DNA from: Lepidodermella squamata
Lineage: Eukaryota; Animalia; Gastrotricha
Assembly (NCBI GenBank): GCA_047495785.1
Contig: JBLDXI010000015.1
Span: 868,001-932,000, forward strand
DNA length: 64,000 bases
Direction: 5' to 3'
Part shown: positions 1 to 64,000 of the stretch, piece by piece
Position numbering within the stretch: the stretch's first letter is position 1
Layout: each line of letters opens with the position of its first letter
Translations under genes and position numbers: made by a program
Notes under the pieces: model-generated
What the model was told of the DNA's origin: nothing
Databases searched by the model: none
Seen by the model: only the letters and a program-made list of their open reading frames with translations

Positions 1-244
1 GAAAAAGCGAAAAACGAAAATTTCGCCTTGGAGGAATGGAGGAATAGAGGAAGTTTATTTCACGCACTTAGAGCCCCGTTATTTTGAATTTGGACTTGTA
101 CATTGAGATTTTACCGTGCGCGCGAGGAAGGCTGCAAGTATTTGTTGCGCAATAAATGCGAGTGAGGTGCATTTACGTGTAAAACGCGCCAACCAATAGG
201 AGAGCGCGCGCGGAGGAAACACCGGCGGGCCCGAAAATGTGCGA

Positions 245-2746
245 TTTTTTAATGGTTAAGCTAGTAAGCAGTTTCGTCTGAATTGAGCTGAAAACGCGGG
301 CTGCACTCAATAATGGATAACATTTTTGCTAAAACTCATCGCTCACTACTCTTCCCGAAGATGTGGACTGAAAAAACCGAGTTTCGGTATACACACGAAA
401 GGCTTCGATGTCGTTAAACAAGTCCTATTCGACCCCATGCACTTGCTCTTCGAGGGCAATTTGCAGACCGAGAGAATTCTTCTCTCGTTTCGACTTTTCC
501 CCAGCAAATCACCAACCCGTATTTCTAAATCTTCGACACAAGAGCAATGATGTTATCTCGAGTTGAAACGAAGTACCGATCTAACTTGAACGAAGTACCG
601 GGTATCTCGCTTGTAGCAAGCCTGGAATCTCGCCCTTCATGCCTAAACAGTCGATGCCTAATTTGTGAGTGGTAGCCGTAGCTAATGGCAGACAAAGTTC
701 CAACTTCTGATTCTGAAAAGCAACAGTCTTTGTACCAGAGCGTCTTTTTCGGCGAAACAGGCTATATCGAAGTCGCAGTTTTCAACAATTCTTCGCGCTT
801 CGATCAACTCAAGACCAAATTGTTCACATTCCCGTTTTCGAAAATACTCATGTTATTTTTCGAACTTCAGCCTGGCCAATCTATATTTTGCTAATTTTAC
901 TGTACCGAGTTATCGGTTCCAAGTATCGATGTTACAAATCAGTGATTTTTCCTGATAACTAAAGTCTAAAACGCCGTTATTTAATCTATTTCTACCTATT
1001 TAATAGCACCAGGTAGCTAAAATACAAATTCCAGGTTCAAAATATCGATCCACAAGTTAGCATGTCGTAGTTTTATTTATATCGATTGCCGGCCGGCGCT
1101 ATAGGCACATATGAATGACATCGGAGCATGAAAATATATTGCCCCCATGCTATCTAGGGCTCGTAGCATTTATAAATTGAACATTATCATAGGCAGTTCA
1201 TAATTTCGAGTTTTATGTTATTATTTTATTTTTGTATTTTAGTTTTTGTCGATTTTTGTTGGCTTTTTGTGCGTTTTTGTAGAAAGGTAGAAAAGTCGAT
1301 CGAGGGTTCGGGCTCGTTGCGCAAATTGAGTAGGGCTGAAAATTATCGAAGGTGGTTAACGGCAATAATTAAGGGCTTACAGGCAGGGCTATTCCAGCTC
1401 ATCAGACACGGCTCAGGTTCCGAAAGGCTCAAGGCTCAAGGTCAGGCTCATGACGACTCAGGCTCAGGCTCAGGGCTCTGTAAGGCAAGGCAGAGATCAA
1501 TTCATTAAACGGTCAAGTTAGCGCTGGAACCTGCAAGCTCGAAGTGTTGGTGGTGCAAATACTTGCATCCATCTCTCAATAAATGTCTGCCTTCGTGTTG
1601 TACTACAAAAGGAACCACGCTGCGCTACCCGAAGATTAATTTGAAGTTCAAACCTTTCGTAAATACTTTGACATTTACGTAGAATTAGCTCTTTTTTCCC
1701 AGATTCGCGTCTTCACCTTCACTACTACCTCACCTCAAGCACTAACTAGGACAGATAATTGAAGGTATGAAAAGGCATATTATTTTTCATGTCACAAGAA
1801 GAAGTCCTAATCATTGTATTAGAATATTTCCCTTTTTCAAATTTTCTTCCGGGCTTGGGTAAGGACTCTTCTCTTACTGCGTGTCTCCTTCACGGATATG
1901 TAATTCGGTAACTCTGAACCGCGTTAGTTTATTGCTTCGATAAACTAGTTCCTGAATTCTTTTAATGAAGCCAATTTCCATTCAAAATAATCTTTTTGAA
2001 AATGAAAAAAGCAGATGATGGAGAAAATGAACTCCAAGTACTGCGTAGCTACAAGGTCATGTGCCCATCACATGATAACCATGATTCAATTTAATTTTCA
2101 ACTACGAGTCGCGAATTTTAAGTCGCAGCTTTACTAATTTCAAACCACACTGTATTTTGCTAATTTTACTGTACCGAGTTATCGGTTCCAAGTATCGATT
2201 TTACAAATCAGTGATTTTTCCCGATAACTAAAGTCTAAAAGGCCGTTATTTAATCTATTTCTACCTATTTAATAGCACCAGATAGCAAAAATCAAAGTTC
2301 AAGATTGAAAATATTGATCTGCGAATTAGCGCTGGAACCTGTAAGCCCGGAGAGTTGGTGGTGCAAATACTTGCTCCGATCTCCCGATTAATGCTTGCCT
2401 CCGTGTTATACTACAAAAGGAGCCACGCTGCGCTACCCGAAGATTTCAAGTGGCCACAAGCCACGTGGAAAATCAAAGCGCGAGTCACAAAGTTGACCCT
2501 GTGTCCAGTTCTGGGGCAAGTTCTCACGCGAAAAAACCGCGAACACGGGAAACGGCAAAAAAGAAGAGCCAAGAAGACACACGTGACGAACTCTCGCGGT
2601 GAGATGAGGCTCAGAATTAAAACCTTACAGGATTTACCGGATGAAACCCGTTAAAAACCGATGGTAACTGGTAACTCGTTCGGTAATTTTCGGCAATTAC
2701 CGTTTTGGCCTAGTTTTGGCAGTGTTTTTACTTCCATTGACAAGTG
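245..2746 (+). mobile_element. Degenerate CACTA/EnSpm (CMC)-like DNA transposon copy, internally deleted/duplicated
   Basis: ORF 326-550 carries [19 protein letters not shown], matching the D-x-MH-x3-EG motif of EnSpm-type transposases. The right end reads ...CCATTGACAAGTG (CACTTG on the - strand), with the same terminus at 23799. Homologous segments recur at ~13725-14810 and 17195-23799; ~885-1060 is duplicated at ~2150-2330. Left boundary approximate. Confidence 0.65.
1062..1513. mobile_element. 452-bp insertion with 9-bp direct repeat, containing GGCTCA repeats
   Basis: CAAGTTAGC at 1053-1061 and 1514-1522. The paralogous copy at ~14620 (CAAATTAGCGCTGG) lacks the insert. No TIR seen. Confidence 0.6.
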
Positions 2747-2904
2747 AAGAATTACAACCTTACAGAATTTCTGCTTGCTCGAGGGGTTCTGCGAGAGGCA
2801 TCGTTGAAAATCACAGATATTCCATGAAAATGACCTGATATACGGTTCAATTTGAGCCGAGAATGAGCTGCGTTTTCGTGATCGGCATGCATTTCCGGAA
2901 GTTA

Positions 2905-3531
2905 AGGCTGTTAAAGCAAGATAAGGCTGTCAGAATTGTCATGAATGCGCCGGATTGTGCCGACCCTTCTCCTCTCCGCGACGAGCTCAAATGGCTTGAC
3001 CTTCAGGGCAAGCGAAACGTGCACATTGCCACCTTAATGTACAGATGTCTTGCTGGTGACTCACCCGATGTTATAAAATCTATTTTTGTTCCTAATTCTC
3101 CATCTTCTACTCGTTCTTCGCGTCTCAGCTTCAAAATTCCTACTATGAGACTTGACTACGGCCAAGCCTCTCTTAGTTACGCAGGACCTCTCTTGTTTAA
3201 CAATTTACCACTCCACTTTCATTGTCCTCATCATCGCCCAGTCGATATTACTTCCTATACTAGCCTTCCTCCACGATGCGATTGCGGCTTCAAAATCTGT
3301 TACAATGCTCACTCTTGCCGACAACTTGTCTACAATTATCTGTTGACTAAACCTAAGCTCAAATCATATAAATGCTAAATTTTGTACATCTTTTGTTTTG
3401 TTATTATCAAACTTTGAAACGGATTGAAACATGACTCGAATTTTCTGCCACTTTTATACCACTTGAAACTTTTTGTTATCGTGCTCTCAACTTTGGGATT
3501 TATGCACTTAAATAATAAATAAATAAATAAA
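2905..3531 (+). mobile_element. 5'-truncated non-LTR retrotransposon (CR1/L2-clade) 3' end
   Basis: ORF 2863-3378 has the typical post-RT C-terminus (QDKAVRIVM...LKWLDL...LMYRCL...LSYAGPLLFNNLP), followed by a 3' UTR and a (TAAA)n tail at 3511-3531. Confidence 0.8.
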
Positions 3532-3594
3532 GGTATCGGGGTAATTGATGGAACCCACATTCCAATATCTGCCCCAACTGAAAATCCCGAAAGC
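3532..3594 (+). pseudogene. PIF/Harbinger transposase fragment
   Basis: Translates GIGVIDGTHIPISAPTENPES, the first catalytic-Asp motif (GxIDGTHIPI) of Harbinger/HARBI1-type transposases. Only ~20 codons. Confidence 0.65.
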
Positions 3595-3661
3595 CTTGGT
3601 TCACGTGGACAGCACGCGGATCATCACACAGGCTAAAAATGGGGGAATAACATCCCGTGGG

Positions 3662-3857
3662 CATGTGACGTAGATGTTGACGGACGCAGGACTACGCCGA
3701 TTTTTTGCCTGAAAACATGGCGAAAAAGGTAATATCTTGTACGATTTGTCATCATTGTTTTGATGCAGAGGCCGGGCCGAATTTCTGAATACTCGTGTTC
3801 TGTGGCTCAGGCAAAAAATCGGGGTAGTCCTGCGTCCGTCAACATCTACGTCACGTG
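3662..3857. mobile_element. MITE-like element with ~50-bp TIRs
   Basis: CATGTGACGTAGATGTTGACGGACGCAGGACTACGCCGATTTTTTGCCTGA and its near-perfect reverse complement ending at 3857. No clear TSD. Confidence 0.7.
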
Positions 3858-4000
3858 ACTTAGGTTGGCCAGAATGATGCTTGATATAGATTAATATATA
3901 GGATTATTCGGGTGCCTCAATGCCAAATGCTGAAGGTCCTCGCACTAACTCGTTCTTTATCTCTCATACACACGCGAGAAAAAACATACGCACAGAGCGA

Positions 4001-4261
4001 ATCGCATACGCCCACCCGTTCACAAACTGATTACTTTTTTTCGTGTGCAGTTGCTATTGTACTGGTCTGTTAAACTGGCCACTGCTGCCATAGCCAATGG
4101 CCATAACTGGCCATTGTGCTGGCTATTATACTGGCTATTATACATAACAGGCGGACGGGGTCGATCCCCGTCAAAGTTGGCTTTTTTTAGTGGCCTCTTT
4201 GATCAAAAATTGCATACGAGGAAAAAAGAAATCAGTTTGTGAACGGGTGGTTGTATGTGAT
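4001..4261. mobile_element. MITE-like inverted-repeat element
   Basis: CATACGCCCACCCGTTCACAAACTGATT... is mirrored by ...AATCAGTTTGTGAACGGGTGGTTGTATG; internal TGGCCA-type repeats. Confidence 0.55.
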
Positions 4262-4642
4262 TTCTTTCTGCAAACACATACGACCAGCAAAAAACTGATA
4301 ACTTATTACGCAAACAAATTGCATGACGAGTGTGTGCGCATTCCTTAAGGTCCTAGCTTTTCGCACTTGCACGCATCGTCAAAAAAGAGATTGTTGTGTG
4401 AATCGGAAAAATGCTCAAGCATCAAGAAAATTTCTTCCTTTCGTTTGCACGTCAAATTTTGATTTTCCCAATTCAATTTTGTGAAAGCGTCATCAAAATC
4501 TCACGATGTAAAAATTTCGCCAGACCCCACTTTTCACTTGACAAAACGGTCAAGCATCTTTTATTATTCAAATCTCGGTCATCTCTCACAATCTGAACAA
4601 AATAAAAAGGTCATCAATTCACAGTGTGTTTTACAACACCTT

Positions 4643-5086
4643 CTAATACAGTCCGGCCACCTTCGCTAAAACAGCTGCAGCTGTAACTCCAGATACGATT
4701 TTATTGGTGGCACTATTGGTAGGACCAGTGCAAACCTTCATCTGAGAAGGCGTCTGATGCACAGTTTGGCACGGACAGGTATAAGTATAGTTCGCCCCAG
4801 TTGGGGTCCATCTCGGGGTCAGACATCTATTATCCGCTTGATCCTTCTCTACATACGCACGGAGGGTGTAGTTGTAGACCCTTCGAAATCTGTTGCATTC
4901 TTTGCATACACATTTACCACCAGAGCAGTAACCGCCATAACAGGAAACTTCGCCACATATTTCATTACAGCAGGTGTCATCTCGTGGTCCTCCCCAACAG
5001 CAAAGTCCGTCTGTAGCAGCCTCAACACGTACCATGTTGACGACTGACAACACCAGAAGAGTAATGACCGTGGATGGCAGACGCAT
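4643..5086 (-). CDS. Secreted Cys-rich CSalphabeta defensin-like protein (ASABF-type spacing) with C-terminal extension and probable GPI signal, 147 aa
   Basis: ATG at 5086 starts a signal peptide (MRLPSTVITLLVLSVVNMVRVEA). Then CCWGGPRDDTCCNEICGEVSCYGGYCSGGKCVCKEC (CxxxCxxxxCxxGxC...CxCxxC), a 4-Cys region, and a hydrophobic tail (IVSGVTAAAVLAKVAGLY). Single coding exon. Confidence 0.75.
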   Translation of the reverse strand: MRLPSTVITLLVLSVVNMVRVEAATDGLCCWGGPRDDTCCNEICGEVSCYGGYCSGGKCVCKECNRFRRVYNYTLRAYVEKDQADNRCLTPRWTPTGANYTYTCPCQTVHQTPSQMKVCTGPTNSATNKIVSGVTAAAVLAKVAGLY

Positions 5087-6103
5087 TTCTATGCACAGAA
5101 AAGAATAAAAAATATTACCATAAATAGGGAAATATACGGAAATCTTAATTTTTTTCAAATAACCACCCACTCTTCACTTCAATTTAGGTTCTGTCTGCTA
5201 TCATTTCGGCCTTCCGTTACATCTATCTCTTCAGCGGTAAGCGGTAATAACTTCGATGTTAAGCATAACCTCCTTGAGACGCACATTTACGGATCCGCGG
5301 TGGTTTCCTCCGGCCACTAAACCACTGAAAGGCTAGTTTTCTCTAACAATTATTTTCTCGCACGCTATTGGTCGATTCAGAAATAAACGCGGGAGTAGCA
5401 TTAATGCCGCTGCGAAACAAAATAACCGTCGACTTGGCTAATTCATGGCTAATAATGCAGACCGGCGCAAATATAAGAGACTCATTTTCAGACGCTGTTG
5501 AAAGTGAATTTTTTAGGATGATTGAAACATTTTTCCTAAAAAATTCCCAAATCCAGTGAAATCAATAATTGAAAAAAATGAGCAGAGGTTGTGAATTTTA
5601 CCCTAATTTCAAATTTCAACATTATTGACGCCTTTGACTCCTTGCTGAAAATTAGAAAAAATTGGATAAAATCACCCAACTCGATTCAACAATAATTATC
5701 CAAAACATTCAACAATAATTATCAATTGGGATCGCTGAAAACTGGACGCAAAATTCAGCTGCACTCGATAATGAAATCAAAAGGCTGCTTGTTATCACTA
5801 TTTTCAATCCTGAACCCGGTTTTTCAGGCGGACTTGGAATATCATAAAAAATGTTCAATAAAACCGAGATTAATTTTTTTTGTTATTCAAGGGTGAGGTT
5901 GTCATTACTGTCATTACAGTATGGCAGTTTACGTTAATTCGCGCTGCTTTCGTGGCTTTATTCGTTTTTTTCTGCAGTAGCAAATGCACTCCGCACAATA
6001 ATTAATTAGGTCACTACTACACAAAATTATGAATGGGCATTACGGTTATTTCGACAAGAATGGACGATAAAATTTAGCTGTCGAAATTTAAAAAAATAGG
6101 ATA

Positions 6104-6519
6104 CCGTATTTTACGAATTTTAAGACCCTGCCCTGTATTTTTTTCAACCGAGGTTCAAAAGTCCTGCCCAGTATTTAGGGTCTGCCCTTTAATTCGGCTC
6201 TGCCCTATAATTTTTCGAACCTAATCAGTCACCTGAACAGTAAAAACAACAGTTGATCAACAGTGATCAACAGTTAAAACCGCCGAATAACCACTATAGC
6301 TACTGCCTTCCCCCTGTGACTACACGCGTGAAGTGTGTGCTCAAATGGATTAGGGTGGATAAAGGACGATTAGTGCACTTACTGGCGAGAAATCGCAACC
6401 TATCCAACTTTAATTACTTACCCAGCAGGCGCCCATGTAAGCCACTTCATACAAGGCCCTGCCTATTATTAAGGTTCTGCCCTATAATTGGGTCCTGCCT
6501 AATAATTCGTAAAATACGG
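6104..6519. mobile_element. Tc1/mariner-pogo (Tigger-like) MITE
   Basis: TA|CCGTATTTTACGAATT ... AATTCGTAAAATACGG|TA; subterminal CTGCCC repeats. Confidence 0.8.
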
Positions 6520-6853
6520 TATTAGTATAGGATAGAACATCCAATGAATAATTATAAATTAAATTTGTAACCATCGATTTAAAAGCAGAAAATTGATAAT
6601 GGGTAATTTTTAATAATTTTTAATAATTTAAGAATTATGCCAAGGCGTGATATTTTTGAATATAAATAGTTCAAATTGCTTGCAAATCGAAGCCTTAGTT
6701 TATTTTCTCCAATAACTGATTGTTAAATTTGAGAAATTCGTTCGAAATTTACAAATTTCTTAGTGGGATAATTTTCGCTAAAAGTCATTTTTTACAGTTT
6801 GTGAGAATGTGTTTCTTAATATTTGCGTCGGTCTTGACTCTTAGCCACAAATC

Positions 6854-7822
6854 GCTCAATTCCGGGCCCCCATTAGATACGAGCAGGCCCCAAACGTCGG
6901 TTGCGCAATCAGAGGGTAAAATTGGACTTGTGCGCGCGCGCTAAGTCGAAATTTTTAACAAAATTAAGGCCGCGCGCGCTTATTTCAAAGGGCGACTTTT
7001 GAATATTCCGGCGGTTTTTATATCAAAATAAATTTCAAACAATTCGCTATTTATTCGCTATTTCGGGAAATTCAAAATAAAAAAGTTTTACGCGCACTCC
7101 AAATTCCGCGCGGTGGCTAGGGGCGCGCACATGCACGCATGGAAAGTTAGAGCGCGCGTAAAACTTTTTTATTTTAATTAATTCGCGCGAGAACACCACA
7201 TTCAATCGATAGAGAACTGTCTGAATTATTTTTTGGTATAAAAACCGACGCGATATTTGAAATTAAGCCTTTAAGATCATCGCGCGCGGTATTAAGTTGG
7301 TTAAATATCAAGACTTGGCTCGCGCGCATCATTCGCACTCCAAACTTTCTGATTCCTAAATTCTAACAAACTTAATACCGCGCGCGATGATCGTAAAGGC
7401 TTACTTTCAAATATAGCGTCGGTTTTTATACCAAAAAATAATTTAGACAGTTCTCTATCGATTGAATGTGGTGTTCTCGCGCGAATTATTTAAAATAAAA
7501 AAGTTTTACGCGCACCTTAGATTTTGCGCGCCGGTTGAGAGCGCGCGCACTCGCTTCTCGTAACTTTGGGTGCGCGTAAAACTTTTTTCCTTTAATCCTA
7601 TAACGTGAGAAACTATATCTATTTGATAGAGTATTGTGTGAACTTTATTCTGGTATAAAAACCGCCAAACATTTTTTAACTAGCCTTTTGACATTAGCGC
7701 GCGCGGCCGCGAAATTAATAAAAATTTCGACTTAGTGCTCGCGCACAAGTCCAATTTTACCCTCTGATTGCGCAACCGACGCTTGGGGCCTGCTCGTATC
7801 TAAGGGGGGCCCGGAATTGAGC
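6854..7822. mobile_element. Foldback/MULE-type non-autonomous element with 9-bp TSD
   Basis: Long TIRs GCTCAATTCCGGGCCCC.../...GGGCCCGGAATTGAGC, an internally palindromic body, and a perfect TSD CCACAAATC at 6845-6853 and 7823-7831. Confidence 0.9.
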
Positions 7823-9090
7823 CCACAAATCTGTGACAAATCTGCAAGGTCAACGGTTGTTTTGTTTCACTGTGGCATTAGTGCGGTTACCGCGTTAATT
7901 TTTGAATCGGCCAATAGTGTGCGAGCAAATAATTGTTATGGAAAAATAGCCTTTCAGATCGTTTTAGTGGCCGGAGGAAACCACCGCGGATCCGTAAATG
8001 TGCGCTTACAGCAGGGCGGATGGTTTCCTTTTTGGGGGTGCGACTTTTCGCGAAGAGGGGGTAACCCCCTTTTCCAACGCTATACTATATTTCCTCCCAC
8101 GCAATGGCGAGGCTACAAAATTCAAAAGCTGAACCCCGCGCCAAAAAATAGCAACGGTAGTCAAGGGGCCTGTTCTCGTTAACCTGTAAATATTTTTAGG
8201 TACATCTCAATGGTCTTAGTATGTACCGCAAAGTCTCGGCCTAGAATCGTTGATTCGATATTTAAGAATTAGAATACCCCCTAAAAGTAGTATTTTCGGA
8301 CAGATAAATAACCCAACTAATAATGTCAAGCCATCATGAGCGCGCGACCTAAATTGAAGCCTGCCATGTTGGCCCTGCGTTATACCCTGCGTCATATTTC
8401 GGTATTTACGGTGATATTAAGTAATGAAAATAAAAGATTGATCAAAAGATAGAATAGATTACAAGAAAACAATGGAGATTCCTTGAATCCATGAGAATGG
8501 TATCAACTGTTGTCATTATTATCAAAATAGGGTGGGAAATCTGATTTGTTAAATAAGTGAGATGCAAAAGAAAATAAGACAAAGGACGACAACACGTGCT
8601 ATTTTCCTTATTTTCAAAAAAACATCACGCAAATTGATATTAGCCGCAGTTGTTTTTTTATAACATGATTCATTCCCTGCAAAAATAGAAGGAGTAGGGC
8701 CGGTAAGGGATAAAAACTGCTCAATTTTTAAATTAGATAAAACCGACACTAGTTTGAAGCTTGAGATATAGCCCACCTAAATCTAAAATCGCCGATGTGG
8801 CATGAAGCACTTAGGCAGATGAAACATCACCTGGAAAACGTCATACAATGCCCAGAAGCAGGTAAAACTCCCTCGTGACGACACTTTGAGCTTATTTTAG
8901 ATGACTCATTCGATCGTACTTTTAGTCGCCTAACGTAATGTTGAAGTACGTTAGGCCTTTCGAACACCGATTTTTTCCTAATTTCGAACGTACTTTCCTC
9001 ATAAAATCTATAAATAGTTAAGTGGTTGTTTTGGCGCGTCGCTAACGATATATATATTGTTATTTTCGAATTTTTATCTGAGGTTTGTGG

Positions 9091-10416
9091 TCACCTTGTT
9101 ATTTCGACGGACGCAGTGTTGATGACATCTTGGAAAATTTCGTCACGTGGTTGAAATCGAGCGGGGAAACTGGTATTATCATCGCGTTTTCGCTCGATAT
9201 AATCAACAAGGAAGGGCACAAGAATGGCGAGAGACGGTCGCGAGGAGAAATTAGCGTCAATGTAGTCCTTAACCGCCCCGAAAACCCTTTCCACCAAATT
9301 CGTCGTATTTATGAACAGAAGAGGGAGATACGGCGGTGGTACAAGGCCCACATTTTCTCGCAATCCAACCAACAGCGGCGCGAAGCGGCTGGATTTTCTT
9401 GCCAATTTTTACCGTGACTTCTTCTTCCACTAACAAATTCCAATTATCAATCGCAGCTTTGAACGCCGCCTCGCTTCTCGCGTTTATCATGCACTTGAGG
9501 GCCGCAAACAACTGGTGTTTGAATGCCAGGAAATCATCGCAGTTTTTGTTTTGGGTAGTTGCAATGACATTTTTCAGGAATTTTATGACATGAAACACGC
9601 ACAAAAAGATTACGCTTTCGGGTTCAGCTTGATGAGAAGGTCGATTTGCTCGAAATCTTTATCGACGAAATAGTAATTGGGTTGGAAAATTTGCGCGAAA
9701 GAGTTCAGCACTGCCTCAACGTTTTCACCACGTTGCAGAAAAGCGAAAGCAGCAACACGCGCCTTACCAGTGACCGGGCAGCGGTAGACCCATTTCAACA
9801 ACTTGTGGTTTTCAATGTTGGTTTTGAAAGTCGTGTCCAAATTCAACACCTCCGGCTTGTACTTGGTTAAATCCTCCTCAATGCTGCTGGTGCAAATGAA
9901 GAGAGAGTCGACGTTGCCAGTCTTGTCGTGCCGTAGGTTAACTATGCCACCACTGTCTCTCAGCAATTTCAAAGATTCGTCGACAAGCTGATTTGTTTCT
10001 TCATCGGATTCACGCATTTCCTGTGAAATAATTAGGTAGGTTTTATTCGCAAAATTTTCCCGAATTTTTTTATTTTTCAATTTTTTTTATTTTATATTTT
10101 ATATATTTTTCACTATTTTTCCCGAACATTTGTTGATATTTCAAAATATTTACCAGTCTGATGTTGTGTATGGCCTTTGTTGAAACCATTTTGACAGTTT
10201 GACGCCTTAACACGTGGGCGATGCCTTAACACGTGCTGGAGCATTGGCTTTGAACAGTAGCTTGACTTGCAGTTTATCCTCATCGTTGAGTCGGCGAACA
10301 AAAGCGAAACGTGCGAATTTAATCGGGTCGTCGTCGTGATTGTGGCGGCAGGTTTTTTTCTTTAACCTACAAATTTTATCCCGCTTTAATGAGAACGTTG
10401 TTTGCCAAGTTGCCAA
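9091..10416 (-). pseudogene. Mutator-like (MULE) transposase, frameshifted
   Basis: Fragments in different frames: CRHNH (end of a WRKY-like Zn finger), PEVLNLDTTFKTN, YFVDKD, CVFHVIK - the MULE D..D..CxxH signature. Interrupted by stops and frameshifts. Confidence 0.8.
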
Positions 10417-10549
10417 GCATATTCGGCCAAACGCAAAAAGGCTGATGCTCGCAGCTTCAACTATTTCTAAAAATTTGAAATAAGCATGACCATGGAAACG
10501 TTCGCTTTACATTGTTAATTTAAGAACGAGGCACAAAAAATGACGTTAA

Positions 10550-12375
10550 GATATCGCTAGCGTTTCGGTATAACTCTCCATTTGACGGTAATTATTTTAC
10601 CGCGGCACCAAACAAGGTCACCTTAATGCTTTTGCGGTAAAACTATCGTCGCCGCGTTTGTAAATTTTTACCGCACGCGGCGTTAGTTTTACCGTGGAAA
10701 GCACTTGCGGCCTTGTGAGTAATATAGTAATATAGTATACTATATTACTCACAATCTTGCGGCAGTTGCTATTTAACTTACCGTAAATACCGAATTACTA
10801 GGCATCACCTAAATTTAAGGCAGGACCGGAATTGAGGGCAGAGGCCAGAGGTCAATTGAAATGATATAAGGCAGAACCGAAATATAAGGCACGTGCCTCT
10901 TATTCCGGCTTGAGTGAGCGTCAGCTGTGCAAATGGAAGAAGCTTAATCTCGCGCACTTGATAGAGCGTAAGTAGTACTTGATCCACCTGTGAGGAATTT
11001 AATCCCTTGTTTACACACAGTCGCTAGCAGCAAAGGAGGTAAAGAACGCAGGCGCCTCCCAGGTGCGGGTCGATGAGGTTGAAATTATAACTGGTGATGA
11101 TGATGAATGAATTTCTCGTGCTCGGTAAAAATAAATATAAGGCAGACCCGAAATAAAAGGCAGACCCGTTTTACAAGGCAGGACTTTTGGGGCATTCGAA
11201 ATTATTATAAGGCACTCTCTTATAATTCGGTATTTACGGTAATAAAAACTAGCCTCCCGAAAAATAGTTAATTGTTATTGTTGCTTTCGGGCCAATTTCA
11301 ATTACTTTGCGGTTATTATTTTCAAATTTTATTTTGAAAAATCGTCCGGACTTGAACTAAATTGGCTATTTTCTTCAATATCATCTTCATTTTTTGAAAA
11401 TAATTTTATAAATTAAGCAAAAATGTTCTTAAACCGCCATAATAAGCTATCAACAACCAAGATGATGACGTTCCCGCAAGCCTTAAAAGTTCGGAATTAG
11501 TAAATTCGGAATATCGCGAAATTAATCCAGATTATTACAAGAAGCGCCGAGTGTTAGTGTTGAGATATAGACAATTACGACGGCGGCATCAGCTGCACCA
11601 GGTCATCAAAGCAGCTCGAGTCTAAGTTTAGGGAAGCGAAGAAGGATGCGAGACGCGACGTTGCGGAATGGAACCTGGTTTGCTCGCCGGCGTGAGCTAG
11701 CCGAATTTTTTTCTTATAAATTGTTGACGAAATTCGTTGAACTCAAGTTCGGCTTCAATAAAATTGATATGAAGACGAGTATCAAGGGCATTTTCTGCTC
11801 AAATTTGGTTTTCAAACAAGAAACAGGAATAAACAGGAATTTGACTTGAAATCTCAAAATATCTGCTGCGCAAGGCGATGAAGCCATGGCGATGGCTCGA
11901 GCAATCCACCGCGCAGAATGACAGTCTTTCTACTTACTGTAAGGCTGACACAGCGAGCGCAAGAAGCATGCTGAATATGAGCCATGGAGGAATCCCGCGC
12001 GCACACCATGGTAGCGCGTCATTTTGTAATGGTGCGTCCACAAACTAACTTCGGAGAGGGTGACTTCGGAGACCGAACTTGAAACTTCGGAACACTCAAG
12101 CGAAACTTCGGTGACGTTATCAGTGGCAATTTCCGCGCGCGAGCGGCATGAGTCGTCCGAAGTTTCTATTGTTTGCGGGCCGAAGATTTCGAGTGCGCGC
12201 GCATGAGTGCCATGGGAACTTACCGCAGAACAATTAATTTTACCGCGCGCGAGTATTTGTATGCTTCAACGTCGAGGTAGTGCCGTTTACGATAAATTGT
12301 TTACCGCAACTAGAGAACAATGGCGAGGCGGAGTTACCGTCAAATAAAGAGTTATACCGAAACGCTAACGATATC
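10550..12375 (+). mobile_element. TIR element with Myb/SANT-like remnant (possibly PIF/Harbinger-derived)
   Basis: GATATCGCTAGCGTTTCGGTATAACTCT..TTTGACGGTAA at 10550 has its inverse ending at 12375. Internal RSSKQLESKFREAKKDARRDVAEW resembles a Myb/SANT helix; GDEAMAMARAIH is homologous to ~32540-32585(-). Flanks TAA/TAC are only an imperfect TSD. Confidence 0.6.
10781..11239. mobile_element. Tigger/pogo-like MITE nested in the preceding element
   Basis: TA|CCGTAAATACCGAATTA ... TAATTCGGTATTTACGG|TA (17-bp perfect TIR); subterminal TAAGGCAG repeats. Confidence 0.85.
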
Positions 12376-12521
12376 TACATTAAAACTAAACCCAAAATGC
12401 ATTGCCGAGATTTATTGTCAAATTATAACAGCTGAAATCATGATGCAAAACTGGGTAAAAGTAGCAAAATTAGTAGAAAAAACATTGTCATATCAGTTTC
12501 TTGGAGAGTTGAGAACATTTT

Positions 12522-15500
12522 TCAGTCGACCTCTTCGATTTTCGGACCCTCGCCACGGCCTGGCATCGGACCACCTCTCGGCGACGAAGGTCCGCGAGCG
12601 CCACCCGCGCCTCCACCTCCATGCAGCTTCGTCATAAACGGACTGCAAGTGCGGTTCAACTCCTGCATTTTATAGTCCAACTCTTCCTTATCTGCCAAAG
12701 CATTACGGTCCAGCCAATCGATGATCTCCTGGCACTTGTAAACCACAATCTGCCTGTCGCCAGCCGATAGTTTATCATCGCCAGCCTCTTGAGCCGCTTG
12801 CTTGTACGAGTAGACCAAGTTTTCCAGCTGATTCTTCGCCGAAACTCGTTCTCGCTGTTTCGCATCTTCAGACGAAAACTTCTCCGCATCGGCAACCATC
12901 CGTTCGACTTCATCCTTCGACAAACGGCCTTTTTCGTTCGTAATCGTGATTTTGCTAGATTTCCCGGTCGATTTGTCGCTGGCGGCTACGTTGAGAATGC
13001 CGTTAGCGTCAATGTCGAAGGTAACTTCGATCTGGGGCACGCCACGCGGGGCTGGCGGAATGCCGCGCAGGTCGAAGGTTCCAAGCAAATGGTTGTCCTT
13101 TGTCATCGCTCTTTCACCTACGCAACAAAACAGAACGCTCTATATCTTCTCAATTTTTCAACGAGCATGTGAAATTTGGTCTTTCAGGAGCCGGAAATGA
13201 AGGGAAAGGGAAATAACAAATAATCTATAAAACTTGAGGCGAGAGTGAAAAATCCGGGGAAGTTAGGTCTCATCAAGTATAATACCGATAATTGCTGAAC
13301 CTTTCAAGTTTTTCGGGTATTTTTCGGAAAATTGTATAGTGAAATCTTTGATAAAGGATGACAAATGGAAATTCAACAACTTCAACAAATGGAATAGCTT
13401 CAACGTTGGCAAAACGCAAAAGATAGAAACCCCAAATATAGACAGGTATAATAGAATAAGGACTATTTCAAGGTTACCTTCGTAAACGCTGATAGTGACA
13501 GCCGGCTGGTTGTCCGAGTATGTCGTGAAAGTCTGCGATGTTTTCGTCGGAATGCGGGTGTTGCGTTCGATCAGCTTCGTCATCACGCCGCCGGCTGTTT
13601 CGATGCCCATACTCAGCGGAGCCACATCAACGAGCAGCACATCTCGCACGGTCGTATCTTCGACACCTAAAAAATTAATAGACGAAAATTGTGCTTAGTT
13701 TACCCACAAAATTCGAACTCAGGCTTTTTTAATGAAAGCTAGTGAGGAGATATTTCTGAATTCAGCTGAAAACGCGGGCAGCTCTCAATATTGGATGACA
13801 TTTTAGCTAAAAACTCAGCGCTCAAAATTCTTCCCGAAAATGAGGACTGAAAAAACCGTGTTTCGGTATACACACAGATGGTTTCGATGTAGTAAAACAA
13901 GTGCTGTTCGACCCCATGCATTTCCTCTTACAGATCAAGAGAATTCTTCTCATTTCGACTTTTCCTCAGTAAATCATCAACCCGTATTTCTAAATCTTCG
14001 ACACAATGGCAATGATGTTATCTCGAGTTGAAAACCGCACAGATCCAACTTGAACGATGTACCGGGTACAAGCTAATAACAAGCCTAGAATCTTGCCCTC
14101 ACATGCCTGAACAGTGGCAGCGATTGTGAGTGGTGGAAACCTATCAAATAGCAGACGAAGTTCCAACACCTGAGTCGGATTCTTAAACGCAAAAAGGTTT
14201 CTCCGATCAATGATTGCACCAATGTGTGATTTTCGACGCATCAGGCTACATTAAAGTGGCAGCATTCAACAATTCTTCACGCTCCGTTCAGCTGTTACCG
14301 AGATCAAGACCGAATTGTTCAAATTTCCGATTTCAAAAATACTCATGTTGCTTGGCGAACTTTGCGTCTTAAAATCTCGATGATTCAGCTATCAAGCCTG
14401 GCCAATCTATATTCAGCTCATTTTTCTGCGTACCGGCGGTCATTTTACGAGTTGCATTTCCGTTTGCAGAGCCGATATATCGGTTCCAAGTATCGATTTT
14501 ACAAATCAGTGATTTTCCCCGATAAATGAACTCTAAAAGGCCGTTATTTAATCATTTCTACCCAATTAATATCACCAGGTAGCTAAAATAAAAATCCCAG
14601 GTTCAAAATATCGATCTACAAATTAGCGCTGGAACCTGTAAGCCCGAAGTGTTGGAGGTGCAACCATCTAAATGCTTGCGAACTACGAAACGACCCACGC
14701 CTCCACCCTTTGACAATGGTTTCGGCGGCATCAAAATAAGCAGTTCGTCGCAGCGCGACATTGAAGAAGCTGAATTCGACGTGCTTTACGGTACTGCGCT
14801 ACCCGAAAGCAAGCACTTTTTCTTCGTGATTATTCATATAAGGATCAATGTTGAAATAATAATGGAGGATACGTTATTGGCCATGAATGTTTCTTAATAG
14901 GTCGAAGCTTAATTAAATGGATATCCATCTGAATTAGCTGTTCTTGAGTTCATGCTCTTGGATGTGGTTTCTGGTTTTTTGTAGCCGATGAATTTGAACA
15001 GCGGCGTACACATGTGAAAGTCGGAAATTTCTGCACGGATATTACTCCCAATATGCACCCAGACCCGAGGCCGACCCGGGGACAACTCTGACGCACATCG
15101 ACTACCTTCCGCACCTACGGCACCTTCAAACGCGACATCAAATTGTTATCATTATCCCATAAATCTCGCCGTCAAGTTTTCGCCGATTTTATTCAAGAGC
15201 TCGGCAGACCAGTCGAAGGTCTCCCCGGAAACCCTGCACAAGGCGCCGCCGCCATGGAAGTCGATGACGGCTCAGAATATCAACACCGAGCACGGATTCG
15301 AGTTCCTCCGATGACTCTCCAAATGACTCCGATTGATCTATATCGCAATTTGCTATTTATCATTTTTGCCAACCTTAAATTTTGCGTTAAGCAGACTTAT
15401 GCATACTATTCATCAGTCCAAATTACTCGATTTTCCACGTGATTCCCTATCACCAAATTTGAAATTCCAATTTCTTCATTTTTGACGGGAAAAATCGTGT

Positions 15501-18500
15501 TTCATTTAGGCGAACACAAACCTGACAGAACAGCAGCCTGGACCGCAGCTCCATAGGCGACAGCTTCATCCGGATTGATCGACTGATTCAGCGTCTTGCC
15601 GCCCATAAAATCTTTCAACAACTTCTGAACCTTCGGAATTCGAGTCGAACCGCCCACCAGTACAACTTCATCGATACGCGATTTGTCGAGTTTAGCGTCA
15701 CGGATGGCCTGTTCGACCGGTTGCATCGTTCGCGCGAACAAGTCATTGCACAGTTCTTCGAAACGGGCTCGCGTTATTTTCGCATAGAAATCAACGCCTT
15801 CGTGCAACGAGTCGATTTCAAGGCTGGCTTCGGCCGAACTCGACAGCGCGCGCTTGGCCCGCTCGCAGGCGGTTCGAAGACGACGGATGGCTCGTAAATT
15901 GCCAGAAATGTCCTAAAAAATGGGTAAAACGTCATTTCGCCCTCAGAGCAAATTTCATATAATTTCAGATGATAAAAGAAAATTAAAAAAGAAAATTCAT
16001 AAATTTTGTGATTTTCCAATATATTGGCTGGCCTTTAATCTACTATTTTGTCATGTTATTTATCTCATTTTATTAAATTATTGAAAAAGATACGGTTTAT
16101 ATGAGGAAACACTTCAAGTCCGGTAATTTCTGTTTAGCCCACGGGCTGTGCGATTGTTTGTCCTATTTCAAATAATAAACTCACACTTACTCATAGCGTG
16201 ATCAGCTGAGCTATCGATAAGAAGGTAATATTTTCCAATTGATTGTATTGATCTGTGGCTCATTTCCAAGTGACCAAAAAGAGGATTTGCCAGCCCTTCG
16301 AAATGTAGCCGGTTACCTAAGCAGAGTTGTAGGCCTTTCAGGTTCGAATCCAACACCAGAGGACTTTACTGATTTATACAAGACTATTCCCCATGCAGAA
16401 GTATACCGCTTAGTAAGATTAATGTCATCCACAGCTGTCCACACACTGACAGATCCAGATTTTCGAAACCAGCTATATGAGGAATTTCCTGTCTTCAACA
16501 CAGATGTGATCGATCGCATTTTAAATAGTATTACCGCTCGTTGCACGATTCAGCATTATAAGAATGAAGCTATAGAAAAAGCTAGTTTCGCCTCCTTCGC
16601 GACCACAAACTCAGCGAGATTAATTTTTCGATTCCTCCGAAATTTTATTCGTTTTACTCAGAGATGAAAAGTCCGGTCCACGACGGCTGTCTCTCTAAAT
16701 TTATTACTATTCCAAACTATAGTACGCCCCACCTCTGTGGCAGAACGGAAGTCGTATCGGTCCCGCTACTTGATCAATCGGATAACGGTCGAATTTAATT
16801 TATTTGGAGTGCATCAATTATAGAAATTCGCAACGATTTATACTTGAGTTGGCTGAGCTGCTTCTGTCTGCCACCGCGCTTCTAATCACCGGCCTGGCCC
16901 TCATCATCGGCGCCATCCATCACCTGCGTATCGATTGTTTTCGAATTCTACACATCAGCGCGTCGCATTTTAGCTTAAAAACTTGAGGGCAACCATCGAT
17001 ATCTGTCTGTCAAGCACTATATAGTGCTATTTGTAATTATACCTAAAGAATTTTTTTAACTTTTTGTTCCGGTTCTACTTTGGACTTGCTTTGCCTCAAT
17101 AACAGCAGTGCTATTTGCCTCTGTCAGTTTTCTTCAATTCGCAAGTTTTCTCCAAGTTTGAGTTTTGCCAAATTTTGTTTTAGTGACTTCAGTAACTTAA
17201 ACGAAGTACCGGGGACAAGCTTGTAGCAAGCCTGAGTTCTCGCCCTCACATGCCTGAACAGTGGGCAGCGATTGTGAGCGAGAGCCACAGTAAATGGCAG
17301 ACGAAGTTCCAACATCTGATTCTGACACGCAACAAGGTTTCCGGCCCAATCAACTTAGTGGAACCAGTGAATCCACAATTTTTCTATTGGCTGGTATTTT
17401 TAGTTACAGGCGCGCTCCTTAATGCTGTTGGTGGGTTTAAAAGGCACGCGAATTTTCCATTTTTTTCAGTTTTATCTCACATTTTTCATCTGAACATTTC
17501 AACTCACATATTTTTTAATTTTTAATTAATTTTTTTAATTTATAATAATGCTCGTCCGCATGACCGTCGTCGAGAGCGAAGGGTGGCACAAACTTGTTGT
17601 CAGCGAAATCCCATCTTTCGACGAACTACGATTCTCTGCGATGGAGGAACTTCATCTGGGTGAAGTTTACGGCTTCAACTATACGGATGCTAATGGTGAA
17701 AAAGTAATATTTTTTTATTTTTATGAATCATGCCTTGTATTGAGATTGCTTTCTAGGCCTGCTTCGCCACCGAGAAAAGCCTCAAAATTGCGCTTGCCGA
17801 ATTGGGAGGAAAGCTCGACAAGCTGTGGGTGTTGCCGGCGGCTCCGGAAAGCCGATCAAGGGCTGGGTCTGTGAGCTCTTGCTCCAGTCGCCGATCAGCG
17901 TTCAAGTCAGTGGCGTTCTCATCACCGACGGCAAGTATTTCCTCGATCAGCGTTTCGCTTCCGAAAACTGCCTCGAAGCCAGATTCGACGCTCAAAGCGG
18001 CTTCTTCAACCATCACCCAGACGCCGAAGAAGCACAAGTCGAGGCGCTCGAAAGTCCGGAAAGGCGGCCGGCCTTACGCTCCGTACGACACCCCGGAGAA
18101 AGAAAGTATCAAAGCCCTCCTCGATTTCGGGCAAGAAAACGATTTTCCCGAAACAATCGAATATAGCCCGCACATCAAGAGCTATAAAGCCGCTCAAGAC
18201 CCCGATTTTATGGCTGTTTTCGGATCTCGCTCCAAGACCGCGGTGATGGACAAAATCAACGCGGAATGGAAGAAACTCATGGACACTGATACAGATTCCG
18301 AATAACTTTTCCACATATCTCATACTTTTGTTTTAATTCATTTTTTCAATTTTAAACCTGTTTTATGAGGCCAATAACATGAAGTTTTGATAAAATAAAG
18401 CCTTATCAATTTTTATTTTGACTTCTTAGTTCAATAATACCGTTCAAAAAATTAAAAACTTGAAAATTTGACTTTACACCCTATTTTCACTTTTCTCAAC

Positions 18501-21500
18501 AATCAGGGTTGTGATCGAAGAAAAAGTGTAAATTTGCAATTTTTATTACGCAACATTGACCTTACCGATAAGAGCCAAATTTTACCCAGCGTTAGTCATA
18601 CCCAAGAGCTATCTGTGATAGAAAAGGTTTGATTTTTTCTTTCGATCACAACCCTGGTATGCCATATATTATAGCCTGCTTCCAGCAATCATGCTTTTCA
18701 AAAATTAAACTAAAAGGGCCGATGTAATAGGTATGTAATATTTTTTAGGCTTAGCGTCTCATTAAATTTTGCCGGATTTGATTGCGGAAAATTATTCAAT
18801 GTACCTAATTTCGATGATAGCACAATTTTCGAACTAAACTTCGTGAAAAAAAGAAAGAAATCTGAAAATCCCGTGTTAATTGTTGATTGTTGGCGAAGAT
18901 TAATTTCGAAAATTAATGTCCAAACACGTTATTTTTGTGTATAACTGACTTCAGTGAAAATTTAATAATTTCAGCAGCCATTGAGCCTATTCGATGCATG
19001 AGAAAGGTTAATTTTAAGATTTTGAGTCCTAAGAAATGTCTTTCTTGATTATAACACATCTTATGAAGAATAGATCTCGGTATTTTTATTTATTATAACT
19101 ACTATCACCTAATTTGACGAGGATTATAGAAAATCATTCGAGATTAAAGTAAAACGTAAACACGAAGTTGATTATTCCGATTACAACATTAAACATAGAA
19201 CGCGTTCGTCGTCAATCGCGAAACTGGCTGTCAGGAATTCAAGTTTCAAGTCCAGCCCTGCTCAGGATCAATTGGTATCGATTGGCGGAAAGCATGTTCA
19301 CGCTCTGCTCGAGTAAGACTGATCCCTAATCGGCATTTTCGTACCACATGCTCTTCAAGCACGCTGATTTGGAATAGCACATCGCAAAAAGGACAGAATA
19401 AAAATATTCTGATTTTTGCGATATCATAAAAATATCGGTAAAATCTTCCTCGCTTGTATAAAAAAACTGAATTATCCATTCTACAAAAAATGCCAGCATT
19501 GAAGATAACTGATGAACAGGAATTTTATTGAAATTTTAAAACAAGAAAAAAGTTTAAAACAGGGTCAATTTTCAAATCAGAAAGTTCGACGATTGTTATT
19601 TCCGACGCATGTAAAACATTTTCAACCACAGCTGGCCAAGATCATCATCCCTGGAAAAGAGGTGGAATAAATACATTTTCACCAAATTACATATATTTAC
19701 AAGCAGTGCCAAGAAGCCGTCATCTGAAAATTTAAGCAGATCACAAATTTCCCATTTTCAACATCTTGCTTATCCAAAGTAAGGGATTTCAAAAATTCTC
19801 GGCATGTTATTTTGATCGGCCTCTTCAGCGACCCAAACCTTGACCAAAAATGACATTTTTTGTTGAATACCTTGGCATTTATTCTTACTTGCCGAAAGCG
19901 CCGCGGAACTGCCCAATGAAGCATGGCACATTCAACGTAAATTTACGCGGAAAGAAATGGGACCGCTTTGTTACCCGTTTCGATCTCAAAAGATGTTGAA
20001 TGGCAGCACCTACTACTCTGCCGAGCGATCGCGCGTGATTAGCTCTAGACAGATTAATCAATGAAACGTGGAAATGAATCGATTAAAAAAACGTACTTCG
20101 TGATTTTACGGCGAGAGCTCATATCAATGTAGTATTTCGATTTTTTCGATAAATATTATTTTTTTTTAAATTTTAGCACAATCCTATTATGAAAATAAAG
20201 CGCAATAAAAACGACTAGCCTAAGATAAGAAGCTCTTATTTTTAGGAAATAACGTAGACTTTTAATAATTTAGCCCAGCAAAATGGCCCCGGTTCGGGCA
20301 TTGAACTGCCCGGTTCGACATCCACCCCATTTACGATTGGTAAATTTATTCTTTAATTTTTCAAGTGACATACATATCTGATTTGCCAGCTCTGCGCGAC
20401 TTGTAAAGCGGCAGCTAAAGCCGATGGGCGACGTGGGCCGAAATCTGTGCGTTTGTTGTTATGATTTATATAATTCAGCCCTTAAATGATAGCGATTATC
20501 AGTCTAATCCTTCTGGCTTGCCTTACCATCAAATTCAAACAAAATCGGGGCGAAAAAAACGCATCGAAACGGTTTTAGCTGAGCATCTTAGTTCACTAAC
20601 TAACAGCGAATTGTGGCGAGAGAAGATTGGCGATAAAAAGGTCGCGGAATGCGGTTTATTCATTCGTTTCGAAGGTTCGAAAAATGTCGTAAGGGTTGAG
20701 ATGCCCCTAAAATCATCTGAAGAGCGCGATGAAATGCAAACAAAAGAAGCTGAGAGGTTATTTACTACTCATTATTTTATCTTCGCTTGCAATGCATTTT
20801 TTAGAGCTGTCAAGTTGCGGATGAGGCACGCGGTCTCAGGGCGGACATTTTTTAAACTCGCTAGGGCCCAAAATCCCAACCATCCTTCGCGCAGAAGACT
20901 GGTCAAAGCTCGCCGACGGCTTGCTAATTTTTTCCATATCACGACCCATGAGGAGCTTGAACACCGTGAGTATTTTTTTTAATTTGCCTCAAATATGATA
21001 CTTTTAAAATAAAAAAATCAGGTAAACATAGAAGCGACGATTCGCCCAGAGAAAAAGGTGCCACGATTTCCCCGAAAGAAATTTTCGAGCACTGGGCAAA
21101 TGCTAATATGCTGAAGCGTTACCCCGAAATTAATAAAATTAGGGTTCAAATCGACGGCATGGGGTCTCGATCAAATGTTGCCCAAGGCATTGTTTCATTT
21201 ATTATTTGTCTTGAAGACAGGAAGAAGACAGCTGGAATTGATAATGAGTACCAAGTTGGTTTATACCAGGGCGAAGAAGATTCTGAGAATCTTCGACATT
21301 ATTTTGCCGAAGTCTGTAGAGAGCTTGAGCAAATGTGTCGTGAAACCGTGACAGATCGGCATAAAGGGCGAAAATACAAATTTTCGTTGATTTTATGTTG
21401 CGACTATATGATGCTAACAAAGGTAAAAGCACTGTATAAGCTGCGAAATTCGAGTTTTCTGCCAACATTGCAATTTTAAGATTTTGGCCTGCGGCTCTCC

Positions 21501-24500
21501 AGGTAGCGACCACTCATGTGTCTTCTGTGTCGGCAATGTTGGGAACGGAGCTGGGAATGAGGGCCCTGCTCGCGACTTTGCCGAGCAATTTCGACTTCGC
21601 AGCAATGAGCAAGGCTGGTCTCTAGAATATTTGCCGCTTTTCGATCTGCCTCGCGAAATGCTAACAATTCTGCCATGCTGCCTACATATGTTTTCGGCCA
21701 TAGCGCTTTCAATCTTGAATTCGGTAAGCTATGCAATAGGTTGGGAAGCAATGAAAATAGGCTAAATAAATTATTGCAGCTGTTAACATTTATGCTGAGT
21801 AACAAGCTGAAAACGGCTTTTAGCAATGCGAAAGGGTTTTTAGAGCGTTCTTTGTTCAATTTGCGCGTGGATCCGTCGAACGACCCCAATGCAACAAAGC
21901 TGAAGCGGTACACACATAGTGGTATCGTCAAGGTTCGAATTTGATTCAAAATTAATGTTATCGCTGATTTAAAATTTTCAAGGCCCTGCGCTGCTTGCAT
22001 GAGAATACTACGCTGATGACTTTTTTGGAAGAAAACTGGCAAAGCAAATTGCTCGAGTCCAGATTTACTCTCGATATATTTGTCAGATTTTTGGATGAAA
22101 ATAATGTCTCTCATCGTCGCAAATTACAGTCACCTGAAGCGAAAATTAAGAAGTGCTTGCAATTGCGCATGCCGGAGGCGGAAGAAGTGAGTTTCGTAAA
22201 CAGAAATCTGGCCTTTTACACACATGGATTTTACTATAAGCTTTCGTCATCATACTAATTGTTTTACAGGTTATTGCGGGAGTGCTGTCTAAGTTCCGAG
22301 AATTCGATATTCTCATTGCGAGAACTATCGAGTTACTCGATCTCGTCGAATCTAATGAGGTTCCCGAGAGCGATTTTGCGTTTCGCGAGTTCGAATTTTA
22401 TTTTCAAGCTGCGATAGGAAATGTAACGCCCTATTCCCATGGTAAAGCTTTTTTGACCGATGGGTGATTTGCTAAAGGTTTAATATCTTAGTCTTGGCCA
22501 GCCATGTTTATTCCCTGATGAGGGCAGGCTACGACCTTCGAGCTTTGAGCGGCATCTCAATTGAGTTGCGTATCAAAGCTCTCCGAAAGCTTTTATCTAG
22601 CACCGTTTTTTTCGGTGATCCGGTTTGCCGGCAACTAATGGAAAACCTGGTGATTTCAGCAAATAATGATGAGTCCCCCTGCTACAGCTCAGAAGAAAGT
22701 GATGGCGAATTGAGTGAGATAGAAGAACTGGAATTTTCTTGAAGAACTAGCGTGGTTGCAATCGGTAAAAATGAGTTAAAATGGAAATGTGACGTGAAAG
22801 AACCGAAATTAACAAGAAGTAAAATATTTAATGAAACATTTATTGAAACGTGTGATCACGGGAAAAAAAATAAAATGGCGCGTGGCGCGCTTTTTGATCC
22901 AACCAATCAGCTTTTAAACCAGCCAGCCAATCAGGAAATTGTGGATTCACTGGTTCCACTAAGAATGATTGTACCAAAGTGTCATTTTCGACGCATCAGG
23001 CTACATAAAAGTGGCAGCTTTCAACAATTCTTCGCGCTTCGATCAGCTGTTACCGAGATCAAGACCGAATTTATTAAATTCCCATTTTCAAAAATACTCG
23101 TGTGGATTTTCGAAATTTACGTCCTCCTTGAAATCTAGATAATTCCGCTACCAAGCCCGGCCAATCTATATTCAGCTCATTTTGCTCTATCGGCGGTCAT
23201 TTTACGAGTTGCACTTCCGTTTGCAGAGCCGATAGGTATATCGGTTCCAAGTACCGATTTTACAAATCAGTGATTTTTCCCGATAACTGAAATCTAAAAG
23301 GCCGTTATTGAATCGATTTCTACCTAATTAATATCACCAGGTAGCTAAAATAAAAATTCCAGGTTCAAAATATCGATCTACAAATCAGCGCAGGAACCTG
23401 TAAGCCCGAAGTGTTGGTGGTGCAAATACTTGCATCCATCTCTCAATAAATGCTTGCCTTCGTGTTTATACTACAAAAGCAGCCACACTACTAGAATATT
23501 TCAAGTGGCCGCAAGCCACGTCGAAAATAAAAGCGAGTCACAAAATTGACCCTGTGTCTAGTTCTGGGTCAAGTCCTGGCGCGAAGAAATCGCGAACATA
23601 GGCAACGGCGAAAAAGAAGAGCCAAGAAGACCCGCGTGACGAACTTTCGCGGTGAGATGAGGCTCAGAATTAAAACCTTACAGAATATACCTGATGAAAC
23701 CCGTTAAAAACCGACGGTAACTGGTAACTCGTTCGGTAATTTTCGGCAATTCCCGTTTTGGCCTAGTTTTGGCCGTGTTTTTACTTCCATTGACAAGTGA
23801 CATACCTTTGTAGGTTATGGCTTATGTCATGGCAGTTGGAATGGCTACTGGCCATGAGAATATCCTCTTAAATTCAGGGATCGATTTTGCCGAAAACTCA
23901 AAAATTTGATTTTTCTCAAAACTACAAAACGCTTCTACGCTTCTAGATTCTATGGTGATCATTTACTGCGACGGCTGCGAACGAAAACCACTCAACTACG
24001 TTTGGGACGAGAGAACTGGCGGTATCTGGCTGACAATTGCTGACAATTACAGAGGTCAAAATAAGAGCAAAAAAATAGAAGCGATAATTCTCGAAATGGC
24101 CCCATAAAAAGTGCAAAACTGAATTATTTCCAAGTCGGTCATACCCAAAACGAAGGTGAGTTGGTTCACAGCGTGATCGGCTGAGTTATCGATAAGATGG
24201 ACCTACGACTTAGCAATAGGTATATCGATCTGGCTAGTTCCAACATCGAATACAAAATCCGCGAGACAAAATTTGCGGTTCTTCCAAGACTTTAATCGTT
24301 CTACTCAGAGTTGAAAAGTTCGAACTGAATCCGGGGCTGTCTATCTGAACCCAAAACGACTAACTAGCTACTATAACGAGTCAAATTTCCTTCAAAAAAA
24401 TGAAAAATTATTTACTCCTGTTTTGGAGAATCATCTTTAAAACTCGAAATCTAGCTTTTAGATTTTACGAATTGTGGCCAGAATGCAATTTTTGAAAATA

Positions 24501-27025
24501 AACGGGATAATTGAGGAACCAGCGAGTAAATATGGTAAAACTTTAAAGCGCTATAATTGTATTCATAACGAGTCCGAAGGTTGGAAAAACTTGTAAAACA
24601 TAGCTTTAAAATTGTAATTAAATTATTTCGAAATTTCTCAAAAATTAATGTTTTTTAATTTTCACTTTCAATCTAAAGTTTAAAAAGCCAACCTTTTTGT
24701 ATTTGCGCTTGAACTCTTCAATGAAATGATTCACCATTCGATTATCGAAATCTTCGCCGCCCAAGTGCGTATCGCCCGACGTCGATCGCACCTCGAACAC
24801 GCCCTCGTCGATCGACAAAATCGAAACATCAAACGTACCGCCGCCAAGGTCGAAAATCAGCACATTCTGCTCCTTTTTCATCCGCTTATCCAGGCCGTAA
24901 GCCAACGCCGCCGCCGTCGGCTCGTTGATAATGCGCAGGACGTTCAAACCCGAAATCGTGCCAGCATCTTTCGTCGCCTGGCGCTGCGAGTCGTTGAAGT
25001 AGGCCGGAACTGTGATGACGGCATCGCGAATTTTACGGCCCAGGTACGCCTCGGCGATCTCTTTCATTTTAACGAGAACCATCGAGCTGATTTCTTCGGG
25101 CGCGAAACGACGCCGCTCGCCTTTGTACTCGACTTCAACTTTCGGCTTGCCACCTTCATTCACCACTTTAAACGGCCAGTGTTTCCTAGAAAAAAGAAAT
25201 TAGCAACAAAATTAGTAAATTTGAAATAAAAAAGTTTAAGAAATCTTAATTTCATATTTTTGTATCAGAGCTGGAAAACCTGCAGGATTTCCTACGCACC
25301 GATTTTGTTATTGCCCACTAAAAAACCGTTGCCCTCAATTTTTGACTGTTTTCTAAGCCAAAATGTCCTATTTTTCTCAAAATTTCCTACGCACCTGGTG
25401 CGCCCTTTCCGCAAGTTTTCCAGCTCTGTTTTGTATATTCTTGCGTAAATTTAATGCTTGAGATAGATTGCCGAGCCAACTCGAGCCCATTTGTAAATTA
25501 ATCGATAAAATTCCACATATAAATAATGTCCCATTTTCTTTTTTATTGCGACTCTCATGTCGCATCATTAGGTAGCTCGCGTGCTTCGCCAGAAAAATCG
25601 GAAATAATTTATTTGCTGATTATTTGCTGCGTCTGAATTTTGCATATTCAACAATCTTTACGTCTAAAATTTCCTTGTCAAAAGATTTCGACCAAACTAC
25701 ATTGCTTGACCTGCCATTTGAAGAGCGCCTGAAGTTCGTGATTCTTTGTCTGTTGATCGATACTAATGCCTTACCCCGCTGTCCTCACATTACTCGGCAA
25801 CAACGCACATTTCTTAGTCTCGGCAACCAATAAAGGTGGGGACTCAATGGCTGTTTTCGCGACAACGCCTGACCTCATCAGGTACACGAGTTTGGTACCA
25901 AAAGAAAGCTCGTGAAATTCTACATCGATCGTATAATTTTTGCCGAGATTTGTTGAGAAATCTTGGGAAATTATTTTGGACGATATTTCCCATCTTACAG
26001 TGATCGGCCGCCTTTTCCTGCCAGCTATAAACGACCGGAAAGTGACGCTACAACCTCCCGGAACACTCCGAACGTCATTCCGAATTGTCTAGACGACTTC
26101 GACACTTGGGTTGAATTTGTCAGACTAATATTTGATGCACTATACAGGAGAGACGCTCAGTAAATTCAGCAACGACGGCCTCGTCGTCCACATTGGCACG
26201 TCAGCAACCTCAGTCTTAACGCAAAACATAGCCCCAGCCCAGCTACCCGCCGCCAACTTGAAAAATGCCACCCTGGGCAGCAACAGTAACAACAATCGGT
26301 TAACCGTAAATGCCTATCAATTTTTTTCATCTAGCCATTATTTTCAAATTGATTCTCATCACAAACGGAATGAGTACCGAGTTTCAAGCCGAAATTATTG
26401 CTGCTCCGCGATAACATTCTGTGAAAAAGCTCATTTTCATGAGTAACATAGCTTCGGCGAAGAGCCTCTAAAACTGTGTTGCATATACCTACCCGTTTGA
26501 ATCAATTGAGGGAAAAACAAGACGAGAAATCGAACGAAATAAAACTTTTATAACAACTTTGCGAGAATGCTTTGCCGTTGCATGGATACCAAATGATCGA
26601 TATAACACATATCGAGATCTTGATTACTAGCAAAGAGTATTAATTTCCTTATTGCAATAATTAAAATCGCAATTTTACTGATTTTTTAATGTTTAAAATT
26701 AAAAATTCTTACATGTCATCTTGTACGGTTTTGTCGTCGAATCGCCGGCCAATCAAGCGTTTCGCGTCGAAAACCGTGTTTTCCGGATTCAACGCCACTT
26801 GGTTCTTCGCCGCATCGCCAATCAGGCGTTCGGTATCGGTAAACGCTACGTAACTCGGCGTCGTTCGATTGCCTTGATCATTTGCAATAATTTCAACCTT
26901 GCCATTCTGGTAAACGCCGACACAAGAATAAGTCGTTCCTATAAAAGGGTAAGATCAGACAAAAGTTAACGAAAAGAATCACAGCACTCACCAAGATCGA
27001 TACCAATCGCGTTTGAAGTCGCCAT
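12522..27025 (-). CDS. HSP70: Cytosolic heat shock protein 70, 642 aa, 6 exons: 27025-26992, 26938-26713, 25185-24693, 15912-15522, 13666-13478, 13117-12522
   Basis: Spliced at GT-AG sites into one 1929-nt frame: [48 protein letters not shown]-terminal GPKIEEVD. Confidence 0.97.
13725..14810 (+). mobile_element. Second degenerate copy of the CACTA/EnSpm-like element (Hsp70 intron 4); provides the empty site
   Basis: Colinear similarity to 245-1636, including [14 protein letters not shown]. It contains the uninterrupted ...CCGATCAATGATTGCACC... site that is split at 17353/22964. Confidence 0.7.
17548..18305 (+). CDS. Transposon accessory protein, 234 aa (exons 17548-17703, 17757-18305): PB1/ubiquitin-like N-domain, Ser-rich linker, basic NLS-like patch, Myb/SANT-like C-domain
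   Basis: A 53-nt GT-AG intron joins two ORFs in frame. N-terminus VRMTVV...PSFDELR...[23 protein letters not shown] fits the PB1 layout; then [12 protein letters not shown] and [17 protein letters not shown]. Domain names are pattern-based inference. Confidence 0.7.
18504..18656. mobile_element. 153-bp MITE inside the transposon
   Basis: CAGGGTTGTGATCGAAGAAAAA ... TTTTTTCTTTCGATCACAACCCTG; no TSD found. Confidence 0.65.
19246..19479 (-). CDS. 77-aa ORF/exon with a C2HC zinc finger (alternative last exon or separate cistron of the transposon's minus-strand gene)
   Basis: [21 protein letters not shown] (C-x2-C-x11-H-x4-C), preceded by the acceptor-like TTTTTTGTAG|A ATG. Confidence 0.5.
   Translation of the reverse strand: MDNSVFLYKRGRFYRYFYDIAKIRIFLFCPFCDVLFQISVLEEHVVRKCRLGISLTRAEREHAFRQSIPIDPEQGWT
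19596..20122 (-). CDS. Basic 124-aa protein of unknown function, 4 exons (20122-20097, 20044-19889, 19838-19701, 19650-19596), divergent from the transposase
   Basis: Three GT-AG introns of 52, 50 and 50 nt, all phase 2, give a stop-free frame [20 protein letters not shown]...[11 protein letters not shown]. Confidence 0.6.
20283..22742 (+). CDS. RAG1/Transib-like DDE transposase, ~658 aa, 10 exons (20283-20339, 20390-20446, 20479-20756, 20805-20965, 21022-21422, 21481-21723, 21780-21932, 21983-22186, 22270-22441, 22492-22742)
   Basis: The spliced frame is stop-free. Ordered motifs [31 protein letters not shown] and [11 protein letters not shown] correspond to RAG1 DGMG (D600), GYDEK (D708), CTLC, DALH, HKTLAH and SEGNE (E962). 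N-terminal [16 protein letters not shown] Zn knuckle. The first two exons (one intron is only 32 nt) are less certain. Confidence 0.85.
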
Positions 27026-27477
27026 AGTGGGAAGTGGCTTCGAAAGTTCAAAATTGTGTTGTTATTAATTGCGAATTTTTAACAAATGCGCCGCAGCCAT
27101 GAGCTGGATCGCCGCCGCCGATTACGCAATAAAAAAGCATTATCACGCATCATTGTTTCGCAACAATTGCTTGTTTCGTGCGTTGAATTTTCAGAACCGC
27201 AAAAACAGCAACGCAAAAGAGGGCGTGTTTTACTCTTGCTGCGATGACTCATTACGCTAGCCGAATTTGGGTCACACACACACGTGTTGATTAATGAAGG
27301 AGAAGCAGCAAGCAAGCACCTCGTGTTTTTTATTACTATCAACCACACACACGCCTTATACATGAATGCTGCTTTATCACTCACATCAAAAGCGTGCGCT
27401 GGTCATTTTTCTGCTCGTTTTTACACGCGTGCAATCATTTTTAAGCTAGATTTTTTATTATTATTTTGTAATAAAAA
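27026..27477. promoter_or_regulatory. Putative bidirectional promoter between Hsp70 and J-domain gene 1
   Basis: Only 452 bp between divergent ATGs. Contains ATTACGCAAT (27121), ATGACTCAT (27244) and CACGTG (27281); only two-unit GAAnnTTC half-HSEs. Confidence 0.6.
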
Positions 27478-28901
27478 ATGGGCAAGAACAAGCCAACACA
27501 ACGTGAAAAGCGAAGATCTTATTCCGAGAAATCGCCACCGCAACCGCCGCCGTCGAAAATTCCGAATTTTTACGCCGTTCTCGGCCTCGAGCCCAGCGCG
27601 ACTTTGGCCGATATCAAAACAGCCTACAGATCTCTAGCCCGGCAGTACCACCCAGATAAACTCGACCCGAATGAAGCGAACCCGAGCGAACGTCGTCGAG
27701 CTGATGAGAAAATTCGAAAGTTGAACGAAGCTTACAACGTGCTATCAGACGAACGGAGGCGGCGTGAGTACGACGACCATTTTGTGAACGGCCACACCTT
27801 CTGCGCCCATCATCAGCACGAATATCAACAGGAGCAGGAATCGGACGTCGAATCGGAAGCTCAGAATTACTCGCCGCATCCGAGCAATTATCGGCAGTTT
27901 TACAATTTACCGGCCTGGCGGGAATTTCTCATTGTTTATAACGTGTTTATTCACCTTGGCCTGTGTGTCATTGTCTCGTGCTTGGCGAGTTACTACGCTG
28001 GGCAGTTGGAACTCGTGCCTTTCATCTTATACCTCGCTTCATCGGTAAGAATTCAGCTGTTTTACTAGTTACTTTCAGGATTAATTTCGAGACATTTAAA
28101 ATGTGAATTTTGATCATGAAAAGAGGATTTTTTATGATTTTATAGAAAAAATTGAGGCTTCGCAACAAAGGTATTAAAATTTTCGGGAGCGACTGGGACC
28201 TTGCGGTCTATCGGTGGAAGTTCTGGCATTTTTTGGTAAATAACCTGAAGCAGTCAATTTTTTTATACTAAATTCTAAAAATAAACCGGACCAAGAATTT
28301 CCTCGCTACATTGAAAAAAAATTCAAGCATTGGGATTCGAATTTGGAAATTATGCTAGTTTTATACTACATCCCAGTAAGCCTCAGGACTCATTTTCCGA
28401 ATTTTTTTGTGAGTAGACTGGAGCCAATCAGCGTCACGAAAATTTCGGATTTTGTTTTATAAAAACATGAAAATAGGGAAAATAAAAGAAATGAACGACT
28501 TTTTTCCTTCAGTAGAAAAATTGGTTAGAATGTTTTTTAAATTTCCCGAGATGACAGTGACGTGGATTTCTCCGCTAAAATGTCGCTTGCCCAGTTATAA
28601 AATTAATTCAAATTTTTAAAATCAGTAGTAATGTTGAAATTTTAATTTTTACATTTTTATCATTGATTTTTCAAGTTTTGAATGCACGTGTACCTAATTT
28701 TTATTCTTATTTTAGATTATTCAGTTTATCGTCAGCCTGATCGGTTTTCTTGTCTACCACGTTGCTTTCATTGCCGGTTACGCGGCGTTTTTCGCCCTCG
28801 CCTTCATAATCACGAACCGCGTGCTCATGAACTGGAGCTACTACTGCCAACTGCTCGCCCTGGACCGGCTCGAAAACAAGCGATCGAGCAGTAGAACTTG
28901 A
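27478..28901 (+). CDS. Membrane-anchored J-domain (DnaJ class C) protein 1, 250 aa (exons 27478-28044, 28716-28901)
   Basis: NFYAVLGL...IKTAYRSLARQYHPDK...LNEAYNVLSD J-domain; C-terminal hydrophobic helices continue in frame across a phase-0 intron. Confidence 0.9.
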
Positions 28902-30152
28902 ATTTACCTCTGATTTTGCTTTCTATAGATCTATCTAGGCTGAATTACACTACGCTCGTTTTTAGTCAAACTCTGCTGAATTTCAAACTCGAGTTGGAAT
29001 CAGGAAATAATGAATAATTCGAGAAAAACGCCAAATAAAAAATAAAAAATTATAAAAATTGAATATGTTGTTATTTGTCTACCTTCTAGGTATTTTGGTT
29101 TAATTTCGAAAATATCGAATATTTTTATTTCAAACGGGAAGCTGGGAAAGAATCGGCTGCATCCTCATTTTTTACTCGAATTAAAATTCGCTCAAATTTG
29201 TGTTATTTTTCATTCCTGTATGGAATTCGATCGAAAACGTTATATTCTGCGATTGCGATATCAGGCACCTTTTGAGGTTCCCATCAAACTTCCCTTTTCA
29301 TGAGAAAAAAGTTGGTTTTATTGATAATCCTTGAATTAAAGAACCGAGAATATAGGGCATTACTGATGGAGGGAAAATTTCAGTGAATGCTGGTGAGCTG
29401 AAAACATTAGTTGTCAACATCTTCGGAAAATTCATGATAATTCAAAAAATCAAGTTGAGATGAAATAATCGAAAAATGGATTTTAACGCCTGATATAAAT
29501 TTTGAAAATTCGGAAATGGCCGTCAAGTTTTATATCTTTCGTTTTTCTTCACTAAAAGCTGTAGTCGTGTTAGGTTTTGTTTGAGGGGTCAAGTCGGCAC
29601 ATACAACAATTCACCAAAAATTAATGTTCGAATTTTTCAGCATTTCGAGGTTTAAATTTTATTAGCCCGGGCTTTAGTAGAAATATATGATTTTGTAGGA
29701 TTTTACATTTTCCAGGTGTAATTTGGCTATTTTAGATCTAACAGCCTGCCTGCCCTTCCCCAAATCTTCTAAATCTTCCAAGCTTGGATTCAAAGAAACG
29801 AAATTTTGATTTTTTTTATGGAATTTCTAGATATTTTGATATAACCTTGGTCTCACATTTTATTTTATTTTTTACCCTGTTTATGTCCCTATTTGTTGTT
29901 TAGCAAAGCATGTGTGCAAATTTTCTAGATTTTTGTTGCTTAAATCGAGTAATTGGCGTCTGGATCTCCGCCTCTCGTAACACAGCGCCGTATTGCGCAA
30001 ATAACAGCACCCGGTTCCAGCCAAAACCACGCTGCAGTATTTAAACACATCGTTGATGCTCAACTTCAGCAGCAGTAGTAGCAGTAGTACTGTAGTAGTT
30101 CAGTAGCAGCAGCAATTTTCCGCCGCGTTAAGAAAAATCTCCGAATAAAAAA

Positions 30153-33100
30153 ATGGGCCGCAACCGAGCCAAATTCCATCGCCGAAATAACAGCAACAAT
30201 AACCGATATGACAGTCGATCATCGAATTACAGCAACAACACGGATGACGATGAGTTTTGTGGCGAAAACGAGCCCGAATTGCCGGATCACTACGCGGCGT
30301 TGGGCGTCGCGGCTGGCTCGAGTCTCACAGAGATAAAACGGGCGTACCGCGAGCTGGCGAAGACGCACCACCCGGACAAGCAGGAGGCGGGCCTCGGCGA
30401 TGCGGAGCGCGCGGCGATGACGGAGGTTTTTCGCCGGGCGAACGAGGCGTACAACGTGTTGTCGGACGGCAAGCGGCGCGAGGACTATGACTGGGAGCTG
30501 GCGAGGCGGCGGCGCGTCACCGAGGCCAGGGCAAAGTGAGATTTTCGTATTATTTCGTATTAAAATTATTTTAAATTAATGTGATAATTTAAATGAATTT
30601 ATCGGACGGAAGGGGATGTGATCGCAGCAATTTTTTTAATGTTCGTCCGAATTGCTTAAAATTTGCTGTTTTAATCCGAAAAATAGTGAATATTTGCTGT
30701 TTCTGGCAGAAATTTCAAATTTAAATTAAATTTCAAAAATTTACTTTCGAGGAAATTCTAAATTGAAACCGGGCGAAATCAGCTTAATTTTTCTGTTTTT
30801 TGCCAATGACCTCATTTGGGACAATATTTTAATAATTTTAGCTAAAATCTGAAAAAATGCAAAAAATGCAACAAAAAATGCAATATTAGCTTAAATTAAT
30901 TAGAGCATTCTGCCCTAAATTCGTCCAAGTTTCGGATTTTCCCTACTTTCCCAGCAAGGGGAATTTTTAGTAAAAATCGGCAACAACCGAATTTTAGTAA
31001 AGGAGTTATCAGGCTAATATCGAATGCTGGTTTCAGCGAGTCCCCGGGCGATTGTAACTTGATTTATGGCTAAATTCTAGCCACCTAGACTCCTGGCCGG
31101 AATTAAGAAACCGGATGCCTTCGGCCACCTCATCCAGGTACGCGCAAATACATGAAAAATATCAAAATTCAGAAAATATCGAGAGGTTCTAGATTTTCTC
31201 ATGATATTCGTTTAGATTTTCGTTAAGCGTTCCAGATCATTGTAGTCAATGTTGTCGGATCTGCCCAATTTCATTGAATTTTCTAATATTTATGGGAAAA
31301 TTCGGAAAAATATCCAAAATATGGAATACCGTATTTGTTCCTATATCAGCCCGGGCTACTAAAATTTCAACTTCGAACATTTCAAATATTTGAAAAATAA
31401 TGTTTGGTGAAGGGTTCCTTTTTGATGTTTTCCAACCGACTTAACCGCTCAACCCTGGGCTACTATTGGAACAAATACGGTAATTTTCACCCGTGACTTA
31501 TACGTGTCGGATTTAAATTTTATTTCTTAAACGTTCACACTATTTTTACGGGAAATTGCATTTATTTTCATAAACAACTTAAAGCAAGGTACTAGGTATG
31601 GTTAGACCTCAGTTGAGCTAATTTTAAGATATTTTCCCCGAGCAGACTCGCTCCAAGGCTAAATCTCATGTTAAAAATATGAAAAATGGATAAATCCACG
31701 GATTCAGTCTTTCGTGAAAATGATTGCGCAACAGTAAAAGTAACTAGGATGATTACTGGGTAGCCTAGCTAAATGCGGCGAGTATTAAGCCATTTGACCA
31801 GTATCAGTGACCGTTCCAATCCTTTCACGGCTTGTAGCGAAAATCAGCGCTATCGTTTTAAAAAGAAGTCCGATCTGAAGATTCACGCGATTGCTTTCCA
31901 CGAGTTCTCCTTCGCCTCGGCAGTCTCGTTCGAGGTGTTTTTGTCCTCCAACGTGTCGAAGTACTTCTTGGCGGGACTGACCAGTCGTTTCTTGTCGGCC
32001 AAGGTGAAAGTCGTCCGTGGTTTCCGATTTCGCTTCACTAGTCGACGACGCTTCCCGGTTCCATCGCTTCCACCCTAACTTATGCGAATACTAGAACTAG
32101 GCTGAGGACCAGCCTGGACCAGGAAATCAGCGAGCTGCGGAGTTGCGGACCGGAAATCAGTAGGCGACACACTGTTCGTTTCAGGCATTTCGCCTTCACC
32201 GGTAGATCACCGGTTATGGTAATCATGAAAGGAAAATTTTCAAGATCGGGCCGATTTAATTTCGATTTAATTTCGAGCCACAAAGCCGAAAAGAAAATAA
32301 AAATTTCAAGGAAAAAAAAATATTTTTGTCAAGAAGGCGAAAGGGAACGGGAAAACTGGAAAAAAAATTTAGTGTACAAATCATGGGAAGAGCAGCTCTC
32401 CGGTGTTCCACGTGTGGACTTGAAGGCTGTAAGCAGCAAGCAGAGCGATGCGCTAGATGCAATAATGCACAAATGCACTCTTGGGCCGTAGCAATTGCCG
32501 CTTCGTAAGCTTTGAACTCCACGTCCATGACCTCCATTCTGCGCGAGTGAATTGCTCGAGCCATCACCTGGGCTTCGTCGCCCAGCAAAAGTCGAAATGA
32601 TATTCTGAATTAATTTCGCGCTCTTCCGAATTTTCGAAAAGTTTTAAGGCTTGAGGGAACTTGATCTTGGCTGTAGAAAAGTTATTCTGGCATTTTATGC
32701 ACATTTTTGCTTAATTATTGTCAAAATTCAGATCATCTCGGAAAAAATTTTGATTTTGATTTTCCGTCGACCAACCTCTTGACCGTTTCACTGAGCGAGG
32801 CCTGGACTTTTTCGAGTTCTTCGTTAAGCCCGTCCTGATTATAACCAGCACTTTTGTGAGCCGAGTAGAGCTGGCCGCTGACTGTGTTGCGGGCTGCCGA
32901 ATATATTTCGTCGTTTTGATTTGCTGCACTCAATTGTGTCTTCGACATTCTCGATGTTGATGGGACGGGCGAGGCACCAGCCAAATAATATGGTTAAACT
33001 CGGCTGATAAGCCCGCGAAATACTCGGAATAGGGCTGTTCGATGAAGCTCAATAGGCACTTGCAAATAGCCTAAGGTCGGCCAATGCTAACTAGGCTAGG

Positions 33101-33984
33101 GCTATTGAATTAGATTGCCATTCTTTTTGCTGGACTTGGGTGCGTGTTCAGCGTCTATTTTCCTCGTCTCGAGCAGGGTAGGTATTTTACGACGACCACC
33201 AGCCGGTTTTTCGACGTCTGATTCAAAACAGCGTAATTTGAGTTTGTTTCCAACGATCTTGTTTTATTGGAAAATAGGTCTCGTGTTTTCACTTTTAACC
33301 TACATTAACAGCAAATATTAAGCCTGTTGTGACGGTCCCCGGTCAACCTTTTATCGTTCTTCGCCTTGCCGAACTTGAGCCCGTCCAGACTTCCCGCTAA
33401 AAAGGCGAATTATGCTTCTTATCCCAATTCATCTTGTATTTTGTATTCGAATATTGAAATATGGTCTGAGGTGGATGGGACGTAGTCTAATTGAAATCAA
33501 TGCAGTATTGAAATCAAGAGAAATAAGAGTTTGAACTTGGCACGCTAATTCGCTATAGTTTGATCCGCAATTTTTCTTCCATTTTAGGCGCCGAAAATTT
33601 TGGGACTCGGATGACAGCGGCCGCGAGTCTGCATCTCCGTCCTTCGGCCTCGGCTTTCGCACGCCATCCGACCGCGTGCTGAAGTGGTACCACGCCGAAT
33701 GCTGGGGCTTTCACTACCTCACGTGCGGCATTATCGCGTTTTTTCTATCTCTAGTTATCGGGTCGATTGCCGTGACTTACGGCCTGAAACCCTCGAATCT
33801 GCTCTCTTTAGCTGTTTGGCTAACGCCTACAAACGCTTTTCTACTCGACGGTGCGACGATATTTGGGCTGTTTTCAGGTATAGCTTACACCTGGAATAAG
33901 TATATCATCGATTACAGCCCACTTTACTGCTATGTGATGGGCATTCACGTGATGGAAATCGACTTCCGGTGGTTTGCCCTGTGA
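30153..33984 (+). CDS. Membrane-anchored J-domain protein 2, 259 aa (exons 30153-30535, 33588-33984)
   Basis: DHYAALGV...IKRAYRELAKTHHPDK...ANEAYNVLSD; a 3-kb phase-2 intron joins it to the hydrophobic ORF 33676-33984. Confidence 0.85.
31329..31480. mobile_element. Tigger-like MITE
   Basis: TA|CCGTATTTGTTCC ... GGAACAAATACGG|TA; a degenerate inverted relative lies at ~29580-29680. Confidence 0.75.
31883..32984 (-). pseudogene. Decayed transposon accessory-gene remnants (Myb/SANT-like) in the J-protein 2 intron
   Basis: RKPRTTFTLADKKRLVSPAKKYFDTLEDKNTSNETAEAKENSWKAIA* (32075-31883) is a Myb/SANT-like N-terminus of the Harbinger type; GDEAQVMARAIH is shared with ~11870-11915. Confidence 0.6.
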
Positions 33985-34871
33985 TTGTTTCTGTTGCTCA
34001 ATATTTTTCCCTGCTCTTGTTCTGTTTCTTTTTGTAAACAAGGTACTGCATAACGGATGCAAGATGTTGTTGTGTTAATGCTTTGAAGCTCAGATGTAAA
34101 AATTGATAAGTACTGGCATGCTTCGTAATAAATTTTGCATTTTACAGAAAATCTGTGTTTTCATTTTTGACACATTTTGATGGTTACAAAAACTTGAAAT
34201 GCAAAATCATCTGCTGTTTGATTACTAAGAGAACAACGCGTGAATATTGGTATGCCCATTCCGAATTTCGACCCCAAAATGGTCGTTTGTGAGTGAGATA
34301 ATGAGAGGTCCAAAATCGTCCCAAACTTTAAAGCTCCTTTTCTTAAAATTTCTTAAAAATCAAGTATCCAATCACCTTGGGTCAAACGCCATTCGAAGGT
34401 TAAAATGACGAGGAAGTTTGTAAACTATTATTACCGTTGGGCGTTGCAAAGCTATTCATCTGAGACTTCGATATGTCCAAAGTTACTCGCGCTATGGTAG
34501 TGCGTTGATAGCAGAAACGAGAGCACTAAGTCTAGGTTCTACGTCAGTTGGATTCCTTAGCACTTATCACCTAATAAATTGAACATAGCAACTTAAGAAT
34601 TTGTTGAAAATGGGCGTATCCAGCAGATATTTTCCGGATCTGATGCAAAAGATTGACATATATGCGCCGACACGGAAGTTGGCAGCTCAGATAGTCGTAA
34701 CATCCTCTACCTCACGTTGGAAAGAGTTTCAAATTCAATTTAGGCTTCAAGTTGCAGCTGTACCACGCTCAATTCGCTACTGACGAAACAAAAGGTAGCT
34801 ACTTCTTCAAAGAGACAGTTGCCTTGTGCATCCGAGTACAGAACCCGGTTTCTGCTTCGCCAGATACCGTC

Positions 34872-37190
34872 ATGTTCTTTATGATGATTCTTAGCTTTAC
34901 CGCAAGTTTTTCAGCTGTTAGCAGTTCAACAATGCAAAATAAAAAGCCTTACAAACTTTCCATTCTCGGCTTTGCTTCGCTGACCGGTTTCCCTCCTCTC
35001 GACGGTCTCAGCTGCTTTCCGTCAATGCAGATTCCAATCGATGCGGCTAATAATCAAAGCGATTTCTTACCGGATTATCACGTTGAAATGAGAATGGCGA
35101 CAGAGGGCTTTCTCGGCTATGAGACGCTCAACGGAATCATGGATTACATTGATTCATTCAGCCCAGGCAGCGATGCATATCGATCACCCATCATAGCTGG
35201 CGGATTGCTATCTCCAGGCTGTCTTCCCGCAGCTGCTACTCTTCATCACCTGAACTCCGTGATAATTTGCAACGGTTGCGCGTCCCCATTGGCAACGGAG
35301 AATCGGAAGAAGTACAAAAATTGGTACCTCAGCAGAATGCCCTCGGAAATGATGGCATATCCACGCATCAAACTCGTCAAAGAAATCGGAAAATGGAGTA
35401 GAATTGCCATATTATCGGATAATTCGAATGAATTCGATTACAACAACGGCGCTTTCTTCTACCAAGCTGCGATCAGAGCAAACTTGAGTGTGATTTTGTA
35501 CGATACATTCTCGGAGAGGCCAACCTTTGAAGCAATCGAAGCTTTGCAGAATACGAATGCAAGAATCATTTTCTTCGACGGGAACGGCCCGGCACTCCTG
35601 GACCTCTTCTGCCAGATGTTTTTGCGCGGTTTGGCAGCATCAAGATACGTTGTTTCTGCCCCTACAATAAGCTTCACCAACCCGAAAGATTATCCAGATC
35701 CCTATATGCCCGGTTGCTCTAGGGTGGTCTTGTCTAACCAAATGCGCAGTGCATTTTACATTGGCCCATTTCAATCCGCTGTGGAAAATAATGGGCCGAC
35801 TACGCTGGGATACGACCTACTGGAATTCGAACGCCTATTCGACGCAGCAACTAACAAGCGGCGGTCTGTTGAGTACGTCCTACGACATCGATGCCACGAT
35901 ACGATGCTAGCAGTTCTGGTAGCACTTAACATTACGGAACAAGTATTGAAATCCAGGAAAAACCTGACACTGAGGGATATGGCGCAATATCCGGATATTG
36001 TCATGAATATGGCCAATGAAAGCATGAAGTACGTCGACTTTCGCGGACTTACAGTCGGCCGTCAGAACTACTCAGTCCGGCTTCACGTGGATGACGAGCC
36101 TCAAATAATTGGCCAATGGTCACCTGAACGGGATTACGAAATGGTCTACAAAATCATCCATAAACCTGGCACAGATGTTTTGGATGATTCGACTTATCAA
36201 TCTGTCAAGATTCGGCCTATAGCATGGCAAACTCAGAACGGGAAGCCCCCAAGAGATGGGCCGATCTATCTAACTGAGGATGACAACATTTCCATACGAA
36301 TTACCGCTGCCTTTGTTTCAATAAGTGCGGCTTTATTTCTCGCGCAATCTGTTGCAGCTATCAAGGAGATTCTCAGAGTCAAGTTAAGTTCATCATCTAA
36401 TCCGGGCGTGTTTTGGCATGTGAAAACGACTATTGCCCCTGGGCTGCTATTCTGTGATTTGGCCGCTATTCTATTTGCTGTTCCACTTCAGGCGGTGAAT
36501 GGGAGTTGGATTTGCTATTTGCGAATCGCCTCAGCCGTTTTAGGGCTCAGCATCGTTACAGGGGTTCTTGTAGGCCGTCATTTGATCTATCTTTCAACGT
36601 TCAAAGATTTCAGGGTGAAAAAGCCACCATCGTCTGCATTTATGATGCCGTTAGTGTATTCGGTATCTCACAGCATACCTCCTGGTCGAATATCAGGAAA
36701 GTTTCCCAAACTCCTGCTCTACACTTTCAGCTTTGCCGCGGTCAACGCATTAATCGTCATTTTTTGGTTCGGTTTTGACGGTTTAACTTTTGTTGAAACG
36801 AACACCTTGAACATGCACTATGATTCTTCATCTGACACATTTTTGCAGCTGAATACTCGCTATTGTGATTCGACTTATCAGCTATTTTGGCTTATTACTA
36901 TTCAAGCTATCAACGCTGTTTGGCTGAGCTTAGGCATTATGGTCTCGTATTCATTGAAATCAGCACGGATGAAGATAGCGAACGGCGAGGTTGGTTACGT
37001 TCGGCTTGGACTGGTGAATTCATCGACTCTTTTGTTAGCCGGGCTTGCTGTAATGTTTCTCTTGTCTAAATCACCAACTAACCAATATATAGCTGCTTCA
37101 TTCTTGTTTATTTGCTTCTCGGCTGTGAATACGGCGATTATATTATTCAAAAGCTTCTACATGAATATTCGCCGTCTCTTCGTTCGCTAA
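34872..37190 (+). CDS. Class C GPCR, GABA-B-like (Venus flytrap + 7TM, no Cys-rich domain), intronless, 772 aa
   Basis: Signal peptide MFFMMILSFTASFSAVSSS; VFT hallmarks (FLPDYHVEM, WSRIAILSD, NARIIFF); seven hydrophobic segments; very short C-tail. Confidence 0.85.
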   Translation: MFFMMILSFTASFSAVSSSTMQNKKPYKLSILGFASLTGFPPLDGLSCFPSMQIPIDAANNQSDFLPDYHVEMRMATEGFLGYETLNGIMDYIDSFSPGSDAYRSPIIAGGLLSPGCLPAAATLHHLNSVIICNGCASPLATENRKKYKNWYLSRMPSEMMAYPRIKLVKEIGKWSRIAILSDNSNEFDYNNGAFFYQAAIRANLSVILYDTFSERPTFEAIEALQNTNARIIFFDGNGPALLDLFCQMFLRGLAASRYVVSAPTISFTNPKDYPDPYMPGCSRVVLSNQMRSAFYIGPFQSAVENNGPTTLGYDLLEFERLFDAATNKRRSVEYVLRHRCHDTMLAVLVALNITEQVLKSRKNLTLRDMAQYPDIVMNMANESMKYVDFRGLTVGRQNYSVRLHVDDEPQIIGQWSPERDYEMVYKIIHKPGTDVLDDSTYQSVKIRPIAWQTQNGKPPRDGPIYLTEDDNISIRITAAFVSISAALFLAQSVAAIKEILRVKLSSSSNPGVFWHVKTTIAPGLLFCDLAAILFAVPLQAVNGSWICYLRIASAVLGLSIVTGVLVGRHLIYLSTFKDFRVKKPPSSAFMMPLVYSVSHSIPPGRISGKFPKLLLYTFSFAAVNALIVIFWFGFDGLTFVETNTLNMHYDSSSDTFLQLNTRYCDSTYQLFWLITIQAINAVWLSLGIMVSYSLKSARMKIANGEVGYVRLGLVNSSTLLLAGLAVMFLLSKSPTNQYIAASFLFICFSAVNTAIILFKSFYMNIRRLFVR

Positions 37191-37814
37191 AATGAAAAAA
37201 TCTCGCAAAATAAAGTACGGACGATAATTTTTGCCTCGCAATATTATTTCATTATCTTCCGAACCATGAGGAATTTTTTGACGCGGGTTTCACTGTTCGA
37301 TAGATCCAGTATGGATCCAGTTGCTGAAATTCTCGTTAGAATTGGATCCGAGCAGAAAAACTGGTCGTTTTTGAATTTCATGCTATTTTTGTTAGATAAT
37401 ATGGCAAGAGCTGTTCTTCGCTCTTGCCAGAGGATTCAAGTTTCATTCTGATTGCCCGTGATGGATCTGAGCGACCGATTTCTTAACAGAATACATCTCC
37501 CTAGCTGAAATTGGCAACTTCACCAGGTTGGCACAGATTTACCAAAAAATGTCAAAATGCCATTTCGGATCGCGTTTGGAGGATTGTGAGCTTCCTATGT
37601 CTTCCTCATTGAACTTGACTTGGCTTGACGACGATTGGCTCAATTCGCTGCCAGGAAAATGACGAGATGAAACCTTCCCGCAAGCATGATGCTGGTCCAA
37701 TCTAAATGCCATTTTTGAAAATGGTAAGCTTTTGCTAAAATCGCATGCGGCATTTTCACGACCAGTTTTTCTGCTAGGATCCAATTCTAACGATAATTTC
37801 AGCAAAATGTTTAC

Positions 37815-38016
37815 CATGAGACGTACGATAGGACGCCGCGACTCGTAGAACATCAGAAATAATGTGATTTTTTAATGAGGTGCAAAGTCCAACTTCAAGT
37901 TTTTCTTTTCCTTTTTTTCTTTTATAAAACTGTGAATATTCACACTTCTAGCTCATTGTTTTTGAGGAAATATTATGGAAGCTTCGAAGCCCCGGCGTCC
38001 TATAGTACGTCTCATG
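37815..38016. mobile_element. MITE with 8-bp TSD (P-element- or hAT-type)
   Basis: TIR CATGAGACGTACGATAGGACGCCG (23/24 match); TSD ATGTTTAC at 37807-37814 and 38017-38024. Confidence 0.85.
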
Positions 38017-38289
38017 ATGTTTACCACACACTGTATCTATCGAACAGTGAATTTATTGTCCGTACTTTAGGATAAATAATGATATAAATATTGAAATGCT
38101 TGGTCAGAGTTTTCCCTTAGTCACACTAAACAGGACACTTTGTCTTTAAATGTCCTTTAGTAGGTAAAAACAAAGAAAAAACATGCGTGTCGGCGTGGGA
38201 AATGTTACTTTTGAACCCTTGGAGCAAGATCCGGTTATTTGGAACAAAATTACAGCCTACACAAGCGTCTTTTTCTAGATTTCTTCCTT

Positions 38290-40848
38290 CTAAGAATTTG
38301 TATACATTTTAGACGGCATTGTACAGCTTCTATCCCGCGGAAAAGCCTCGCCTTGCCTAAATTTCAGTGAAAGTGACCCTCGCCTCGAACTGATTCCTTC
38401 AACAGGCATCGCAATTTTTGGCGGAGCAGATCTTTTCCTCGAAAGCAGGCCTACCATAAGTATCGAACAGCAGTAAATGTAGCAAGTCATCACAGCAAAG
38501 ACACTTGGGCCACTTCTGACAACGATAATCGCAATGATAGCTATCACACTCTGCGTGAGTAGTATGTATATAGCAAGCGAGATCGATTTCACAGTGACAT
38601 CGACGGTCACCGTCTTCTCGAGGCTTCTTTTCAGCGCTAGAAATATGCCGACTGCGAACACGACAGCCTGTAATGCAAGAGGCCCAATTAGCCATGCAGC
38701 TGAGGAATCTCCCAGCGTGCAAGTTAGCCATTTTTCGTGCACTATCAAATCATCATCAAAGCGATCGGCATATGCCTCCTCGTAGATTATTAGTACTGGC
38801 GAGCCGCCGATTTGGTACCATAAGATGAGTAGTACAGATTCAACCAAGATGGCGAGAATCATTATCTTCAAACATTTGAAACACTTGAGAGAATTTCTCA
38901 CTGCAGCAGTGGTGGTTCGAATTCTCGCTCTTCCAACGGCGCCACTTTTTGGCTTCGCAAGTGCAGACGACAGGGATAAAGTCATAAGAAATAAGCCAAA
39001 AATGAAAATTAACGGCGCACTGTAGCAAAAATTTGCTACAAATTCCGTAGTAGCTTTGTAGGGGTAAGTGAACGCTGTTGATTGAACTAAAATGCAACCG
39101 AGGACAGAAGATTTCAACTCGAATGGAAAGATGAAGGCATTGCCCGCTTTCACTTCTCGAAATGCCTTTGGTAAGTCGTGGAAATGGATTACTAGAAGTG
39201 AGATGATCAAACCACTTGAAATCACGTAGCTAGTTATGACGACCCAGCTAGGAACTTCTCGATGAACTGAAACATCAACAGACCGACTTCGAGGTGGTCC
39301 TCCGTTGAAAGTGTCCCATTTAGGGGGAATCCTAACTTGGAAACGGTCGACCAACCTCGGCGCGGTCAGGTTGTTATAGGACCAAACTGTTTTTCTAACA
39401 CCATTTTGGACCTGATCGACGATGATAACAGGGGTCGTGGATTCAGTTGTATTTGGCATGAAAGCCGTGCGGCCGTTTAGACCATAAACCTCAAGGGTAA
39501 CCGTCTTCAGCCTGATCAACTCCGTCAGCTCTTCTCGTCTCGATTCTGCTAAAATTAGGTCTTTCAAAGTTTCATTTCCTGTAACAGCCAAGATTTATAT
39601 GATTGATAGAAAGCTTTTATGCGGCATACTTCTGTTTAGCTCAATTTCGACGTTGTGCAAAATGTGAGCAGCGGCGTGAACCATTTCAAATGCGAAAATC
39701 CGCCACGAGAAGGTTGATGTCCTCGGAACTCCGCGGGTCTTGTTAGCCAGATAATCGTTGTAGAACTTCAGACTTATCCCGGTCTGACTTATTGTTTTCT
39801 CGGGATCTAAGGACAGCCCCTCGTTATCAGCCCCAATGTAAAGAGACCGCTCTGCAAATCGGTCTGTCATCGATTTGTCACAGCCATCCGGTCGCTGTAG
39901 CCCAGGGCTGAGAAGCTCGGTGGCTGTTCTGAATACCCAGACGTATTTAGGCCCGTGAAGGCCGATGTTAAGAGCAGTACAAGCGATTTTTGGGCAGACG
40001 TTGACGAAACATGTTGCGAAGATGATTCGCGAATCGGAAGCTTTGACCCGATACAGGGCATCGGTTGGATCATCGAAGAAGAACTCCTGGACTCCGATCT
40101 CGATATTCCGCTGTTGCAGCATTTTCATCATCCCAAAAGCGTCCTAAAAAGGCGAAAATCATTAGCTAAAGATTCACATGGGGAATTTTACCAGAAAAGA
40201 GACTTGAATTGCGTCCGAAACAATTGCAACCTTGTCCCAGTTCATGAGATCGAAGAATTGGCCTCGAATATCGGAAACCCGAGCAAGGGATGGCAAGAAA
40301 CGGTAGAAATTCGGAAATTTCTTTCGGTCACTCAACGACGGGTCATTGCAACCAGTTACCATGTCGATGAAGCCGAAATGGTGCGGAAACTTTGCCGCAG
40401 CCACGCAAGCTGCAGAACAGATCCCGCCGACGAACAGCGGTGGCACATAACCAATTTTCGCAGTTTCCTTCGTGAACTTCGAATTCAAGGGTTGGAATAC
40501 ACCGAATTCGGTTGAATTTGTTGTTGATAAGTCTCGCATAGGTTTGTAGTTGGTGAACAGGTTAACGGCCGCTCGAACAGCCGGACTGTCCGTACATTTA
40601 TCATCGGCTACGTCCAGGACCAAGTTGTACCCGGGTAGGACTTGATTGCCGCCGTTTATCGTGTCTAGGACTAGCTGAACTGTCTCGGTTGCAAAGGGAC
40701 CCATAGGCTGGACTGTCCCGCCCAGAGGCAACATGACCGGTAATAGAATGGTGAAATTCTTGTTGAGACTTGCAAGCTGGCATTGTAAGAGTGGCAGGTA
40801 AGCCGATAACAGTAACAATATGGTCTTTGCTGTCTGTTCGAAATTCAT
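38290..40848 (-). CDS. Class C GPCR, GABA-B-like, 815 aa (exons 40848-40204, 40143-39630, 39578-38290)
   Basis: Signal peptide; VLPGYNLVLDVADDKC, PSLSDRKKFPNFYR, DSRIIF and GLHGPKYVW are GABA-B-type VFT motifs; 7TM in exon 3; introns of 60 and 51 nt. Confidence 0.9.
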
Positions 40849-41558
40849 TCTTCGTAGTGAGAAGATGCGCCCTATAATAAAGCTCGTGCGAAGGTTCATT
40901 CCTCGGCTAATTATCGATATTTTGACTGCAAATGCGCTCGAACTCTGTAGTATTCTCAATTAGGGCTTTGATTGTCGTGGCTTTTGATGCAGTGTATCAC
41001 ACTTGAATGCGTAATTAGGCTAAGGCTTAAGACATGAACTGTCAGGGCTTTGGAAGCATGCCTATATATACCTAGAATTCAAATGCAGGATTCAACTTTC
41101 CATATTCAAAATTTCAGATTTTTTCGGTATATAAAGCGTGGCCTTTTAATGGCTTCCGGAATGTATTTTTCTTGCTTCAGCTTTCAGGATAACCTAGCCT
41201 TCATGATTTGGGAACATTTCATCGTGTCATAATTACCCAAAAATGTCAAGCTTTCCTGTAATTATGCTCCGACTATGCGTCCAAGTCTCAATTTTTCTAT
41301 TATATTTATATCGAACCGGCAATAAATTGTTTCTAATTCTTTCAAGAAAAGACAATACATTTGCTCAGTGACGCTAATTTTAATCAGCAAATGACGATGG
41401 CTAAATTATGCTTTAATCACGCCGTGACGTAATTAAATTCGTAAATACGTCGCAATTACGGGAGATTTCACCGCTTATTGCTTCGATTAAACTCTCACCT
41501 AAACAAAGTCAGTGAATAGCTTTCATTTTTATTGTTTATTTTTCTTACAACGATAAAA

Positions 41559-42827
41559 ATGGGTTATAGTAAGGCAAGAAACCGCCGAATGCCGTCGAAA
41601 ATGTCTCGTCCCGATTTCTATGGCCAACTAGGCGTTCCGAATACGGCAACGATGGCTGAGATCAAGTCGGCATATCGAAAGTTGGCCCTTCAACACCACC
41701 CGGACAAGGCCGAGTCGCACGAGGCGGCATGTGAGCGCTTTCGACTCATCCACGAGGCCTACAAGGTGCTGAGTGATGTGGATCAGCGACGCACCTACGA
41801 CGAGGCGATGGGCTATCACAGCACGGCCTCGGCAGAGCAATATCACGATGATGAAGAAACCAATTTCCACATGAAGTAAAATTAGTTATTGACCAGAAAT
41901 TTTCTTTAGAGAAAATTAAAAAAATTATGAAAATTCAGTATAAGCTGGAATAATCAATTTTTGAACCCCAAAAATGTTTTCCACAATTATATATTATTAG
42001 ACTGAGCGAATCGAGCTGATTAATTTGGTATATACCTTGAAAAATGTTTTTTCCAAAGTCATTGCATCAATTTTTGCCGGCTTGACCCAGTTTTTTATAT
42101 CATTTTCGCACGTTTTATTACCCCTCATTTTATTGCAGTGCGGAATTTTTCGGCGATGCGAATTTCGATGAGGAGAGTTTCGAGCGTTTTCGGAGCTTTT
42201 ACGCAAACATGACGAGTGGGATGGCGAATAATATTAGCGGCAAGCCACGCGCCGAGTTCGTCAATAAGCCGCGCAGCGGACCGCATCAGCAGCGAAACGT
42301 GACTTTCGACCTGCCTAAGAAATACACGCTACCGTTACTGGTAAATCTAATTAGTTAATTAGTTAATTAGTTAATTAGTTAAAAAGTTTCTCACGGTAAT
42401 TACGGTAATATATGAAATACGAAATTAATTCTCATTTATTAATTAAATTTGGAAAAATTTCAGAAAAATATTTATTAATTAATTAATTTTGTATCCATTT
42501 ATTAATTTTTAGGAAATTCTGAATCCATCCGGGGTGACTTTTCACCGCCTTCTCTGCGCCAGTCTGGCCGGGCTCGTTGTCCTGCTCAGCTTTTCATTCG
42601 GCGTCACGCCTCGCTTGGCTTCAATTGTCACGCTGCAAACTGATGACTCATCGGTCATTCCGACCAGCCACGCCGTTTTTCTCTCGATCTTAACGAATAT
42701 CGGCCTCATTCTGCCGATTTATTTCATCGCCAATCGCCTCAGCTCGTTTATTTTAATCGAAAAATGCGGCTGGTACACCTGTTTGCTTTATGACATGTTC
42801 GCACCACAGACTACCATAGGCCAGTAG
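41559..42827 (+). CDS. Membrane-anchored J-domain protein 3, 277 aa (exons 41559-41875, 42139-42340, 42513-42827)
   Basis: DFYGQLGV...IKSAYRKLALQHHPDK...IHEAYKVLSD; in-frame splicing to two hydrophobic helices. Confidence 0.88.
42348..42382. repeat. (TAATTAGT)4 tandem repeat in an intron
   Basis: Direct reading. Confidence 0.9.
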
Positions 42828-42911
42828 AAAAAAACAATGAAAATTATTCACGTGCAATAAATAAATCCCTTCGCCGTTTAATTTTATTGAATAAGTAATT
42901 TCGTTATTTTA

Positions 42912-43898
42912 TCAAAGGACGATGGAAGATGCAACTGCTGATAGCAGGGTGTTGCGGTGATAGCGACGGGTATGTTGGCGAACATGAGCTGTGGTCGAGC
43001 TGGATTAAAAAAAATCGAAAAACTATTTAAATAAATACAAATTAGTTTATCAAAATTTCTATACATTTTTATATTTTGGGATTAACCATGGATCATGGAT
43101 GGAATTAACAATTGGATAAGCGTCAAAAACAGAAAATCCTCCAGTTTAAAGAAATTTGAGTAATTTTCAAATTTCAGTATATTTTAAATATTTCAATTTT
43201 GAAATAATTTCTGTAATTTTTGAATTTTACCTGTAATTGCAAAGCGGGCATTTTGCGCGACGTTTAAAAGCATTTTGACCTTCGCTTTTCACGGTTGAAT
43301 GAACACTCGATTGAAACGATGATGTTTGCAGATCGTTGTTCGAATGTTGCGGTTGCGATTGATGGAGGCGCGCATGGGTTCGAATTTCGACTGGTTTCTG
43401 CGTTGTGTAGTCACACTCGGGACATTTATAAGTCCGCCGCGTGTTGTGTACCCGGCGCATGTGCTCGTCCAGTTTCGAACCACTTCGAGTGGTATACGGG
43501 CACAGTGAACACGTTCTCAACAAATCAGCCTAAATTTGAAATTTGAAAAAATACGGGAAAAAATTTAACATTCGAAATTTTACCTCAAGCTGATTTTCGA
43601 ATTCGTGATGCTTCTGACTTGCTGGCGGGAAATACTGGTCGAATTCGGAAGCGTCGATATCGAAATTCAGGGCATCTTCAATTTTGATCGAGTTATTCGG
43701 AACGACGAATTCGAAAGATGATTCACAAGTCGGAACTAGCTGGTGCTGATATCGATTTGAGCAATCAAGCGTGTCGGTCCAGAAAATCGCATTCTTATTT
43801 GCGCTCGGGAACTGCTGATTGGTCGTGTGATGATTTTGAAAATAAGCGCAACTTGGAAAATCGGTATAAGCCCGATTGCTATTAGTGGAAGGATTCAT
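42912..43898 (-). CDS. C2H2 zinc-finger protein, 3 fingers, 233 aa (exons 43898-43584, 43529-43231, 42999-42912)
   Basis: CSLCPY...HMRRVH, CPECDY...HARLH and CPLCNY|SSTTAHVRQHTRRYH; the third finger is completed across the intron. Confidence 0.85.
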
Positions 43899-46800
43899 TT
43901 TAAATTTCAAATTAAAATTACAGGAAAGCAATTAGTTAAAGAGATTGATTTTCAGGTAAAAATAAGGACGAATCAGTAATTACATAGGTGACGAAAGAGG
44001 CGTTTGCCAAGTTACAGTCACGCGATCAAAATGGGTGACGCGCGCAGTGGGTTGACACCAGCAATTTTCATTAAAAGGTGTAATAAAAATTGTGCGCGTG
44101 AAATCAGGTCACGCAAAACATGCGCGCGCGTGACCTAATATAAATCATCACCAGCAGCATGACCAAAATGAATGATGACACACACCTTACAAGGTGTCAA
44201 TAGATAGCAATTCATTTACCGATTTCTGAGTTATTTAACAGAATATTCAAGATTTTACAATCAATCAAAGTGGGTTGACATAAAATTATTGCCGATTACG
44301 ATGAAAAAATTGAAAATATTTCGGCTGAATTTTTAATTGCAATTATTTCTCAATTTTCCAATTTTTTGTATTCAATTTTAAATCAATTAATCACCTTTAT
44401 AATATGGTAAGGACAGCTTTTCTCGTCTTCAATTATTTTATTACTTCAAGTCAGTCGACGGCCTATTTCACGTCACTCTGTTATCAATCTGATCGAAAAC
44501 GTGAGCGATAACGTTAATATCCCCGCGTCGCTGGTTATATTTGTCGAACCAGCCTTATCGACATCACCAAAACTCGCCATGGCTAAGCTTTGAAACGCCC
44601 TGATGTATCACGCGCCTTTCGCTGTCACCCATACGCATTATCACCTGTCACTGGAGTGTTATTATTCAAACACTCGATTATTTTTGTTATTACAGCCACT
44701 CATCGTTGCAGTAATAACAGCCAAATCTATGAAATTGGCTGCAATAATAACAAAAGAAACAGTTGAGCCCGCGTGCGCTTGCTTCAAGGGGTGCACACGG
44801 CGCCCTGGGCGCTGCGTGCCGTCACCCGGACGGCGGCACCCGGGTCACGTGCTTGACGGGCGGCCCGTTGAAACCAGTTTTAGATGGCAATAAATATTCG
44901 GAGAATAATTCAACGCTAAAACAATATTTTTATAATAAAATTAAGAAAAATCTTAAAAATTTTTAAAATTCGGGGGACACTGCACCCCATTTCTTGAGGT
45001 GGATTGAATTATTCAAATATTATTTAATCTCTTTTTCTTTACAAATTTGAGCATCCACATGTTGACAACTTCATTACAGGCGCGAAAATTAATTTGTTAA
45101 TTAAATAACCGCAATTATTCTTTTTGTTATAAGGTGAAAAATGACCAAAAGTGTGAAATTTTTTACATCTTTTCCATCAGATTAACTTTTCCTTCACTTA
45201 ATTTCGTCATCGCAGGTGAAATGAGAGTCAAGCTCAATGATGGTCGTAAAACGCAACCTGTGACACTAATTATTATTACCTGGCACTTTCGTTTTTAACT
45301 GCCAAATAATAAGCTGCAATTCATCATAATTGCGCTACAAAATTCACAACGATGCAGGCTTTAATCCGTTGATTGGCGTTGTATTAGTGTCAAAATTCGA
45401 CAGTTGCGGAAGCGCACGTGCACCGGATTATCGTACCAGGCCCGGAACATGCGACCAGGGCCCTTGACCTCGCCACATGACGGTCCGCCCTGACCCTCAT
45501 CGAAATTCCAAAATGTGGGACAGTGCCGAATTTCATCGCGAACGATACTACAGGTAATTCTTGGGGGCTGTAGCGTAAATAAACACAGTTAAAATAGACA
45601 GCGAGAGAAATAGCGCGCGTATTTATTTTAACAAGTCGAAGATTTTTTGTTTAACATTATTATTTCGCGGCGCGGCAAGCGCATTCTGATTAGTCGTTTT
45701 GTTTACCCGTCTTCCGGCGCGGCGCGAAAGCACAGGCGCATCTTTTCTTCATCTCCGACAGCTCGTCTGGTAGCATAGAAAATTGCATAAAACAAAAGGC
45801 GGCTGGTTTTACAACGTGCGTGAAGAGCCCTTCAATAAAATCTCATCTGACCTACTGCGTACGCAATTAGTAGTGTAGGAGTGTGTGCGTTATCTCCTCA
45901 CTCGGTCAAAAGGCAGGTGGTTGAAACACATGCTTGTCTGCTGATTGATCGCCGCGATTCCTAAATCCCTTCATGTTGTAATACAGCAATAAAACGCGTT
46001 TTTAAATCATCCACCTTAATCTGGCACATCATCGTTTCGCTGTAAAATTAATCCGCGCTGTAACGGTCGAATTTTGTTGGCATTTTCCACCTGTGGCTCG
46101 CGAGCTAATCGAGGTGCGAGAGAGGCCGGTTTCGAAAAATAAACACACCCTCGTGTGATTGGCGTGCTGGCCTGGTCGCCCCGGGCGGGCGCCACTTCGT
46201 CGCCGGCTGCGGAATTCCGGCACCTGTGCTGCGTTTCAGTCACCCGTGCTCGATTAGGGCCAATTATCACGCAAAATTGACCGGTATCATCTTTCAAACA
46301 CCGCCATTTAATTGATAGCCGGCGTCTCCGCGGCAGAGATGGCGCCAACTTTCGGCAGGTACCATCTGTTTTTCGCGCCGTAGTAAATAACCGCGCGCGC
46401 AAGTTAATTTTATTATTTAATTATTTATTTCACCGGAAATTTCACGTTTTCTCAATTTATCAGGAATAGCCACTCGAGTTGCTAGTTTCCGTTGTCTATT
46501 ATTGAATATTCAATAGCGTGGCGGGGTTTATCTGCGTAGCGGGGCGCCAGCGCACGTCCCTATACGATACGAGGCGAGATAATCTCATCCCCTTAATAAT
46601 TGCATCTGATGATGATGCGATTAACGCTCCTCTTGAAATCGCGCACGTGTTTATAGATTAGTAGACTATCAAATTTTACGACCAAGACGGCGGCGGTTCG
46701 AGAGCTGCGCGCGACAGTAATTTGTCACCACCGGTCACTTTATTAATAAATGTCCTCCTTAATATAAATAATCGTCGTCAATAATTACGATTACTCTCTT

Positions 46801-48608
46801 AAACTGCGCGTCTAGATAGTTAATTTTGCTAGATAGAAAGCGCGCGCGGCTTCGTTTTGTGCAATAAAAGCAATAAACATAAATATTGGCAGGCCAGTAG
46901 TCGTAATTAAGCGTCTTTAAAGGTGTAACGGTTACGTGCCGGCGCGTAATGATACCTAACTACGTGATTCGCATTTGTATGCGCGTTCGACGCCCTCTTT
47001 GTGTTGTCTTGCCGACCATCATCGCCGCCGCCGCGTGCGCGCTCACCTCCCCGCGGGATTCAACGGCTATTTTCGCAGAAAATCGCCCGAATATTTCTCT
47101 ACTCGTCGAGAAAATTGTCAAAAATTGCGAATATTTATTCCAATTTTTCATAATTTTATTAAAAATTCGGAGCATATTTTCTTCTGAAATAGGTCGTCGT
47201 TATGTCAGTGATAATCGGGCCAAAATGTGTCGCAGCGCTCCTCATATAATTAGTGGTAAAATGCGTTATGACCCAGACTGTGTGACCTATATTTGGCGAT
47301 AAAAATTGAAAAATGAAGTAGCGGCTCTTGGTTTTGCTCGTTGCGTTTGCAAGTGGGCATTTCCGCTGCCTTTTTATACCTACCACACGCGCTTTGTTTC
47401 GAAGATAAATCCCGCATCATCTTCATTCCTCGAGCGCTGGCTAGCGTTGACACTAAGCTGAAATTGATCGCGCGGCGCCTTTTGACGCCACAAGAACCAC
47501 ACCGGCGTTAAAGCCGCTCCGGGCGTTACCTGCCCGCGCCAAAGTGGCACTACCGGTCTGTCCTACCTGCGATATTGCGCGATCCACCTTAATGCATAGA
47601 CAATAGGCGGATTATTTTCCAAACTCAAGTCGAGTACCACCTAACAACACAGGTAATACAACGCATGCGCCGCTCATCGAGCCGGGTGTTGCGAAAATTT
47701 GCATCGATTCGAACCGGTATCCACCAACCAGTATAGCTGGTTCATTTCACTGACCCGCTGCGTTTTTAGACTGTGTTTATTTTTGTAACGAATAAACTAT
47801 CGGTGCATATTTTTGAAAAAATCAAGCATTAAAAATTAATTAAAAAGTCCTCCTTAAATTTGTTAGCTAACCGATTTTTTCCGCGTGACGCGTATTTTTA
47901 TATATAGGTATTTTTCACACGTTTTGTTCTGTTGTTGCTGGGTTGAATGATAGGTAGTAGTAGTACCTCGAGCCACTGACTGCTGCTGATGTAAATTTCG
48001 AAAATTATTATTACAGCTACTTAGCACATAGAGCGCGCGCGATAAATAATAAGCGCTTCCGCAATGTTATGATGCGCAAGTTTTTCCCATCGGGCACTAA
48101 CAACCAACAACAGCGAGAATCCGCATAAACACGAGTCATGATATCGTAAATAATTCAGAACGCAATGATTTTTCGTGAAATGATTTTAATCGCTTCCGTC
48201 ACGCTCGCAACTCGTCGCGTGTTGTCACAGATAAAGTCTGAGGATAAAGTCAACTGTCGACGCCAATTGTCACTTGGTGCTAGTCGCAGTCGCAATCTCA
48301 ATGATTATGCAACCAGCGCGATTTTTATTATCCCGTGCCACTTCAAGTCGCCCACTTTCAAATATTTACTTCTTGGCTGAGCAAATAAAACGATAACGCG
48401 ATTATTGAAATTAGTTCGTCGATACTATAATACTCTACCAATATACTACGACTATCCCTGAACAGGAAAAGGCGCGATATGAAACTAGTTTCCTCCCATT
48501 AGTATCAATTCTCTAGTAGTATAGGAAGTCTTCGCTTATTTACTTTACGAATTTGCCTATATAATTTCGATTCAGTAGATTTTTATTTCGATTTTTATTT
48601 AAATAACT

Positions 48609-51600
48609 ATGGGCAACAAGCATTCGTTGACTGGCGATGAAATGTACCAGCCGCGATCACCGCCTCGCCACCCGCGACTTTCGAAGAACAAATCACTATC
48701 AGCGTTAACGTCACTGGCCAAAAATCGATTGAATTCCGGCGCGTCGAATCAACAACGCCGAGCTCCGTCTTCGGCCAAGCTCGAGCGAACCAGCCGTTTT
48801 TCCCGGTTTGTTATTCAATTTTTTAACTACTACGACGAGTATCAAATTTCGTTGCCAAAAATCGGTTTATCGTCATCTTCGTCGTCGTAGTAAATTAATT
48901 ATACTGGACACGGCTGAGAATTGCATTATTATTATTTTTCGCTTCATGATAATGATTGTTTTATCGGTCTTCTTCATCCTGGTAGAGTTATATTGTTGCG
49001 TCTTCGTCTATTAGTCGCGCGCGCTCAGATCAGCAATCGATTGTAAGCAGCGGAAAAGCCGCGTTGTTTTTGCGGCTGCAATTTCGTTCTTCGTCATCGT
49101 CGTCGTCGTCGTTGTCTTGTTCGAAAATTCTACTGATAATAAATGCATCTCGGCGGACTGTCGGCTTATCCCTGTGGCCGGCCTGCCATAAAACGCGCGC
49201 GCGGTCTCTACTAATAAAGCCCGGGCACGACCCCGGCATCGCGCGCTGGTTTTCGTTTCATTACAACAGTAGCTGCGCTGGGTTTTTTTCAATTATCAAG
49301 TTGAGCATGCAAATTTTTCACACCAGCAGTCTTCTTCTTCTTCTTATTCTGCTTAGTTTTATGCGCGCTCGTTTTAATTTTCGAAGTTCCCAGCAGCCCT
49401 CGAGTCGGTGCATCTGGCAGTGGGATCTGTCAGCTTTCGTAGGTATGCGCGATAGGGACATAGTTACGCACAACAACCGGTAGCGCGAATTAGCCCTCTC
49501 AACATCTACAACTACCTGAAACGCACCGCCATTTGTTAAATCTAGCTAAACATAGAAAACCTTGACATTTCAAGCGCGCTGAGAATTTGTCCCATGTAGT
49601 CCGATTTTACATTGATTTTACATGAAAGATGATTTTAGCCTGTCTCTGTGTGTCTTCCGTTTCGTCTCAAATTTAGCTGGGCATAATTTCGGAAATGAAT
49701 TTTACTTTTGTTTATCAAGTTTTTGACCATCAAGTAGAAATTAACGTCTGTAATTTTGCGCGTTTTTATTGCAAAACGATTTAAAAATTGCCGTTTACAA
49801 AATTTTAAGGTGGAATTGTTATTTTCTGATTATTTTTTTAAAGCTGATCACGAATTTTAATTAATGATGACCTCGCACTAATTTCGGTCTCTCCTAATGC
49901 GTTAATTAGCCATTTATTAGCACAACCTGAACGACCTCTGTTTCGCGTTTTAACACCATCGACTTGCCCTTGCCGCATCTCTGCCCCTCTCGCATTTTTA
50001 ATTCAAACCGTGCGCGCATGCTGAGAATTATTGCCTATCCTCGTGCCTAGAACGCGTATTCAGTCTCGCGCGATCAGGAATTCGGCATCCGGTAGTGCGA
50101 ACAAGGTGCCAATCACCTGCCGACAGGCATGCATGCACTGTTTATTTACATTATATCAAACACTGAACCTGGTTTTGATGATGATGGACGGACGGCTTCT
50201 CTAACAAAAACATTTCTTCGTTACTAGGAGTGTTACCTCAGGCGCGATCAACGGCCATTTAGTACCGCTGAACAACTCGCAAGAAAATCTACCTGTAATC
50301 GACACAAAGAAGCACCAGCACCAGCAAGCGGCTATTGTCTCGTCTATTAATTCGTCAAATGCCGATTTGTCGTCGGCCTTGTTGGACTCTGATTACTTTG
50401 CGTCGCGTGCCTCGATTCGCCGATTAGCCGAAAGACGCGCGCACCCGGCGATGGGTACTCAGCTCAAATCATCGACCGCGCTCTTTGCGACGTGCGCACC
50501 ACCCGCGCCTGGTGTCTTAGCCGACACCGAAGCCGACGTTGACGTCAAGAGCGCACCCCTAGCTAATGCGCTTGAAGCGACGCTGTCAAGCTGCTCGTCC
50601 GCCTCTGAGCCTGATACATCGTTTGAAATCACGTCGCCGCTTGCCGACCAGGGCATCGCCTCACTTACTAATCCCGCACCTGGTTCTGCTGGTGGTAACA
50701 ACCTGGCCGAACACAGCCTCGCCTGGTCAGTCGATAATTCTAGCTCGATACTAATCACTAGTAATCAGAAGCAGCAAGATATGGTAACTACTAAGCCAGC
50801 CTCGATCTGCTCGTCGTCGTCCTCGTCGTCGTCTTCGACCTCGGGCAACGCCTCGCCCGCCTCGTCCATCATGACCTCGGCGCCCGAGTTCGGCGCCGCT
50901 GTGCTCGAGCGCATGCTCGCCTCCCTCGCCACCACCCCGTCGACCGAGTCCGTGCAACTGCCGCTGCCTGGCTGCCACGCTGGCAACTCGGACGATGAAG
51001 ACGTCGCGCTGCATCCGGTTAACAAAAACAACCAAGTACCTTGGGACACGTTCTACACGACCTGCCCGTGGTCGTACGACACATCGAAGGACGCGCCCGC
51101 CTCGAACTCGTCCAACTCAGCCACCCTCGCCCGGCCCGAGTCGATCGAATCCGGCCAGGTTACGCCGCAAGCGCCTGTCCAGCCTGCCCCGGTTGCTCAA
51201 GTTTCGAACTTGACGGTGCAAACCCAGCAGAACCCGCGCGAGTCGAATCGCAACTCGTGTGGTGCCGATTCTGGCCTGGGCGGCGATTTGGCGGCTTTCA
51301 TTCACTCATCACCTGAACAATCGCTTCCAGGTTAGTAGACAATTTTTTTAATTTTTTTTTTAGAATTTTTTAGAAACATTTTAATATTTTTCGCTTAAAA
51401 AAATTCAATTAAAAAATTCAATCAGTTTTTAATTTTTTAATTTTCAAAATTTAAATTTGGATTTTTCTGGTTTTCTGGATTAGATTTTTTGACGCACCAA
51501 TTTTGTTTTCTTATAATTATATTTTTGTTCTTTCTCTTATTTAGTTGTCATTGACCATGAAGAACCGGCGACGCCTCAAATGGCGCGGTCTTCAATCGCC

Positions 51601-54600
51601 ACTCAACCGCCTGTTATTTCAACCTCATCACAGCAACAACCTCGCCTCGTGCCTCGCACCGTCATCACATCGACCTCGTCCAACTCCGGCTCATCGTCGG
51701 CCGGTTCGACCAACTCCGACCGCTGCGACCTGCTCGACGACATGGTGTCGTACACGGTCGGCGAGCCTGGCGCCCCCAGTGTCTCCGAATCGCTCATGAC
51801 GCACGCCGACGACGTCGCCGTCGTCGAACACGGCGCGACGACGAAACGCACCGGCTGGCTCAACGTTAAAAACTACATGGTGCGGCGGCGCGACCGCCTT
51901 GAACTCGCCACGCGCCGTCGCTGGACGCGCTACTGGACGTGTCTGAAGTCGAGCGTGCTGCTGCTCTACTCACCGCCTGATTCAACAAACGGCCAAGATG
52001 GTGAAAATCAGAAGTCGCATGCTAACGGCTCTGTCAACGCCAAGCATTTTATTGGTAATTTTTCTGAATTTTTAATTAAGGTGGATTTTTTATTTTTCGT
52101 TATTTTCTAGTTATCGAAGAAGTTTTGTGCCAACCGTTGCCTGAGCACCCGAAGCGCGACAACTGCTTCTCGCTGTCGACAACGTCCGGCGATGTTTTCC
52201 TGCTTCAAGCTGACTCGCTGGCGGAGCGCGACGCCTGGATCGCGTCGATCCACGCCGCCTGCGCCCTCGCCCTCACCTCGCAGCCGACCGTGCCCGCTGC
52301 CATGCGTGTCCTCCGCACCGAGGTCGGCCGCCTCGACCAGGCCGTCACCCACCAGCAACGCGCCCTCGACGCGAAGCAGGACGGTTTCCTCGGCTCGTCG
52401 ATGAACTCGGCCATCTCCGAATGGGAATCGCTTCTCCTCACCTCGTTCGTCCTTCGCACCTACCTCGCCTCGCTGCAAAGCGCCGAGCTGCCGAACCCGA
52501 AGACCCTACTCGCGCAGATCTCGTCACAAACCAAGGCCGTTCTCCGCAAAATCGGCGCTTTCACCGTCTCAGCACTACACGCCATCGTCTCCGTTCGTGG
52601 CCTCATCAAGTCAGAAGACGTATTGAACAAGGCCGTCGAGCAGCCGCCGGCGCCTGACTCAACTGAGAAGAACCAGCAGTTGGCTCGGACGCTGCTTCAC
52701 ACGCCTGATTCGTTGGAGATTGGCAATGCGAATGGCCAGCAAATGTCATGCCGAATTCCGGTGCGTCTGCCCAACGGCGCGACGGTGTTGTTCGAATGGC
52801 CGCCGGTTCAGTCGCAATTCAGCCAGTCAAACTCGCTCGCCCCTGTCACCCCGACGCCGAAGTCGATGCCCGGCACCGGCGTGACCCACACGAAAGCCGG
52901 CGTTGTGTTGAAGCACGTCTGCGCGACAGTGACCGCCCCGCCGCTGTCTGCGCCTGATCACTTTTTGCTGGCGCGATTCAAGGGCGAGGAAGAGCTGCGA
53001 ATTGTCGAGCGAAACGAGGTGCTACTGCTGAACGTTGTCGATGCGCTTTTCATTGAAGCGCGGTCGGTGGTGCGAATTGACCTGACGAGGTCGTCGCCGC
53101 ACGAGCCGTTCGGTGTCGAGGTCGAAGCTGAGCTGGACGGCGACGGCGTCGAACAGCCGGCTGATGAGCTGATGCGTGTTTTCGTCAGCCGCGTTGATGC
53201 TGATGCTCGCGGCGCTGCTGCTGGTTTGTTTTGTTTTATTATTATTACGACTCTACTATTTTACACGAGTTGCTGTTTGAAAACGCGACGAACGCACATT
53301 TTTGCGTTTTAGAGTGGCGCGTGCTTTCTCACGAGAATGCTATAGCGCGTAATAAAAACTTTTTTCGGCATAAATTTAGCTCGAGCGGCTTATTAAGGCT
53401 GTCATTTAGTAAGTGCTGTAATATCATGGCGCAGGAAAGACGCTGTAGCCGAGATTTCTCAAGTGTTTGTTTTCTACGTTATTATCATCTTCTGTTTTAT
53501 TATTTTAACATTATCTTTGTTTACATCATGTGAGTTGATTATTTTTCATATGTTCTTCTCGCTCAGGTATCTGCGTCGGCGACGAAATTCTTGTCATCAA
53601 CAACCGGCTGGTCGCCACCATGGACATGGCGTCGATCGAGCAGATCCTCGAGTCGTCGCTCACCTGCGTCCGGCTGACGATGCGCGTCGCCCGGCGTCGC
53701 CATCTCGTCGAGCAAGACGAACAAGGTAATAATTCTTATTTTTTCCTCTCATCATCATCCCCAGAGCCAGTGCGAGATTTTTTAGGTATTATTTACCCCA
53801 TGCGTATGTGTGCAAGGCGCGCGCGTTCGCCTGTTATTATTATTTGTTTATCATTAACGGCCCATCGGCCGGCTGCTGCGCTTTTTTGTAGTACGTGCCC
53901 GCCGCTGCCTGGCCTCTGGTCTTTCGCCCGAAAGGCGCGGCCGTATTTTTATTACACGGCGGAACAGCACTCAATCGGCGCCTTTTGCAGCGTATTATTT
54001 ACACACCATTGCTGTAGTGGTACTACGACTGCTACCAGTAGTTGAACGCGCCTTGATCTAACATTATTATTATTATTGTAAGGAATAGCTCCTTGATGAT
54101 GATGATGATAGCTTGAAGGGAAGTCGGACAATTTCTCGCAACTCCCAGTTGTTGTTTGTTGTTTTCGCGCGCTGTTCTTCTTCTCGTTCGCCTTCCTCCT
54201 CTCTCGAGCAGGGGGTGTGGTTTTGTTGTGTACACATCTTCGTCATCATCATCATCATCATCATCGCGGGTGTTATTTACTCGCGCTTTTTGCTTCATTC
54301 TCACCTCGCGATGTCTTTTTGTTTTTCTGGCTAATTAATTTTAAGGAGGAATTTTTTTAGGCGTGACGTGATTTTTAAGCGCGTGTGTTATTTTATTCTT
54401 TACTTTCTTTACGATGAATTATTTATGCGAGGGTCGTGGCTTAATCTCAGCTAGCAAAATGACGGCAACTAAGATACATAGATGCAATAATTAATTTATA
54501 GGATGAAAGAAAAAGGCCGTAGTAAAAAGTATAAGCTAAATAAAATACGCAAAACGCAGGAAGAAGCGTGATGCTTTGTACTCGAGGGATACGACTTTTC

Positions 54601-57567
54601 TCCTTCATCTCCCTCTCGTCGTCGCCTTCTTCTTGTCTTCGCGTGCACTTTTCCGCTGCTGTTGCGACGTTTTATTGCGGTCGTCGGTTGCGGTCTCAAA
54701 TGACAAAAACCTGATGATGAGGAGTGTGTGTGCGCGCAATCTCAGGCTTGGCTTCTCGCAGCGCGCCAAGTAAATGCAATTTCAGCGAAGGCGGAAATGA
54801 GAAAACTCAGCAGCAGCAGCAATAGCGATGTAAACATGGCGAATAGAACGTCGATCTTCGCGCGCCAATTATTTATTTATTTATTTACAGCAGTAAAATT
54901 GCTATTTTTAAAATCATTGTCGCTCTCGTTTTATTTCGATAGCGTCACATCGTAGTTGCTTGCAGTTGTAATTAAGTACGTCGCGTTTTGCGTTTCTTCG
55001 GAACAAGTAGCCGATTTTTTTGCCTTGCCGTTTCGCCTTAAGGCGATGAAAATTTTAATTGCTCGCTCGCGCTGACCTAAATTAACGCGGCTGTTTCTTA
55101 TTATTACTAGTTGGGCGCTCGTTTGAACTTCCTCATTTCCTCGCCTCTAATAGTAGTTGTAGTCGAGTACTACTACAAAGATCGGCGAGCTGAAAACATC
55201 TGTTCTGTCCGGCATAATAAATAAAATGTTCTTATTTCCTTCTAGGTCCGCAGCAGCAGCATCAACAACAAGTTTATGACCAACAAGTTATTACTTCAAC
55301 ACACAAACAGCCGCCGACTATTACTGTTGAGCAGCAACAGACTATGAAGGTTTGTTGTTTTTTCATTCAATTTCTTCAGCGACTGATATTTAATAGATTT
55401 TAAAGAATTTTAGGAAAATTGAAAAATCCAGCTTAATAATTCTTAATTTCTTTATTTTCTTTAGAATAAAGAAGAAATTCGTCCGACGGCGAACGGCCAG
55501 CGAAAAGCGTCGCTGACTGACACGCAGAAGCTGTACCGCGCATTCCGCGAGCTCATCGAGACCGAGTACGCGTACATGCGCGATGTGCGGCACCTGCTCG
55601 ACGTTTACTTGGCGCCTCTTCGCGACCTCGTTTTCCCGCACGACGACAACTTCGCCGCGCTGTACGACGCCGCCGCCGACGTCTACGCCTTCCAGTGCAC
55701 ATTCGCCGCGTCGCTAGACGACGCCTTCCACCTGCTGCCGTCGTTCCGCGGCCACCACCAAGCCGCTGATTTGCTGCTTCAAGCCGGCGACTTCCGCAAA
55801 CCGCTCATCGCCCTGTCGACTGTTTTCCGGTCCTACGCCTCGAAATTCAAGTTGTACTCGTCGTTTTCAGTGCGGCACTCGAAGTGCCTGCAAATCATCG
55901 GCGATGAATCGGTTGTTTCAGCCAACATCGCGTATCAGCAGTTGATTCAATCGGCCAACCCGAGCCAGCAACACTCGGCGACCCTCGAGTCGTACTTAAT
56001 CAAGCCGATTCAACGCATTCTCCGCTACCCGTTGATTCTCGACCAATTGCGGCAACTCAGCGCTGCGTCTTTCGTCAACGACGACACGTCGAGCCCGGCG
56101 CCGGCCCTGGCCGAGGCGTCTCGCATCATGGCGATGGTCGCCGAGCACGTGAATGAGCTGCAGAAGATTTTCGACGAATTCGGCGCCATGTTCGACAACG
56201 TCGTCACCGACTACCGCCAGGCATTCCCGTCTGTTCCGCTGATTTTCGGCGCGAATGCGAACCAGCGGGCCGAGCTCAACATCGCCGATCTCGAAATGTA
56301 CGGCCATGTCGACTGGCTCGAAAGCCCGGTTAAGGCGTCGCGGAAGAATCGTGAGCTCTACGCGATTTGCTTCGTCTTCACCGAGGCCCTGGTCATCGTT
56401 TGCAAGGAACGCGTTAAGAAGTCGCATCAAAGCCAGAAATTTTCGAAAAAGTCATCGCCTGAAACACCGAAAGACCAGGAGGAAATTATTCACTACCAAC
56501 GGCTGTTGCCGCTCGTCGATGTTTCCCTCCGCGTTCCGCCGCCGACTGACGCTGAGTCGGCGAAAACCTGGCAAATCGTCTACCGAATTCCGACCTCGCG
56601 AGTTTCGTCGCCGTCTGGCGATGACTCATCATCGGCCGAGGTCGTCTTCACCTTCGCGAATTCGTCGTTTGAGAACAAGCAGGAATTTGTTACGACCATC
56701 TCGCAGCTAATTCGTCAATTGCGCTTCAACCCGCCTGTTGAAACGACGCGGAGGAAGCAGCAGCAGCAACAACAGCAACAAGCGGCGGCGAAAAGCCGGT
56801 CTCGTTCTGTCGGCCGGTTGCAGCAGCAGACGAAAATTTCGCATAATTTGTGCGAGGAAGTCTACGATTTGCAGCCGGTTTCTCGCGCCAACCAAGCTCC
56901 GCCCCTTCCGCCGCGCCACCACAACCACCACCAGCTGATCGTGCCTCGTGGCGACGGTTCAACATCGTCCGGCGGCCAGTCCGACTCGCTGAATTCGTCG
57001 ATCGCGTCGATTAACAACCAGCAGCAGCACAAATTGCAGCATCAACACGTGCGAGTTGCTGTTCCGCCGACCCAGCAGCAGCAGCAGCAATCAGCGGCTG
57101 CGAAGTTGATGTTCATGTCGCCGGCTGGTTCGTCGTCGTCCGGCCAGTCGGGCCCGCGCAAGAACTCGTCGTCGCTTGAGCCGTCGTCGTCGCCGGTGTG
57201 GAAGCCGCGTGGTCTGCCGGCCTCGACCGAAGTGAAAACGGCGGTGGTCAACAAATCAGCGGCGGCCGTCGCCCGGTCGAAATCGCCTGCGAATGAACGG
57301 CTGTACTGGCACGATTCTGAGGTCACGTTCTACAACAGCAAAAATGCGGCTTCTTTGCAGCAGCAGCAAAATAATTTTATTGCACCTCAACAACGCGCCG
57401 TGCCGCAATTGCGGACGCAAATGACCTCGGCTGTTTTGCATCAACACTCGCACCAGCAATTAAATGTCGGTCAAACGACGTCGTCGCGGCGTGCTAACAG
57501 CGGCTGGTTCTCCGATTGCGAATGCAACGCCCTGCTCGGCGGTTTCGATTCGTCAAACGTCGTGTAA
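48609..57567 (+). CDS. TIAM1/sif: Tiam1/still life-type Rac GEF, ~1762 aa (exons 48609-48805, 50228-51330, 51545-52054, 52111-53223, 53567-53725, 55246-55349, 55465-57567)
   Basis: MGNKHS myristoylation-type start; PH (GWLNVKN...RRRWTRYW...PEHPKRD), CC-Ex (YLASLQSAELPNPKTLL), RBD-like, PDZ (GICVGDEILVIN), DH (RELIETEYAY...LESYLIKPIQRILRYPL), second PH; Gln/Ser-rich tail. Confidence 0.92.
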
Positions 57568-58014
57568 TCTCTTCTTCTCGCTCTTCTTCTTCAACAATAA
57601 TTGTGCATCATTTTTGTATAAAAGATTTTTGACTCTGTGTAAAATTGATTGTTTTTTTCGTTGTTTGAGAAAACTACCAACGATTAAAAAATCCACCTTA
57701 AACATTTTAGACAACATTTTTCTCTCTTGCTCTCTTCTGCTGTTTTTCTAAAAATAACGTAGTGTAATAATTTGTTTTTATTGAGCTTGTAAACATTGTT
57801 TGATCAGCTTTCTGAAGAAAGGAGAAAAACAAAGAAAAAATGGAAATCGCTTGATATACAGATTATTCTATTATTATTATTGATTATTAATATTACTATT
57901 ATTGGCGACGATGTGATCGCATCAGCTATTTGAATGAAAGATTTTGCTACATGAAAAACTGAGAAACTTTACAATAAAGCATTTTCGCTTTGTTCTAAAC
58001 GATGAGTGTCTTTT

Positions 58015-58670
58015 TCAATTGAATCGGTGATCCGGGTAGAATTTCGCCAGGATTTTGATGGACAGGATAGCGAATCCGATGACGATGCCGAAAATGAACA
58101 GAAACGACGCGATGATCAAGCAGCAGTCCTTGTACCATGAAATTGCCTTCGAAGATGAAGAATCAGCAGCCTGCATAAATAGCTTTTAGTTGCATCCGAA
58201 AAAGTTGTTTGGTGCTACCCGGAAAATGCGCATATTTGATCCGAAGCACAGGTTGCATTAAGGTGGCACATTTTATCGACACATTGCTGTGAAAATAAAT
58301 TTGCAATAAAACGCAAGCTTTATATCAGGAAGAAATATTAGATTATGTACCCAAGGTCTGAAAAATTTGAAAATTCCCAATGGTCTTTTGAAATAAATCA
58401 AATATTTAAATATTTAAATTCTTAAATTCTTAAATATTTAAATTAATTTGAAATATTTAAATATTTGATTTATTTCAAAAGACCATTGGGAATTTTCAAA
58501 TTTTTCAAATTAATGCTCGATCGTTAAATGCAAAAGCAAATTAAAACAAAAAAATCAGCAAATTGGTGATAAATTTTTAAATTTTTAAAAAATTTTTAAC
58601 TGAGAAAACGACATGTTGTTAAATTTACAACTTGAATTTCGTTTCAAATATTTTACCTGTTATTTTCCAT
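58015..58670 (-). CDS. Small single-pass membrane ORF A (last exon 58170-58015; upstream exons uncertain)
   Basis: WYKDCCLIIASFLFIFGIVIGFAILSIKIL is paralogous to ORF B. Candidate exons 58670-58657 and 58286-58219 join it one base out of frame. Confidence 0.45.
58359..58507. repeat. Perfect 57-bp inverted repeat with 35-nt loop
   Basis: 58359-58415 is the exact reverse complement of 58451-58507. Confidence 0.9.
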
Positions 58671-58688
58671 TTTTTCCACTATTACGTA

Positions 58689-59718
58689 TCACGTTGCGCA
58701 CAAGCTGCTGATCGCGAAATAGTCGCCCTGATCGACCTGAACGCTGACCAGGTGCGTTTGCTTCGCCTTCAGATACAGCCACATGGCGTAAGAGGCGGCT
58801 GAAATGAGGCCCAAAATCAGCGTAAAATTGCCGAGGATGAGCAGGCAGTCGTGGCGCCAAGATGCGTGATATTGCTCGAGATGATTGGGGACGATTATAC
58901 TCGGCCTACTGGACACGGCACTCTGGCGAAATCTCGACTCAACTTCAGCTACAACAAGATCTGCAAATAACATCCCGAAATTAGGATTTTTCCATAATTT
59001 TGGTTCATTTAAAAACGGGTGGCATAAAATAATAATCTAGCCAAAAAGAATTGCCATACTAAATTTTAGGCTTCATCACTCAATTTCTCCCTGATATATG
59101 GTTTTGGGTTTCTAGTTAGCCTTTGGACCTTTGGACCTCTATCAATAATCGCATGCCTAACCGATAGATCTCACTAGCAGGTCGATTTACGATTTAAAAT
59201 TTGGCATTGAGAGCCGATCGAACTATCGATTTAAAAATCAGTGATTTTTCTGATTTTAGCAGTCTTGAAAGCCAAATTTTTATATTGATACAAGTACCTC
59301 AGGGTATCGGACTGCTGTAAAGAAATATTCAACAATTATAGGATGCCTCATCAACGATCGAGTTGGAAAAATTCGAAATCGTAAACAAATCGCAAAAATT
59401 TATAATCGAATAATATTCGCAAGACGCACAAATCCAATTTTTGTCCCAACTTTAAAAAACGAGACGCAAATATTCCGTAGAAATCTATTAGCTAAAAAAT
59501 AAGTAACCTGAAATTGGTTCATCCTCGATGAGCTCATCATTAGCCATGGCTTCGTAATTACGTCTTGGTACCTGGGTATCATTAAATCAAATAAATTTCT
59601 CTGAAAAATGGCGAAAATTTCAAAATATTACCCTCATGTATCGCAGCGGTATCGAAACTTTCAGCCGATTTATTGCGAGCGATCTTGGCCTCCGCGCAAC
59701 TGCTAATCGCTGACCCAT
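58689..59718 (-). CDS. Small single-pass membrane protein B, ~140 aa (exons 59718-59632, 59571-59508, 58960-58689)
   Basis: GT-AG splicing gives MGQRLAVARR...DELIEDEPISDLVV...WRHDCLLILGNFTLILGLISAASYAMWLYLK. Confidence 0.55.
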
Positions 59719-60287
59719 AATTATAATATCGATTTTATTCGAGGAATTATTCTATTATTTTATTCTTTGTACATCGCAGGGCTAAAATATCTGAAATCGA
59801 GCTATACTAACTATATGCATCTCATTTTGAAGAGGTTTTTGATTATCAGTTCTTGGTTATTTATTTCCGTTGTTTTATATTATTATAATAAGAGCTGGAA
59901 AATTACGGCAACACATCACCGCCGTGTGATAACGATCGCTAATTATGCGCCATTTTTCTTATACAGAGAGTTTTGTTTATTATTAACCGTGGCGTGGCAT
60001 ATGTTCATCGGTGGTCTGTAAAAAAGACCGAGGCGAATAATCGAGAGGTAGCTCAGCGGCGGCGAATGAGCGGTGCCGATAAGAATAGCCCAGAAGTAAC
60101 CATCTGTTGCGAAAAATAAAAATGTTTTGTTTTTGCATTTTAGATTTTTTCTTGTCTCAGTTGCGGATCATCACTCGAAAAATCAAAAAAAAATGCAAGT
60201 TATTGATAGTGATTAGCATAATTAATTTTTAAACATCAAAAAACAGAAAAGCAGTTTAGCGAAGAAAATTCGCAAAACCCGATAGTG

Positions 60288-61187
60288 CCCAGTCAAAAGC
60301 CGGTGGGCCCATGGTAGGCCCATGGTAGGCCTTGTCCCTTGGGCCTAAGATGGGCCCATGTTAGCCCCGGCTGGGCCCTTGTTGGGCCCGAGTATGTCCG
60401 TTTTCCTGGGCCCAAGCTTGGATTTTGGGCCTGTTCTGGGCCTATTTTGGGCCCATTATTGGCATCCTAATTAAATAACACATCGGGTGTGTATTCTTTT
60501 ATCTTTTTTAATTAATCAAATTGCATTAAAAGGTTCACCGCATATGCTTCATTACATAGCATGGGATGGAATAGAAAACCTGCTACCTTGGTCACATAGG
60601 TCTAAACTCACCGCCAGGTAAAATAGAGATACAATCATAGAAGAGAGGGGATACAGGGACGAATCATGGTGAGAAAGAGATAAGGGACTATACAGGAGGA
60701 CCTTGTGATGTATTCATTTTTTTTCCAACGGTCTTGTTTTATTGGAAAAACGGTCTCTTGTTTAACAACTTCTGACCGACAGTAATAGCAATGATATCAA
60801 ATGCAGCAAATCTTAACAATTGTGATGTATTCAGTACATCAACGTGTGGCAGATCTTGATAATTCAGCTGGAATTTGACGTTTGACCCCCCTCGCGAGAG
60901 CTCAGCTTTTATTCCAGCTAACTAATTTGCATATGCACACAATTCATCAGCCTAATTAAGCATTCGATTGGGCCTATTTTGGGCCCGATCAAGAATCGGC
61001 ATTTAGACATCGGCACTTGGGCCTACCATGGGCCTAACAAACTTTGGGCCAATAATGGGCCTAACAAATTTTGGGCCTATAACGGGCCTAGCAACTAGCG
61101 TGGGCCTACCATGGGCCCATTGACTTCCTGCCTTGGGCCTATAGTGGGCCCCAAGGCCTACCATGGGCCCAAGGACTTTTGACTGGG
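60288..61187. mobile_element. Non-autonomous EnSpm/CACTA-type element, 900 bp
   Basis: TG|CCCAGTCAAAAG ... CTTTTGACTGGG|TG (2-bp TSD, CCC termini) with arrays of GGGCCC/GGGCCT subterminal repeats at both ends. Confidence 0.88.
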
Positions 61188-62548
61188 TGACTGGTTCGGT
61201 AATTATCGGTATTTTACGTGGAGTGACCGATTTTCTCTCGGAGGAATACATTTTTTTTATCTGATCCAGTATGTAGTGCGTTTTCTATTGAAGGGAAGGA
61301 CAAAATAAAAAGTTTTTCGTTTTCGTTTTCTATTGCGAAATGTCAAGAGTTATATTTACCGAGTTTTTTCCTGGGAAAATTCAATTTCCTGCGGCGAAAG
61401 TCGCGAAATGATCAAGGCCTTTCAAAGGTCCGGGAAAATCCCCGAAATTGCAAAAACTCGAAGCGCAGGCTTGTAATAAAAATTGAAGCTCGACATTTTT
61501 ATTTGAAAGAACGGCGATGTGTTTCCACAATTGAAAATTCATCGCGATATCGCCAATATTTTCATCATCAGTCACACCTGGACGTTATTCCAATTCCTAA
61601 ATGTAACCAGCATGATGAGATGCGGGTATATAAAACCGGTGGAGAATGATACTTAGATCGACTTCAACAAATCTTCAATGCATCTGTAATAATAGGTGCC
61701 AATTATTTTCAGACATCGCATGCATCGCCAATCCTAGAACAGAAATTTACTGCTATACCTAATCTGAAATCTGAAGATTAGGTAAAAATAGATAGTAAAA
61801 AATATAGTCAGTAAGTTGTATGCTGAATTTTGGATGGGGGATATGTTGGTTGTGAACTAATTCAAGCTCATCACCACCCTAATTTATTGCAGACGTTTCG
61901 CCTATTTTTGTTACACCGACATCCATCTAATTTTTTATTGTCAGCGATGTAATTACCTGTCTGGAGCATTTTTTACTAATACGCAGGGTCATTGAAGAAG
62001 TTGGATCAATATCATAACGCTCGAATATCAAATTTGTCCTTCAAATAAAGCATCCTGCCGTCACGACGCAGTGAGATTTTCAACCCTAGTTTTTGGCATG
62101 TCGAAAACGTGAATGCAAAACTGGTCAATAGACGTGACTGAAGTGTCTAAGTGCAGCGGAAACTTGCGGAGGCTTTGTCTGATATAGGATACGAAAAACA
62201 TATATCAAGACAATTTTCATAGTTTCGAATTTATTGTGACGACAATAACAGCCAGTTTGAAGATAGGTATTACTCTGTGATATAAGCCAATTTTATTAAA
62301 AGTATCCTAACCTTTTTTGTAGCTCCGAAGATTGATCCGGAGATTATGAGGCTCATGGGTTACGAATGGTCATAATAAGGATTTCAACCTGGGTCTGTTT
62401 CGAACTTATTTATGGCTTCCGAACTTGAGAATCCTAATTGAAAATCCATCCTTAAGTTCGAACACGTTTTCTCAAAATAACTTGAGTAATAAGCCTACTC
62501 CGCGACAAGTGACAAACATCTTATTAAAATCTTAGATTTTTTGAAAAA

Positions 62549-64000
62549 ATGAGGATCATCCTAATCCTGTACGCGATTCTACCAGTTCAACAATGCCAAG
62601 TCAAAGTTCTGAAGAAAGACTTCACCCTCCTGGTTCCATTTATGTTACCATTGGGTGGGACAGTCAATCCTATGGGTCCTTTCGCGACTGAGACAGCTCA
62701 GCTAGTCCTGGACACGATAAATGGCGGCAATCAAGTCCTACCTGGGTACAACTTGGTTCTGGATGTTGCCGACGATAAATGTACGGACAGTCCGGCTGTT
62801 CGAGCAGCCGTCAACCTGTTCACCAACTACAAACCTATGCGAGACGTATCAACGACGAATTCCACCGAATTCGGCACATTCCAACCATTGAAACTGGACT
62901 TTGTGAAAGAAACTGCGAAAATTGGCTACGTGCCACCGCTGTTTTTCGGCGGAATCTGCTCTGCAGCTTGCGTAGCAGCGGGTAAGTTTCCGCACCATTT
63001 TGGCTTCATCGACATGGTAACCGGTTGCAATGATCCGTCGATAGCTGATCGCAAGAAGTTTCCTAATGTCTACCGTTTCTTGCCATCCCTTGCTAGGGTT
63101 TCGGATATTCGAGGACAATTCTTCGATCTAATGAACTGGGACAAGGTGGCTATTGTTTCGGACGCAATTCAAGTCTCTTTTCTGGTAAAATTCCCCATGT
63201 GAATCTTTAGCTAATGATTTTCGCCTTTTTAGGACGCTTTTGGGATGATGAAAATGCTGCAGCAGCGGAATATTGAGATTGGAGCTCAGGAGTTCTTCTT
63301 CGATGATCCAACTGATGCCCTGTATCGGGTCAAAGCTTCCGATTCGCGAATCATCTTCGCAACTTGTTTTGTCAACGTTTGCCCAAAAATCGCTTGCACT
63401 GCCCTGAAAATCGGCCTTCACGGGCCGAAATACATCTGGGTATTCAGAACAGCCACCGATCTGCTCAGCCCTGCGTTACAACGACCGGATGGCTGTGACC
63501 AATCAATGACAGACCGATTTGCAGAGCGATCTCTGTACATTGGGGCTGATAACGAGGGGCTGTCCTTAGATCCCGAGAAAACAATCAGTCAGATTGGGAT
63601 AAGTATGAAGTACTACAACGATTACCTGGCTAGTAGAACTCAGGGTGTCCCGCGTAACGGGGCTTACTCGTGGCGATTTTTCGTGTTCGAAGCTGTGCAC
63701 AATGCTGCTAACATTCTTCACAACGTGGAGAAAGATCTGAACAAAAGCAAGTTACTTTTGTACCTAACTAACGTCAATAATGTTCTTTTCATTAGGAAAT
63801 GAGACATTAAGGGACCTAATTATGGACGCTTCGAGGCGGAACGAGCTCACGGAGCTAGTTAGGCTGAAAACTTTGAATATTGACGTCGAAGGCCTGAGCG
63901 GTCGAACAGCTTTCATGCCAAACACAACGGAGTCCACGACCCCTGTAATCATCGTCGATCAGGTTCAAAATGGTGTTAGAAAAACAGTTTGGTCCTATAA
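62549..64000 (+). CDS. Class C GPCR, close paralog of 38290-40848, runs off the window (exons 62549-63172, 63233-63746, 63796->64000)
   Basis: Long stretches of identical protein sequence to the minus-strand receptor and the same intron positions; the second intron uses a GC donor. Confidence 0.9.

Follow-up and report, generated by a model that had tools for sequence, protein, structure and literature searches.

A probably autonomous CMCT-clade transposon with a predicted RAG1/Transib-like catalytic module in an Hsp70 intron of Lepidodermella squamata

Members of the CMCT clade (EnSpm, Mirage, Chapaev, Transib and allies) have in common a set of two cysteines and three histidines, target-site duplications (TSDs) of 2–5 bp and, mostly, CA..TG ends (PMC12730594). 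Kapitonov and Koonin placed Chapaev in the Transib superfamily alongside RAG1 and described its N-terminal Chapa domain as a complex zinc finger (PMC4411706); the motifs C(2)C, LH and H(4)H have been called characteristic of Chapaev (PMC4079192), to which the Pfam family DUF1280 corresponds (PMC3985635). Chapaev elements have 3–4-bp TSDs (TWA in Chapaev3) and invariable CAC...GTG termini, while Transib and RAG-like elements have 5-bp TSDs and a CACAATG/CACAGTG-like terminal heptamer, and RAGL elements carry a RAG2-like (kelch) partner. EnSpm/CACTA elements pair a CMC transposase with a second, non-catalytic gene (TnpA + TnpD), and have CACTA ends, a 3-bp TSD and proteins made by alternative splicing of one transcript. 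These footprints are not uniform: TSDs of CMC elements measure 2–4 bp, and the Transib lineage includes members with non-C termini and a TSD of 3 bp or TA (10.64898/2026.08.26.747230; PMC12730594), TSD length and termini are known to vary within the Transib lineage (10.64898/2026.08.26.747230), and a 2-bp TSD has been reported for one CACTA-type family (PMC6004678). ESTA, PlavakaA/B and Oriex, the last of the Transib lineage, likewise have remote RAG1-like matches, the 2C + 3H set and 2-bp duplications (PMC12730594; 10.64898/2026.08.26.747230).

The locus studied here lies in a 64,000-nt window, that is, the whole stretch of Lepidodermella squamata DNA that was analysed (GCA_047495785.1, contig JBLDXI010000015.1, positions 868,001 to 932,000 of the forward strand). 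It holds a 5,610-bp transposon (17354–22963) bounded by 41-nt terminal inverted repeats (TIRs), of which the left one (17354–17394, plus strand) begins CTTAGTGG and has a CCAAT-box-like ATTGGCTGG inside, and the right one (22923–22963, minus strand) starts with the same 28 nt. The two repeats are 90% complementary, differing at 4 of 41 positions. When the 64-kb window was searched for copies, the identical terminal 28 nt occurred twice, just at the two ends of this single copy, against 0.00 occurrences expected by chance. On the minus strand, flanking exons at 24694–25166 and 15505–15912 match the Pfam HSP70 profile at positions 93–243 (E 5e-79) and 245–377 (E 2e-51), and the Hsp70 peptide is continuous across the gap after KRKYKK; 15913–24692 (minus strand, 8,780 nt) is therefore one intron, with the element within it in antisense orientation. 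The initial annotation had described a TIR-bounded, apparently intact 5.6-kb transposon inside an Hsp70 intron, and both parts of this description agree with our results. Most likely, it is an apparently intact, autonomous cut-and-paste element of the CMCT clade, nearest to the Chapaev/Transib side.

On the simplest reading of the ends, the termini are CTTAG...CTAAG, starting with neither CAC nor CA, and the candidate TSD is AA (17352–17353 and 22964–22965), seen in a single copy. CA..TG termini result only if the ends lie 3–4 nt further out (17351 and 22967; CAA...ATG), which needs an indel between the two tips and gives, again from a single copy, an AT duplication (17349–17350 and 22968–22969) within a CAATTG palindrome. 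Whichever ends are taken, a 2-bp direct repeat (AA or AT) flanks the element, a match that chance would give in 1/16 of cases and that comes from one insertion. The flanking 3-mers are CAA and AAT, the 4-mers are unequal and the 5-mers are ATCAA and AATGA, and because these 3-, 4- and 5-bp flanks mismatch, the element shows none of the footprints that are canonical for Chapaev, EnSpm and Transib. In contrast to Chapaev, the flanks share just 2 bp and the TIR starts with CTTAG (or CAA/CAT), and neither the 5-bp TSD nor the heptamer of Transib and RAG-like elements is present. The element is also set apart from the other lineages with 2-bp TSDs, the fungal ESTA and Plavaka and insect families, whose descriptions give TA or other defined TSDs and ends starting with TGT, CATCA or G. 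Different ends had been put forward as evidence for a new lineage, but neither they nor a 2-bp TSD speak for one: 2–4-bp TSDs in CMC elements and variable TSDs and termini in the Transib lineage have already been described. We infer both the TSD and the activity of the element from one insertion.

The transposase gene (20283–22742, plus strand) was modeled with nine exons (20283–20339, 20390–20446, 20503–20965, 21022–21422, 21481–21723, 21780–21932, 21983–22186, 22270–22441, and 22492–22742), encoding 666 aa in a spliced frame without stops; its eight introns are all GT-AG and 50–83 nt long. A stop-free spliced protein had been proposed earlier and was recovered, while its proposed size of ∼658 aa and its nine junctions were replaced by 666 aa and eight introns. 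In a dynamic programming search allowing up to eight introns, the longest spliced ORF at this locus was 2,043 nt, compared to 618–1,311 nt when 25 random sequences of matched composition were searched, and the gene model is far above chance. Junctions 4, 6, and 8 are spanned gap-free by uninterrupted ORFs of relatives (P0003/P0008, L009, and L001), and these three junctions are validated by such intron-less homologues.

Along the protein, the motifs follow in the order QIDGMG (D237), LILCCD (D320), C339-x2-C342, LH395, H583-x4-H588, and LSGISIE (E608), the ordered D-D-C(2)C-LH-H(4)H-E layout common to RAG1 and Transib that had been read from the sequence before, and these eight residues from D237 to E608 are kept, in order, in the relatives L001 and L009. 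The two Cys and three His among them are the zinc-site residues of the clade. Exon 4 (21022–21422, plus strand) would encode the pre-RNase H region and RNase H strands beta1–beta4, placing D237 on beta1 and D320 immediately past beta4; exon 5 (21481–21723, plus strand) carries C339xxC342 and LH395, and exons 8–9 (22270–22742, plus strand) carry H583xxxxH588 and E608. The codon at the splice junction falls between the two histidines, and E608 lies 20 residues past H588. In mouse RAG1 (numbering from PMC4914335), H942 and E962 are likewise 20 residues apart, and the 19 residues between D708 and C727 are matched by D320–C339 here. The local DGMG motif is identical to that of Transib and RAG1, whereas the first two acidic residues are 83 residues apart, compared to 108 in those proteins. 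Also present, as noted previously, are an N-terminal zinc knuckle (C9-x3-H13...C21-x2-C24) and a basic segment with GRRGPK and SGRKKR; a Chapa-type complex zinc finger was not evident at the transposase N-terminus, where only this short knuckle was visible. The DDE transposases of Chapaev and Chapaev3 have C(2)C, LH, and H(4)H as here, and the motif set, far from being specific to RAG and Transib, has been published as a signature for CMCT elements as a whole (PMC12730594) and for Chapaev in particular (PMC4079192).

These features also bear on whether the insertion could be a relic that no longer moves, or a copy that lost its mobility only recently, apparently intact in frame but deprived of transposition by silencing, a missing factor or end defects. 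We consider this rather unlikely: TIR mismatches at 4 of 41 positions, the indel that the outer termini would require and the single copy in 64 kb are consistent with it, but the 666-aa frame is stop-free over eight introns, the catalytic and zinc residues are all kept and the terminal 28 nt are identical. The earlier suggestion that the element may still be mobile had intactness as its sole basis, and we do not adopt it in that form.

The predicted fold of the catalytic module speaks for a CMCT-clade element on the Chapaev/Transib side. Structural comparison used an AF2 model of the window's exon 4 alone (pLDDT 80.6), which aligned with mouse RAG1 545–714 at Z 9.1–9.2 (rmsd 3.1–3.5 Å over 127–129 residues), with HzTransib at Z 8.4–8.7 and with BbRAGL at Z 7.7 (VIA-align). 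Among 48,161 representative PDB chains, RAG1, HzTransib, and BbRAGL alone scored Z 7.7–9.1, and the next fold reached Z 5.1; with Foldseek, the best 47 matches were all RAG1, Transib, or RAGL. The ends of the aligned range would fit a pairing of model residue D127 with D708 of RAG1, and a model of the homologue P0008 gave the same outcome. The resemblance to RAG1 and Transib that had been expected of the protein thus holds for the exon-4 model, and the predicted pre-RNase H + RNase H module fits RAG1, Transib, and RAGL, including the RAG1L protein of ProtoRAG, far better than other solved folds. Searches by shape in the Atlas were less selective: DUF1280-bearing and RAG1 clusters were equally near to the window model (TM 0.73–0.80), with zero Transposase_21 clusters among its 99 nearest Atlas models, while Transposase_21 clusters were equally near to the homologue model. 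For the piece of L009 homologous to exons 8–9, RAG1_ZnH2 was the sole named family among the Atlas feature neighbours.

At the sequence level, similarity to the core is expected of Transib and RAG-like transposases, but here RAG1 Pfam models matched neither the transposase pieces nor their homologues, and RAG1 and Transib PDB sequences gave no match by phmmer or by family-profile hmmsearch of PDB. The sole recurring Pfam signal for the transposase was sub-threshold DUF1280, with 19.6 bits (E 7.7e-4) in the window against a Pfam cut-off of 25 bits, and E 0.037, also sub-threshold and over the same profile region, in homologue P0001. Pfam and NCBIfam searches of all pieces gave no family over threshold; DUF1258 (Mirage) matched neither window nor homologues, and Transposase_21 appeared once, faintly (E 0.17), in P0001 only. 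An exhaustive phmmer search of 1.8 billion protein representatives yielded six short, weak matches, all unnamed metagenome fragments, and two profile searches added only P0008 and P0011 as new family members. Scanning metagenomes for the TIR and for exon 4 produced no match, and neither did exact look-ups of the window ORFs. Because no Pfam threshold was reached and only six weak relatives were found among 1.8 billion representatives, the element represents a divergent lineage at the sequence level, yet it is within the known CMC/Transib group and not a new class.

The element also carries a probable extra gene, a difference from Chapaev. ORF1 (17548–18305, plus strand) has exons at 17548–17703 and 17757–18305, separated by one 53-nt GT-AG intron, and would encode a 234-aa protein that is rich in Ser in its middle part and has a basic stretch. 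Its spliced ORF of 711 nt compares to a maximum of 696 nt in 200 random sequences, and ORF1 is probably an accessory gene. Pfam, Atlas, and homologue searches gave it neither a recognisable PB1 or Myb domain nor any homologue; the part that had been called PB1-like straddles the intron. The initial annotation placed two further genes, one for a basic protein and the other for a zinc finger, in the interval 18306–20282, which we reject as unsupported, given that the best spliced ORFs there (375–549 nt, either strand) are no longer than those of random sequence (291–801 nt); Pfam gave just faint C2HC zinc-finger matches (E 0.02–0.06). Of the partner set proposed earlier, ORF1 is thus the part that stood, while its PB1/Myb assignment gained no support and the third and fourth genes did not exceed chance. 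In contrast to RAGL, neither kelch nor any other Pfam domain was found in any ORF of the element.

An undescribed, superfamily-rank RAG-related lineage, sister to Transib/RAG, with its own ends, 2-bp footprint and new partners and still mobile, would be in keeping with the lack of a Pfam family at threshold, the few unnamed metagenomic matches, RAG1/Transib as the unique best PDB fold, the non-canonical ends, and an ORF1 without relatives. We regard it as unlikely, given that all diagnostic motifs belong to the published CMCT/Chapaev signature, DUF1280 and Transposase_21 are the sole family signals, models of the EnSpm and DUF1280 types come as close in structure as RAG1 does, the clade already includes elements with a 2-bp TSD and with varying termini (PMC12730594; 10.64898/2026.08.26.747230), and of the three partners proposed, two are at chance level. 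A narrower suggestion, tentative and probably not the case, is that the element, together with its few relatives from metagenomes, represents a CMC/Transib lineage that is undescribed, still active and separate from Chapaev, Mirage, EnSpm, Transib, ESTA, Plavaka, and Lanisha, distinguished by RAG1-exact zinc-site spacing, different ends, a 2-bp stagger, and its own ORF1; if this were true, the RAG1/Transib core would gain a branch close to its root.

A Mirage- or EnSpm-type CMC element is quite improbable: the flanking repeat is within the 2–4 bp of CMC elements (10.64898/2026.08.26.747230) and the 2 bp of one CACTA-type family (PMC6004678), Transposase_21 shows faintly in P0001 and neighbours the homologue model, and a second gene within the TIRs recalls the two-protein EnSpm system, but DUF1258 is absent from the matches, Transposase_21 is single and faint and missing from the window model's 99 nearest Atlas models, where DUF1280 and RAG1 are present, the one named neighbour of the C-terminal module is RAG1_ZnH2, and CACTA termini are lacking. 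Set beside the EnSpm system, ORF1 resembles nothing detectable.

As an autonomous CMCT-clade transposon, the element may bind its TIRs through the basic N-terminal 200 aa and the CHCC knuckle; the DDE site would then nick and excise it, probably by way of hairpins formed on the DNA at its flanks, like Transib and RAG, and reinsertion would occur with a 2-bp stagger, with ORF1 possibly serving as a lineage-specific accessory protein. The current picture of the clade is unchanged: that its members share motifs and vary in TSD length and termini has been documented before. The element is nevertheless a probably functional autonomous member of the clade that gave rise to RAG1, from a family barely present in protein databases and caught by no Pfam model. 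It could serve in the annotation of transposable elements in this genome, as an extra outgroup or ingroup for the RAG1/Transib/Chapaev core, and as a candidate for transposition assays. Among the related contigs, a plausible TIR pair was present in L009 only, and the L009 relative has a 3-bp ATG repeat.

The 5,610-bp element at 17354-22963 is a real, probably autonomous transposon, divergent in sequence, that belongs to the known CMC/Transib clade and lies closest to Chapaev and Transib within it. Its left (17354-17394) and right (22923-22963) TIRs are each 41 nt long and 90% complementary to one another, and the outer 28 nt are the same in both; this 28-mer was absent elsewhere in the 64-kb window with up to 3 mismatches allowed (chance expectation 0.00). 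The initial annotation had described a RAG1/Transib-like transposon that might represent a new lineage; its observation of the element stands, while its interpretation is borne out in part, as detailed for each claim below.

The element lies antisense within an Hsp70 gene, whose minus-strand exons at 24694-25166 and 15505-15912 match Pfam HSP70 profile positions 93-243 (E 5e-79) and 245-377 (E 2e-51), respectively. Given that the Hsp70 peptide is unbroken across the gap (...KRKYKK|...), with a GT donor and a T-rich AG acceptor, we place an intron of 8,780 nt at 15913-24692. This 8.78-kb intron compares with 50-83 nt for the element's own introns. About 3.2 kb of it falls outside the element (15913-17353 and 22964-24692), including a 142-aa plus-strand ORF at 16239-16667 without Pfam match, which is possibly other transposon debris.

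The transposase gene (20283-22742) was read by eye and script-checked as nine exons and eight GT-AG introns of 50-83 nt, with phases all compatible. The spliced product had been reported as stop-free, which we confirm, but its length is 666 aa rather than ~658 aa, with eight junctions instead of nine. In a dynamic programming search allowing up to eight GT-AG introns of 50-83 nt, the longest spliced ATG-to-stop path was 2,043 nt, versus 618-1,311 nt in 25 random sequences sharing the same dinucleotide statistics, and the exon chain is therefore not due to chance. Independent support for the gene model, at the level of sequence, is provided by homologous environmental ORFs, which cross the window junctions 4 (CDY..L.K|ILACG), 6, and 8 (YSH|V|LASH) uninterrupted and aligned gap-free. 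The protein carries D237 (QIDGMG), D320 (LILCCD), C339xxC342, LH395, H583xxxxH588, and E608 (LSGISIE), all of which are kept in the relatives on environmental contigs L001 and L009. With 41 K/R versus 20 D/E, the first 200 aa are basic; they contain a C-x3-H...C-x2-C knuckle and GRRGPK and SGRKKR stretches, and were assigned no fold by any search tool used. Sampled 31-mers of the gene region (20400-22800) were present at 91% in one 2024 sequencing run and at 16% in another of 2015, which is flagged 'RNA?' and belongs to a differently coded organism.

At the sequence level, no piece of the window protein or its relatives matched the RAG1 Pfam models, and RAG1 and Transib PDB chains gave no sequence match with either single sequences or a family profile. 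The sole repeated family signal was a sub-threshold match to DUF1280, found in window exon 4 (21022-21422; E 7.7e-4, 19.6 bits, below the 25-bit cut-off) and over the same profile region in the environmental homologue P0001 (E 0.037, also sub-threshold), with a single faint match to Transposase_21 (E 0.17). Majorek et al. equated DUF1280 with the transposases of Chapaev and DUF1258 with those of Mirage, and placed DUF1280 and RAG1 in one clade (PMC3985635).

The AlphaFold2 model of exon 4 (133 aa, pLDDT 80.6, pTM 0.73) orders a helix, beta1 with D237, beta2, beta3, alpha1, and beta4, with D320 directly after beta4, and this predicted topology is that of RNase H. The top 47 Foldseek matches in the PDB were all RAG1, HzTransib or BbRAGL. 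Using VIA-align, model residues 2-133 matched mouse RAG1 545-714 at Z 9.1-9.2 (rmsd 3.1-3.5 A over 127-129 residues), HzTransib 82-230 at Z 8.4-8.7, and BbRAGL at Z 7.7, and when all 48,161 representative chains were scanned exhaustively, a glucokinase ranked next at Z 5.1 and P element transposase scored 4.9. With the alignment range ending at model residue 133 and RAG1 residue 714, residue D127 of the model (D320 in protein numbering) would face RAG1 D708, and the segment lengths are compatible with a position of D237 opposite RAG1 D600. Among Swiss-Prot AlphaFold models, eight RAG1 proteins came first, followed by noise, and the model of homologue P0008 (pLDDT 71) gave the same outcome as the window model.

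No CMC transposase structures were among the PDB matches. In Atlas shape searches, DUF1280-bearing and RAG1 clusters were equally near to the window model (TM 0.73-0.80), and Transposase_21 (EnSpm) clusters were as near to the homologue model as RAG1 clusters (TM 0.61-0.64), indicating that the fold belongs to the whole CMC/Transib group. AlphaFold DB cluster matches were uncharacterised eukaryotic proteins, one labelled CxC1 and one DUF4218. As modelled, the window's own sequence leans to the RAG1/DUF1280 side of this fold.

Spacing of the motifs is partly that of mouse RAG1 (numbering from PMC4914335): D320-C339 and RAG1 D708-C727 both span 19 residues, and H588-E608 and H942-E962 both span 20, whereas the two aspartates are 108 residues apart in RAG1 and 83 in the window transposase. 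The motif list first drawn up for this protein was correct, but its motifs are not specific to RAG and Transib. Two Cys and three His are conserved across the CMCT clade, together with mostly CA..TG ends and 2-5-bp TSDs (PMC12730594), and C(2)C, LH, and H(4)H have been called characteristic of Chapaev, with 3-4-bp TSDs and CAC...GTG ends as hallmarks (PMC4079192). Kapitonov and Koonin counted both Chapaev and Chapaev3 among the clades of a Transib superfamily and described an N-terminal Chapa zinc-finger domain (PMC4411706). Unusual ends alone define no new lineage either, contrary to the earlier proposal, given the variation already described in the clade: ESTA, which has a TA TSD, matches RAG1 by HHpred, and PlavakaA TSDs are 2 bp (PMC12730594). 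A 2026 preprint reported CMC TSDs of 2-4 bp, described elements of the Transib lineage whose TSDs are 3 bp or TA and whose termini are non-C, and concluded that both the length of the TSD and the sequence of the TIR are labile (10.64898/2026.08.26.747230).

The exact ends can be read in three ways, all resting on one insertion. The reading proposed initially, with CTTAG...CTAAG tips and an AA duplication, fits and gives a TIR that is perfect from base 1, but the 3-, 4-, and 5-mers on its two flanks do not agree. Tips placed 3-4 nt farther out (CAA.../...ATG), with an AT duplication in the middle of a CAATTG palindrome, also fit and agree with the CA..TG rule of the CMCT clade, but require an indel between the two tips. 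CAATCA...TGATTG tips without duplication fit as well. Given that a 2-bp flank match has a 1/16 chance, the TSD is a candidate only. Host DNA directly outside the TIRs (17345-17353 and 22964-22971) forms the inverted pair CAATCA / TGATTG, which points to either a true TIR that runs farther out and includes an indel or a palindromic target site.

With its TIRs, the element contains an intact DDE-type gene encoding a pre-RNase H and RNase H module of RAG1/Transib type, with two aspartates in canonical places. E608, on a segment 20 residues past the H(4)H pair, would complete the active site like RAG1 E962, and the four Cys/His residues may form a ZnB-type site. The basic N-terminus would bind the TIRs, excision could proceed as it does in Transib and RAG, with hairpins forming on the flanking DNA, and integration would use a 2-bp stagger. 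Judging from sequence, a young, autonomous element is compatible with the unbroken reading frame and with the identity of the two termini. CCAAT-box-like motifs occur in both TIRs (17380-17392, CCAGCCAATAG; 22925-22937, CCAGCCAATCAG), with a further one on the right side (GATTGGTTGG, 22895-22905), and GGTTTAAAAG, GCGCGC, and CCATTTT...TTTT blocks inward of the TIRs are common to both ends. These motifs and blocks could be end-embedded promoters or transposase-binding sites, and the CCAAT-like boxes of both TIRs may act as promoters.

Beyond the transposase, the element has one likely accessory gene. ORF1 (17548-17703 joined to 17757-18305 by one in-phase 53-nt GT-AG intron; 234 aa) is probably a gene, as its spliced ORF measures 711 nt whereas those of 200 random sequences reached at most 696 nt (median 306); the stretch is GC-richer and open in other frames too, and the minus strand gives 522 nt. 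Neither Pfam matches nor homologues were found for it, and Atlas gave no neighbour, the best score being 0.75; its PB1-like and Myb-like labels are putative resemblances. The basic protein and zinc finger genes of the initial annotation were not upheld, as the best spliced ORFs in 18306-20282 on either strand (375-549 nt) fell within the random range (291-801 nt) and the C2HC finger-like ORF at 19246-19479 had only faint Pfam matches (E 0.02-0.06). No RAG2-like or kelch ORF was found in the element. In its non-coding middle, a 153-bp unit (18504-18656) with CA...TG ends is edged by a 22-nt inverted repeat (91%) starting CAGGGTTGTGATCG; it has neither a clear TSD nor a second copy within the window and is possibly a structured element or a MITE nested in the transposon.

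An exhaustive phmmer search with exon 4 against 1.84 billion cluster representatives returned six proteins at E <1e-3 (best 3e-11), all short, unnamed, and from ENA or Logan assemblies, and profile searches added only P0008 and P0011. The same gene is split by short introns on L001 and by one intron on L009, indicating eukaryotic source organisms. An Atlas feature search with the C-terminal module retrieved many unnamed animal clusters (echinoderm, arthropod, and mollusc labels; scores 0.96-0.97), with RAG1_ZnH2 as the sole named family, and the transposase family is thus probably widespread but unannotated. The related element at L009:264-3511 (also on L010 and L011) has apparent 17-nt inverted-repeat edges starting CATTATAAC, with ATG on either flank, and L011, a contig of another sample, begins exactly at its terminus, which hints at CA(T) ends and a 3-bp footprint among related elements. 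The L009 transposase is followed by three short ORFs on the minus strand, one with a faint homeodomain match (E 0.013). On L001, a 7.1-kb contig, the related transposase gene has a 644-aa uninterrupted ORF (1233-3167, minus strand) upstream of it in head-to-head orientation; this ORF had no Pfam match and could represent either a partner gene or a host gene next to the element.
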